From Kiritimatiella glycovorans (GTDB taxonomy: Bacteria; Verrucomicrobiota; Kiritimatiellia; Kiritimatiellales; Kiritimatiellaceae): DNA of 32,000 bases. The translations under genes and the position numbers were made by a program. Below are positions 1 through 32,000 of the stretch, one piece after another. The stretch lies in the NCBI RefSeq assembly GCF_001017655.1, contig NZ_CP010904.1:1-32000 (forward strand). The letters run 5' to 3'. Every line of letters starts with the position of its first letter. Positions within the stretch are counted from its first letter, which is position 1. The notes beneath the pieces were generated by a model. It was not told where the DNA came from. It saw only the letters and a program-made list of their open reading frames with translations, and made no database searches.

Positions 1-1362
1 ATGGAATATGAAAAGGGTTTACAAATCTGGTCCCGAGCCTGCGACAAACTCCGGGACATCCTCTCGAAGGACGTATACGAGCGATGGATCGCGGTCATCA
101 CCTACAAAGGCTATAAGGATGAGGTTTACCACCTCAGCGTAACCAATGATTTTTATCTCTCCTGGCTCGAGGAGAATTACAGTTCCCTGATCAGTGAAGC
201 GATCAGCTCGGTGACGGGGGCGCCTGCGCGCATACAGCTGGTCGTCGAGCGCGACGCCGTGCCGGAGCCCGAGGGGGATGAGGAAGAGGCGCCCAAATCC
301 AGGCGCCCGCGGCGACAGGGTGCCGACGCGAATCTGAACAAGGATTATACCTTCGAGAATTTCGTCATCGGCCCGTCGAATAACTTTTCGCATGCGGCGG
401 CGATGGCGGTGGCCCAGTCCCCTTCGCGGGCCTACAACCCGCTGTTTATTTACGGGGGAACGGGACTGGGCAAAACGCATCTGATGCAGGCGATCGGCAA
501 TTTCGTGCTCTCGAAAAACCGTCGCAAACGGGTCTCGTATCTCTCGTGCGAGACCTTCACCAACGAATACATCGACGCGCTGGGTCAGAAAAAACTGACC
601 CAGTTCCGTAAGCGGTACCGCAATGTCGATCTCCTCCTGATCGACGACATTCATTTTCTGCGCGGCAAGCAGCAGATGCAGGAGGAATTCTTTCATACCT
701 TCAACGCCCTCTTTCAAAACCGCAAGCAGATCGTGCTCACCTGCGACCGGCCGGCCAGTGAACTCAAGGATCTGACGCCCCGGCTGGTCTCCCGGTTCGA
801 ATGGGGCCTCGTCACCGAGCTGGAAGTTCCGGACATCGAGACCCGGATCGCCATTCTCCGCCACAAATCGGAATACCTCAACCTGGCGATCCCCGAGTCC
901 CTGCTTTTCTTTCTCGCCGAGCGAATCTCGACCAACATCCGCCGCCTGGAGGGCGGTCTGATCCGCGTGGCGTCCTATATCTCACTCACCGGGAAGAAAG
1001 ATAAAAAGGATATCGAATACCTGCTCAGGGATACGCTCGATCAGCAGCAGGATCACTATGTGCCCGTCGACCTCATCCAGCGGACCGTGGCACGTCACTT
1101 CGGCATCCACGTCGCGGACCTGATGGGAAAAAAGAGACCTCGCTCCATTGCGCATCCGCGCCAGATCGCGATGTACCTGGCCCGCTGCCTCACCCAGGAA
1201 TCGCTCCCTTCTCTCGGCGGGGCGTTCGGCCGCAACCATGCAACCATCCTCCACGCCTACCGGCAGGTCGAAAAACGGACCGGCGAAGACAATCAGATTC
1301 GCCAGACCGTGAACACACTCAAACAGAAAATTGCGGCGGAAGCCCGTGGCCAGACGGTTTAA
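1..1362 (+). CDS. dnaA: chromosomal replication initiator DnaA, 453 aa, apparently complete (record begins on its ATG)
   Basis: AAA+ Walker A GGTGLGKTHL and Walker B LLLIDDIHFL. C-terminal DnaA-box binding helix AHPRQIAMYLARCLT. dnaN follows. Confidence 0.97.
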   Translation: MEYEKGLQIWSRACDKLRDILSKDVYERWIAVITYKGYKDEVYHLSVTNDFYLSWLEENYSSLISEAISSVTGAPARIQLVVERDAVPEPEGDEEEAPKSRRPRRQGADANLNKDYTFENFVIGPSNNFSHAAAMAVAQSPSRAYNPLFIYGGTGLGKTHLMQAIGNFVLSKNRRKRVSYLSCETFTNEYIDALGQKKLTQFRKRYRNVDLLLIDDIHFLRGKQQMQEEFFHTFNALFQNRKQIVLTCDRPASELKDLTPRLVSRFEWGLVTELEVPDIETRIAILRHKSEYLNLAIPESLLFFLAERISTNIRRLEGGLIRVASYISLTGKKDKKDIEYLLRDTLDQQQDHYVPVDLIQRTVARHFGIHVADLMGKKRPRSIAHPRQIAMYLARCLTQESLPSLGGAFGRNHATILHAYRQVEKRTGEDNQIRQTVNTLKQKIAAEARGQTV

Positions 1363-1618
1363 TATCCTGTGAATAAACAGCTGAAAAACTGTGGGCAAAC
1401 CGGACCCGATGATAACAAGCGAAGCATTCGTTCACAGGATTCACAGGGGATACCAAGGATATGCACAGACTTGCTGACAAATATAAACTTTGATTTAACA
1501 ATGGGTTACACCCCAAACGCCCTCTTAAAACGGGGTTTTCCACACCTATAATAAGAGGTATACATAAATATAATTTAATCTAATATTAAGATTCCCTGTG
1601 AAGAGAAAGGACGGAACG
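1363..1618. other. candidate oriC in the dnaA-dnaN spacer (DnaA-box-like 9-mers plus an AT-rich unwinding element)
   Basis: TGTGAATAA at 1368-1376 (8/9 to TGTGGATAA), TGTGGGCAA at 1390-1398 (7/9), TTTTCCACA at 1536-1544 (8/9 to TTATCCACA). The core CCTGTGAA occurs four times: 1366-1373 and 1595-1602 on +, 1431-1438 and 1440-1447 on -. A stretch at 1546-1593 is about 85% A+T in an otherwise GC-rich window. Confidence 0.55.
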
Positions 1619-2722
1619 ATGAAATTTCTGATTGAAAAAGAACCTTTGCTGGAGGCCCTCCAGCGAGTCCAGTCGATCGTGGCCCAGCGGCCGACGCTGG
1701 CGATCCTGGCCAATGTGCTGCTCAAGGCGGAGGACCAGCGGATTACCCTCACGACCACAGACCTTGAAGTGAGCGTAAGGACTTCGGTGGAGGCGGATGT
1801 GAGCGAGGAAGGGGGCACGACATTGCCTGCCCGCCGGCTGTTCAGCATCTGCCGGGCGCTGTCGGGCCATCAGGTGGAGATCGAGACCGATGAGAAGGAG
1901 ACCGCGACGATTGACTGCGGTCCTTCGCATTTCAAGCTGATGGGAACGGCGGAGGATGAATTTCCGCCCCTGCCTTCGTTCGAGGCGGGATTGCGTTATG
2001 AAATGGATGAATCGGTCCTGCGGCAGATGCTGGAGAAGACCTGCTATGCCGCATCGACGGACGAGTCGCGTTATATCCTCAACGGGGTCCTGCTCAGCTT
2101 CAAGGAGGAGAAATTGACTGCGGTCGCCACGGACGGCCGCCGACTGGCCATGCTCGAGCAGGAGGTCGAATTTCCGGCGTCGGCGGAAGCGGATTACGTG
2201 ATCCCCACCAAAACGGTTCATGAACTGATCCGTACCCTGGGTGATGAGGGAACGCTCCGTATTGCAGCGACGGATAAAGAGAACCAGATTTCCTTCGAAT
2301 ACGGGCAGATGCTGGTCGTATCGAAGCTGATCGAAGGCACGTTTCCGAACTTCCGGCAGGTGATTCCCTCCGAGAGCGAGGAGCGGGTCGCGATCGAACG
2401 GGAGGGATTGCTCGATGCGCTTAAACGCGCGTCGATCGTCACGGACGCCCAGACGGCCTCCGTGCAGCTTCATTTCTGTGAAAACAGCCTCGAGCTGGTG
2501 ACGCAGAGCCCCGAGGTCGGAACGGCTCAGGAAAAAATGCCGATCAAGTACGACGGCAAGGACATGACGATCGCGTTCAATCCCGTATTTATCATGGATC
2601 CGCTGCGCCACCTGGAGAGCGATGAGATCTATATCGAACTCTCGGATCACCTCAGCCCCGGCGTCATCAAGAGCGATATTCCTTTTCTCTACGTGATCAT
2701 GCCGATACGGGTCAACGAGTAG
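1619..2722 (+). CDS. dnaN: DNA polymerase III beta sliding clamp, 367 aa
   Basis: Start moved to ATG 1619 (MKFLIEKEPLLEAL...) behind AGAAAGGA. N-terminus RPTLAILANVLLKAEDQRITLTTTDLEVS is typical of the clamp. Sits directly after dnaA. Confidence 0.95.
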   Translation: MKFLIEKEPLLEALQRVQSIVAQRPTLAILANVLLKAEDQRITLTTTDLEVSVRTSVEADVSEEGGTTLPARRLFSICRALSGHQVEIETDEKETATIDCGPSHFKLMGTAEDEFPPLPSFEAGLRYEMDESVLRQMLEKTCYAASTDESRYILNGVLLSFKEEKLTAVATDGRRLAMLEQEVEFPASAEADYVIPTKTVHELIRTLGDEGTLRIAATDKENQISFEYGQMLVVSKLIEGTFPNFRQVIPSESEERVAIEREGLLDALKRASIVTDAQTASVQLHFCENSLELVTQSPEVGTAQEKMPIKYDGKDMTIAFNPVFIMDPLRHLESDEIYIELSDHLSPGVIKSDIPFLYVIMPIRVNE

Positions 2723-2728
2723 AAAAGA

Positions 2729-2802
2729 TGGTTGCCGAACCAGGGCTCGAACCTGGACTAACTGGGCCAGAACCAGTCGTGCTACCATTACACCATTCGG
2801 CA
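2729..2802 (-). tRNA. tRNA-Gln, anticodon CUG, CCA encoded
   Basis: Folded by hand from the reverse complement: acceptor TGCCGAA/TTCGGCA, D stem GTGT/GCAC, anticodon stem ACTGG/CCAGT with loop TTCTGGC, T arm CCAGG-TTCGAGC-CCTGG, discriminator A plus CCA. Confidence 0.9.
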
Positions 2803-2817
2803 ATAGCGCAATTCACC

Positions 2818-2845
2818 AAGATAGAAAAAATTCTCATCGGTTCAA
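2818..2845 (-). promoter_or_regulatory. possible sigma-70 promoter for tRNA-Gln (TTGAAC-N16-TATCTT)
   Basis: On the minus strand, TTGAAC (2845-2840) and TATCTT (2823-2818) lie about 15 nt upstream of the tRNA 5' end. Confidence 0.35.
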
Positions 2846-2885
2846 GCGGATAAGACAGAAAATCCTGGCGCGGGGAAATATTCAG

Positions 2886-3158
2886 ATGCCGGACGACAGG
2901 TCTTCGGATAAAAACGAGAAGCGAATCGCCGCGCTGCTGGGTATCGGCTTTGAGCAGGATGGCCACACCAGGTTGAGCTGGGGAAGGGACCACGTGGTCG
3001 GGGGCGGCGACGAGCACGTCCATGAATGGATTGCAGCGTTGTGCCGCCGGGTCGAAAAACGGCTCGAACGCGAGCGGATCGCACTGGCCGATCTGGACAT
3101 CGATGAATTGAAAGTGCTGATCTCCGAAGCGGTGGAAGAGATGCCGGAGGTACGATGA
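2886..3158 (+). CDS. small hypothetical protein, 90 aa
   Basis: The only ORF here with protein-like composition (KRIAALLGIGFEQDGHTRLSWGRDHVVGGGDEHVHEW, acidic helical C-terminus). Co-directional with the glycosyltransferase 50 bp downstream. The RBS is weak. Confidence 0.45.
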   Translation: MPDDRSSDKNEKRIAALLGIGFEQDGHTRLSWGRDHVVGGGDEHVHEWIAALCRRVEKRLERERIALADLDIDELKVLISEAVEEMPEVR

Positions 3159-3207
3159 AGGGCGCAGGAGAAACCGGGATGAGTTCAGGCATCCTTCCGG
3201 GGCGGCC

Positions 3208-4410
3208 ATGAAAATTCTGTTTCTCTCCCACCGTTTCCCCCATTCCCGCATTGCCGGCGGACACCGCCTCGTGTACGAACGCATTCAGTACCTTCTCGGC
3301 CGGGGCTACGAGGTCGGCCTGGCCTCTTTCACCTCGAACGAACCGGGATCGATGCTTCATGAGGCCGCGCAGGAACTCCTGGATCTGCGCACCGTGAAGG
3401 CCCCCCACAAAAACGTGCTCTCACGGGTGGGTCATTACGTGACCCCACGCATGCCGACGATGTTTCTGAGGAATTATTCCGAAGAGATGATGCGCAGGGT
3501 GGGCAACCTTGTGGAAAAGGAACATTACGAGGTGGTGATCGCAGAGTTCTCTGAAATGGGTCAGTACCTCTACTGCAATCCATACCTGCCGGCTGTGAGA
3601 AAAATCATTTCCTGCCACCGGTGCCTCACCACCTCCTTTATGAAATACGTGCGGACGGCGGGACTCCCCTTTCTGCTGCGCGCAAAGAGCCTGCTTCAAT
3701 TTCTTGCCATACGACGCTATGAGTTTGAAATGTACCGGCATATGGACCGGGTCATCGTGCTCACGTCCCAGGACCACAGCGAACTGCTCAACTACGCGCC
3801 GGACCTCTACCTGGATATTGTTCCCATGGGGGTAGACACGGGTTACCTGCAGAAGGAGCAGGTCGAAGAAGAGCGTCCGATCGTGCTGATGACCGGGTAT
3901 TACCGCGACATTGCCAATCTGGACGCGGCGGTGTGGTTCTACCGCTATGTGTGGCCCCGCCTGCGTGAGGATAACCCCGAACTGGAATTTCATATCGTCG
4001 GCGCCGACCCTCCGCGCCGTCTCCAGCGCCTCGGCGCGCGCGATAAACGGGTGACGGTCACCGGCAGGGTGGATGACCTGAGACCGTACCGGCACCGCTC
4101 GCAGGTGTTCGTGTGTCCGGTGAGGCTGGGGGCCGGCGCGCGAACCAAGTGTCTGGAAGCCATGGCTTCGGGCCTCCCCGTGGTGTCGACCTCGCTGGGA
4201 ATGGCCGGACTGCCCGCGGAAAACGGGGATAACTGCCTGGTGGCGGACACGCCGGAACTTATGCGCCAGTGCGTGCAGTGGCTCCTTTCCGACGAACAGC
4301 TCAGAAAAAAGATAAGGAACAATGCGTCTCGTATGATTCGCGAGCGCTTCTCGATGGAAAAAAGCATGGGCGCACTCGAGAAGACGGTTCGGGATGTGGC
4401 TTCACTCTGA
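3208..4410 (+). CDS. GT4-family (GT-B fold) glycosyltransferase, 400 aa
   Basis: N-terminus MKILFLSHRFP. C-terminal donor-binding region GRVDDLRPYRHRSQVFVCPVRLGAGARTKCLEAMASGLPVVST, an EX7E-type motif. Confidence 0.85.
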   Translation: MKILFLSHRFPHSRIAGGHRLVYERIQYLLGRGYEVGLASFTSNEPGSMLHEAAQELLDLRTVKAPHKNVLSRVGHYVTPRMPTMFLRNYSEEMMRRVGNLVEKEHYEVVIAEFSEMGQYLYCNPYLPAVRKIISCHRCLTTSFMKYVRTAGLPFLLRAKSLLQFLAIRRYEFEMYRHMDRVIVLTSQDHSELLNYAPDLYLDIVPMGVDTGYLQKEQVEEERPIVLMTGYYRDIANLDAAVWFYRYVWPRLREDNPELEFHIVGADPPRRLQRLGARDKRVTVTGRVDDLRPYRHRSQVFVCPVRLGAGARTKCLEAMASGLPVVSTSLGMAGLPAENGDNCLVADTPELMRQCVQWLLSDEQLRKKIRNNASRMIRERFSMEKSMGALEKTVRDVASL

Positions 4411-4424
4411 TCCGATCGACCCGT

Positions 4425-5705
4425 TCAGGGCGTGAACCGTCCCCGGAACAGCGTCGCCGCAGCCCTCCCCGTAAGCGTCTTTCCGCAGAAGGGGCTGTTG
4501 CGCGATTTCGAGTGGAAGCGTTCCGGGTCCACGACCCACTCGTGATCCAGGTCCAGGCAGACGAGATCCGCGCGGGCTCCCGGGGCCAGCGACGGAGCGG
4601 GCCGTCCGAGGATGGCGGCCGGCGCCGTCGTCCAGCGCCGCACCCATTCCAGGGGCGAGAGGATTCCGGCGAGCACCGTCGTCGTGAACGTAGCCCCCGC
4701 GGCGGTCTCGGCCCCCACCATTCCGAAGGGCGCATCGATAAACCCCCGCGCCTTGGCTTCCGCCGTGTGCGGTGCGTGGTCCGTGGCAAACACGTCCAGC
4801 GTGCCGTCCCGTACCCCCGCGAGCAGCGCTTCACGATCCCGGGCCGAACGGAGCGGGGGATTCACCTTGAAGTTCGTGTTGCCCGGATCAATGTCGCGGT
4901 CGCAGAACGCGAGATGATGCGGGGTGGCTTCGGCGGTAACGGGCAGCCCCTCTTTTTTCGCCGCGCGGATGAGGTCGACGGAAGCAGCGGCGGATACGTG
5001 CTGAATATGGAGCCGGCAGCCGGTCATGCGGGCGATCGCGATATCCCTTTCGACGATATCGGTTTCCGCGCTTGCCGAAATGCCCGGCAGTCCCAGTTCG
5101 CGCGACCGTTCGCCCTCATGCATAACGCCGCCGGCTTCCAGCTTCGGGTCCTGGGCATGGTCCATAACGAGACCGCCGGTCCGGGCCACGGCGCGGCAGG
5201 CTGCTTCCATGACCTCCGGATCCGACGGCGTCGTGCCGTCGTCGGTGAACGCGACCGCCCCCGCCTGCGCGAGCGCCGTGTAGTCGGCGGGCTGTTCGCC
5301 CGAGCGCGCCGGGGTAAGCGCCGCGGCCGGGAGGATATCGATCAACCCCGCCGCGGAGCTGAGTTCACGTATCCGGCGCACCGCGGCGGGCGAATCGACC
5401 GGCGGGCGCGTATTGGGCATCGAGACCGCGGCGGTAAATCCCCCGGCGGCGAAGGCGCGCGACCCGGTGGCCACGGTTTCCGCCGCCTCGCCGCCGGGTT
5501 CGCGGAAATGGGCGTGCAGATCGATAAAGGCCGGAGCAACGTGAAGACCGCGGGCGTCGTATTCGCGTAGGCCGGGCGGGGTTTCGGACAGGCGGGAGAT
5601 GATCCCGTCCAGCACGAGCAGGTCATCCTCCTGTTCACGGCCCGCCGCGGGGTCGATCAGGGTCGCGCCGCGGAAGAGCACGGATCGGGACGGATCGAAG
5701 GTCAT
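4425..5705 (-). CDS. pyrC: dihydroorotase, about 426 aa
   Basis: Start trimmed to ATG 5705 (MTFDPSRSVLFRGATLIDP). Metal-binding motifs IDLHAHFREPG and VFATDHAPH. Its ATG shares one base with the TAA of the upstream gene (TAATG). Confidence 0.9.
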   Translation of the reverse strand: MTFDPSRSVLFRGATLIDPAAGREQEDDLLVLDGIISRLSETPPGLREYDARGLHVAPAFIDLHAHFREPGGEAAETVATGSRAFAAGGFTAAVSMPNTRPPVDSPAAVRRIRELSSAAGLIDILPAAALTPARSGEQPADYTALAQAGAVAFTDDGTTPSDPEVMEAACRAVARTGGLVMDHAQDPKLEAGGVMHEGERSRELGLPGISASAETDIVERDIAIARMTGCRLHIQHVSAAASVDLIRAAKKEGLPVTAEATPHHLAFCDRDIDPGNTNFKVNPPLRSARDREALLAGVRDGTLDVFATDHAPHTAEAKARGFIDAPFGMVGAETAAGATFTTTVLAGILSPLEWVRRWTTAPAAILGRPAPSLAPGARADLVCLDLDHEWVVDPERFHSKSRNSPFCGKTLTGRAAATLFRGRFTP

Positions 5706-7012
5706 TACAGCTCCGATAGCTTCATTTCGCCCAGCTTCTGCCGGAAGCCTTCCCGGGCGGCGTCCAGGGCGCGGTCCACCGATTCGGGCAGGCCGCCCAG
5801 ACCGCACTGTTCCATGGAGGCGCCCTCGTTGAGCAACAGCTGGTAGAGTTCGTCTACCGCGATGTTGCGCGGATCGCGCAGCAGCGTGTAGGCCTTGGGG
5901 TTGTCCGCCGTGCCCGTAATGTACCCGGCGCTCCGCAGGGTATCGACGATCTTCCGGACCAGACGGGCGGGAAGATGGTGATCCCGCGCAAAGCCCGCGC
6001 TGTCGAGCGGGATGCCGCGATTCTCGAAATCGTCCCTCAACTCGCGCATGACCATGAGCGCCACCGCAAGCTGGGTAAAGACGCTGGCGCGGGCGGCGAT
6101 GCGCTCGCGGTGGTAGGACCCCGCATGCTGGGAGGAGAACGACAGCTCCGCCCCGAACAGCAGGATCATCCAGCTTATCTGCAGCCAGAAGAGAAAGATG
6201 GGGATCAGGGCGAAGGTCCCGTAGATCGCGTTGTACCGGGCGACGCCGACCTGGAACTTGATGAATACGATCTGCCAGAGCACCCAGAGGATGGCGCCGA
6301 CGAGTCCGCCCAGGGCGGCGGATCGCAGCGGAACCGACGTATTGGGAAGAAAGACGTAGAGCGAGATGAAAGCAAGGGTCGTGATGGCGATCGGCATGAG
6401 CCGGAGACCGATGCTGACGAGCGGGCCGAGCACCGCGATCTTTTCCAGGTAGACCTGGATCAGTGAGACACACGTCACGGCCACCGCCATAAGCAGCGGC
6501 GCCACGACCAGGACGGTGATGTAGTTCTGACACTTGCGAAGAAAGTTGCGCGGCGTAACCACGCCCCAGATCACGTTGAAGGTCTCCTCGATCCGGTTGA
6601 TCATCTTGATGACCACCAGCAGCAGGGCCAGCGCGCCGACAGCTCCGAGCGCGGCGAAGCTGGTCTCGCGGGCCAGTTCGATGACCTTCTCGATGAACCG
6701 CTGAAACTGTTCGGGCATCTGCGCCGAAAATTCGATCAGCTTTTCGGTCGCCAGCGTCCCGCCGAAGGCGTTGCTGATGGTGAACAGCACGGCCAGCAGC
6801 GGGACGAGCGCCATGACCGTGCTGAACGTGAGCGCGGAGGCCTGCAGAGGACACTGATCGCTGCGGAACCCTTTGAACGCGAGGACGAGTACACGGGCGG
6901 CTTTGAGCACGCGCCGTCGGGTGCCGGAGAGCGCCGCCGACTCAATCTCCCAGATATCGATTTGGCGCCATTCGTTCAGGCGATCACGCCAGTTTTTTTT
7001 GCCGCCGCTCAT
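5705..7012 (-). CDS. YihY/BrkB-family inner-membrane protein with a C-terminal soluble extension of about 130 aa, 435 aa
   Basis: QASALTFSTVMALVPLLAVLF plus multiple hydrophobic helices typical of YihY/BrkB. The C-terminal third is non-membrane and looks like a winged helix. Confidence 0.8.
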   Translation of the reverse strand: MSGGKKNWRDRLNEWRQIDIWEIESAALSGTRRRVLKAARVLVLAFKGFRSDQCPLQASALTFSTVMALVPLLAVLFTISNAFGGTLATEKLIEFSAQMPEQFQRFIEKVIELARETSFAALGAVGALALLLVVIKMINRIEETFNVIWGVVTPRNFLRKCQNYITVLVVAPLLMAVAVTCVSLIQVYLEKIAVLGPLVSIGLRLMPIAITTLAFISLYVFLPNTSVPLRSAALGGLVGAILWVLWQIVFIKFQVGVARYNAIYGTFALIPIFLFWLQISWMILLFGAELSFSSQHAGSYHRERIAARASVFTQLAVALMVMRELRDDFENRGIPLDSAGFARDHHLPARLVRKIVDTLRSAGYITGTADNPKAYTLLRDPRNIAVDELYQLLLNEGASMEQCGLGGLPESVDRALDAAREGFRQKLGEMKLSEL

Positions 7013-7035
7013 TCAGCCGAACCGCTCCGTCGGAA

Positions 7036-7848
7036 TCACTCTTCTTCGCCGGTCGCCTTGCGCAGCAGTCCGCCCAGCGTCTTTTTGACGTTCTCGCCGG
7101 CGGATTCACCCGCGCCCTTCAGCGCTTCACCGGCACCTTTCAACGCATCCGAGGAGAGTTCGCCGGACTGTTTCAGGAGATCGCCCACCGCCCCGCTTCC
7201 TTCGGTGGCGGCCCGGCCCGTCTCTTTCAGCACGACGGTCATGACGCGGTTGAGAACTTCGGCCCAGCCGGTCTTCTCCCCGCCTCCGCCGATATCCTTC
7301 AGCTCCACGGGCGGGAGCGCGACGGTCATGGACCGGCCCTGCATCAGCGGGCCGCTCACATGGACTTTGCCGCCTTCGAGGGTGAGGAGTCCGATGGAGA
7401 CGGACTTCCCGGCGCCGGGCTTTTCTCCGGCCTCTTCTTCCGCGGGCGCGGCGGCTTCCTTTTCCAGCCCCTTCTTTATGGCGCCGAGATTGCTCCCGGT
7501 CGGGCGCAGCTCGTAGGTCAGCTCAGGCTCGCGAATCAGAATCGAGACGATCTCGATCCGGTCGGAGAACACGCTCCCCGGACGGAGATGCACGGCCACT
7601 TCGCCCAGCGAAAAGGCCTGCTCGGTCTGAAAGCCCTCGGGATTGCCCACGCGCAGACCCTCGAGCCGGACGCGGCCCTGCATGAGGTTGATCCCCACAT
7701 CGTCGAGTTCCACCGGGACGCCCACCGCGGCCGGCCCGAATTTTTCCACCGCCGTCTTCACGACGGGTCCCGCAGCGAAGGTGCCGATCACCGCGACGAT
7801 CACGACCAGCGCCACCACCACGGCCAGCAGTTTGAGCAGCAGTTTCAT
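7036..7848 (-). CDS. membrane-anchored AsmA-like/DUF748-like protein, about 270 aa
   Basis: Start trimmed to ATG 7848 (MKLLLKLLAVVVALVVIVAVIG) behind GGGAGGG. Single N-terminal TM helix, then VELDDVGINLMQGRVRLEGLRVGNPEGF, typical of AsmA/DUF748 N-terminal regions. Confidence 0.7.
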   Translation of the reverse strand: MKLLLKLLAVVVALVVIVAVIGTFAAGPVVKTAVEKFGPAAVGVPVELDDVGINLMQGRVRLEGLRVGNPEGFQTEQAFSLGEVAVHLRPGSVFSDRIEIVSILIREPELTYELRPTGSNLGAIKKGLEKEAAAPAEEEAGEKPGAGKSVSIGLLTLEGGKVHVSGPLMQGRSMTVALPPVELKDIGGGGEKTGWAEVLNRVMTVVLKETGRAATEGSGAVGDLLKQSGELSSDALKGAGEALKGAGESAGENVKKTLGGLLRKATGEEE

Positions 7849-7980
7849 AATATCCCTCCCCTTTGGGTATCCATTGTCCTCCGCGGTACCCCGCGAATCA
7901 AGCTTCAAACGTCCGGAGGGCAGTTATTCAGCGTCCCTGTTCGGGATAACAACTCGCCGGTCGGGCGGCACCAAAATCGC

Positions 7981-8087
7981 GAACCTATTCCGGCGGTTCT
8001 TCGTAGATTTTTATGGAAGGGTTCCCGGGAAAGGTGGGATGCGGGAGATCGGAAGGGGAGAGAGCATGAAGGTGGGTTGAGGAGGGG
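7981..8087 (+). repeat. P module, subtype 1 (TTCGTAGATTTTTATGGAAGG..., purine-rich)
   Basis: About 85% identical by eye to 27341-27400. Its tail CATGAAGGTGGGTTGAGGAGGGG recurs inverted at 20908-20938 and 27622-27661. Confidence 0.8.
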
Positions 8088-8210
8088 CATAATCCGTACT
8101 CGCACTCGTACTCGTACTCGGAGCGCCGAAGGCGCGATCCCCCTCCCCCGGTTCAAGGAACTCGAGTACGAGTACCGCTTCGCTGAGTACGAGTACGAGT
8201 ACGAATTATG
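8088..8210 (+). repeat. A element copy A1: hexamer-armed palindrome
   Basis: CATAATCC(GTACTC/GCACTC)n, then CTCGGA-GCGCC-GAA-GGCGC-GATCC, a C-tract, GGTTCAAGGAACTC, (GAGTAC)2 CGCTTCGCT (GAGTAC)3 GAATTATG. The termini are inverted repeats. Confidence 0.9.
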
Positions 8211-8243
8211 TCTGTGAATCCCGATTTCGAGATCCCATCCGTG
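8211..8243 (-). repeat. S module (6-nt periodic, ends CGGGATTCACAGA)
   Basis: The reverse complement matches 13895-13925, 18873-18926 and 27794-27844. Confidence 0.75.
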
Positions 8244-8253
8244 TTTTCTCTTA

Positions 8254-8351
8254 CGCTCGTAGTAGGCCCGCAGGCCTGCGAAGCAGGGCCAGGGCCGTTA
8301 TCTTTCACGCGCCTGGCCTGCCGGGGGCAGGCGTGCGGCGCTACTACGAAC
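8254..8351 (-). repeat. Y element copy Y1 (GTAG-headed inverted doublet, REPIN-like)
   Basis: Termini CGCTCGTAGTAG ... CTACTACGAAC. Internal hairpins CCTGC-GAA-GCAGG and GCCTGCC-Cn-GGCAGGC. Homologous to 18663-18760 and 31840-31936. Confidence 0.9.
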
Positions 8352-8358
8352 TTCTTCA

Positions 8359-8459
8359 CGCTCGTAGTAGGCCCGCAGGTCCGCGCAGCGGGGCCAGGGC
8401 CGTTATCTTTCACGCGCCTGGCCTGCCGGGGGGGCAGGCGTGCGGCGCTACTACGAACG
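8359..8459 (-). repeat. Y element copy Y2, tandem to Y1 with a 7-bp gap
   Basis: Termini CGCTCGTAGTAG ... CTACTACGAACG. Same architecture as Y1. Confidence 0.9.
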
Positions 8460-8507
8460 ATATCACGCGCCTTGGCCCTTCGGGCGCTTACGGCGCTATT
8501 ACGAACG
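8460..8507 (-). repeat. Y element partial, diverged copy (Y3)
   Basis: Retains TCACGCGCC ... GGCGCTATTACGAACG, which matches the same half of Y1 and Y2. Confidence 0.6.
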
Positions 8508-8588
8508 TTTGTCGTCTCCCATCCCGCCTCTTCCCCGAACGGCTCCACCACAAAAATCTACGAAGAACCCTATTCCGGCGGTTCTTCG
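8508..8588 (-). repeat. P module, subtype 2 (TTCGTAGATTTTTGTGGTGGAGCCGTTCGGGGAAGAGGCGGGATGG...)
   Basis: The reverse complement is nearly identical to 18603-18662 and 31781-31839. Confidence 0.9.
8549..8588 (-). terminator. intrinsic-terminator-like hairpin plus T5, supplied by the P2 head
   Basis: On the minus strand: CGAAGAACC, 10-nt loop, GGTTCTTCG (perfect 9-bp stem), followed by TAGATTTTTGTGG. The TAG stop of the upstream CDS lies in the loop. Confidence 0.5.
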
Positions 8589-9088
8589 CCGCGGGCGGCG
8601 AAATAGTGGCGAAGGAATTCGAGATCCGGAGCGTCTTTTGCCCGGTGCGTGTGGGCTTTCATGCGCCACAGCAGGCGCGGGGAGGCGAACGGAATGCAAA
8701 CCCCATCCACCTCACGGCACACAATGTCCGAAGCTGCGGACTGGTAATCGATGCCGGCCGCGGAGCTCATAAGGTCGACGATGATTTCATCTGCGATGCG
8801 CACAACAACGTATTTCGACACATCGCCCGCCTCAAGCTCACGCACAGCACCGTCCGGCAGACATTCCAATGCACGGTAAACGCGCTGTTCGTTTGCCGAT
8901 TCGGAATCAATCAGTATATCGACATCGCCCGTCAACCGGGGATAGCCGGTTTGAATGATGGCAAACCCCCCTACGATCAGGTAGCGGCAGCCCCCATCGT
9001 TTAACGACCGACACAGGCGGACCAGGTCCTCCCGCTCCGGTGGACGTGGTTCTAGCTCGGCTTGTCCGCCATGTTTTCCATCGTCCAT
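8570..9088 (-). CDS. nucleotidyltransferase-fold protein (minimal NTase, TA/Abi-like), 172 aa
   Basis: The pattern G-G-x(n)-D-x-D in YLIVGGFAIIQTGYPRLTGDVDILID is typical of pol-beta-superfamily NTases. Overlaps its upstream partner gene by 37 nt. Confidence 0.7.
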   Translation of the reverse strand: MDDGKHGGQAELEPRPPEREDLVRLCRSLNDGGCRYLIVGGFAIIQTGYPRLTGDVDILIDSESANEQRVYRALECLPDGAVRELEAGDVSKYVVVRIADEIIVDLMSSAAGIDYQSAASDIVCREVDGVCIPFASPRLLWRMKAHTHRAKDAPDLEFLRHYFAARGEEPPE

Positions 9089-9267
9089 CGGTCGGCCTCC
9101 TCGAATGAAGTAAAGCGGTAAACGCCTTTGCGAATACGCCGCGATCTCCGTCCGGCCATCATCCGCCCCGCCGCAGACTGCAACTTCATCCCGTAGTCCA
9201 GCGGCGCACGCATTCGTCTTCGCCCGACCGTCTTCCCCACTGGATCGCTGTAGTTGATCTCGCTCAT
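9052..9267 (-). CDS. small basic partner protein (putative antitoxin or adaptor), 71 aa
   Basis: Start trimmed to ATG 9267 (MSEINYSDPVGKT...). Arg-rich with a C-terminal GVYRFTSFEEADRW motif. Overlaps the NTase ORF, and a promoter-like element lies directly upstream. Confidence 0.55.
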   Translation of the reverse strand: MSEINYSDPVGKTVGRRRMRAPLDYGMKLQSAAGRMMAGRRSRRIRKGVYRFTSFEEADRWTMENMADKPS

Positions 9268-9274
9268 GGTGACC

Positions 9275-9303
9275 AGTGTACTCCGGCGAGTTCCGCTTGA
9301 CAA
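9275..9303 (-). promoter_or_regulatory. possible sigma-70 promoter TTGTCA-N17-TACACT for the two-gene cassette
   Basis: The -10 hexamer ends only 7 nt before ATG 9267, which implies a leaderless or very short-leader mRNA. Confidence 0.4.
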
Positions 9304-9331
9304 TGTCCGCAAACCGGCGTGCAGCGCGAGA

Positions 9332-10498
9332 TCACCGGTGGTTTTCGGGAGCGTATTTCGTCCGGCGTCCCGCTTCCGCGAGCGCGTAGCGGTCGGTGAA
9401 GCCCGAGAGATAATCGCAGACGGTCCTCCGGAGGCCTTCGCGCTCGAGCCGCGCCTGCGCCTTGCGCCCCATGGACTCCGGGTGCGCGAGGTAGTGGCGG
9501 AACAGGTTCTCGAGCAGGCGCACGGCGCGCCGGTTGCGCTCCAGAACGGAATCCGAGAAGTAGACGCGGTCGAAGAGAAACGCCCGGAAGCGGGAGATCA
9601 TGGATTCAAGCTCCGGACCGAACCGCACCAGCCGTTCGGGCGCGTTCATCACCGCCTCCGGCGAGCGGGGATCGTGCCGCTCGAGTGCCGCCCGACCGGT
9701 AGCGATCACGTCTTCCACCTGGAGGTCGAGAAGATTGCGCACCGAGATCCTGATCCTGTGCTTCTCCGCCAGCTCTCCGTACTGGCTGCGGGTCCGCTCC
9801 GCCGCCCGCCGCCACAGGGGTTCCCCGAGCAGCGCCTCCTCCGACAGCATTCCCGCCTCCAGCGCATCGTCCACGTCGTGAGCGCAATAGGTCATGTCGT
9901 CGGAGATGTCGGCAATCTGCGCCTCGAGCTGCTGGTGCGGACCCAGCGGGCGACCGTCGAGCGCGGCGCCGGGCTCCGCAGCCCTGTGCTTCATCAGCCC
10001 GGCCCGCACCTCCCAGGTCGGGTTGAGGCCGGGGAAAGACGGGTAGCGGACCTCAAGAAGAGACAGCCAGCGCAGGCTCTGATCGTTGTGGTCGAATCCG
10101 CCGTGTTCCTTCATCAGCGCATTCAGCGCCCGTTCGCCGGCATGGCCGAACGGCGGATGGCCGATATCGTGCGCCAGCGCGATGGCCTCGGTGAGGTCTT
10201 CGTTGGCGGCGAACACCCGGGCGAGCGTACGGCCGACGGCGGCCATCTCCATGGTGTGCGTCAGGCGCGTGCGGTAGTGGTCCACCGTCGCCCGCACGAA
10301 GACCTGGGTCTTGTATTCCAGCCTCCGGAAGCAGCGACTGTGCAGAATGCGGTCGCGATCGCGCTGGAAACAGGTGCGCGACGGGTGCTCGGCCTCGGCA
10401 TAACGGCGCCCCGCGCTCGCCCGGCTGCGGACCGCATACGGCGCCAGCAGCTCGTCCTCACGCTGTTCCCATGTGTCGCGGAATGACATCGGCGTCAT
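9332..10498 (-). CDS. dgt: dGTPase-like dNTP triphosphohydrolase (HD domain), 388 aa
   Basis: HD motif ALAHDIGHPPFGHAGE. FQRDRDRILHS near the N-terminus. C-terminal YLSGFTDRYA. Confidence 0.88.
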   Translation of the reverse strand: MTPMSFRDTWEQREDELLAPYAVRSRASAGRRYAEAEHPSRTCFQRDRDRILHSRCFRRLEYKTQVFVRATVDHYRTRLTHTMEMAAVGRTLARVFAANEDLTEAIALAHDIGHPPFGHAGERALNALMKEHGGFDHNDQSLRWLSLLEVRYPSFPGLNPTWEVRAGLMKHRAAEPGAALDGRPLGPHQQLEAQIADISDDMTYCAHDVDDALEAGMLSEEALLGEPLWRRAAERTRSQYGELAEKHRIRISVRNLLDLQVEDVIATGRAALERHDPRSPEAVMNAPERLVRFGPELESMISRFRAFLFDRVYFSDSVLERNRRAVRLLENLFRHYLAHPESMGRKAQARLEREGLRRTVCDYLSGFTDRYALAEAGRRTKYAPENHR

Positions 10499-10548
10499 TA
10501 TGACGACCCTGCGCGAGTAGATAAAGAAGATCCCCGGAAGAACCTACT

Positions 10549-11430
10549 TTATACCGCAATATCCAGCACGAACCCGAGCAGGTAGAGCGCGCCGAAGAGC
10601 AGGTTCAGTTGCGCGGTGGAGGCGTCGAGGGCGCGCAGTGCGCCCCGACGGGCCCGGCGTACCAGAAGGATGGCGGCCGGCAGCGACGCCGCGGTGAGCA
10701 GGGTCGTTGCGGGCAGCCGACCCTCGGGCGCAGGCAGTGCGACCAGAAGCGGGACCAGCGCATACGGCAGCGTCATCAGCGCGGCGTAATAATAGAGAGC
10801 GCCGCGCGGACCCAGCCTGCCGGCCACGGTACGGATTCCGGCCGCGCGGTCCGCCGCGGCGTCCCGCCAGTTGTTCGCGTGGAGGATCGCCGCCACCAGC
10901 AGACCCGGCGGAAGCCCCCACAGCAGCGGCGCCCACGCAAAACCGCCGGTCTGAACCGCCCACCCCCCGAGCGAGCCGAGCAGGCCGAAGGCCGTCAGCA
11001 CCGCGGCGTCGCCCAGCGTGTGACGCTTGAGACGGGGATAGGCCAGGCCGCAGGCACCGCCGGCGGCCCCGAGGGCGAGGAGTTCGGGACCCACACGCGG
11101 GACGAGGCTCAGGCCGAGCAGCGCCCCGCACGCCAGGACGAACATACCCCCGCGCCGTGCCTGTGCGGGGGTGAGAAGACCGCGAACCACCGCCCCGGAG
11201 GCCGGGTGCGCATCGCGGTCGATGCCGACCAGAAAATCCGCCGCGTCGCTGCGCATGTTGACGCCCGAATGCAGCAGCAGCATCGCCGCCAGGGCGACGA
11301 GAAAAGGCATCCAGGCGAACCCGGCCGGGGTGGCCGCCGCCGCGGCCAGCGATCCGCCGGCGACGGGGATGACCGTCGCCGGGAACGAAAAGGGCCGCGC
11401 CGCGACGAGCCACGTTTGGATGCGGTTCAT
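10549..11430 (-). CDS. UbiA-superfamily prenyltransferase, MenA-like, 293 aa
   Basis: Polytopic membrane protein with Asp-rich motifs NMRSDAADFLVGIDRD and HANNWRDAAADRAAG. Confidence 0.75.
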   Translation of the reverse strand: MNRIQTWLVAARPFSFPATVIPVAGGSLAAAAATPAGFAWMPFLVALAAMLLLHSGVNMRSDAADFLVGIDRDAHPASGAVVRGLLTPAQARRGGMFVLACGALLGLSLVPRVGPELLALGAAGGACGLAYPRLKRHTLGDAAVLTAFGLLGSLGGWAVQTGGFAWAPLLWGLPPGLLVAAILHANNWRDAAADRAAGIRTVAGRLGPRGALYYYAALMTLPYALVPLLVALPAPEGRLPATTLLTAASLPAAILLVRRARRGALRALDASTAQLNLLFGALYLLGFVLDIAV

Positions 11431-11436
11431 CCGGCC

Positions 11437-12384
11437 CTACTTAACGGCGGCGCGGACCTCTTCGAGCCGGCCGGCGCTGCCGAGGACTTCATTCTTGTGC
11501 TCGATGTACTTGGCGTACTCGCCCATGAAGACCTTGCCCGCGGGACGCAGGTCGAAGACTTCGGGATGGTCGCGGAAGTGTTCGCGGTGGACGCGGCACC
11601 AGACCAGGCGGCCGTCGGTGTCGATGTTGACCTTCGTCACACCCATCTTGCCCGCCTTGTGGATTTCGTCTTCGTCCACGCCCTTGGCGCCCTTGAGTTC
11701 GCCGCCGGCGGCGTTGATGCGCTCGACCTCGTCCTGCGGCACGGAGCTGGAACCGTGCATGACCAGCGGAAAGCCGGGCAACAGCTCGGCGATCTTTTCG
11801 ATCACCTCGAAGTGCAGGCCCTGCGAGCCGGAGAACTTGTAGGCGCCGTGGCTCGTGCCGATCGCGCATGCCAGGCTGTCGCAGCCGGTCCGCTTCACAA
11901 ACTCTTCGACCTGTTCGGGATCCGTGAGTTTGGCGTCGGCTTCCGATACGGAGACGTGTTCCTCGACGCCGCCGAGCTTGCCCAGCTCGGCCTCCACGGC
12001 CACGCCCTTTTCGTGAGCGCGGTCGACGACGCGTTTCGTGATCGCGATGTTCTCCTCGAATTCTTCCCCGCTCGCATCGATCATGACCGAACTGTAGAAC
12101 CCGCTGTCGATGCAGTCGTAACAGTTCTCTTCGTCGCCGTGGTCCAGGTGGACGGCGAAGATGGCTTCGGGAAAGATCTCGTCGGCCGCGCGGATCATGG
12201 CTTCGAGCAGCCGCTTGTCCGTGTAGGAGCGTGCGCCTTTCGAGAGCTGGAGAATAAACGGCGCCTTGCTGTTGATGTTGCCGCGGAAGAGCGCCATCAC
12301 CTGTTCGGCGTTATTGATGTTGTACGCGCCGACGGCGTACTTCTTGTAGGCCTGTTCGAACAGCACCTTGGTCGATACGATCAT
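11437..12384 (-). CDS. fba: class II fructose-1,6-bisphosphate aldolase, 315 aa
   Basis: AVHLDHGDEE, LVMHGSSSVP and TKVNIDTD motifs. RBS AAGGAGG upstream. Confidence 0.92.
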   Translation of the reverse strand: MIVSTKVLFEQAYKKYAVGAYNINNAEQVMALFRGNINSKAPFILQLSKGARSYTDKRLLEAMIRAADEIFPEAIFAVHLDHGDEENCYDCIDSGFYSSVMIDASGEEFEENIAITKRVVDRAHEKGVAVEAELGKLGGVEEHVSVSEADAKLTDPEQVEEFVKRTGCDSLACAIGTSHGAYKFSGSQGLHFEVIEKIAELLPGFPLVMHGSSSVPQDEVERINAAGGELKGAKGVDEDEIHKAGKMGVTKVNIDTDGRLVWCRVHREHFRDHPEVFDLRPAGKVFMGEYAKYIEHKNEVLGSAGRLEEVRAAVK

Positions 12385-12434
12385 GGGTTGCCTCCTTTGA
12401 CTCCCGAGTCTGCGATGCGAAATAAAGAGCGCAC

Positions 12435-12464
12435 ACTATAGGAGGGCGCGCGAAGGGGGGTCAA
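12435..12464 (-). promoter_or_regulatory. possible sigma-70 promoter TTGACC-N18-TATAGT upstream of fba
   Basis: On the minus strand, TTGACC (12464-12459) and TATAGT (12440-12435) lie about 50 nt upstream of the fba ATG. Confidence 0.45.
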
Positions 12465-12479
12465 TCACGGAGCGGATTT

Positions 12480-12767
12480 TTATTCTCCCACGCTGCGGGC
12501 GTCGGGAAAGTCGAAGTGCGTCTCGAACAGCTCCCGGAACCTTTCGCACACCCGTTCCTCGTCGGGGCCTTCGACGGTGATGGAGACTTCCGCACCCTGT
12601 TCGAGGGCGAGGGAGATCAGCTCGAGCACGGAGCCGAGCTCAGTTGCCTCGTTCCCGTGCGCGACGGTGATCGTGCCCGGGTAGTCCCGGGCCTCTTCCA
12701 CGATCTTCGCGCTGGGGCGGCAGTGAATGCCGGCGCTGTTGGTGACCACGGCCTTTGCGGATACCAT
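12480..12767 (-). CDS. ptsH: HPr-family phosphocarrier protein, 95 aa
   Basis: Active-site region NSAGIHCRPSAKIV (His-15 equivalent) and ELGSVLELISL (Ser-46 region). Confidence 0.85.
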   Translation of the reverse strand: MVSAKAVVTNSAGIHCRPSAKIVEEARDYPGTITVAHGNEATELGSVLELISLALEQGAEVSITVEGPDEERVCERFRELFETHFDFPDARSVGE

Positions 12768-12872
12768 TTCTTACGTCCCCGCCGGAGTATTCCCGCGTGA
12801 CAGGCGCGGGGCGCTGCGGTACAAACGCCCGACACGATGTGGCACATCAGGATTTGAACTGTTCGAGGAACC

Positions 12873-13883
<1,011 letters not shown>

Positions 13884-13925
13884 GCGGGACGCGCAATCGA
13901 AGCCGAACTCGGGATTCACAGAGAA

Positions 13926-14010
13926 CGTGATTCGTACGCGTACGCGTGCTCGGAGCGCCGCAGGCGCGATGCCACTACCCCGATTCGAGGAAATCGAGTA
14001 CGAGTACGAT
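13926..14010 (+). repeat. A element copy A2
   Basis: GTGATTC(GTACGC)2 GTGCTCGGA-GCGCC-GCA-GGCGC-GATGCCACTACCCCGATTCGAGGAAATC(GAGTAC)2. Confidence 0.85.
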
Positions 14011-14039
14011 GTGACGCGAGCGGAGTTTCCTTTGCTCAC

Positions 14040-14074
14040 CGCAAAAATTACGGAGAACTCTCCGATGGGAGTTC
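14040..14074 (-). terminator. terminator-like hairpin plus T5 just downstream of purB
   Basis: On the minus strand: GAACTC, 8-nt loop, GAGTTC, then TCCGTAATTTTTGCGG. Homologous in layout to the P-head hairpin at 8549-8588. Confidence 0.4.
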
Positions 14075-14104
14075 ATTCAAGGGCGCGATCCCCCCTGCCC
14101 GGCG

Positions 14105-15484
14105 TCAGATGTCGCGGGCGAGATCGGCCGCCAGGCCGATATAGGCGGCGGGTGTGAGCGCGAGCAGGCGGTCCCGGTCTTCTTCCGGGAGTTCGAGACC
14201 GCGGATGAACTCGTGCAGCGACTCGCGCGTGACGGCTTTCCCGCGCGTCAGCTCTTTGAGCCGCTCGTACGGATGTTCAAGGCCTGCCTTGCGCATGACG
14301 GTCTGGACCGGCTCGGCGAGCACCTCCCACGCGCCGTCCAGCTCGGCGCGCAGGGCGTCGCCGTTCGGCTCGAGCTTCTCCATGCCGCGCAGCGAGGAGC
14401 GGAAGGCGAGCAGCGAATGGCCGAAGGCGACGCCGATGTTGCGCAGCACCGTGCTGCCGCTCAGATCGCGCTGCATCCGCGAGACGGGGAGTTCCGCGGC
14501 CAGGTGCTCGAGCAATCGGCAGGCGATTCCGAGATTGCCCTCGCTGTTTTCGAAATCCAGCGGGTTCACCTTGTGCGGCATGGTCGAAGAACCAACCTCT
14601 CCGGCGCGCGTCTTCTGCTTCAGCGCGCCCCGCGACACATAGAGCCACACGTCGCGGTCGAGATCCAGCAGGGTGCGGTTGAAGCGTGCGAGCGCGTGGA
14701 ATAGCTCCGCAAGCCCGTCCTGGGGTTCCACCTGGGTGGTGTACGGCGTCTGGGTCAGGCCGAGGCGCTGCTCAATGAGTTCCCGGGTGATCCGCGGCCA
14801 GTCGGCCCCGGGGCAGGCCGCCGCGTGGGCATTGAAATTGCCGACCGCGCCGTTCATTTTTCCGCGCAGGGGTACGGATTCGATGCAGGTGCGGTGACGT
14901 GCGAGGCGATCGGCATAGACGGCCCACTCCTTGCCGAGCGTCGTCGGAGACGCCGGCTGACCGTGGGTCCGGGCCAGCATCGGAATGTCCGCGTCCGCAT
15001 GCGCCCGCGCGCGGAGCGCGTCGATAAGCTCCTGCTGTACGGTCAGCAACACTTCCCGCCCGTCCCCCACCATCAGCGTGTAGGCCAGGTTGTTGATGTC
15101 CTCCGACGTGCAGGCGAAGTGGAGGAATTCGGAGACGTCTACCAGCGAGGTGTCCGCGAGGCGTTCCCGCAGATAGTATTCCACCGCCTTGACGTCGTGA
15201 TTGGTGGTCCGCTCGATATCCTTGACCCTGGCCGCGTCCTGTGCGCTGAAGTTGTCGGCGAGCGACTCCAGCAACGCCGTCTCCTCCGGGCTGAGCGCGC
15301 GCGCCTCCGGAACGGCGGGCTCGCCGCACAGGGTCTCCAGCCAGAACACCTCGACGCGGACGCGCTGGCGGATCAGCGCCGCCTCGGAGAACACGCCCCG
15401 GAGCACGGCGGTTTTGGCGGCGTACCGCCCGTCCAGGGGGCCGAGGGCGGTCATCGGTGTGAGTTCTTCCGTATCGATGTTCAT
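14105..15484 (-). CDS. purB: adenylosuccinate lyase, 459 aa
   Basis: Fumarate-lyase signature GSSTMPHKVNPLDFEN. N-terminus LGPLDGRYA. Confidence 0.95.
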   Translation of the reverse strand: MNIDTEELTPMTALGPLDGRYAAKTAVLRGVFSEAALIRQRVRVEVFWLETLCGEPAVPEARALSPEETALLESLADNFSAQDAARVKDIERTTNHDVKAVEYYLRERLADTSLVDVSEFLHFACTSEDINNLAYTLMVGDGREVLLTVQQELIDALRARAHADADIPMLARTHGQPASPTTLGKEWAVYADRLARHRTCIESVPLRGKMNGAVGNFNAHAAACPGADWPRITRELIEQRLGLTQTPYTTQVEPQDGLAELFHALARFNRTLLDLDRDVWLYVSRGALKQKTRAGEVGSSTMPHKVNPLDFENSEGNLGIACRLLEHLAAELPVSRMQRDLSGSTVLRNIGVAFGHSLLAFRSSLRGMEKLEPNGDALRAELDGAWEVLAEPVQTVMRKAGLEHPYERLKELTRGKAVTRESLHEFIRGLELPEEDRDRLLALTPAAYIGLAADLARDI

Positions 15485-15499
15485 GGATGTTTCCCCGGG

Positions 15500-15952
15500 T
15501 TAATATTCCTCCACCGGACCGTCCGCGCTCTCCTCCAGCTCGTCGACCGGCGAACCGAAGAAATGCTTGACCCATTGCGGTCTGTTCGAGCGGGTGGTGA
15601 TGATGACGGAGGGTCGCTCTTCGGCCGCGATCCGCAGGCATTCCTTCGCGAACCGGCCGGTATGGATTGCCGAGCGGACCTCGACGCCGTGATCCTGCGC
15701 CTCGCGGATGATGTGCTCCATGCGTTCGGCGGCGATGCGGCCGTGTTCTCTCAGGACGTCATCCTCGTACCGCTGCTGGAGTTCGGGATACATGCCGAGA
15801 TCCGTGCCGATAAAGTAGCGGGCCAGGTTGACGTCGACCACGTAGACGATGACCAGGGGGCGGTTTTCCGTCGCGGCGCGATCGACGGCCCGGCTCACCG
15901 CCTTGTCGGACTGCCGGAACGTTGAAAGCGCCAGCATCACGGGCGCGCTCAT
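15500..15952 (-). CDS. universal stress protein (UspA-like) family protein, 150 aa
   Basis: Alpha/beta USP-like layout ([12 protein letters not shown] ... VIITTRSN ... FFGSPVDEL). Its ATG overlaps the ilvD stop (ATGA). Confidence 0.7.
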
Positions 15953-17625
15953 GATTCATCCTCCAGCACGGCGCCCCAGCCCGCGTTGGTGGCCATTTTC
16001 GCGTACCGCGCCAGCCATCCCCGGCGGATGCGGGGCTCGGGCGGGGTCCAGGTGGCGCGGCGGCGCGCGATCTCCTCGTCCGCGAGGCGCGCGGACAGCC
16101 GCCGGGAGGGAATATCGTATTCGATTTCGTCGCCGTCGCGGAGGAGCCCGATGAGCCCGCCCTCGGCGGCTTCCGGCGATACGTGCCCGATACAGGCCCC
16201 GTGCGTGCCGCCGCTGAAGCGGCCGTCCGTAATCAGCGCGACGCTTTCGCCTAGGCCCCGGCCCATGATGTAGGAGGTGGGCGCCAGCATCTCCTGCATG
16301 CCCGGCCCGCCTTTCGGCCCCTCGTGGCGGATGACCACGACATCGCCCTCTTTGACCCTGCCGTTCAGGATGCCCTCGCAGGCATCCTCCTGCGACTCGA
16401 AGATGACGGCCGGGCCGCGGTGGGAGCGCATGGCGGGCGCGACTCCGGCGGTTTTGACCACGGAGCCCTCTTCGGCGAGATTGCCCCACAGGATGGCGAG
16501 GCCGCCCTCCTCGCTGTACGCGCGATCGAGCGGACGGATGCACCGGTCGTCGAGAATCTCCGCCCCCGCGATGCGCTCGCCGAGGGTCGTCCCGTCGACC
16601 ATCGGGGCGTCTTTGTTCAAGAGGCCGTCGATCCGGCCGATTTCATTGAGAATGGCGTTAATCCCCCCCGCCCGGTCGACGTCCTCGATATGATACGACG
16701 ACGAGGGCGCCACTTTGCAGATGTTCGGCGTGCGGCGGGAGAGGGCGTTGATCCGGTCGAGGTCGTATTCGACCCCGGCCTCGCGGCTGATCGCGAGGGT
16801 GTGCAGCACGGTATTCGTGCTGCCTCCCATGGCCATATCGAGGATGAAGGCGTTGTCCAGGGAGGCCTCGGTAATCAGCTCGCGCGGACACGGGCCGCCG
16901 TCATGCGCCAGCCTGACCGCGGTGCGCCCCGCGTCCTTCCAGAGCTCCCTGCGGCGGGGATCCCCGGCCAGAATGGTTCCGTTGCCGGGGAGTCCCAGGC
17001 CGATGGCCTCGGTGAGGCAGTTCATGGAGTTGGCCGTGAACATGCCGGAACACGAACCGGCCCCGGGGCAGGCGGCGCACTCCACCGCCTCGAGTTCCTC
17101 TTCGCTTATGCGTCCCTGCTTGAATTCGGCGACGCCCTCAAAGACGCTGATCAGGTCCACCGTGCGGCCGTCTTTCATGTGACCCGCCGCCATGGGACCG
17201 CCGCTGCTGAAGATGGTCGGGATGTTGCAGCGCATGGCGCCCATGATCATACCCGGAACGATCTTGTCGCAGTTCGGGATGCAGATCATGGCATCGAACC
17301 CGTGCGCGCCGATCATGGATTCGACCGCATCCGCGATCAGCTCCCTGCTCGGGAGGGAATACTTCATGCCGGAGTGGCCCATGGCGATGCCGTCGCAGAT
17401 GCCGATCATGTTGAATTCCATCGGCGTGCCGCCGGCCTCGCGGATGGCTTCCTTGATGAGGTCGGCCACGCCTCGCAGGTGTACATGCCCCGGGACGACC
17501 TCGTTGAATGAATTGCAGACCGCGATAAACGGCTTGTCGATGTCCTCGCGCTTCAGTCCGGTCGCGCGCATGAGACTGCGGTGCGGCGCGCGCTCGAACC
17601 CCTTTTTGACCTTGTCGCTGTTCAT
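15949..17625 (-). CDS. ilvD: dihydroxy-acid dehydratase, 558 aa
   Basis: [13 protein letters not shown] and [17 protein letters not shown] motifs. Confidence 0.96.
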
Positions 17626-17787
17626 GACGGCCTCCTTTCCCGGGATTGACTCCCCGTCCGGTTCTGTTCATGGATCATGCAGACCGGAAGGGTCATCGTA
17701 CGCGATTCGCCGCCGGGGTCAATACCGTCCCGGCGGGCACATCGGGACTCGAACGGTTTGCCGCGACCTGCTAGGTTGCGCTCCGCA

Positions 17788-18534
17788 ATGGAGGCGGTGT
17801 TCGACAATATCCGGGTCGTCCTCGTGCGGCCGAAGTACGGCGGGAATATCGGAGCGGTCTGCCGGGCCATGATGAACGGCGGCCTGACCGACCTCGCCCT
17901 GGTCGCCCCGGATCCGCAGGCGGACTGGGAGGACGCACGGCGGCGCGCCCACAGTGCGGTGGACGTCCTGGACCGCGCCTGCCGCGTCGACACCCTGCAG
18001 GACGCGCTGGGCGACTGCGCGGCGGCGGCGGGCACCACGGCCCGCCCGGGCCTGTACCGCGCCCACGCCACGACCCCGCGCGAATTCGCCCCGCGTGCCC
18101 TCGAATGCGCCCGCGCCAACCGCGTGGCCCTCGTGTTCGGGCCGGAAGATAAAGGCCTGAACAACCGGGAACTGGCTTTGTGTACAGATCTGCTGCGCAT
18201 CCCGAGCAGCGGGCTGTACCCCTCGCTCAACCTGTCGCACGCGGTCTATGTCTGCGCGTACGAAATCTTTATGGCCTCCGGATCGTTCGAGCCGGAAGGC
18301 GAGCCGACGGGAGACGCCGCGATCGAGCAGCGCGAACGCATGTATGCTCTGTGGCGGGAGGTGATGGCGGAAACCGGCTTTGCCGAACCGGAGAAGATAG
18401 ACCATATGATGATGGGCCTCAGGCGCATCTTCTCCCGCGGCCGGCTCTCGGATAACGATGTGAGAATTCTACTCGGCCTGGCTCGCCAGACGCTGTGGGC
18501 CTGCAGGCGCAGGGACGGGAAGAACGGGGCCTGA
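17788..18534 (+). CDS. trmJ: SpoU/TrmH-class tRNA 2'-O-methyltransferase, TrmJ-like, 248 aa
   Basis: Start trimmed to ATG 17788 (MEAVFDNIRVVLVRPKYGGNIGAVCRAMMNGGL). ALVFGPEDKGL and YPSLNLSHAV knot motifs. Confidence 0.8.
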   Translation: MEAVFDNIRVVLVRPKYGGNIGAVCRAMMNGGLTDLALVAPDPQADWEDARRRAHSAVDVLDRACRVDTLQDALGDCAAAAGTTARPGLYRAHATTPREFAPRALECARANRVALVFGPEDKGLNNRELALCTDLLRIPSSGLYPSLNLSHAVYVCAYEIFMASGSFEPEGEPTGDAAIEQRERMYALWREVMAETGFAEPEKIDHMMMGLRRIFSRGRLSDNDVRILLGLARQTLWACRRRDGKNGA

Positions 18535-18662
18535 TTCATCCACTGAACAGCCCTATGCAGATCCATATTTTCGATCCCGATTTCGATCATCCGGAAACAT
18601 GGCTCTTCGTAGATTTTTGTGGTGGAGCCGTTCGGGGAAGAGGCGGGATGGAAGACGACAAA

Positions 18663-18760
18663 CGTTCGTAGTAGCGCCGCAAGCCTGCCCCCCCGGCAGG
18701 CCAGGCGCGTGAAGATAACGGCCCTTGTCCGCTGCGCGGACCTGCGGGCCTACTACGAAC
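18663..18760 (+). repeat. Y element copy Y4 (best-preserved copy)
   Basis: Perfect 12-bp terminal inverted repeat CGTTCGTAGTAG / CTACTACGAACG. Hairpin a GCCTGCC-CCCC-GGCAGGC (18681-18698). Hairpin b GTCCGC-TGC-GCGGAC (18726-18740). Confidence 0.92.
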
Positions 18761-18926
18761 GTGAGAGAGAACGCACCATTTCTTTGCCTGTGCTCTTCTC
18801 ATTCATCTTTGCGATCTCTGCGCCTTGGCGAGAGACCTTTCTTGTGTTTTCGGCCACGGATTACACCGATGACACGGATGAAATCTCGAAATCCGAATCG
18901 AAGTCGAAATCGGGATTCAGAGAGAA

Positions 18927-19024
18927 CATAATTCGTACGCGTACTCGGAGCGCCGACGGCGCGATCCCATCCCCCGATTCAAGGAATTCGAGTACGAGTA
19001 CCGCTTCGCTGAGTACGAGTACGA
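18927..19024 (+). repeat. A element copy A3
   Basis: CATAATTC GTACGC GTACTC GGA-GCGCC-GAC-GGCGC-GATCCCATCCCCCGATTCAAGGAATTC (GAGTAC)2 CGCTTCGCT (GAGTAC)2 GA. Confidence 0.9.
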
Positions 19025-19090
19025 CGGGACGCGAGCGGATTTCCCGTCGCCTCACCACAAAAAATTGCGTAGAACCGGAAACATGAACAG

Positions 19091-19111
19091 GGGGCGGACC
19101 CTGTCCGCCCC
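19091..19111. terminator. strong GC hairpin (GGGGCGGAC-CCT-GTCCGCCCC) downstream of the hsp20 operon
   Basis: Perfect 9-bp stem with a 3-nt loop, 46 bp past the stop of the last hsp20 gene. T-rich sequence follows on both strands (TGTTCCCGTGCTTTTT on +, CTGTTCATGTTTCC on -). Confidence 0.5.
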
Positions 19112-19156
19112 TGTTCCCGTGCTTTTTGCATCGCGGCGACTTTGCGCGGGGCCTCT

Positions 19157-19648
19157 TTAACCGGTCGTGATGTCGATCGTCCGGCGGCCGGACTTGTATT
19201 CCTCGGTTTTGGGAACTTCGACGTGGAGCACCCCGTTCTTGAAGTTCGCCCTGATGTTCTCCGTGTCCACCCCGTCCGGCAGCGGAATCGACCGCTGGAA
19301 CCGGCCGTAGGAGCGTTCGGACACGTAGTAATTTTTCTTCTTGTCCTCGGACTCCTGCTGCTTCTCGCCGGCGATGGTCAGCACGTCACCGTCGAGCGTG
19401 AGCTCCAGGTCGTCTTCCTTCATCCCGGGCAGCTCGGCGTCGACCGAGATCGCGCTGTCGGTCTCCGCGACCTCGAACCGCGGGACGACCGCCCCGAACC
19501 GTTCCGTGTCCCGGAAGGCCGGCATTTCGCCGAAGAAGTCCTCGAACAGTTCGTTCATCCGGCGCTGGAAGCCCTCAAAGGGATCGTACCCTTCGCCTCC
19601 GCGACGCTGGACTTCGTTCCTCCTTCTCCTCGGAATCAGGTTTTTCAT
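19157..19648 (-). CDS. Hsp20/alpha-crystallin small heat-shock protein, 163 aa (third gene of the operon)
   Basis: Start trimmed to ATG 19648 behind AGGAGGTG. ACD motifs AELPGMKEDDLELTLDGDVLTIAGEK ... FKNGVLHVEVPK. Confidence 0.9.
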   Translation of the reverse strand: MKNLIPRRRRNEVQRRGGEGYDPFEGFQRRMNELFEDFFGEMPAFRDTERFGAVVPRFEVAETDSAISVDAELPGMKEDDLELTLDGDVLTIAGEKQQESEDKKKNYYVSERSYGRFQRSIPLPDGVDTENIRANFKNGVLHVEVPKTEEYKSGRRTIDITTG

Positions 19649-19719
19649 AATTACACCTCCTGGTTTGAACGCTTCATTCCATTCGCTCACCGCGGTGCGG
19701 CGATTCCCCGCATCCGCAT

Positions 19720-20127
19720 TCAGCCCGTCCGGACTTCGATTTTCCTGGGACGGGCCTCCTCCGCTTTCGGGAGCGTGACCGTGAGCACCCCGTTCGCGAG
19801 ATGCGCGCGGATGTGGTCCCGGTCCACGCCGGTCAGAAGGCTGAAAGAGCGGCGGAAGATTCCGGTCCGGTATCCCGTATGGACCCGGTCGCGTCCCTCC
19901 GCCTTCTCTTCGGCCTGTTCGCCGGTGACCGTCAAAACATCCTGGTCGAGCTGAAGATCGATTGCGTCGGCGGGAACGCCGGGCATATCGGCCGTCAGCA
20001 CAATGTCCTGCTCCGTCTCGCAGATGTCGCAGGCCGGTGTCAGGATGGCGCGGTCGCGTGCCGGTTCCGCCGCTTCCTCCCGCGCGGGCCGCTCGTTCCG
20101 TTTAACCTGTATATTCCTGTCCGTCAT
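19720..20127 (-). CDS. Hsp20/alpha-crystallin small heat-shock protein, 135 aa (second gene)
   Basis: Start set at ATG 20127 (MTDRNIQ) behind GGAGG. ADMPGVPADAIDLQLDQDVLTVTGEQ ... LANGVLTVTLPK. Confidence 0.88.
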   Translation of the reverse strand: MTDRNIQVKRNERPAREEAAEPARDRAILTPACDICETEQDIVLTADMPGVPADAIDLQLDQDVLTVTGEQAEEKAEGRDRVHTGYRTGIFRRSFSLLTGVDRDHIRAHLANGVLTVTLPKAEEARPRKIEVRTG

Positions 20128-20154
20128 GGTCGCCTCCATGGTTTTGTCGAGTGC

Positions 20155-20580
20155 TTATTCCTCTCCCGTAATCGCAATCCTGCGCGGTCGGGTGGCCTCC
20201 GCGCGCGGGAGCGTGATCTTGAGGATCCCGTCTCGGTACTCGGCGCTCACCTTTTCCCGCTCCACTTCGTAAGGAAGATGGATGCGGCGCGAAAACGAAC
20301 CCGAAAGACGCTCCCTGCGATGCAGCTGCGCCCCCTCGCGGGGCTCGTGCGCCTTGCGCTCGCCCGAGATCGTCAGCTCGTTTCCCTGCACCGTGAGATC
20401 CATGTCTTCAGGCGCTACGCCGGGAACCTCGGCCGCGATCACCGCCTCGTCCTCACCGGTCCACATGTTCACCGGGGGAAAAACCGCCCCCGCTCTTCCA
20501 TAGCCGCTCAGCAGACGATTCATGTCATCCCGGAATCGCTCCATGCTGTCGAACGGATCCCTGTAGTCCAACCAGAACAT
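20155..20580 (-). CDS. Hsp20/alpha-crystallin small heat-shock protein, 141 aa (first gene)
   Basis: Start trimmed to ATG 20580 (MFWLDYRDPFDSM) behind AAGGAGG. AEVPGVAPEDMDLTVQGNELTISGER ... YRDGILKITLPR. Confidence 0.9.
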   Translation of the reverse strand: MFWLDYRDPFDSMERFRDDMNRLLSGYGRAGAVFPPVNMWTGEDEAVIAAEVPGVAPEDMDLTVQGNELTISGERKAHEPREGAQLHRRERLSGSFSRRIHLPYEVEREKVSAEYRDGILKITLPRAEATRPRRIAITGEE

Positions 20581-20622
20581 CTCGCACCTCCTTGTTAGTC
20601 GTTCCCTGTTGCGCCTTTGTTT

Positions 20623-20640
20623 AAGCATAGCTCGTGCCAG
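20623..20640 (-). promoter_or_regulatory. sigma-54 (RpoN) -24/-12 promoter upstream of the hsp20 operon
   Basis: The minus strand reads CTGGCACGAGCTATGCTT against the consensus YTGGCACG-N4-TTGCW. GG and GC have exact spacing and there is one mismatch in the -12 box. It lies about 42 nt upstream of ATG 20580. Confidence 0.6.
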
Positions 20641-20756
20641 AAATGGGCAGGAATTCATAATCCTATGGCGGACAACTTTTTAAGAGCATTGCCATTTAAT
20701 ATATATGTGTCCCTCTGACTCATTGGAGGGGTCGCGGCGGGGCGGAAAAGGGACAT

Positions 20757-20824
20757 AATGGCGCGGCGCGCCCGCGCACGTTTCGGTGCGTTCGGACGTG
20801 TGAGGGGCCGGAAAGGGCTTTTTT
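20757..20824 (+). repeat. T module (CGCAC-GTTTCG-GTGCG hairpin, then GGGGCCGGAAAGGGC plus T6)
   Basis: About 85-90% identical by eye to 31714-31776. Confidence 0.8.
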
Positions 20825-20907
20825 CGTACTCGAGTTCCTCGAATCGGGGGAGGGGGATCGCGCCTTCGGCGCTCCGAGTACGAGTACGAGTGCGCGTACG
20901 GATTATG
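20825..20907 (-). repeat. A element copy A4 (short left arm)
   Basis: The reverse complement reads CATAATCC GTACGC GCACTC GTACTC GTACTC GGA-GCGCC-GAA-GGCGC-GATCCCCCTCCCCCGATTCGAGGAACTC GAGTAC G. It is followed at 20908-20938 by an inverted P1 tail. Confidence 0.88.
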
Positions 20908-20990
20908 CCCCCCTCAACCCACTTTCATGCTCTTGATGGCCGCGACGCAAGCCGTCAGGGGCCGCGTTGCGGGGTGTTTTGCAAGAGGCT

Positions 20991-21038
20991 CTGACTCTGA
21001 TTCTGACTCTGACTCTGACTCTAATTCTGATTCTGACT
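20991..21038 (+). repeat. hexanucleotide microsatellite (CTGAYT)8
   Basis: CTGACT CTGATT CTGACT CTGACT CTGACT CTAATT CTGATT CTGACT. Bracketed by the perfect 10-bp inverted repeat GTTTTGCAAG (20976-20985) / CTTGCAAAAC (21057-21066). Confidence 0.95.
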
Positions 21039-21149
21039 CCCACACCCCGAAAAAGACCTTGCAAAACCCGTGTTGATCCTGTTGAATACTCCGTCCGTTT
21101 TCGATCGTTACGGAAAGAACATGCGCGTTCAGCGTGCGGGGCGGTTAAG

Positions 21150-21359
21150 ATGAAAAAAGAGATTCATCCGGAATACCAGGAAGCAGTCATCAAGTGCGCC
21201 TGCGGCAGCGAGTTGCGCACCCGGTCGACGGCAAAGGAAATGCACGTGAACACGTGCGCTCACTGTCATCCCTTCTTCACGGGCAAGGCCAAGTACATCG
21301 ACACCGAGGGCCGGGTCGAGCGCTTCCAGAAGCGTTACGCGAAGTTCATGAACAAGTGA
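21150..21359 (+). CDS. rpmE: 50S ribosomal protein L31 (Cys-containing, zinc-binding type), 69 aa
   Basis: Start trimmed to ATG 21150 (MKKEIHPEY). CxC ... CxxCHPFFTGK. Confidence 0.93.
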   Translation: MKKEIHPEYQEAVIKCACGSELRTRSTAKEMHVNTCAHCHPFFTGKAKYIDTEGRVERFQKRYAKFMNK

Positions 21360-21411
21360 CGCGGCACACGCGGGCCGGCTCCACGGGCGGCGCGCGCCTG
21401 GAGCGTGAGGA

Positions 21412-22518
21412 ATGATCGACCGGGCCTACCTCGAACGCCTGACCGGGCGCAGGGGCGAAATCGAAGCGGAGATGTCGCGGCCCGAGACCGCCGGCGACGC
21501 GGCCCGCATGCAGGCCCTGATGCGCGAATATTCGCGGCTCAAGGATCTCATCGCCGTCGCGGAGCAGTACCTGTCGCTGTCGGAACAGCACGAAGAGAGC
21601 CTGGCCGTGCTGGAAGATCCCGCCACCGAACCCGAACTCAGGGAACTCGCGGAAGAGCAGCGCCTGGAATCGGAAAAGGCGCTTCCCGCCGCCGAGAGAA
21701 ATCTTCAGCTTGCGCTCCTGGAGCCGGATCCGATGGACGAGAAACCGGTCATCGTGGAGATCCGCGCCGGCACGGGCGGAGAAGAGGCCGCGCTGTTTAC
21801 GGCCGACCTTTATAAAATGTACAGCCGATACGCCGAAAACGCCGGCTGGAGGACGTCGATTATATCCACCAGTGACTCCGACGCAGGGGGTTACAAAGAA
21901 ATCGTGTTCGGGGTCGAAGACGCCGCCGCGTATCGGTGGATGAAATACGAAAGCGGTACCCATCGGGTGCAGCGCGTTCCCGAAACAGAGACCCAGGGAC
22001 GCATTCATACCTCTGCGGCCACCGTAGCCGTCCTGCCCGAGGCCGAAGAGGTGGACATCGAAATCAATCCGCAGGATCTCAAAATCGACACCTACCGCGC
22101 CTCCGGAGCCGGCGGACAACACGTCAATACCACCGACTCCGCCGTCCGGATCACCCACGAACCTTCGGGCCTGATTGTGCAGTGCCAGGATGAGCGCTCG
22201 CAGCACAAGAACAGGGCAAAAGCACTTAAAGTATTGCGCTCCAAGCTTTTGGATCATCAGCGCCGGGAGGACGAAATGCGGGCGGCCGAGATGCGCAAGT
22301 CCCAGGTCGGAAGCGGGGACCGCAGCGAGAAGATCAGGACGTACAATTTTCCCCAGAATCGGGTCACGGATCACAGAATCAACCTGACCCTGTACAAGCT
22401 CGACCGCATCATGGCCGGAGAACTCGCGGAGCTGATCGAAACGCTCCGCGAGCGCGATCTTGAAAAGCGGATTGAAGCCGAGGTACAGACCGCCACGCCC
22501 CAAAACGGCTCATCCTGA
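21412..22518 (+). CDS. prfA: peptide chain release factor 1, 368 aa
   Basis: GGQ motif [21 protein letters not shown]1-type recognition loop [23 protein letters not shown] (PET variant of PxT). Confidence 0.94.
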
Positions 22519-22618
22519 GCCTGACCGCTTGGTCGACTTTTGATGCAGGTAAGATAAAGATGCGGGCAAACCCCGCAGCCGGGCACTGAAACGGCAACCC
22601 TTCCGTCCGGGTGTATTC

Positions 22619-24523
22619 ATGAATCAGGCATCCTACGAAGTGCTGGTGGTCGGTGGCGGCCACGCCGGAGTCGAGGCCGCCCTGGCCGCGGCACGGCTCG
22701 GAGGACGGGTTGCGCTGGTGACCCTGTCCCGCGACAGCATCGGCCGCATGTCCTGCAACCCCTCCATCGGCGGGATCGCCAAATCTCATATCGTCTGCGA
22801 GATCGACGCCCTCGGAGGGGAGATGGCCCGCAATACGGATTATACCGGGATCCAATACCGGACGCTCAACACAAGGAAAGGCCCCGCCGTACAGGCCCAT
22901 CGCGTCCAGAACGACAAGCAGGCCTACCCCCGCAGGCTGCAGGCCGTCATCGACGCCGTCAGCAGCCTCGATGTGTTTGAAGAAGAAGTCACCGCCCTGT
23001 GGATCAAAGACGCCCGGCTGCGGGGCGTCTGCACCGCACGCTCAGGCGTAATCGCAGCCGAAACCGTGGTGCTTACCGCAGGAACCTTCCTCGGCGCCCG
23101 CGTCCTCATCGGACACCAGAGCCGCGCCGAAGGACGCTTCGGCGACCCCGCGTCCGACCAACTGGCGGCCTCGCTGCGGGCCCTCGGCCTCTCCATGGAC
23201 CGCCTCAAGACCGGAACGCCCCCCAGGCTCCACAAAGACAGCATCGACTACGCAAAATTGAAGCCACAGCCCGGGTTCGAGCCCCCGCCCTTCTTTTCTC
23301 TCGCCGCACGGAAAGAGCGGGATCGATGGTTCCACGTGGAACATTCCGGGGAAAGAGAGCGTGCGCGGTGTGCGATGTTCCACGTGGAACATGAGTCTTC
23401 CGAAATGGCGCCCTGGGTTCCGGGATCGGGGCAGATCCCCTGCTGGCTGGGCGAGACGAATGAACGCACGCACGAGATCATACGGGAGAATCTGGAAAAG
23501 AGTTCGCTCTATGGCGGGCAGGTTACGGGGACGGGGGTCCGGTATTGCCCGTCGATCGAGGACAAGATCGTGAAGTTCCCGGATCGGAATGCGCATCATG
23601 TGTTCGTGGAGCCGGAGGGACGCGGCAATCCCCGGGTTTATCCGAATGGCACTTCGAACAGCCTTCCTGTCGAGGTTCAGGAGGAGATGATTCACTCGAT
23701 CCGCGGCCTCGAACGCGCGGAGTTTATCCGTCCGGGCTATGCCATCGAGTATGATTTCGTGGACCCGACCCAGCTGAACCATTCCCTGGAGACGCGGGAG
23801 GTGGAGAATCTTTTCTGTGCGGGACAGATCAACGGGACGACGGGCTACGAGGAAGCTGCGGGACAGGGGTTCGTTGCGGGGGTGAATGCGCTGAGAAAGG
23901 TGCGCGGAGCCGACCCGGTGCTGCTCGGGCGCGATGAGGCCTACATCGGGGTTCTGATCGACGACCTGGTGACCCGCGGGACGGATGAGCCCTATCGCAT
24001 GTTTACTTCGCGGGCGGAATACCGCCTGCTGCTCCGGCAGGATAATGCGCGCTTCAGGCTCCGCGCGCTCGCGGAGGAGATCGGCCTGGTGCGTCCTGAG
24101 GTTCTGCGCGAGACGGACGGTCTGGAATCGGCGGTGAGCGCTGAAATGGAACGGCTTGAAACCACGTTCCGGGGCCAGTCGTCGCTGGCACAGCTGTTAC
24201 GCCGCCCTGAGAACACCTACGAGGATCTTCCGGAGCGCGATGCGGGTTTGTCATCGGAGGCGGCCCGCCAGGTTGAGATCCGCATTAAATACGGCGGATA
24301 TATACAGAGAGAACTGGACAAGCTTAAGAGGGCGAGGCCGCTGGAGGAGGTAGCGATCCCGGGGGGGATCGATTACCGGGGGATCGCCGCGTTCCGCTAC
24401 GAGGCGGCGGAAAAACTGGACCGCATTCGGCCCGAGACGCTCGCGCAGGCGGCCCGAATCCCCGGCGTGAATCCGCCCGATATCGCGATCCTCCAGATGC
24501 ATATCCGCCGCATGACGGGATGA
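22619..24523 (+). CDS. mnmG: tRNA uridine-5-carboxymethylaminomethyl modification enzyme MnmG (GidA), 634 aa, with an internal insertion of about 34 aa
   Basis: FAD motif VVGGGHAGVEAALAAAR. GQINGTTGYEEAAGQG. RYCPSIEDK. Confidence 0.96.
   Translation: MNQASYEVLVVGGGHAGVEAALAAARLGGRVALVTLSRDSIGRMSCNPSIGGIAKSHIVCEIDALGGEMARNTDYTGIQYRTLNTRKGPAVQAHRVQNDKQAYPRRLQAVIDAVSSLDVFEEEVTALWIKDARLRGVCTARSGVIAAETVVLTAGTFLGARVLIGHQSRAEGRFGDPASDQLAASLRALGLSMDRLKTGTPPRLHKDSIDYAKLKPQPGFEPPPFFSLAARKERDRWFHVEHSGERERARCAMFHVEHESSEMAPWVPGSGQIPCWLGETNERTHEIIRENLEKSSLYGGQVTGTGVRYCPSIEDKIVKFPDRNAHHVFVEPEGRGNPRVYPNGTSNSLPVEVQEEMIHSIRGLERAEFIRPGYAIEYDFVDPTQLNHSLETREVENLFCAGQINGTTGYEEAAGQGFVAGVNALRKVRGADPVLLGRDEAYIGVLIDDLVTRGTDEPYRMFTSRAEYRLLLRQDNARFRLRALAEEIGLVRPEVLRETDGLESAVSAEMERLETTFRGQSSLAQLLRRPENTYEDLPERDAGLSSEAARQVEIRIKYGGYIQRELDKLKRARPLEEVAIPGGIDYRGIAAFRYEAAEKLDRIRPETLAQAARIPGVNPPDIAILQMHIRRMTG
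23328..23343. other. parS-like site 1 (GGTTCCACGTGGAACA), inside mnmG
   Basis: Matches 15 of 16 positions of the palindrome TGTTCCACGTGGAACA. The 14-bp core GTTCCACGTGGAAC is perfect. This is the GC-rich variant of the parS consensus TGTTNCACGTGAAACA. Confidence 0.7.
23376..23391. other. parS-like site 2 (TGTTCCACGTGGAACA), inside mnmG
   Basis: Perfect 16-bp palindrome, 48 bp centre-to-centre from site 1. Both are read in frame as FHVEH. Confidence 0.75.
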
Positions 24524-24604
24524 AGGTCCTTTTTTTAAAGGGGCTCTGCGAGAGGCTTCTTTCACAAGAGGCTCACAAAGGACCCTCCGCGAACGACCGC
24601 CGCA

Positions 24605-27211
24605 TCAGCTCTGCGAGAGCATGCTGCGGAGAGCTTCAGGCACGGCGCCGATGGCGTCATCGACTTTTGACGGATCCTTCCCGCCGGCCTGGGCCCTGTC
24701 GGGTTTTCCTCCGCCGCCGCCTTTGGCGATCTTTGCCACGGTGCCGAGAAGATTTCCGGCATGGACGCCGCGGTCCGTGCATTCGCGGCTCGCGGAGGCC
24801 GTAAAGCAGGCTTTGCCCCCGGAATGACTGCCCAGCACGATCACCCCGGATTCGAAGCGGTGACGCAGGTTGTCCTGGGCATGCCTCAGGGCGTCCATGG
24901 GCAGTTCGCCCATAAAGGCGGCGATCAGCGGGACGCCTTCAACCTCCGTCCGCTGCTGCAGGATGGCATCCAGATCCGCGGCGGCATCTTTCTTGCGCTG
25001 TTCGCGCAATTCCTTTTCAAGGCGCTTGCACCGGGTCTGCAGGGCGTCCACTCGCTCGGGCAGCTCGGCTGCGGGGACCCCCAGGCCGGTGGACAGTCGG
25101 CTCAGGATCTCGTGTTCGTCGCGGGCGAGCGACCAGGCCCCCATGCCGCACGCCGCCTCGATGCGGCGGATGCCCGAGGCGACCGACGATTCGGCGACGA
25201 TCCGGAAAAGGCCGATCTCGCCCGTCCTGCCCACATGGGTGCCTCCGCATAATTCACGGCTGACCCCGTCCACATCCACCACGCGTACGGTATCGCCGTA
25301 TTTCTCGTCGAATACCGCCGTAATGTCCTCGCGCTCACGGACTTCGCGGAACGGCAATTCATAGGTCTCCACCGGGGTATCCGCGATGACCCAGGCATTC
25401 ACCCTGGCTTCTATTTCTCTAAGCATCTGTGCGTCAACACTTTCGAAATAATTAAAATCGAAGCGCAGTCGGTCGGGGGCGACCATTGAGCCGGCCTGGC
25501 GGATGGAGGCGTCCACGCATTCGCGCAGGGCGCGATGCAGCAGATGGGTGGCCGTATGGTGACGCCGCAGCCGCTGTCTTCGTTCGTGATCGATGGCCGC
25601 CGTCACGCGGTCGCCGGGCTTGAATCCGCCGCGCGTGAAGCGTCCGTGGTGGACGATGAGCCCTTCGGCCGGGCGAACGGCGTCATGGACCTCGAATTCG
25701 GCGTCTTCGGAACGGATCCAGCCCAGGTCGGCGAGCTGTCCGCCCGATTCGGCATAGAAGGGCGTTTCAGCCAGGAGGACGGTTTCGCGGTCGGGGACCT
25801 CCAGCACGGTGGTCTCGGTCTGGTGGGATTCATAGCCCGTGAACGCGGAGGCCAGTCCCCGGGCGGTCCATTCGGAGACCCGTTCGTCTTCTTCCCCGCC
25901 GCCGGCCTTGCTCGCGGCCCGCGCGCGCGCCCGCTGCTCGTCCATCAGTTCCCGGAAGCGGTTTTCGTCGAGCGTGAAGCCGCGCTCCGAGGCCATCAGC
26001 GCGGTCAGGTCCACGGGGAAGCCGTAGGTGTCGTACAGCTTGAAGGCCTCCTCGCCGGGAAAATCTTTAAACCCTTCCCGCTCAAGCTTTAATGCCGTAT
26101 CCTCGAACAGCGCGATTCCGCGGTCGAGTGTTTTGAGGAAGCTTTCCTCCTCGGCCTTGAGGGCGCGGAGGACGGCTTTTCTGTTTTCCCTGATTTCGGG
26201 GAAGATTTTGGCGAACTGCGATTCGACCACCGGGAAGAGTTCGCCGAGGAACGGGCGGTCGAAGCCCAGAGTACGCCCGTAGCGCACGGCGCGACGCAGC
26301 AGGCGACGCAGCACGTAGCCCCGGCCGTCGTTCGAGGGAAGCACACCGTCGGCAATCGCTACCGAAAGGGTGCGCACATGGTCGGCCGCCACCCGCATCG
26401 CCACGGCGTGTTCGCCCTCGTAGTCCTTGCCCGAGAGCGATTTAAGTTTTTCAATCAGCGGGGCGAAGATGTCGGTGTCGTAATTCGAACTCTTTCCCTG
26501 TAGTACGGCGGTGATGCGTTCGAAGCCCATGCCCGTATCGATGTGTTTCACGGCGAGGTCTTCGAGCGTTCCGTCGGCGCGGCGGTTGTGCTGGATGAAG
26601 ACCAGGTTCCAGATCTCGATCACGTCCGGGCGTCCGGCGTTGACCGCCTCCGCGGGCGCGTCGCCGCCGGGCGTGGCGTCGTAGTGGATCTCGGAGCACG
26701 GTCCGCACGGCCCGGTTTCGCCCATCTCCCAGAAGTTGTCCTTTTCATCGAAGCGCAGGATGTGCGCCGGGTCGAGGTCCGTCAGCTCCTCCCACAGCGC
26801 CGCCGCCTCGTCGTCGCTGCGGAACACCGTGGCCCACAGCCGGTTTTTGTCCAGGCCCCAGACCTCCGTAAGCAGCTCCCAGGCCCACTGGATCGCTTCG
26901 CGCTTGTAGTAGTCGCCGAACGACCAGTTGCCGAGCATTTCGAAGAACGTGTGGTGGTAGGTGTCGCGGCCGACCTCTTCCAGGTCATTGTGTTTCCCGC
27001 TGACGCGGATGCACTTCTGCGTATCGGCTACGCGCGTGTCCTTCGTTTCACGCTGGCCCAGAAAGAGGTCCTTGAAGGGGTTCATTCCGGCATTGACGAA
27101 GAGCAGCGTGGGATCGGTGGGCAGCACCACGGGGGCGCTGGGCACGATCGCATGGCCCTTTTCGCGGAAGAAATCGAAAAAAGAGGCCCGAATTTCGGCG
27201 GAGGTCATCAT
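24605..27211 (-). CDS. alaS: alanine--tRNA ligase, 868 aa
   Basis: FFDFFREKGH, HHTFFEMLGNWSFGDYYK, and editing-domain HTATHLLH. Confidence 0.97.
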   Translation of the reverse strand: MMTSAEIRASFFDFFREKGHAIVPSAPVVLPTDPTLLFVNAGMNPFKDLFLGQRETKDTRVADTQKCIRVSGKHNDLEEVGRDTYHHTFFEMLGNWSFGDYYKREAIQWAWELLTEVWGLDKNRLWATVFRSDDEAAALWEELTDLDPAHILRFDEKDNFWEMGETGPCGPCSEIHYDATPGGDAPAEAVNAGRPDVIEIWNLVFIQHNRRADGTLEDLAVKHIDTGMGFERITAVLQGKSSNYDTDIFAPLIEKLKSLSGKDYEGEHAVAMRVAADHVRTLSVAIADGVLPSNDGRGYVLRRLLRRAVRYGRTLGFDRPFLGELFPVVESQFAKIFPEIRENRKAVLRALKAEEESFLKTLDRGIALFEDTALKLEREGFKDFPGEEAFKLYDTYGFPVDLTALMASERGFTLDENRFRELMDEQRARARAASKAGGGEEDERVSEWTARGLASAFTGYESHQTETTVLEVPDRETVLLAETPFYAESGGQLADLGWIRSEDAEFEVHDAVRPAEGLIVHHGRFTRGGFKPGDRVTAAIDHERRQRLRRHHTATHLLHRALRECVDASIRQAGSMVAPDRLRFDFNYFESVDAQMLREIEARVNAWVIADTPVETYELPFREVREREDITAVFDEKYGDTVRVVDVDGVSRELCGGTHVGRTGEIGLFRIVAESSVASGIRRIEAACGMGAWSLARDEHEILSRLSTGLGVPAAELPERVDALQTRCKRLEKELREQRKKDAAADLDAILQQRTEVEGVPLIAAFMGELPMDALRHAQDNLRHRFESGVIVLGSHSGGKACFTASASRECTDRGVHAGNLLGTVAKIAKGGGGGKPDRAQAGGKDPSKVDDAIGAVPEALRSMLSQS

Positions 27212-27522
27212 GATAATCTATCCGGTTTTCGTTCCCTGAAAAACGTTCCTTCAGCGCGGTGTTCTGAAGCGGGCGTTGCGCGGACGCACCGCAGGCGCCC
27301 ATGATTGCGGATCTCGGGTTTCATGCAAGGAAGAAGCTCGATCGTGGATTTTTATGGAAGCTTTCCCGGAAAAGGAGGGATGCGGGAGATCGGGGGGAGT
27401 GACTGCGTAAAAAACGCTATCGCGGGGAGAGAATGGGATTCACCATGAAGGACATGAAGAGCATGAAAGTTGCTAGAGGGGGTGGGAGAGCCACCTGAGT
27501 TCAACATGGGGACACCCGGGGG

Positions 27523-27621
27523 AATATCGTACTCGTACTCGTGCTCGAATTCCTTGAATCGGGAAATGGGATCGCGCCTTCGGCGCTCCGAGTACGCGTA
27601 CGAGTACGGGTACGAATTATG
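27523..27621 (-). repeat. A element copy A5
   Basis: The reverse complement reads CATAATTC GTACCC GTACTC GTACGC GTACTC GGA-GCGCC-GAA-GGCGC-GATCCCATTTCCCGATTCAAGGAATTC GAGCAC GAGTAC GAGTAC GATATT. Confidence 0.88.
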
Positions 27622-27661
27622 TTCACCCTCCTCAACCAACCTTCATGTCCTTCATGTGAAG

Positions 27662-27719
27662 GTAGGGACGGACCTCCGGGCCGTCCGCAAAACCGGCGCG
27701 CTCGGAGATCGCGCCCTAC
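27662..27719. repeat. 58-nt GTAGGG-headed inverted doublet (second REPIN-like type)
   Basis: GTAGGG-ACGGAC..GGGCCGTCC ... GGCGCG-CTCGGAGAT-CGCGCC-CTAC. Two hairpins are enclosed by GTAGGG/CCCTAC. Confidence 0.7.
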
Positions 27720-27844
27720 CGAAGAGGTGCAAGCCGAACCCATGCGTGAGGGTAGGGGCGGACCTGCGGGCCTGCTACGAACGTAAGAGAGACCACGGAT
27801 GGGGTCTCGAATTCCGAATCGAAGTCCACATCGGGATTCACAGA

Positions 27845-27960
27845 CATGATTCGTACTCCTACTCGTACTCGTACGCGCACTCGGAGCGCCGGAGGCGCGT
27901 TTTTTCCAGTTCAAGAAATCGAGTACGAGTACCGCTTCGTTGAGTACGTTTACGAGCACG
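27845..27960 (+). repeat. A element copy A6 (variant: C-tract replaced by T6)
   Basis: CATGATTC GTACTC CTACTC GTACTC GTACGC GCACTC GGA-GCGCC-GGA-GGCGC-GTTTTTTCCAGTTCAAGAAATC (GAGTAC)2 CGCTTCGTT GAGTAC GTTTAC GAGCAC G. Confidence 0.88.
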
Positions 27961-28117
27961 ATGTGACGGGAGCGGATTTCCGGTCCAGCCACTCAACAGG
28001 ATCATAGAGCGGCCCGGCTCCAAAATCCGTTTTAATCCGCACCGTCTGCGGCAAGTCAATCCAGCCGACCGTTCGGCGCCCGGATCGGGCTGCCGGGCGA
28101 AAAAATTCTTCCCGTGC

Positions 28118-28145
28118 TTGTCGCGCGGAGATCGTCGATTATACT
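28118..28145 (+). promoter_or_regulatory. possible sigma-70 promoter TTGTCG-N16-TATACT upstream of the CBS gene
   Basis: Lies 22 nt upstream of ATG 28168. RBS GAGGAGGG. Confidence 0.35.
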
Positions 28146-28167
28146 GCCGCGAAAGAGGAGGGCGCAT

Positions 28168-28608
28168 ATGGGTACCGTGAACCGGTTGCTGGATTCCAAA
28201 GGAAGGGACGTGCTGTCGGTAAGTGCCGACACGCCGGTATACGACGCACTGAAAGAGATGGAAGACCGCGCGATGGGGTCGTCGCTGATCCTTGAGGACG
28301 GCAAGCTCGTAGGGATCATCACCGAGCGCGACTGTACGCGCAAGGTCGTGCTGGAGGACAAGGACATCCACCAGATGAAGGTCCGCGACATCATGAGCAC
28401 CGATCTGGCGACGATACTTCCCGACGAATCTCTCGAGGAGTGCATGCGCCTGATCACTGCGAATCGCATCCGCCACCTGCCGGTCGTGGATGAGAACGGC
28501 GAGGTCGGCGGCGTGGTGTCGATCGGCGACGTGGTCAAGTATCTGGTCACCGAAAAAGAGTTCGTGATCAAGAACCTCGAAAACTACATCACCGGCACGG
28601 GGATGTGA
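28168..28608 (+). CDS. CBS-pair domain protein, 146 aa
   Basis: Start trimmed to ATG 28168 (MGTVNRLL). Two CBS repeats (VGIITERDCTRKV ... RIRHLPVVDENGEVGGVVSIGDVVK). Confidence 0.85.
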   Translation: MGTVNRLLDSKGRDVLSVSADTPVYDALKEMEDRAMGSSLILEDGKLVGIITERDCTRKVVLEDKDIHQMKVRDIMSTDLATILPDESLEECMRLITANRIRHLPVVDENGEVGGVVSIGDVVKYLVTEKEFVIKNLENYITGTGM

Positions 28609-28712
28609 CGGCAACGGTTCCGCGCTGACCGGGAGGGGCGTGATCGGGGACGGGTTGTGGAAAGCTCCGCATCCTGTGGAATCTGCACCCCCGGAGGCGC
28701 CCGTCCGGGCGG

Positions 28713-29375
28713 TCAGCGTTTCCGGCGCCGGTTGATCTCGTCGGCGGGGATGAAGATCAGGACCTTGGTTTCGAGTTCCGGCTCCTCGATCCAGAGCGAG
28801 AGCGGGAAGAGTTCGTAGTCCTCGATCCCCGCCTCGTCCAGCTCCAGGCTCGGATCGCCGCCCTTCAGGTAGAACAGTCCGCGGCGCTCCTCCCCGTGCG
28901 CACCCGCCCCGATGCGTCCGCGGAGCCAGTCGCACAGGGTCGCCAGCGATTTCAGCGCGCGGCCCGTGACGAAATCGAACCGCTCCTCCATGGATTCGAT
29001 TCTCGCGCGCCGGACCTCGACATTAGCGAGTTCCAGCCGGTCGACGAGGTCTTCCAGCACGCGGGTTTTCTTGGCCACGGAGTCCACCAGGGTGAACCGG
29101 CAGTCGGGGCGCAGGATGGCCAGCGGGAGTCCCGGCAGGCCGCCCCCGCTGCCCGCATCCATGATGGCGGAGTCGGCGGGAAAATCGACGGCGCGCAGTA
29201 CGGCGAGCGAGGGCAGCAGGTGTTTGCGTTCGAAGTTGGGCATATCCCGTCGGGAGACGAGATTGATGCGTTCATTCCACCAGCCCAGCAGGCGCGCATA
29301 TTCGGCGAGTACGTGTCGCTGGTTCTCGTCGAGTTCGGGAAAGTTCTGTCGGACCAGCGGAAGTGGCTCACTCAT
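28713..29375 (-). CDS. rsmG: 16S rRNA (guanine527-N7)-methyltransferase RsmG (GidB), 220 aa
   Basis: SAM motif IMDAGSGGGLPGLPLAI. WNERINLVS. Its ATG overlaps the argC stop (ATGA). Confidence 0.9.
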   Translation of the reverse strand: MSEPLPLVRQNFPELDENQRHVLAEYARLLGWWNERINLVSRRDMPNFERKHLLPSLAVLRAVDFPADSAIMDAGSGGGLPGLPLAILRPDCRFTLVDSVAKKTRVLEDLVDRLELANVEVRRARIESMEERFDFVTGRALKSLATLCDWLRGRIGAGAHGEERRGLFYLKGGDPSLELDEAGIEDYELFPLSLWIEEPELETKVLIFIPADEINRRRKR

Positions 29376-30427
29376 GGGTAGCGGCCCGGCTCGGTCAGGC
29401 CGGCCGTTTCATCGAGGCCGAACATGAGGTTCATATTCTGGAGCGCGTTCCCCGCCTGACCCTTCATCAGGTTGTCGATATGCGAGATCACGCGCAGGCG
29501 CCCCGTGCGCTCATCGACATCGATCAGCAGCAGGGCGCGGTTGGAGCCGCGCACGTGGTGGGTGCCGGCCGGGACGGAGCGGTCGCAGACCCGCACGAAC
29601 GGCGCATCCGCATAAAAGTCCCGGTAGGCCGCCAGTGCGCGGGCGTAATCGACGCCCTCCTCCAGCGTGCCGTAGAGCGAGGTCATGATCCCGCGGCACA
29701 CCGGCACCACCTGAGTGGTGAAGGTCAGGGCGATCCGGCGGCCGGCGCGGGCGCTCAGTTCGTGTTCCACTTCGACGAGGTGCTGGTGCCCGCCGAGCTT
29801 GTACGCGTTCATCTGCTCGTACCGTGCGGGATAATGAAAGACGGGACTGGCCTTCTTTCCTGCGCCGGACACCCCGGTCTTGCCGTCGGCGATCAGGGTT
29901 CCCGGGGCGGCCAGCTTCGCGCCGACGGCCGGGACGAGCCCCAGGAGGGCGCTGATCGCGAAACAGCCCGGGTTGCCGACCAGGCGCGCGCCGGCGATGG
30001 CGTCGCGATGGAATTCCGGGACCCCGTACACGGCCTCTTCGAGCAGGTCCGGCGAGGCGTGTTCGGGTTCGCGTCCAATGAAGTTCGCGTAATCGGCGTA
30101 CGATTCGGCGGACCCGAACCGGAAATCGCCGCTGTAATCGATCACCTTCGCGCCCCGTTCCAGTTCCCCGGCCGCCGCCTGCATCCCGACCCCGTCGGGG
30201 GTGGAAAAGAACACCACATCGTACGTTTCGCATGCGCGGTCCGAATCCGGCGTGCAGATCTCCAGATCGCAGTACCCCGCCAGGTGCGGGTAGAGATCCG
30301 AAATCGGCCGGCCTGCGTCCACCACATCGACAAGGGCGGCCGGTTCGACTTCGGGATGCCGCATGAGCAGTTCCAGTATCCCGACGCCGCCGTAGCCGCC
30401 CGCGCCCACAATTTTGGCCTTGATCAT
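29372..30427 (-). CDS. argC: N-acetyl-gamma-glutamyl-phosphate reductase, 351 aa
   Basis: Start trimmed to ATG 30427 (MIKAKIVGAGGYGG). Active-site Cys in LVGNPGCFAISALL. SHIDNLMKGQAGNALQN. Confidence 0.93.
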   Translation of the reverse strand: MIKAKIVGAGGYGGVGILELLMRHPEVEPAALVDVVDAGRPISDLYPHLAGYCDLEICTPDSDRACETYDVVFFSTPDGVGMQAAAGELERGAKVIDYSGDFRFGSAESYADYANFIGREPEHASPDLLEEAVYGVPEFHRDAIAGARLVGNPGCFAISALLGLVPAVGAKLAAPGTLIADGKTGVSGAGKKASPVFHYPARYEQMNAYKLGGHQHLVEVEHELSARAGRRIALTFTTQVVPVCRGIMTSLYGTLEEGVDYARALAAYRDFYADAPFVRVCDRSVPAGTHHVRGSNRALLLIDVDERTGRLRVISHIDNLMKGQAGNALQNMNLMFGLDETAGLTEPGRYP

Positions 30428-30575
30428 GACAGGTCTCCGTTTCCCGGTTTGAAAGGGCGCGACTATAAGCCTTTTCGCCCGCCTCCGCCAAGAAATCCCG
30501 GGCCCGGACCTGCTCATAAAAAGGTTCCCTCGTTTCCGGCTGGACGTCGCCTTAGCGTTCAACTATGAATCCCCG

Positions 30576-31571
30576 ATGCTTCTTTCGCGGCCAGCGGTAA
30601 ACTCAGGGATTCTGCGGCGCGCCGGGGTGTGTGCGGTCCTCCTGGCGGCGCTGTGTGCCGGTTCCGTTTCGGCGGATGTCCTCGTACTCAAGAACGGCGA
30701 CCGGCTCAAGGGGCAGTTCGTCAAAAAAGACGCGGGCGTCATTCATTTCCGTTCGGGGATGCTCGGCCTGCTTCAGGTGCCGCAGGCCAAGGTGCGGAAT
30801 GTCATCCGCCCCAAACCGGAACCCAAGCCGAAGCCGCAGGCGAAAAAGGCCCCGCCGAAGCCGGAAAAGAAGTTCGAATGGCGCAAATATTTCTCCGGTC
30901 GTCTCGGCGGCGGCTACACGCTGCGCGACTCGGATTACGAGCAGCGTCAGGGGGCCTCCAGTAATGTGCGGCGCATCAAGCGTGAGGACGAGATATTCCG
31001 GCTCTATGGGAATGTCGACTTCGACTACAAGAACGAGCACCTCAAGTGGGACCTGAACTACCGCTACATGGAACAGGACGATCTGCGCCGCATCGATTTT
31101 CTCGAACTGTCCCAGCTCTACCGCCACGACGTCGGAAAGAAATGGTTCCTGCAGGAGGAAACGAGTTACCACAGGGATTTCCAGCGGCTGGTGGACCGGG
31201 AGATCTGGCAGACCGTCGGCATCGGCTACCGGTTCTTGGACCAGCCGCGGTTTAAACTCCTTGTTGCGATCGGTCCGGCGTACCAGAACCTGGAACAGGA
31301 GGACGTGGGCAGCACCGAACGGATGCTCTTCGCCGTCGATCAGAATCTCGACTGGCGCACGGAAAAGAACCAGCTCCGCTTTTTTGAACAACTTGAGGTG
31401 AGGGCCAACAGCGACCGGCGGCTCATTACCGCGCGCGCCGGCGTCGACAACCGCATGGTCCAAAACCTCTTTCTGCGCCTCGAATACCGCTACGACTACG
31501 ACAGCATCGTCAACCTCGAGGACCCCTTCCTGCGGAAGATGCTGATCACCAGCGTGAACTACCGGTTCTAG
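30576..31571 (+). CDS. DUF481 (YdiY-like) outer-membrane beta-barrel protein, 331 aa
   Basis: Signal peptide ending CAGSVSA-DV. N-terminal VLVLKNGDRLKGQFV motif. Lys/Pro linker, then alternating amphipathic beta strands ending in ..VNYRF. Confidence 0.8.
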   Translation: MLLSRPAVNSGILRRAGVCAVLLAALCAGSVSADVLVLKNGDRLKGQFVKKDAGVIHFRSGMLGLLQVPQAKVRNVIRPKPEPKPKPQAKKAPPKPEKKFEWRKYFSGRLGGGYTLRDSDYEQRQGASSNVRRIKREDEIFRLYGNVDFDYKNEHLKWDLNYRYMEQDDLRRIDFLELSQLYRHDVGKKWFLQEETSYHRDFQRLVDREIWQTVGIGYRFLDQPRFKLLVAIGPAYQNLEQEDVGSTERMLFAVDQNLDWRTEKNQLRFFEQLEVRANSDRRLITARAGVDNRMVQNLFLRLEYRYDYDSIVNLEDPFLRKMLITSVNYRF

Positions 31572-31713
31572 CGTGAATGATGCACCGGCACCCCTTGTCT
31601 GACCTGTAACACACGATGGATACGCGCCTTACGGGGGCCGCCACCGAATCGGCGGTCTTGAGCTTGCTTACAGGGTAGACCAGGCGGGCGACGCGAGGGG
31701 TTCTGTACGTGAA

Positions 31714-32000
31714 CATGGCGCGCACGCGTACGTTTCGGTGCGTTCGGACGTGTGAGGGCCCGAAAAGGGCTTTTTTGGATTCTTCGCAGATTTTTGTGGT
31801 GGAGCCGTTCGGGGAAGAGGCGGGATGGAAGACGACAAACGTTCGTAGTAGCGCCGCACGCCTGCCCCGGCAGGCCAGGCGCGTGAAAGATAACGGCCCT
31901 TGTCCGCTACGCGGACCTGCGGGCCTACTACGAACGTAAGAGAGAACGCACCATTTCTTTGCCTGTGCTCTTCTCATCCATCTTTGCGATTTCCGGGTAG
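31714..32000. repeat. composite repeat block R5: T, P2, Y5, X (cut by the window end)
   Basis: T at 31714-31776; P2 at 31777-31839; Y5 at 31840-31936; X at 31937-32000. The span 31781-31995 is about 95% identical by eye to 18603-18818, in the same orientation. Confidence 0.9.
31840..31936 (+). repeat. Y element copy Y5
   Basis: CGTTCGTAGTAG ... CTACTACGAACG. Hairpin b is GTCCGC-TAC-GCGGAC, and the hairpin a C-tract is shortened to 4 C. Confidence 0.92.

Follow-up and report, generated by a model that had tools for sequence, protein, structure and literature searches.

Intergenic repeats near the replication origin of Kiritimatiella glycovorans resemble a miniature ISL3-type transposon carrying REP-like hairpins

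Six intergenic spacers near the replication origin of Kiritimatiella glycovorans, the type strain of its phylum, share a small set of sequence modules. What kind of repeat built these spacers, and does it belong to a kind already described? The genome paper goes no further than noting many transposases and genomic islands (PMC5148204). We analyzed the 32,000-nt stretch at the dnaA end of the chromosome, hereafter the window.

A repeat search of the window yielded direct families D1-D17 and inverted pairs I1-I25, which were 25-107 nt long with 63-100% identity. Self-BLAST (E<1e-4) assigned 2,036 nt, or 6.4% of the window, to repeated DNA in 10 intervals, all of which lay inside the six spacers (7981-8588, 13893-14104, 18565-19075, 20757-20938, 27341-27980 and 31714-32000) and none in genes or other spacers. 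Both searches confirmed the claim of an initial annotation that these spacers are built from common modules; its hand tally of ~2.5 kb (8%) had the right order of magnitude but was slightly high. With ~5 kb of intergenic DNA in the window by our own estimate, repeats account for ~40% of the intergenic DNA near the origin. BLAST with reference modules recovered each module (best E-values of 1e-37 to 1e-70), including S, Y, X and T as initially described, and distinguished three subtypes of module P (Pa, Pb and Pc) where two had been proposed. The Pb copies were 98% identical among themselves. Module A had been described as a hexamer-armed palindrome, and TRF found its (CGTACT)n and (GAGTAC)n arms.

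Alignment of the spacers revealed a single collinear plan, consisting of a P end, Y (one to three copies), an optional X, S, A and an inverted P end. The elements, named R1 to R6, and their parts are as follows.

7985-7994, no strand: left 10-bp direct repeat of R1 (CTATTCCGGC), adjoining the left terminal repeat
7995-8569, minus strand: R1, complete 575-bp element, defined by module BLAST and alignment; on this strand the order is Pb end, one partial and two further Y copies, S, A (core inverted), Pa end
8088-8210, plus strand: reference copy of module A, in R1; outer ends CATAAT...ATTATG, arms (TACTCG)n/(CGAGTA)n
8253-8508, minus strand: tandem Y of R1, GTAG-headed inverted doublets (D2, 95% identity, 105-nt period); copies at 8253-8353 and 8358-8462, partial copy at 8463-8508
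8570-8579, no strand: right 10-bp direct repeat of R1 (CTATTCCGGC)
13895-14062, plus strand: R2, 5'-truncated, with S tail, A and inverted Pc end; pheS and purB end convergently on either side of it
18593-18600, no strand: left 8-bp target-site duplication of R3 (GGAAACAT)
18601-19076, plus strand: R3, complete 476-bp element, defined by module BLAST and alignment; Pb 18601-18661, Y 18662-18765, X 18766-18850, S 18851-18923, A 18924-19024, inverted Pc end 19025-19076
19077-19084, no strand: right 8-bp duplication of R3 (GGAAACAT); the hairpin AACAGGGGGCGGACCCTGTCCGCCCCTGTT comes next, downstream of the hsp20 operon
20757-20938, no strand: R4, module T plus a reverse-orientation fragment, between the divergent starts of hsp20 and rpmE; T 20757-20823 (plus strand, ending T6), A positions 1-88 at 20824-20911, Pa tail 20912-20938
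27337-27990, no strand: R5, compound cluster; on the left a degenerate Pa end 27337-27402, A 27521-27625 (minus strand) and a Pa tail 27626-27656 (minus strand); an extra GTAG doublet 27661-27722, beginning GTAGGG plus a 6-bp stem; on the right a 5'-truncated copy with Y tail 27758-27792, S 27794-27844, A 27845-27961 and a decayed Pc end 27962-27990
31717-31776, plus strand: second copy of module T, 93% identical to that of R4 (D12)
31777-32000, plus strand: R6, sister of R3 (D5, D7), with Pb end GGATTCTTCGCAGATTTTTGTGG, then Y and X, stopping at the window end

The same module order was found in R1 (as the reverse complement), R3 and R6, and R2 and the right part of R5 are 5'-truncated versions of it. 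R3 and R1 are the two complete copies, R6 ends at the window end, and R2, R4 and R5 are truncated or rearranged, which gives three full or near-full copies and four fragments in the window. The initial annotation had the modules shuffled freely into different orders, but the alignment shows that the order is conserved, beginning with Pb; the apparent shuffling has three sources: R2 and the right part of R5 are truncated at the 5' side, R4 and the left part of R5 are fragments, and the core of the palindromic A module has undergone inversion. R4 lacks a terminal repeat, and its A part is 97% identical to the A of R1 (I1). The elements lie between convergent, divergent and tandem gene pairs, several of them just past gene 3' ends.

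We examined the termini of the elements. The P ends are imperfect terminal inverted repeats (TIRs) of 22-25 bp that begin GGCTCTTCG or GGTTCTTCG, and they follow a pattern of ISL3 type, GG[C/T]TCTTCGTAGATTTTTRTGG, also written GG[C/T]TCTTCGTAGATTTTT or GG[CT]TCTTCGNAGATTTTT. Both termini of R1 read GGTTCTTCGTAGATTTTT(A/G)TGG, its TIRs being identical over the first 18 nt with 23 of 30 positions matching, and the left terminus (GGCTCTTCGTAGATTTTTGTGGTGG) and right terminus (reverse complement, GGTTCTACGCAATTTTTTGTGGTGAGG) of R3 match at 23 of 31 aligned positions. Microcystis ISL3 elements and a matching MITE have ITRs beginning GGCTCTTCG and 8-nt DRs (PMC11448079), and ISArsp7, of the ISL3 family, has the IRL GGCTCTTCGCGGTTGGTGGTGAAT and an 8-bp DR (PMC6305408). 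The left end of R3 matches the published ISL3 IR start GGCTCTTCG at 9/9 positions and both R1 ends (GGTTCTTCG) match it at 8/9, while the right end of R3 (GGTTCTACG), a diverged terminal repeat, matches at 7/9. Further inward, the motif GTGGTG is common to ISArsp7 and the Pb end.

Flanking duplications could be examined in the two complete copies, the right end of R6 lying beyond the window. An exact 8-bp direct repeat (GGAAACAT) abuts both ends of R3 (chance at fixed positions, 1.5e-5), and its length is that of the ISL3 duplication. R1 is flanked by the 10-bp direct repeat CTATTCCGGC (chance, 1e-6). Its limit is ambiguous: the repeat could extend to 20 bp, since the target runs on with the TIR-like GGTTCTTCG. 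No flanking direct repeat was found for R5. The TIRs together with the flanking direct repeats bear out the earlier suggestion of mobility, which they make probable. As an intended ISL3 positive control, pairs ending in GGCTCTTCG with 8-bp duplications were sought in all the loci retrieved, and none were found.

We next describe the hairpins. Y is a GTAG-headed inverted doublet that folds as a long hairpin of the REPIN type. Each half opens with GTTCGTAGTAG, which is followed by a hairpin, and the GTAG ends are outermost, with a terminal stem of 13 + 5 bp (ΔG, -33 to -36.5 kcal/mol; z, -4.2 for the tandem Y of R1 to -6.8 for the Y of R3). The two halves of the K. glycovorans Y carry different hairpins, making it a heterodimer. 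The window contains 4.5 copies of Y, all intergenic and only within the P-bounded composite or its fragments. DNA folding of the 127-nt stretch containing module A (8084-8210) gave a z of -5.1, and the centre of A reads GCGCC-NNN-GGCGC across copies, with an invariant stem and a variable loop (GCGCC-GAA-GGCGC in R1). P modules form no significant hairpin (z, -0.3 to -0.5), and S and X are linker modules with no significant fold. The module T at 31717-31776 consists of a hairpin (GCCC-GAAAA-GGGC) and a T6 run, lies 145 nt past the stop of a DUF481 gene and directly adjoins the R6 terminus; a simple terminator scan did not call it. The heptamer TTCGTAG is common to every P terminus and to both ends of every Y. 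A promoter-like site occurs at the S-A junction, and its spacing varies between copies.

Searches were carried out for genes and RNA families. Gene and domain searches of the 32-kb window detected no transposase, RAYT or recombinase gene, as initially noted. Long reading frames through R1 and R3 had no Pfam match and no transposase remnants, and a six-frame peptide query (P, Y, X and S) against 5.8 billion proteins returned nothing at E <= 0.001, so that no annotated ORF was seen to overlap repeats of this sort. At Rfam gathering thresholds the window yielded only a tRNA, and no repeat module matched a family even at E <= 1, in line with the initial annotation; the best sub-threshold scores in R1 and R3 were 19-21 bits against thresholds of 48-77. 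Three metagenomic Y loci also had no Rfam match. Together with the folds of Y and A, these results uphold the description of the repeats as a non-coding intergenic system with hairpin-forming modules. Several other candidates were rejected: a likeness of X to group II intron D5 scored 20.7 bits against a 61-bit threshold and was attributed to chance, integron attC sites were set aside because RYYYAAC/GTTRRRY cores are lacking, CRISPR because a spacer-repeat array is lacking, and the extended inverted repeat accounted for the small leader ORFs considered in P.

We then looked for copies elsewhere. Neither R3 nor R1 had a BLAST match in plasmid and phage collections, and Pb, Y and the A core each had 0 matches among viral contigs. 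Nine viral-contig matches to the TIR were found; most of them lie inside coding sequence (KIYEEP-type peptides) and were judged to be chance, and the end of one viral contig (L182) matches the TIR over 24 nt. The A-core pattern CTCGGAGCGCCGNNGGCGCG had at least 120 chance matches in unrelated high-GC genomes of the genome collection, none extending beyond 20-40 nt. The closest relative of the K. glycovorans PheS shares only 75% identity with it, too distant to offer an empty site for comparison, and ~68 kb around pheS on four contigs of the closest Kiritimatiellales contained no modules.

The 20-nt termini of Y recurred in a metagenome scan, in at least 58 dispersed exact-terminus elements of one unrelated uncultured bacterium (population Ga0315274), whose nearest named relative is a Sumerlaeia MAG with 61% identity on one protein. 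P, A, S, X and T had no BLAST match in this organism. Its Y family has an invariant 27-bp stem and an apical hairpin with compensatory changes in 2/3 pairs, the observed score being reached by 0/500 shuffles. In this population the Y elements cluster with other GTTCGTAG-headed hairpins (modules L and R); flanking duplications were looked for at the L-Y-R elements and none were found. The GTAG tag plus arm (GTTCGTAGTAGCGCCGCAAG) is common to Kiritimatiellota and the uncultured bacterium. Judged from these sequences, Y is an independent kind of repeat, since elements sharing its termini occur at dispersed sites in another bacterium where the other modules were not found. Metagenomic loci rich in Y, 502 kb in all, were searched with an E. 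coli RAYT sequence (tblastn) and with a regular expression for HUH/Y motifs, and no RAYT, Y1 or HUH gene was detected. RAYTs are usually single-copy, so a missing Y1/HUH gene is weak evidence.

We favor, with moderate confidence, the explanation that the spacers are occupied by copies, and by decayed fragments, of a single ~0.5-kb non-autonomous, ISL3-type MITE-like family with REP-like hairpin cargo. Both P ends would be bound by a DDE transposase of the ISL3 family whose gene would lie elsewhere in the genome; this enzyme would excise the element and insert it into intergenic DNA, the flanking direct repeat resulting from staggered cuts in the target. That the host has the capacity for transposition is supported by the genome paper, which reports 75 transposase genes in the 2.95-Mb genome without naming their families (PMC5148204). 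The interior would be non-coding cargo of hairpin modules, namely Y in one to three tandem copies, A with a core that can invert, and the S and X linkers; Y was probably captured by, or inserted into, the MITE. The truncated R2 and R4 and parts of R5 would be products of deletion or rearrangement, and module T, outside the terminal repeats, may be a terminator-like neighbor or a preferred landing site. Recent copying of such a MITE is suggested by the 94.5% identity of R3 and R6 over Pb-Y-X (219 aligned columns) and by the close agreement among the Pb copies (98%) and between the A modules of R1 and R4 (97%). Against this explanation, no ISL3 transposase with P ends is present in the window, R1 has a duplication of 10 bp (up to 20 bp with the TIR-like GGTTCTTCG) instead of 8 bp, the right terminal repeat of R3 has diverged, and R5 has no flanking duplication. 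With TTCGTAG in both P and Y termini, one GTAG-recognizing (Y1/HUH) enzyme could act on all of them, and the ISL3 match would then be partly coincidental.

A somewhat unlikely alternative is that the whole mosaic is a REP/BIME-type cluster, in which the GTAG units (Y halves, P ends and the R5 doublet) would serve as single-stranded hairpin substrates of RAYT or TIRYT, while local duplication and recombination would enlarge the clusters, leaving the direct repeats as by-products. The TTCGTAG at every P terminus and both Y ends fits this alternative, as do the textbook GTAG head-to-head dimer of Y with its strong hairpin and the tandem Y in R1 (D2), but the P modules have no significant hairpin, unlike REPs, and their 9-nt terminal match is to ISL3 ends. 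The clustering of the metagenomic Y with GTTCGTAG-headed hairpins and without flanking duplications is expected for HUH enzymes; in K. glycovorans, however, the inverted P ends are directly bordered by exact direct repeats of 8 and 10 bp, and target duplication is not known for IS200/IS605-type or RAYT-type enzymes. The missing Y1/HUH gene in the window and in the 502 kb of metagenomic loci counts weakly against it. GTAG REPs, dimers, clusters and TIR families flanking tyrosine transposases have been published, and head-to-head dimers (REPINs) are already on record for the PVC superphylum (PMC3733652).

It is also conceivable, but improbable, that the elements are chimeric hitch-hikers, with an ISL3-type DDE-transposon shell and captured substrates of a GTAG-recognizing HUH (RAYT-type) enzyme, and that the shared GTTCGTAGTAGCGCCGCAAG reflects horizontal REP/RAYT spread between phyla. 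REP doublets would then be movable by two unrelated transposition chemistries, and their cross-phylum spread would contradict the prevailing view that REPIN-RAYT systems are almost strictly vertically inherited.

We consider it very unlikely that the modules are host-selected functional sequences spread by duplication rather than selfish mobile DNA. Candidate functions would be structured small RNAs, terminators or insulators, mRNA-stabilizing 3' hairpins and protein-binding sites, and the Y and A hairpins are indeed far more stable than shuffled controls, yet no Rfam family was matched even at the relaxed threshold. The A stem is kept while its loop varies, and the metagenomic Y shows compensatory changes, although such covariation could stem from two linked subfamilies. 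T has its hairpin and T6 run past a gene stop and several copies lie past gene 3' ends, but the terminator scan does not call T and the elements occur in convergent, divergent and tandem contexts alike; likewise, the promoter-like site at the S-A junction does not keep its spacing between copies. Truncated and decayed copies are common, and TIRs with target duplications mark transposition and not the duplication of genes. The probability that the repeats are an assembly artefact or a chance likeness of GC-rich spacers is negligible: only general GC-richness speaks for it, the generic 18-nt A core being matched >120 times by chance across genomes, whereas the longest matches (107 nt at 96-98% and 88 nt at 97%) occur in both orientations with BLAST E down to 1e-37, and the artefact, a danger that the initial annotation had itself named, is excluded because the copies have diverged from each other (R3 and R6, for example) and sit in unique flanks of a finished 2.95-Mb chromosome (2,949,723 bp).

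The repeats had been put forward as something undescribed, a claim that was not supported: the P termini have the ISL3 IR start and, in R3, an ISL3-sized 8-bp duplication, and Y is of the known REPIN class. The system is not of a new kind, as both components belong to described kinds; it looks like a miniature transposon with hairpin repeats, a known type of selfish DNA that is new for the phylum. On the MITE explanation, ~40% of the origin-proximal intergenic DNA would be one miniature mobile element family with internal REP-type hairpins, which bears on genome plasticity in a lineage thought recently isolated and adds a little-studied phylum to the catalogue of GTAG REPs and MITEs. The recurrence of Y termini across organisms offers a handle for finding the enzyme that recognizes them. 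Annotation is affected as well, since the repeats give rise to spurious ORFs and change where genes end; the DUF2204 gene at 8570-9088 has its stop codon (CTA, read as TAG on the minus strand) inside the R1 right repeat. One ORF takes its tail from the repeat.

We compared the elements with known systems. The elements resemble ISL3 MITEs and ISs (a Microcystis aeruginosa MITE, PMC11448079; ISArsp7, PMC6305408) in their P ends, which start GGCTCTTCG/GGTTCTTCG and form imperfect TIRs of 22-25 bp, in being small, without transposase, multicopy and intergenic, and, for R3, in the 8-bp duplication; they differ in the 10-bp duplication of R1, in having no cognate ISL3 element in the window and in an interior that is a chain of palindromic modules including a GTAG REP doublet, not a deleted transposase gene. 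At 476-575 bp, they are at the large end for bacterial MITEs. Y resembles GTAG REPs and REPINs (PMC3733652; PMC3116915; PMC3479197) in its two inverted GTAG-headed imperfect palindromes with a conserved spacer, its long hairpin, its extragenic location, its tandem reiteration and its clustering with other repeats, but its tag is longer (GTTCGTAGTAG), it is a heterodimer, and in the window it occurs only inside the P-bounded composite.

The comparison with enterobacterial BIMEs and pneumococcal BOX elements is by architecture alone. BIMEs are similarly intergenic mosaics of few palindromic unit types in alternating orientation with conserved linkers, a resemblance that the initial annotation had rightly pointed out, but they share no sequence similarity with the elements, lack TIRs and target duplications, and are combinatorial where the order here is fixed. 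BOX elements (boxA-boxB(n)-boxC) have no sequence similarity, no ISL3-type ends and no known mobilizing enzyme, but they are also modular, non-coding, intergenic and hairpin-forming, with one to three copies of Y corresponding to boxB. The mosaic regions of Neisseria (Correia elements with dRS3/CGTC REPs; cited in PMC3733652) differ in repeat families, termini and duplication (TA for Correia elements), but they too consist of MITEs interleaved with REP-type repeats.

In the type strain of Kiritimatiellota, whose chromosome is finished, the window forms the origin end. It opens with dnaA and dnaN, and its other genes have housekeeping roles (a tRNA, a glycosyltransferase, pyrC, a BrkB/Rrf2 fusion, an AsmA-like protein, a DUF2204 nucleotidyltransferase, an HD phosphohydrolase, ubiA, fba, pheS, purB, ilvD, three hsp20 genes, rpmE, a release factor, mnmG, alaS, gidB and a DUF481 outer-membrane protein). 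A survey of all window genes agreed with the initial annotation that no transposase, RAYT or recombinase gene is present. The repeat modules that it had described as common to six spacers were recovered by repeat search, self-BLAST, module BLAST and TRF. Repeat search linked all six by matches of 25-107 nt, both direct and inverted (63-100% identity), the 2,036 nt covered by self-BLAST lay entirely inside them, BLAST with reference modules recovered every module (E-values to 1e-37 or better), and TRF confirmed the hexamer arms of module A. The copies are mutually diverged and sit in unique flanks, which rules out chance similarity and assembly artefact. Module BLAST, verified by alignment, gave the following map, in which P (subtypes Pa, Pb and Pc) denotes the ends, Y a GTAG-headed inverted doublet, A a hexamer-armed palindrome, and S, X and T further modules, T ending in a T6 run.

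Repeat elements and fragments in the six spacers (module order, strand in brackets)
R1, 7995-8569: Pa (+), A (+), S (-), Y (-), Y (-), Y' (-), Pb (-)
R2, 13895-14062: S tail (+), A (+), Pc (-)
R3, 18601-19076: Pb (+), Y (+), X (+), S (+), A (+), Pc (-)
R4, 20757-20938: T (+), A positions 1-88 (-), Pa tail (-)
R5, 27337-27990: Pa (+) ... A (-), Pa tail (-) ... Y tail (+), S (+), A (+), Pc-like
R6, 31717-32000: T (+), Pb (+), Y (+), X (+), cut by the window end

R1 (on the minus strand), R3 and R6 have a common order: a P end, one to three copies of Y, optionally X, then S, A and an inverted P end. R2 and the right half of R5 follow this order but are truncated on the 5' side, and only fragments are present in R4 and the left half of R5. 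The sole true orientation change is in the core of A, which is flanked by A's own long inverted hexamer arms and is inverted in R1. Thus the modules are not freely shuffled, as had been proposed, but are parts of one composite element. R3 and R6 are 94.5% identical over Pb-Y-X, the Pb copies 98% and A in R1 and R4 97%, which suggests recent copying. No modules were found in ~68 kb around pheS of the closest Kiritimatiellales; the closest other PheS is only 75% identical to that of K. glycovorans. The genome paper counts 75 transposase genes, along with 12 islands, and does not mention these repeats (PMC5148204).

Three hsp20 paralogues lie in tandem between R3 and R4 (19157-20658, minus strand). 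The R4 spacer also contains another 6-nt periodic tract, a (CTCTGA)x8.5 hexanucleotide microsatellite (20989-21039) in the 5' region of rpmE that is unrelated to the modules; the L31 domain of ORF 20967-21359 (rpmE) begins only at residue 62. In ORF 27859-28935 (minus strand), modules A and Pc would supply the last ~45 codons (27859-28000).

The termini of the composite are P modules, and flanking duplications could be checked in two elements. R3 starts with GGCTCTTCGTAGATTTTTGTGGTGG and its opposite end, reverse-complemented, reads GGTTCTACGCAATTTTTTGTGGTGAGG, with 23 of 31 aligned positions matching. An exact 8-bp repeat, GGAAACAT, directly abuts R3 on both sides (18593-18600 and 19077-19084). 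Both termini of R1 read GGTTCTTCGTAGATTTTT(A/G)TGG, the first 18 nt being identical, and its flanks carry a repeat of 10 bp rather than 8 bp, CTATTCCGGC (7985-7994 and 8570-8579), whose boundary is ambiguous because the target goes on with TIR-like GGTTCTTCG. Around 8570-8590, the DUF2204 gene has its stop codon and final codons (GEEPPE*) within this duplication. At fixed positions, abutting repeats of 8 bp would arise by chance with a probability of 1.5e-5, and those of 10 bp with one of 1e-6.

The R3 insertion point (18588-18601) precedes the first ATG of ORF 18246-18590 (minus strand) by 2 nt, and if this start is real, the ribosome-binding region falls within the R3 terminal repeat. A hairpin, AACAGGGGGCGGACCCTGTCCGCCCCTGTT (19086-19125), immediately adjoins the R3 target duplication. 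The Pa terminus has a 24-nt exact match, GGCTCTTCGTAGATTTTTATGGAG, at the extreme end of an IMG/VR viral contig (L182:74-97), too short and truncated for interpretation.

We examined the folding of the modules against shuffles. Y is a 98-105-nt inverted doublet, each end reading (C)GTTCGTAGTAG, and folds as a three-way junction closed by a 13-bp plus 5-bp stem (-33 to -36.5 kcal/mol as single-stranded DNA; z = -4.2 to -6.8). The full copy of A also folds significantly (z = -5.1), with a central hairpin, GCGCC-NNN-GGCGC, of constant stem and variable loop. P, S, X and T gave no significant fold, and the window, R1 and R3 matched no Rfam family. Y has the features published for GTAG-tagged REP 'head-head dimers' (REPINs), a class with members in Proteobacteria, Cyanobacteria, Chloroflexi and the PVC superphylum and with high enrichment in Opitutus terrae (PMC3733652). 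R5 contains a second REP-doublet type missing from the initial module list, a single-copy, GTAG-headed inverted doublet of 58-62 nt (27661-27722; GGTAGGGACGGACCTCCGGGCCGTCC...GGCGCGCTCGGAGATCGCGCCCTACC). The S-A junction contains a sigma-70-like site, TCGAAA-17-CATAAT (18904-18932); the -10-like CATAAT belongs to A's outer arm, and its spacing to the -35-like part differs in other copies.

When metagenomes were scanned for the two Y termini and their spacing alone, 56 loci with at least 58 exact Y-type elements emerged, nearly all from one JGI sample (Ga0315274; GC 62%). Each element is 89 nt in length and has a 27-bp terminal stem that does not vary; the interior is unrelated to that of K. 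glycovorans Y. Matches of the metagenomic family in nhmmer were confined to the same loci, so the tie to K. glycovorans is not one of overall homology but consists of the common architecture and, at both ends, the 20-nt tag plus arm GTTCGTAGTAGCGCCGCAAG. The interior contains a 3-bp apical hairpin with compensatory changes (CG to UA in 14 sequences, AU to GC in 20), a covariation score reached by 0 of 500 shuffles, to which two linked subfamilies could contribute. Two other conserved modules, themselves GTTCGTAG-headed hairpins, flank these elements, no flanking duplications were found around them, and P, A, S, X and T had no BLAST match in the loci; the arrangement is a BIME-like REP cluster. 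A 65%-identical relative (L191:7460-7990) has the left-like and right-like GTAG-headed modules joined directly without Y, with a (GTTTCAA)n tract, and may represent a Y-less state of the cluster. Three of 37 metagenomic copies (L122, L153 and L164) carry the Y interior in the opposite orientation to their flanking modules, a pattern that fits recombination between the inverted 27-bp termini and parallels the inverted A core of R1. No Y1/HUH gene was detected in 502 kb of these loci by tblastn with an approximate E. coli RAYT query or by HUH/Y motif regex. Placement of the organism is based on one protein and local synteny: the nearest matches of its RluA-like protein are unnamed metagenome proteins, the nearest named one (61% identity) comes from a Candidatus Sumerlaeia MAG that has the same Gfo/Idh/MocA-RluA synteny, and K. 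glycovorans is absent from the best 120 matches. The organism also has an unrelated ~430-bp repeat (L171:7469-7894, also L154, L147, L138, L124 and L126; at least six copies, 89-93% identical) with terminal inverted repeats TTTGACAGGATGACAGGAT, which looks like another MITE.

Given the ISL3-like ends, the flanking duplications and the lack of coding signal, the elements are most simply read as a non-autonomous family of ISL3-type MITEs. We consider this reading reasonably probable: the palindromic-module interior would include a GTAG REP doublet (Y) captured by or inserted into the MITE, a transposase encoded elsewhere in the genome would mobilise the elements in trans, and the remaining four spacers would hold decayed copies. 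The main rival, in which a GTAG-recognising tyrosine transposase drives the whole set as one REP/BIME system, would account for TTCGTAG in both P and Y termini, but the flanking duplications, the P modules without a hairpin and the ISL3 nonamer at the ends make it unlikely. Individual modules may have host functions as terminators or RNAs, but this leaves the terminal repeats, duplications and decayed copies unexplained.

The initial picture of a mobile, structured, intergenic family was broadly right; the family, suggested to be something undescribed, is not a new kind of system, since ISL3-type MITEs and GTAG REP doublets are both known kinds. Published ISL3-family elements share the starting nonamer of these termini and make 8-bp duplications, compared with 8 bp in R3 and 10 bp in R1. 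ISArsp7 has IRL GGCTCTTCGCGGTTGGTGGTGAAT and DR CCTTTGCC (PMC6305408), and in Microcystis the ITRs of ISL3 elements and of a MITE with the same ends start with GGCTCTTCG, the DRs being 8 nt (PMC11448079).

Follow-up and report, generated by a model that had tools for sequence, protein, structure and literature searches.

Background

Eukaryotic foldback (FB) transposons are kilobase-scale elements in which inverted arms, made of tandem short units that vary in number, surround a unique loop. In bacteria, mosaic intergenic clusters in which REPs are mixed with other repeat families are already known (PMC3733652), and modular repeats with a variable number of modules have likewise been described (PMC3049150). 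The chromosome of Kiritimatiella glycovorans L21-Fru-AB comprises 2,949,723 bp with a G+C content of 63.3% and 75 transposase genes, and the main text of the genome paper makes no mention of an interspersed repeat family (PMC5148204).

In this study we examined the origin-proximal 32 kb of that chromosome (32,000 nucleotides, hereafter the window), which starts with dnaA (1-1362) followed by dnaN (1598-2722) and contains housekeeping genes throughout, as identified from open reading frames and Pfam domains (pheS, purB, ilvD, three hsp20 genes, rpmE, prfA, mnmG, alaS and rsmG). The window represents 1% of the genome, and the family described here, referred to as A, is known from the six copies that it contains. 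Our analyses indicate that A is probably a lineage-specific, non-coding, interspersed palindromic repeat of the foldback type, and one module of intergenic mosaics resembling BIMEs and BOX elements.

Identification and anatomy of the A elements

All six A copies listed in the initial annotation were confirmed at their positions, four of them on the forward strand and two on the reverse strand (Table 1). They are 83-123 bp long, lie in intergenic regions in 6/6 cases, and match each other in pairwise BLAST comparisons with E values from 1e-46 to 1e-16. The motif GCGCC-NNN-GGCGC was observed six times in the window against 0.52 expected (0/100 shuffles), and a flank-anchored pattern in which the stem was left unspecified retrieved the same six copies, with 0.00 expected. 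Dimers of GAGTACGAGTAC are confined to the six elements, except for two matches with one mismatch in coding sequence, and no partial or solo copies of A were found in the window.

Table 1. Coordinates of the A elements, their parts and the neighbouring modules within the window
Feature	Position	Strand	Description
A1	8088-8210	+	Sole copy with both termini; arms 26 nt, 92%; tandem genes
A1, proximal terminus	8088-8095	+	CATAATCC
A1, proximal hexamers	8096-8119	+	4 hexamers
A1, hairpin	8123-8135	+	GCGCC-GAA-GGCGC
A1, C-tract	8139-8151	+	
A1, box	8152-8160	+	TTCAAGGAA
A1, distal hexamers, first block	8164-8175	+	GAGTAC x2
A1, distal insert	8176-8184	+	CGCTTCGCT
A1, distal hexamers, second block	8185-8202	+	GAGTAC x3
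A1, distal terminus	8203-8210	+	GAATTATG
A2	13926-14010	+	3 impure proximal hexamers; 2 distal hexamers
A2, hairpin	13955-13967	+	Loop GCA
A3	18927-19024	+	2 proximal hexamers; 2+2 distal hexamers
A3, hairpin	18950-18962	+	Loop GAC
A3, distal insert	19002-19010	+	CGCTTCGCT
A4	20825-20907	-	4 proximal hexamers; one distal hexamer
A4, hairpin	20860-20872	-	Loop GAA on the element strand
A5	27523-27621	-	4 proximal hexamers; 3 distal hexamers; degenerate end GATATT
A5, hairpin	27574-27586	-	
A6	27845-27960	+	5 proximal hexamers
A6, hairpin	27886-27898	+	Loop GGA; followed by G and T6
A6, T6	27900-27905	+	
A6, distal insert	27933-27941	+	CGCTTCGTT
S, short form	8211-8243	-	Joined to the distal ATTATG end of A1
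S	13895-13925	+	Truncated at the pheS stop; joined to the proximal CATAAT end
S	18873-18926	+	Joined to the proximal CATAAT end
S	27794-27844	+	Joined to the proximal CATAAT end
H	8061-8087	+	CATGAAGGTGGGTTGAGGAGGGG; CATGAAGGTGGGTTGAGG; always at the hairpin-proximal CATAAT end
H	20908-20933	-	
H	27622-27657	-	
H, degenerate inverted copy	27452-27482	+	
Tail	19025-19063	+	YGKGACGCGAGCGGATTTCC...; in place of the ATTATG terminus on the distal arm of A3
Tail	14011-14047		In place of the ATTATG terminus of A2
Tail	27961-27987		In place of the ATTATG terminus of A6
R	18662-18772	+	~100 nt; doublet of TCGTAGTAG-tagged GC-rich palindromes in inverted orientation
R	8253-8351		
R	8356-8459		
R	31839-31947		
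R, fragment	27758-27792		
T/T' module			Contains TCGTAGATTTTT
Terminator-like module	20765-20824		Abuts the distal hexamer of A4
Composite T'-R-S-A-tail	18604-19063		
Composite T'-R-S-A-tail	8567-8088		Inverted, with R duplicated
Composite T'-R-S-A-tail	31781 onwards		Begins again and runs off the window end

Read in element orientation, the 5' part of A has the structure [CATAATYC]-(GTACNC)2-5-GGA-GCGCC-GNN-GGCGC-G(A/T)T-pyrimidine tract, and the 3' part the structure TTCRAGRAA-(N)-TC-(GAGTAC)1-2-[CGCTTCGYT-(GAGTAC)2-3]-[GAATTATG]. The core is therefore polar, consisting of a 5-bp G+C hairpin, a pyrimidine tract and a GATTCRAGGAA box, with inverted hexamer arrays (GTACNC / GAGTAC) outside it. 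The number of hexamers varies between copies, from two to five in the proximal arm and from one to five in the distal arm, and GTACGC units are found in proximal arms only, the distal arms being almost pure GAGTAC. The termini CATAATYC and its reverse complement, thought at first to be shared by the copies, occur together in A1, the other five copies being devoid of the second terminus. Indeed, the distal arms of A2, A3 and A6 stop at the same point, ...GAGTACGA (...ACGA), and then run into a shared tail module, and at their proximal ends A2 begins with CGTGATTC and A6 with CATGATTC, not with CATAATYC. Similarly, the motif GGA-GCGCC-NNN-GGCGC-GATCC had been assigned to every copy; the hairpin is present in 6/6, and GATCC is replaced by GATGC in A2 and by GTTTT in A6. 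The loops correspond to the first reading (GAA three times, and GCA, GAC and GGA once each, in element orientation). A 9-nt insert in the distal arm is common to A1, A3 and A6.

The tract separating the hairpin from the box measures 13, 13, 12, 13, 12 and 8 nt in A1 to A6, respectively, lengths which break any common reading frame and hence identify A as non-coding. The dipeptide repeats (EY)n, (TR)n and (VR)n obtained by translation were rejected as protein, since indels shift the frame between copies. A called protein, P0121, spans A3; it has no relative besides itself among 1.84 billion protein representatives, a protein search with a repeat-spanning ORF returned no match, and P0121 would be an artefact of the repeats. 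A second candidate hairpin, TCRAG-GAA-NTCGA, is perfect in A4 only and was discarded as not conserved.

GTAC sites are concentrated in the arms to the extent that 34 of the 106 in the window fall within the 604 bp of A elements. A link to GTAC avoidance or restriction-modification was rejected, GTAC not being depleted outside the elements (observed/expected 0.88). The same concentration, together with the origin-proximal location of the window and its start at dnaA and dnaN, could be accounted for if the inverted GTAC hexamers were iterons bound by a dimeric protein, for example at centromere-like or nucleoid-organising sites near the origin; plasmid centromeres typically consist of short iterated repeats, both direct and inverted. 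However, the arrays, of one to five units, are impure and form part of REP-like mosaics that also contain other selfish-looking modules, no candidate binder was found, and a protein-binding array of this kind appears extremely improbable.

A mosaic of modules around A

Self-comparison of the window revealed six long intergenic regions built from recurring modules, namely T/T', R, S, A, H and tail (Table 1). S harbours internal short repeats, the number of which differs between copies, and R, being an inverted doublet of TCGTAGTAG-tagged palindromes, resembles a GTAG-REP dimer or REPIN. Besides the T'-R-S-A-tail composites, an H-A combination is seen three times (A1, A4 and A5). The tail is always on the distal arm (A2, A3 and A6), and S adjoins the proximal end in three cases (A2, A3 and A6) and the distal end in one (A1). 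Since H is always proximal and the tail always distal, the polarity of the core is fixed relative to two of its three partner modules.

The A copies occupy gene contexts of every type, between tandem (A1), convergent (A2, A3) and divergent genes (A4, A5/A6), and their orientation relative to flanking transcription follows no fixed rule among the six. A2 is located 43 nt past the pheS stop and 95 nt past the purB stop, the two genes being convergent, and A3, as part of a T'-R-S-A-tail composite, lies between the convergent genes for a SpoU methylase (+) and hsp20 (-). A4 is found in the divergent hsp20 / rpmE region, next to a terminator-like module, and the divergent alaS / CBS-gene region contains both A5 and A6, which are inverted relative to each other and separated by 241 nt (43-nt arms, 91%).

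Recombination and the proposed inversion of the core

The initial annotation had pointed out that the core is directed away from S in A2, A3 and A6 and towards it in A1, which our self-comparison corroborated, and had offered two explanations, namely that the segment is invertible or that the arms recombine with each other. The second is supported by the composition of A1, which is a chimera. It corresponds to A4 in the H flank, in the proximal arm (31/32) and in the core (45/47), and to A3 in the distal arm, where the two are identical (32/32), the identity taking in the 9-nt insert. Past the match to A3, the distal arm of A1 continues with one more hexamer, the complete terminus and an inverted S-R-R-T' composite. 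The occurrence of S on either side of A is thereby explained by recombination through the hexamer arrays, without programmed inversion. A1 does not arise by a simple flip of an S-A-tail copy, since the far side would then retain the tail, whereas A1 has H and a terminus there. Furthermore, the arms of A consist of a single array in two opposite orientations, so that the distal arm of a given copy forms a direct repeat with the proximal arm of any inverted copy; a single deletion or exchange involving this pair produces precisely the arrangement of A1. At the level of sequence comparison, recombination between arms is thus the supported explanation for S on both sides.

The first explanation would make A an inverton, a switch whose core flips between the inverted hexamer arms, driven by a site-specific recombinase or by recombination of the arms. 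A polar core is indeed flanked by inverted arms, S is proximal in A2, A3 and A6 and distal in A1, and the insert typical of distal arms sits on the S side of A1, the position expected from an inversion with its crossover in the outermost hexamers. Nevertheless, the other side of A1 carries H and a full terminus, as in A4 and A5, and not the tail, the second terminus is missing in 5/6 copies, arm pairing is almost nil in A2 and A4, and GTACGC units are limited to proximal arms. The arms, 12-26 bp in length, are also at or below the length usual for efficient homologous recombination. A Pfam scan detected a serine or tyrosine recombinase in 0/39 window ORFs, and no sigma-70-like promoter was found within any of the six cores. 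The claim of an invertible segment, for which a recombinase in the window and a core promoter are wanting and the second terminus is mostly missing, consequently gained no positive support, and we regard such a switch as very improbable. A promoter composed of S (-35) and CATAAT (-10) was also considered, and rejected: it has a single match, at A3, using the terminal CATAAT together with S, and is not conserved in A2 and A6.

Folding and conservation of the hairpin

Every copy had been proposed to form a stem of 12-25 bp. This holds for A1, A3, A5 and A6, which fold strongly on both strands, with z-scores of about -6 to -7 for A1 and A5 (-6.1 and -7.4 for A1, about -6 for A5) and of -2 to -4, a moderate departure from shuffled sequence, for A3 and A6. 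It does not extend to A2 and A4, which are devoid of a significant long stem: their z-scores, between -0.9 and -1.9, are not significant relative to shuffles, A2 (z-scores of -0.9 and -1.1) contains no inverted repeat reaching 10 nt, and A4 pairs over about 8-9 bp only.

The proposal that selection acts on the structure and not on the loop sequence was not upheld. When the six copies are aligned, all stem pairs are invariant (5/5), so that they provide no covariation evidence for the A hairpin and speak neither for nor against a conserved structure, and three loop changes do not suffice for a test. Nor does the loop vary freely, 5/6 copies following G-N-A. Compensatory changes are likewise absent from the 13 innermost pairs of the arms in the same alignment, and the arm pair at columns 31-90 is mismatched in 4/5 copies, a consequence of the restriction of GTACGC to proximal arms facing distal arms of nearly pure GAGTAC. 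The invariant block exceeds the stem, covering CTCGGA-GCGCC-G..-GGCGC-G, and the neighbouring tract varies. Invariant columns nevertheless amount to 10/10 in the stem versus about 20/34 in the rest of the core (hypergeometric p ~0.01, with the copies treated as unrelated), a contrast which is compatible with the hairpin having a selected function. The hairpin of R, by comparison, displays two compensatory pair changes (C-G / T.G / T-A; T-A / C-G) and G-N-A loops in 4/4 copies (GAA, GCA, GCA and GTA). Within these alignments, structural conservation is demonstrable for R and not for A.

A selected RNA element, in which the arm stem and hairpin would terminate transcription, stabilise 3' ends or be targeted by RNase III, with A6 as an intrinsic-terminator variant, would be consistent with the strong folding of four copies on both strands and with the location of A2 and A3 between convergent genes. 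REPs and BIMEs are reported to influence termination and mRNA stability (PMC3733652; PMC3049150). The terminator-like nature attributed to A6 is borne out to the extent that T6 replaces the C-tract after the hairpin and that A6 is the sole copy scored as terminator-like, but its stem is 5 bp long and no co-oriented gene lies upstream. The genes nearest to A6 are alaS (-) on its upstream side and, about 210 nt downstream, the CBS gene (+), so that the element occupies a 5' region instead of following a gene. Moreover, the orientation of A to transcription is inconsistent, A4, A5 and A6 occurring in divergent promoter regions; the copy in the most favourable position for termination, A2, forms no significant stem; covariation is absent and arm mismatches are uncompensated; and no Rfam family matches. 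We consequently consider a selected RNA element distinctly unlikely.

The hairpin might alternatively be the substrate of a single-stranded DNA enzyme of the HUH, RAYT or IS200/IS605 type, the GTAC-flanked G-N-A hairpin acting as a recognition element like that of a GTAG-tagged REP and the hexamers as iterated tags. The A loop fits G-N-A, closed by C:G, in 5/6 copies and on one strand only, and d(C-GNA-G) is an extra-stable DNA mini-hairpin (PMC13037366; PMC3201870). The distal insert CGCTTCGCT, as the reverse complement of AGCGAAGCG, encodes the canonical GCGAAGC mini-hairpin on the other strand, and the neighbouring R module is a GTAG-tagged doublet with the loops and compensatory changes described above. 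GTAG REPs are, in addition, known in Verrucomicrobia (Opitutus terrae) and Planctomycetes (PMC3733652). Against this, A is tagged with GTAC in place of GTAG or CGTC, its hairpin is single and not a doublet, and the 32-kb window encodes neither a transposase nor an HUH enzyme; the concentration of loop substitutions at the middle base (2/3) has a chance p of ~0.26, and the strand bias of four to two is not significant. We regard this reading as unlikely, though a real possibility. A more elaborate version appears decidedly improbable: the A core, like the R hairpin, would be a d(C-GNA-G) single-stranded DNA mini-hairpin recognised by an HUH-type enzyme of the genome, each GTACNC array would have arisen by repeated strand transfer, its units being tags for cleavage or recognition, cores would be flipped or exchanged by the enzyme or by template switching between the arms, and A would constitute a new GTAC-tagged, REP-like class of mobile hairpin with expandable arms, none of which has been described in the phylum.

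Distribution of A outside the genome

Rfam yielded no match for any module, either at the gathering threshold or at E<=5, the window giving only a tRNA-Gln and two chance-level matches. A flank-anchored pattern that recovers all six window copies was applied to 241 million metagenome contigs, where it hit 55 loci, all of them chance matches and most representing one recurring marine sequence. No A match was found in viral contigs by pattern scan, nor in plasmids and phages by distant-mode blastn. The closest relatives of the PurB encoded in the window belong to the Kiritimatiellae, with 65% identity, and none of the modules is present in five loci (~80 kb around purB) from these nearest relatives, in which purB is not adjacent to pheS. 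A scan of genome contigs with CTCGGAGCGCCNNNGGCGCG proved too loose for G+C-rich genomes, producing at least 120 chance matches, with no A among the matches listed. Within the plasmid, phage, viral, metagenome and relative-locus collections searched, the A family is lineage-specific.

Proposed mechanism and implications

If A is an interspersed foldback-type repeat, as we favour, its copies would multiply inside larger composites (S-A-tail; T-H-A), through an enzyme acting in trans, through recombination, or through both; the mobility of A is inferred. The hexamer arrays would grow and shrink by slippage and, as the arms are one sequence in opposite orientation, might act as portable homology through which copies swap flanks, which would account for the distal position of S at A1. 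If A affects the cell at all, it would do so incidentally, through hairpins formed in single-stranded DNA or in transcripts (e.g. RNA 3'-end protection or pausing), and A would not behave as an orientation-dependent switch.

Should this main reading be true, it would constitute the first account of interspersed repeats in the sole genome-sequenced Kiritimatiella type strain, and its practical value would be modest. For genome annotation, at least one called protein (P0121) is accounted for as a repeat artefact, and the variable hexamer arrays would serve as strain-typing markers. Inverted pairs (A5/A6) and chimeras (A1) would mark likely sites of rearrangement, which fits the plasticity of the genome that has already been noted for this strain, with its 75 transposase genes (PMC5148204). 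The presence of G-N-A triloops in two unrelated modules, A and R, hints at a common mechanism acting on single-stranded DNA.

Comparison with known systems

Invertons such as fimS and hin resemble A in having inverted repeats around a polar segment, and A differs from them in that no recombinase is encoded nearby, there is no promoter or coding cargo, and the second repeat is mostly missing. A also resembles MITEs, including the Correia elements of Neisseria, and pneumococcal BOX, which are, like A, shorter than 200 bp, non-coding and dispersed, and with which A shares terminal inverted repeats and strong predicted pairing in its best copies; at 83-123 bp, A also lies within the size of MITEs (<~500 bp). 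As in BOX (boxA-(boxB)n-boxC), the number of tandem modules varies, and gene callers sometimes call ORFs through the repeats (PMC3049150), as occurred here with P0121 over A3. In contrast to MITEs and BOX, only one A copy has both termini and no cognate IS is known, and the tandem module of A, 6 bp long, forms inverted arms and not an internal array as in BOX. No target-site duplication surrounds A1, the sole complete copy, the flanks of which are ...GAGGAGGGG and TCTGTGAAT...; a TA duplication may hide inside its CA-TA-AT...AT-TA-TG ends.

With respect to REPs, the sequence GGA-GCGCC-GNA-GGCGC-(GA)-TCC forms an imperfect palindrome of 21-23 nt in 4/6 copies, compared with 20-40 bp in REPs, which occur in extragenic DNA at high copy number, and the 5' flank is GTACNC-GGA in 6/6, instead of the GTAG or CGTC tag that characterises REPs (PMC3733652). 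Because its tag is GTAC, A does not belong to the GTAG and CGTC REP superfamilies (PMC3733652), of which the neighbouring R is a member. The mosaics as a whole resemble the BIMEs of E. coli and the mosaic intergenic regions of Neisseria, in which extragenic palindromic units are combined from a limited set of motifs in either orientation (PMC3733652). As in BIMEs, they occur between tandem, convergent and divergent genes, their modules reappear in varying combinations across the six intergenic regions, and a GTAG-tagged palindrome doublet (R) is found within the same clusters. A departs from BIMEs in showing no sequence kinship to any described family, in its 5-bp hairpin without a GTAG or CGTC tag, and in its flanking tandem hexamer arrays, which BIMEs do not have. 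It is in these arms that A recalls the FB transposons, being composed of tandem units whose number differs both between copies and between the two arms; the arms of A are 6-30 bp long, and A is putatively mobile. A represents a new repeat family of an ordinary bacterial kind.

Modules accompanying the A element

The other repeat modules that share intergenic regions with the A element, a palindromic repeat present as copies A1 to A6, were located as follows.

Positions of repeat modules and of short features within them
Feature	Positions	Remarks
Insert in distal hexamer array, 9 nt	8176-8184; 19002-19010; 27933-27941	A1; A3; A6
T module	8001-8052; 27342-27393	
T' module	8486-8567; 18604-18691; 31781-31868	
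H mini-ORF	8066-8080 (+); 20928-20914 (-); 27646-27632 (-)	
R module	8253-8351; 8356-8459; 18662-18772; 31839-31947	fragment at 27758-27792
60-nt module	20765-20824; 31717-31776	two copies, 93% identity

The insert in the distal arm of A reads CGCTTCGCT in A1 and A3 and CGCTTCGTT in A6, and its reverse complement includes GCGAAGC, the canonical extra-stable DNA mini-hairpin, on the strand opposite to the G-N-A hairpin of the A core. A5 and A6 together form a 43-nt inverted repeat (91%, 27573-27615 / 27857-27899) with a spacing of 241 nt. Between its arms, where alaS and the CBS gene diverge, lie H, the R fragment and S; local inversion or the formation of a hairpin is plausible here. A5 is itself surrounded by an inverted pair of H modules (27452-27482 / 27627-27657).

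The 60-nt module terminates in a terminator-like hairpin followed by T6 (GGGGCCGGAAAGGGCTTTTTT). Its second copy comes after a plus-strand gene (30576-31571); the first, upstream of hsp20, adjoins A4 and has no preceding plus-strand gene. A second hexamer array, (CTCTGA)8.5 with 86% match, unrelated to the A arms, was observed at 20989-21039, flanked by inverted repeats of 10-11 nt (20967-20985 / 21042-21067) and about 110 nt upstream of rpmE. Three hsp20 paralogues lie in tandem on the minus strand (19157-19690, 19720-20139 and 20155-20658), bounded on both sides by repeat-filled intergenic regions.

Coding potential and RNA matches within the repeats

A 65-aa ORF (18861-19058, minus strand) crossing the tail module, A3 and S corresponds to predicted protein P0121 of a public collection, for which no relative except itself was found among 1.84 billion representatives; P0121 almost certainly arose because gene calling mistook the repeat for coding sequence. 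The T' module holds a GTG-initiated ORF start (MVEPFGEEAGW...), which opens spurious ORFs across the composites.

A four-codon mini-ORF, ATG AAR GTN GGT TGA (MKVG-stop), was observed in all three copies of H, preceded at A1 by the purine-rich stretch GGAAGGGGAGAGAG. Within this mini-ORF the copies differ by just two substitutions, AAG>AAA and GTG>GTT, both synonymous, a pattern that could be due to chance given three copies.

The Rfam search returned a weak match to group II intron domain 5 (18751-18815, minus strand), which at 20.7 bits and E=2.3 falls well short of the gathering score and is located within the R-to-S insert of about 100 nt common to intergenic regions III and VI. This match is probably fortuitous.

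Structure of the R module

T and T' have in common TCTTCGTAGATTTTT(A/G)TGG, and the TCGTAG motif found in R heads recurs in their shared sequence. The R module itself, about 100 nt long, consists of two G+C-rich palindromes tagged TCGTAGTAG and mutually inverted. One arm carries a 5-bp hairpin whose loop is G-N-A in all four copies (GAA, GCA, GCA and GTA) and in whose stem two base pairs have changed in a compensatory manner (C-G/T.G/T-A; T-A/C-G); the second contains the hairpin CCTGCC-C3-5-GGCAGG. Because the TCGTAGTAG-tagged palindrome doublet is inverted, the R module looks like a GTAG-REP heterodimer or REPIN.

Follow-up and report, generated by a model that had tools for sequence, protein, structure and literature searches.

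Two parS-like palindromes conserved within an expanded loop of mnmG in Kiritimatiella glycovorans and its relatives

Two parS matches lie in the mnmG reading frame

The window analysed here is a stretch of 32,000 nucleotides (positions 1 to 32,000 of the forward strand of contig NZ_CP010904.1) from Kiritimatiella glycovorans, and its relevant features are collected in Table 1. The central gene is mnmG (gidA), whose uninterrupted frame holds both the FAD-binding GIDA part and the C-terminal helical domains of an MnmG/GidA protein: the product matches Pfam GIDA (PF01134, E = 7.5e-149) and the C-terminal domains PF21680 and PF13932, and MnmG entries of the PDB match it with E = 8e-167.

Table 1. 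Coordinates of the genes and sites discussed, as positions in the window.
Feature	Position	Strand	Remarks
dnaA	1-1362	+	Pfam; origin-region marker
dnaN	1598-2722	+	Pfam; origin-region marker
mnmG (gidA)	22619-24523	+	intact ORF, 634 aa; host of both sites
mnmG expansion segment	23300-23434	+	aa 228-272, LAARKERDRWFHVEHSGERERARCAMFHVEHESSEMAPWVPGSGQ, between FFS and IPCW; carries both sites
parS site 1	23328-23343	.	GGTTCCACGTGGAACA; 1 mismatch (position 1) to TGTTNCACGTGNAACA
parS site 2	23376-23391	.	TGTTCCACGTGGAACA; perfect 16-bp palindrome, 0 mismatches
rsmG (gidB)	28713-29375	-	Pfam GidB; apart from mnmG, on the opposite strand, no parA/parB alongside

An earlier, sequence-only reading of this DNA had described two matches to the parS consensus in the mnmG frame, 48 bp apart and both translated as FHVEH. 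The sequence is as described: site 1 is read as (W)FHVEH and site 2 as (M)FHVEH, and they agree with the 16-bp parS palindrome tGTTNCACGTGNAACa with 1 and 0 mismatches, respectively. Within the window, the inner GTTCCACGTGGAAC is present at two positions only (23329-23342 and 23377-23390), while about 0.13 matches would be expected by chance even with up to 2 mismatches allowed. In agreement with that reading, no third parS-like site was found in the 32 kb; the next-best match has 3 mismatches, which is the chance level. Judged by their sequence, the two sites are canonical parS, in an intragenic setting which is unusual and anciently conserved.

The sites are carried by an in-frame expansion of MnmG

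The segment between the FFS and IPCW blocks had been counted as 44 codons. It comprises 45 residues (23300-23434), in comparison to 10 residues in E. coli MnmG, for which about 10 had been stated. The HMMER alignment to E. coli MnmG (3CP2/3CES) breaks at this point, with residues 231-271 of the query set opposite residues 252-258 of E. coli, and the Pfam GIDA match is broken into two at residue 233. Measured from GTPPR to THTNE, the protein has 84 aa here, in comparison to 49-52 aa in non-PVC bacteria, from which a net insertion of approximately 33-35 aa is obtained. The coding sequence has thus been expanded, as had been proposed.

The structure of the whole protein was modelled with AlphaFold (mean pLDDT 88.4, pTM 0.91). 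The only long stretch of low confidence in the model is aa 239-259, which belongs to the insert and has a pLDDT below 50. The modelling, which had been suggested as a check, places the insert in a loop that is predicted to be disordered.

Relatives carry the same sites at the orthologous place

Of the 120 MnmG proteins closest to the query (58-63% identity), 113 carry FHVE[HQ] at the same place, around aa 236 and aa 252; these 120 are the best-ranked MnmG clusters by similarity to an insert-bearing query and do not imply universality across the phylum. Other MnmG relatives have CSTWN or VPRGT at that place. At the DNA level, 93 parS-like sites were counted in the mnmG loop of 50 genomes spanning Kiritimatiellia, Pontiella, Lentisphaerae, Opitutia and Verrucomicrobiia; 67 have precisely the sequence TGTTCCACGTGGAACA, and all three reading frames are used (76 sites read as FHVE, 9 as VPRGT and 8 as CSTWN). 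The spacing of the sites ranges from 27 to 156 bp, ten lineages have a single site, and in some Verrucomicrobiia one site is present at the native position without net insertion.

The comparison of orthologues that had been proposed along with the sequence-only reading came out in its favour: where a relative has the insert, the palindromes are nearly always there too, kept as DNA in three frames. Those of its claims that could be put to a test were borne out, and the case is now stronger than it was from the sequence alone. The insertion had also been called lineage-specific. It is a real insertion, but the lineage is very broad, since it takes in Kiritimatiellia, Lentisphaerae, Opitutia and Verrucomicrobiia.

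The sites lie near the origin but away from parA and parB

The sites are located approximately 21-23 kb from dnaA and dnaN, which open the window, and thus in the origin-proximal region, in agreement with the 23 kb from dnaA estimated earlier. The origin oriC itself was not located in the window by a DnaA-box scan (5 matches vs 2.2 expected) or by GC skew. In 17 of the 50 relatives with parS sites, the distance between mnmG and dnaA/dnaN is 3-10 kb.

In classical loci, mnmG is directly followed by rsmG-parA-parB. In the window, no ParA or ParB was detected by Pfam among the ORFs scanned, and rsmG is on the other strand, both as the sequence-only reading had it. The same holds more widely for parAB: searches by regex and phmmer, for which five ParB and two ParA proteins of classical loci served as queries, detected neither protein in the window, nor in the 10 kb on either side of mnmG in the 50 relatives that carry parS. 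Within the phylum, ParABS homologues have been reported in Akkermansia (PMC10197239).

The same sequence is a ParB site in Pseudomonas aeruginosa

In Pseudomonas aeruginosa, parS1 and parS4 have the same sequence as site 1, whose opposite strand reads TGTTCCACGTGGAACC, and are bound by ParB, while parS2 and parS3 have the sequence of site 2 and show the strongest ParB binding (PMC4368675). Nine of the ten parS sites of that species are intragenic, and one site is enough for segregation (PMC4368675). The likeness to our locus extends from identical 16-mers to clustering near the origin and a mostly intragenic location. However, none of the P. aeruginosa sites is known to occupy a dedicated expansion in the frame of a conserved enzyme, their phylum-wide conservation at an orthologous codon position is not reported, and parAB is found there near the origin-proximal sites, approximately 7 kb from oriC.

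We also collected, from an unbiased metagenome sample, 120 loci in which the same 15-mer occurs as a pair, the pair spacing of 27-57 bp being set by the design of the search; within that range there was no sharp preferred phase. Of these loci, 53 adjoin parA/parB, 16 adjoin rsmG or dnaA/dnaN, and 32 contain mnmG; in 21 of the 120 the pair is no more than 300 bp away from one end of mnmG. Since most of these pairs adjoin parA/parB, rsmG or mnmG, the result supports the assignment of the motif as the site of ParB. The classical mnmG-rsmG-parA-parB cluster shares with the present locus the motif, its pairing at similar spacing and its position near mnmG and the origin. It differs in that its sites are intergenic or at the ends of genes, beside parAB, whereas here they lie in the middle of mnmG and parAB is absent nearby.

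A functional parS within the coding sequence of spo0J (parB) of Bacillus subtilis was reportedly described by Lin and Grossman in 1998, and that case resembles ours in that a functional parS is embedded in a protein-coding gene. The host gene in that case is parB itself, and neither an insertion or loop expansion nor conservation in three frames across a phylum is known to have been described for it. Our literature search brought up no account of a parS located within mnmG, nor of the peptides encoded there, and a mention in the parS survey of Livny et al. 2007 is possible.

We infer from these comparisons that ParB reads the two sites, and that they act in chromosome segregation or SMC loading. 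The palindromes could instead be bound by another protein, such as a ParB/Noc-family paralogue or a regulator that recognizes a CACGTG core, with the sites serving, for example, as an operator or roadblock on mnmG. The absence of parB within 10 kb of mnmG in every relative examined would be in line with this, as would the location of the sites within a transcribed gene. However, the conservation covers all 16 positions and not only the CACGTG core, the sequence is the same as that of the experimentally validated ParB sites (PMC4368675), and pairs of the same 15-mer adjoin parA/parB in other bacteria. We thus consider a reader other than ParB to be unlikely.

Selection acts on the DNA and not on the peptide

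Two palindromes within one transcript may also be kept for the structure of the mRNA, if they pair or self-fold and thereby modulate mnmG translation or transcript stability. In the predicted fold of the insert RNA (-56.1 kcal/mol; z = -2.4 in comparison to shuffled sequences), a long stem indeed forms between the sites. Such a fold, however, follows from the sequence itself, because two copies of the same palindrome are bound to pair. In the relatives the primary sequence is invariant and there is no covariation, while the variable spacing and the ten single-site lineages speak against pairing in the RNA; moreover, the same sequence is conserved intergenically beside parAB in other phyla. The explanation by RNA structure was rejected on the grounds of invariant sequence, variable spacing and single-site lineages, and we regard it as very improbable.

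The pattern of conservation was then considered codon by codon; in all of these statistics related genomes are counted as independent. Third-codon positions are 90-100% conserved within the 16-mer, in comparison to a mean of 47% outside it, in genomes of 45-66% GC. The codons TTC-CAC-GTG-GAA encode 66 of 72 FHVE peptides, while 4.1% would be expected from the codon usage of the same genes. At the very edges of the 16-mer, the information content falls from approximately 2 bits to less than 0.5 bit, and the variable residues, H/Q at the last codon and M/L/V at the first, are precisely those whose codons the 16-mer covers only in part. As the wobble positions are frozen and conservation stops at the edges of the 16-mer, selection acts on the DNA and not on the peptide. 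Together with codon choice and the use of three frames, this amounts to purifying selection on the DNA sequence itself across a deep clade.

These data also bear on the possibility that a His-rich FHVEH peptide works in MnmG and is selected at the protein level, the likeness to parS being coincidental. It is true that FHVE[HQ] is very common among the relatives. Nevertheless, other lineages read the same DNA as VPRGT or CSTWN, the H/Q and M/L/V variation falls exactly at the 16-mer ends, and the loop is predicted to be disordered. With three frames in use and synonymous positions frozen, a function of the peptide was rejected as hardly credible. Since the exact DNA is kept in all three frames, it can be concluded that a DNA-binding site dictates part of the sequence of a conserved enzyme.

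Finally, the two sites are perfect repeats of each other, direct as well as inverted, as copies of a dispersed REP- or MITE-like palindromic element that landed in frame by chance might be, but this origin was rejected as the least credible of all on copy number and orthologous conservation: the 32 kb hold just two copies and the flanks of the relatives nearly none (in 767 kb from the 50 genomes, 5 perfect sites were counted apart from those in the insert, a check for scatter confined to flanking DNA), a very deep clade shares the orthologous position, and the likeness between the copies ends at the 16-mer plus one base.

A probable centromere housed in a tolerant loop of MnmG

With a probability of approximately 0.85, we propose that the palindromes are functional chromosomal parS centromeres, housed within the mnmG coding sequence of this clade in a loop that tolerates them. 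In such a scheme, the sites would load ParB-CTP clamps, and ParB would bring ParA and SMC to the origin region. The flexible surface loop of MnmG would merely accommodate the sites, so that selection would keep the 16 bp of DNA and FHVEH, VPRGT or CSTWN would be a passenger peptide set by the frame. In most bacteria, parS pairs are located within the mnmG-rsmG-parA-parB cluster or next to it. In Verrucomicrobiota sensu lato, parAB may have been relocated and the centromere may have remained with mnmG near dnaA.

The sites might also have arisen de novo from the native ..L-D/E-V-E-Q-(L/I)-P-C.. codons, which is possible because GTG GAA CA is already half a parS. The single site of some Verrucomicrobiia lies exactly at these native codons, and duplication together with loop expansion could then give two to four sites.

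A stronger version would hold that the loop mainly houses the centromere and that the arrangement is itself functional: mnmG expression could be coupled to replication and segregation via the loading of ParB clamps within a housekeeping gene under active transcription and translation, or mnmG transcription could clear or position ParB, the sites having arisen de novo from the VEQ codons and been amplified in frame. We consider this version unlikely. If it is true, a non-coding function would have both created a protein segment and kept it in place, and cases in which this can be traced are rare.

Under the proposal of parS centromeres within mnmG, the locus is an unusually clean natural case of a DNA-binding site imposing its sequence on a universally conserved enzyme, with one 16-bp sequence kept in three frames over a very deep bacterial radiation. 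As both the parS element and its presumed mechanism are canonical, the understanding of ParABS systems is left unchanged. For Kiritimatiellia, Lentisphaerae and Verrucomicrobiia, in which segregation is not known to have been studied by experiment, the locus is probably a marker of the origin-proximal centromere. The odd "lineage-specific insert" met by annotators and structure predictors in these MnmG proteins also finds its explanation here. In metagenome-assembled genomes of this phylum, FHVE[HQ], VPRGT or CSTWN in MnmG flags origin-proximal contigs.

Two parS-like palindromes are read in frame within an expanded segment of mnmG

The 14-mer GTTCCACGTGGAAC is present in two exact copies and no more in the window, where ~0.13 matches would be expected by chance at ≤2 mismatches. 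Extended to 16-mers, the first copy (site 1, GGTTCCACGTGGAACA) differs from TGTTNCACGTGNAACA by 1 mismatch and the second (site 2, TGTTCCACGTGGAACA) is a perfect consensus match; the sole further match to a parS 16-mer in the 32 kb has 3 mismatches, which is the chance level. The sites form a 16-nt direct repeat that is also an inverted repeat, with a start-to-start distance of 48 bp, and both are translated as FHVEH in frame with mnmG. The sequence-only reading, which had described two parS-consensus sites at 23303-23434, read as FHVEH, and no other full match in the window, was accurate on each of these points, as was the sequence it gave.

The host ORF is complete and matches Pfam GIDA (E = 7.5e-149, split in two at residue 233) as well as both C-terminal domains. 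HMMER alignments to solved MnmG structures end at query residue 230-238 and restart at 266-272, and residues 252-258 of the E. coli protein align with residues 231-271 of the window MnmG. The stretch from GTPPR to THTNE, compared in 80 genomes, measures 49-52 aa in Firmicutes, Proteobacteria, Acidobacteriota, Nitrospirota and others, 84 aa in the window MnmG and 50-154 aa in Verrucomicrobiota-type genomes. Since 84 aa stand against 49-52 aa in other phyla, the lineage-specific insertion claimed earlier is, judging by these alignments, real and comprises ~33-35 extra residues. The earlier proposal to model the insert was followed up with AlphaFold2 (64 homologues as input; mean pLDDT 88.4, pTM 0.91), and the sole long low-confidence stretch of the predicted structure, residues 239-259 in the insert centre, fits a flexible surface loop. 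Two MnmG proteins of Phycisphaerales (Planctomycetota; L046, L048) have extra residues at this loop and no parS-like sequence. As the Phycisphaerae loop is thus extended without palindromes, it tolerates insertions in general and, on this comparison, is a general insertion hotspot in the PVC group.

Features of the window and of mnmG loci in relatives
Feature	Locus	Position	Strand
dnaA	window	1-1362	
DnaA-box matches	window	1368-1376; 1536-1544	
dnaN	window	1598-2722	
Group-1 glycosyltransferase gene	window	3208-4410	
ORF, 435 aa	window	5705-7012	-
Release-factor gene	window	immediately upstream of mnmG	
mnmG (gidA)	window	22619-24523	+
Site 1, 16-mer (14-mer)	window	23328-23343 (23329-23342)	
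Site 2, 16-mer (14-mer)	window	23376-23391 (23377-23390)	
Predicted mRNA stem	window	23328-23391	
alaS	window	downstream of mnmG	-
rsmG	window	28713-29375	-
Single native-position parS	L061	9657-9672	
Single native-position parS	L062	10104-10119	
Single native-position parS	L075	10152-10167	
Long loops	L042	10104-10355	
Long loops	L044	3885-3984	
Long loops	L047	10116-10369	
Insert in Neomarinimicrobiota-labelled MAG	L028	2642-2887	
Extra residues, no parS	L046	9396-9659	
Extra residues, no parS	L048	1506-1727	
Extra upstream parS	L009	404-419	
Extra upstream parS	L017	1681-1696	
Extra upstream parS	L032	8729-9291	

Paired copies of the motif mark partition loci across bacteria

TGTTCCACGTGGAACA is the sequence of parS2/parS3 of P. 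aeruginosa, and site 1 on the opposite strand is that of parS1/parS4 (PMC4368675), so that the window sites are the same 16-mers as parS1-parS4. These four show the highest-affinity ParB binding and one is enough for segregation; 9 of the 10 parS sites of P. aeruginosa lie within coding sequences (PMC4368675).

As an unbiased check, metagenome contigs were scanned for GTTCCACGTGGAACA pairs with 12-42 bases between them. Among the 120 loci obtained, the pair adjoined parA/parB in 53, typically between rsmG and parA, and rsmG or dnaA/dnaN in 16; it lay ≤300 bp from an mnmG end in 21 and inside mnmG, at the position of the window insert, in 6; mnmG was elsewhere in the locus in 5, and the remaining 19, mostly short contigs, were unassigned. 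Because of these settings, it can be concluded from the scan that the paired motif is a partition-locus signature across bacteria, with mnmG as a habitual parS neighbour. The six intragenic loci are those with the MnmG most similar to the window's (46-58% identity); within the scanned set the placement inside mnmG is a minority architecture, found in this clade. Pair spacing had no sharp preferred phase and, since it is also variable in the mnmG inserts, the paired sites look like independent loading sites.

The loci with a pair ≤300 bp from the mnmG start or end (L084, L089, L102, L104, L108, L120, L123, L155, L189-L191, L198 and others) come from other phyla, with MnmG ~41-46% identical to the window's, and some of these pairs run into the stop-to-stop ORF at its first or last codons. 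One site was seen near the mnmG 3' end in L072 and L077, and two sites elsewhere in mnmG in L076 (Rickettsiales).

The sites recur in the same loop of relatives

The closest 120 MnmG clusters are 58-63% identical to the window MnmG, their named sources being Kiritimatiellia, Pontiellaceae and "Verrucomicrobiota", and 113 of them carry FHVE[HQ] at ~residue 236 and/or ~252. Several further clusters have in its place CSTWN (TGT TCC ACG TGG AAC A) or VPRGT (x xT GTT CCA CGT GGA ACA), which are the parS 16-mer in the other two frames. At the DNA level, 50 of 80 genomes with the mnmG region aligned had parS-like 16-mers (≤2 mismatches) in the same loop; the similarity ranking behind the set of 80 started from a query that bears the insert, and therefore no phylum-wide universality is claimed. 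The 50 comprise Pontiella, Kiritimatiellia, Lentisphaerae/Victivallales, Opitutia, Verrucomicrobiia and "PVC group", together with one Neomarinimicrobiota-labelled MAG and a few without taxon label. No loop site was found in the 4 Planctomycetota loci or in loci of other phyla in this set.

The 50 genomes hold 93 sites, 67 of which are exactly TGTTCCACGTGGAACA. Two sites are present in 38 loci, one in 10, three in L042 and four in L047; 76 sites are read as FHVE, 9 as VPRGT and 8 as CSTWN, and adjacent sites are 27-156 bp apart, most commonly 48 bp. In L042, L044 and L047 (Kiritimatiellia/Verrucomicrobiota) the loops reach ~145-154 aa with two to four sites, and all three peptides are mixed in one gene. 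In the Candidatus Neomarinimicrobiota-labelled MAG (L028) the insert is of the Verrucomicrobiota type and holds GGTTCCACGTGGAACA twice, read as WFHVEQ; either its contig is mis-binned or mislabelled, or the feature reaches beyond the PVC group.

Outside the insert, only 5 perfect consensus sites occur in 767 kb of DNA from the 50 relatives, all upstream of mnmG in L009, L017, L032 and L060, four lineages in which the loop holds a single site or just a degenerate one. The one-site loops of L009, L017 and L032 are accompanied by 1-3 extra perfect or near-perfect parS upstream of mnmG, at 0.1-0.7 kb from its stop-to-stop ORF, as though the number of sites around mnmG were held above some minimum.

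Selection acts on the DNA and not on the peptide

In 29 genomes (GC 45-66%) with the first site at the same offset, third-codon positions within the 16-mer are 90-100% identical, values slightly lowered by the inclusion of the window one codon out of register; the average across 45 flanking codons is 47%, a figure that takes in the codons of invariant Gly, Thr and Pro. When FHVE peptides were gathered from inserts irrespective of DNA (n=72), TTC-CAC-GTG-GAA encoded 66 of them, with 4.1% predicted from codon usage of the same genes; a binomial P overstates independence here because the genomes are related, although the effect is still very large. Positions 2-15 have an information content of ~2 bits, and immediately beyond positions 1 and 16 it is <0.5 bit. 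The residue before F varies (M/L/V, NTG), as does that after E (H/Q, CAN), which fits such sharp edges, since in those codons the 16-mer ends part-way. With three reading frames in use, synonymous sites frozen and the 16-mer edges so sharp, selection on the peptide is ruled out; on this codon-level evidence, selection acts on the 16-bp DNA.

The element is a canonical parS in sequence and a putative ParB site, probably with the canonical mechanism as well; the parS-in-mnmG observation is confirmed and its interpretation supported. That a DNA-binding protein other than ParB uses the palindromes is improbable, given that conservation extends over the full 16-mer and that in other bacteria the motif goes with parAB. 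Selection for an mRNA hairpin could be proposed from the predicted pairing of the two palindromes (stem ~17 bp) and the predicted fold of the 132-nt insert RNA (-56.1 kcal/mol, z = -2.4). However, any two palindrome copies form such a hairpin automatically, and an invariant primary sequence, variable spacing and the existence of single-site lineages contradict this explanation; the predicted stem could still impede mnmG translation, whatever its DNA function. A dispersed repeat is very improbable given the orthologous position and the copy number in the 32 kb and in the relatives' 767 kb.

The setting of these putative ParB sites appears undescribed so far: they are read in frame within a dedicated segment added to a conserved enzyme, persist in three reading frames throughout a very deep clade and stand apart from parAB. 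No description of parS within mnmG was found in the literature searched, the parS survey of Livny et al. 2007 lying outside that search.

Possible origin of the sites and their neighbourhood

Many outgroups have L-(D/E)-V-E-Q-(L/M)-P-C at the native position, and the DNA is 4-6 mismatches from parS because GTG GAA CA is one half-site already. A single site exactly at this position (..FHVEQLPC..) was found in three Verrucomicrobiia-type loci (L061, L062 and L075), in L062 without net insertion. Given the outgroup half-site and these single sites, parS may have evolved in place from native codons and may later have been duplicated as the loop grew, which would give the loops with two to four sites.

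The window sites are 22-23 kb from dnaA, and ParA/ParB are absent among the window ORFs scanned. Of the 50 parS-bearing relatives, 17 have dnaA/dnaN at 3-10 kb from mnmG, and none has ParB within 10 kb of mnmG. Classical loci (Bacilli, Acidobacteriota, SAR86, Rickettsiales, Bacteriovoracaceae, Eisenbacteria) have ParB downstream of the same mnmG anchor point, at a distance of 2-6 kb; the broken-up gidA-gidB-parAB arrangement noticed in the sequence-only reading is therefore correct and extends to the whole clade. The support for a ParB within the phylum is a report of ParABS homologues in Akkermansia (PMC10197239).

oriC was not located in the window, the DnaA-box matches flanking dnaA being only weak. 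After dnaA-dnaN (2723-4410), a group-1 glycosyltransferase gene takes the place of the common recF-gyrB. The 435-aa ORF combines a BrkB/YihY-type membrane domain (aa 51-296) with an Rrf2-type regulator-like C-terminal region (aa 314-435), the latter match being slightly under the Pfam cut-off.
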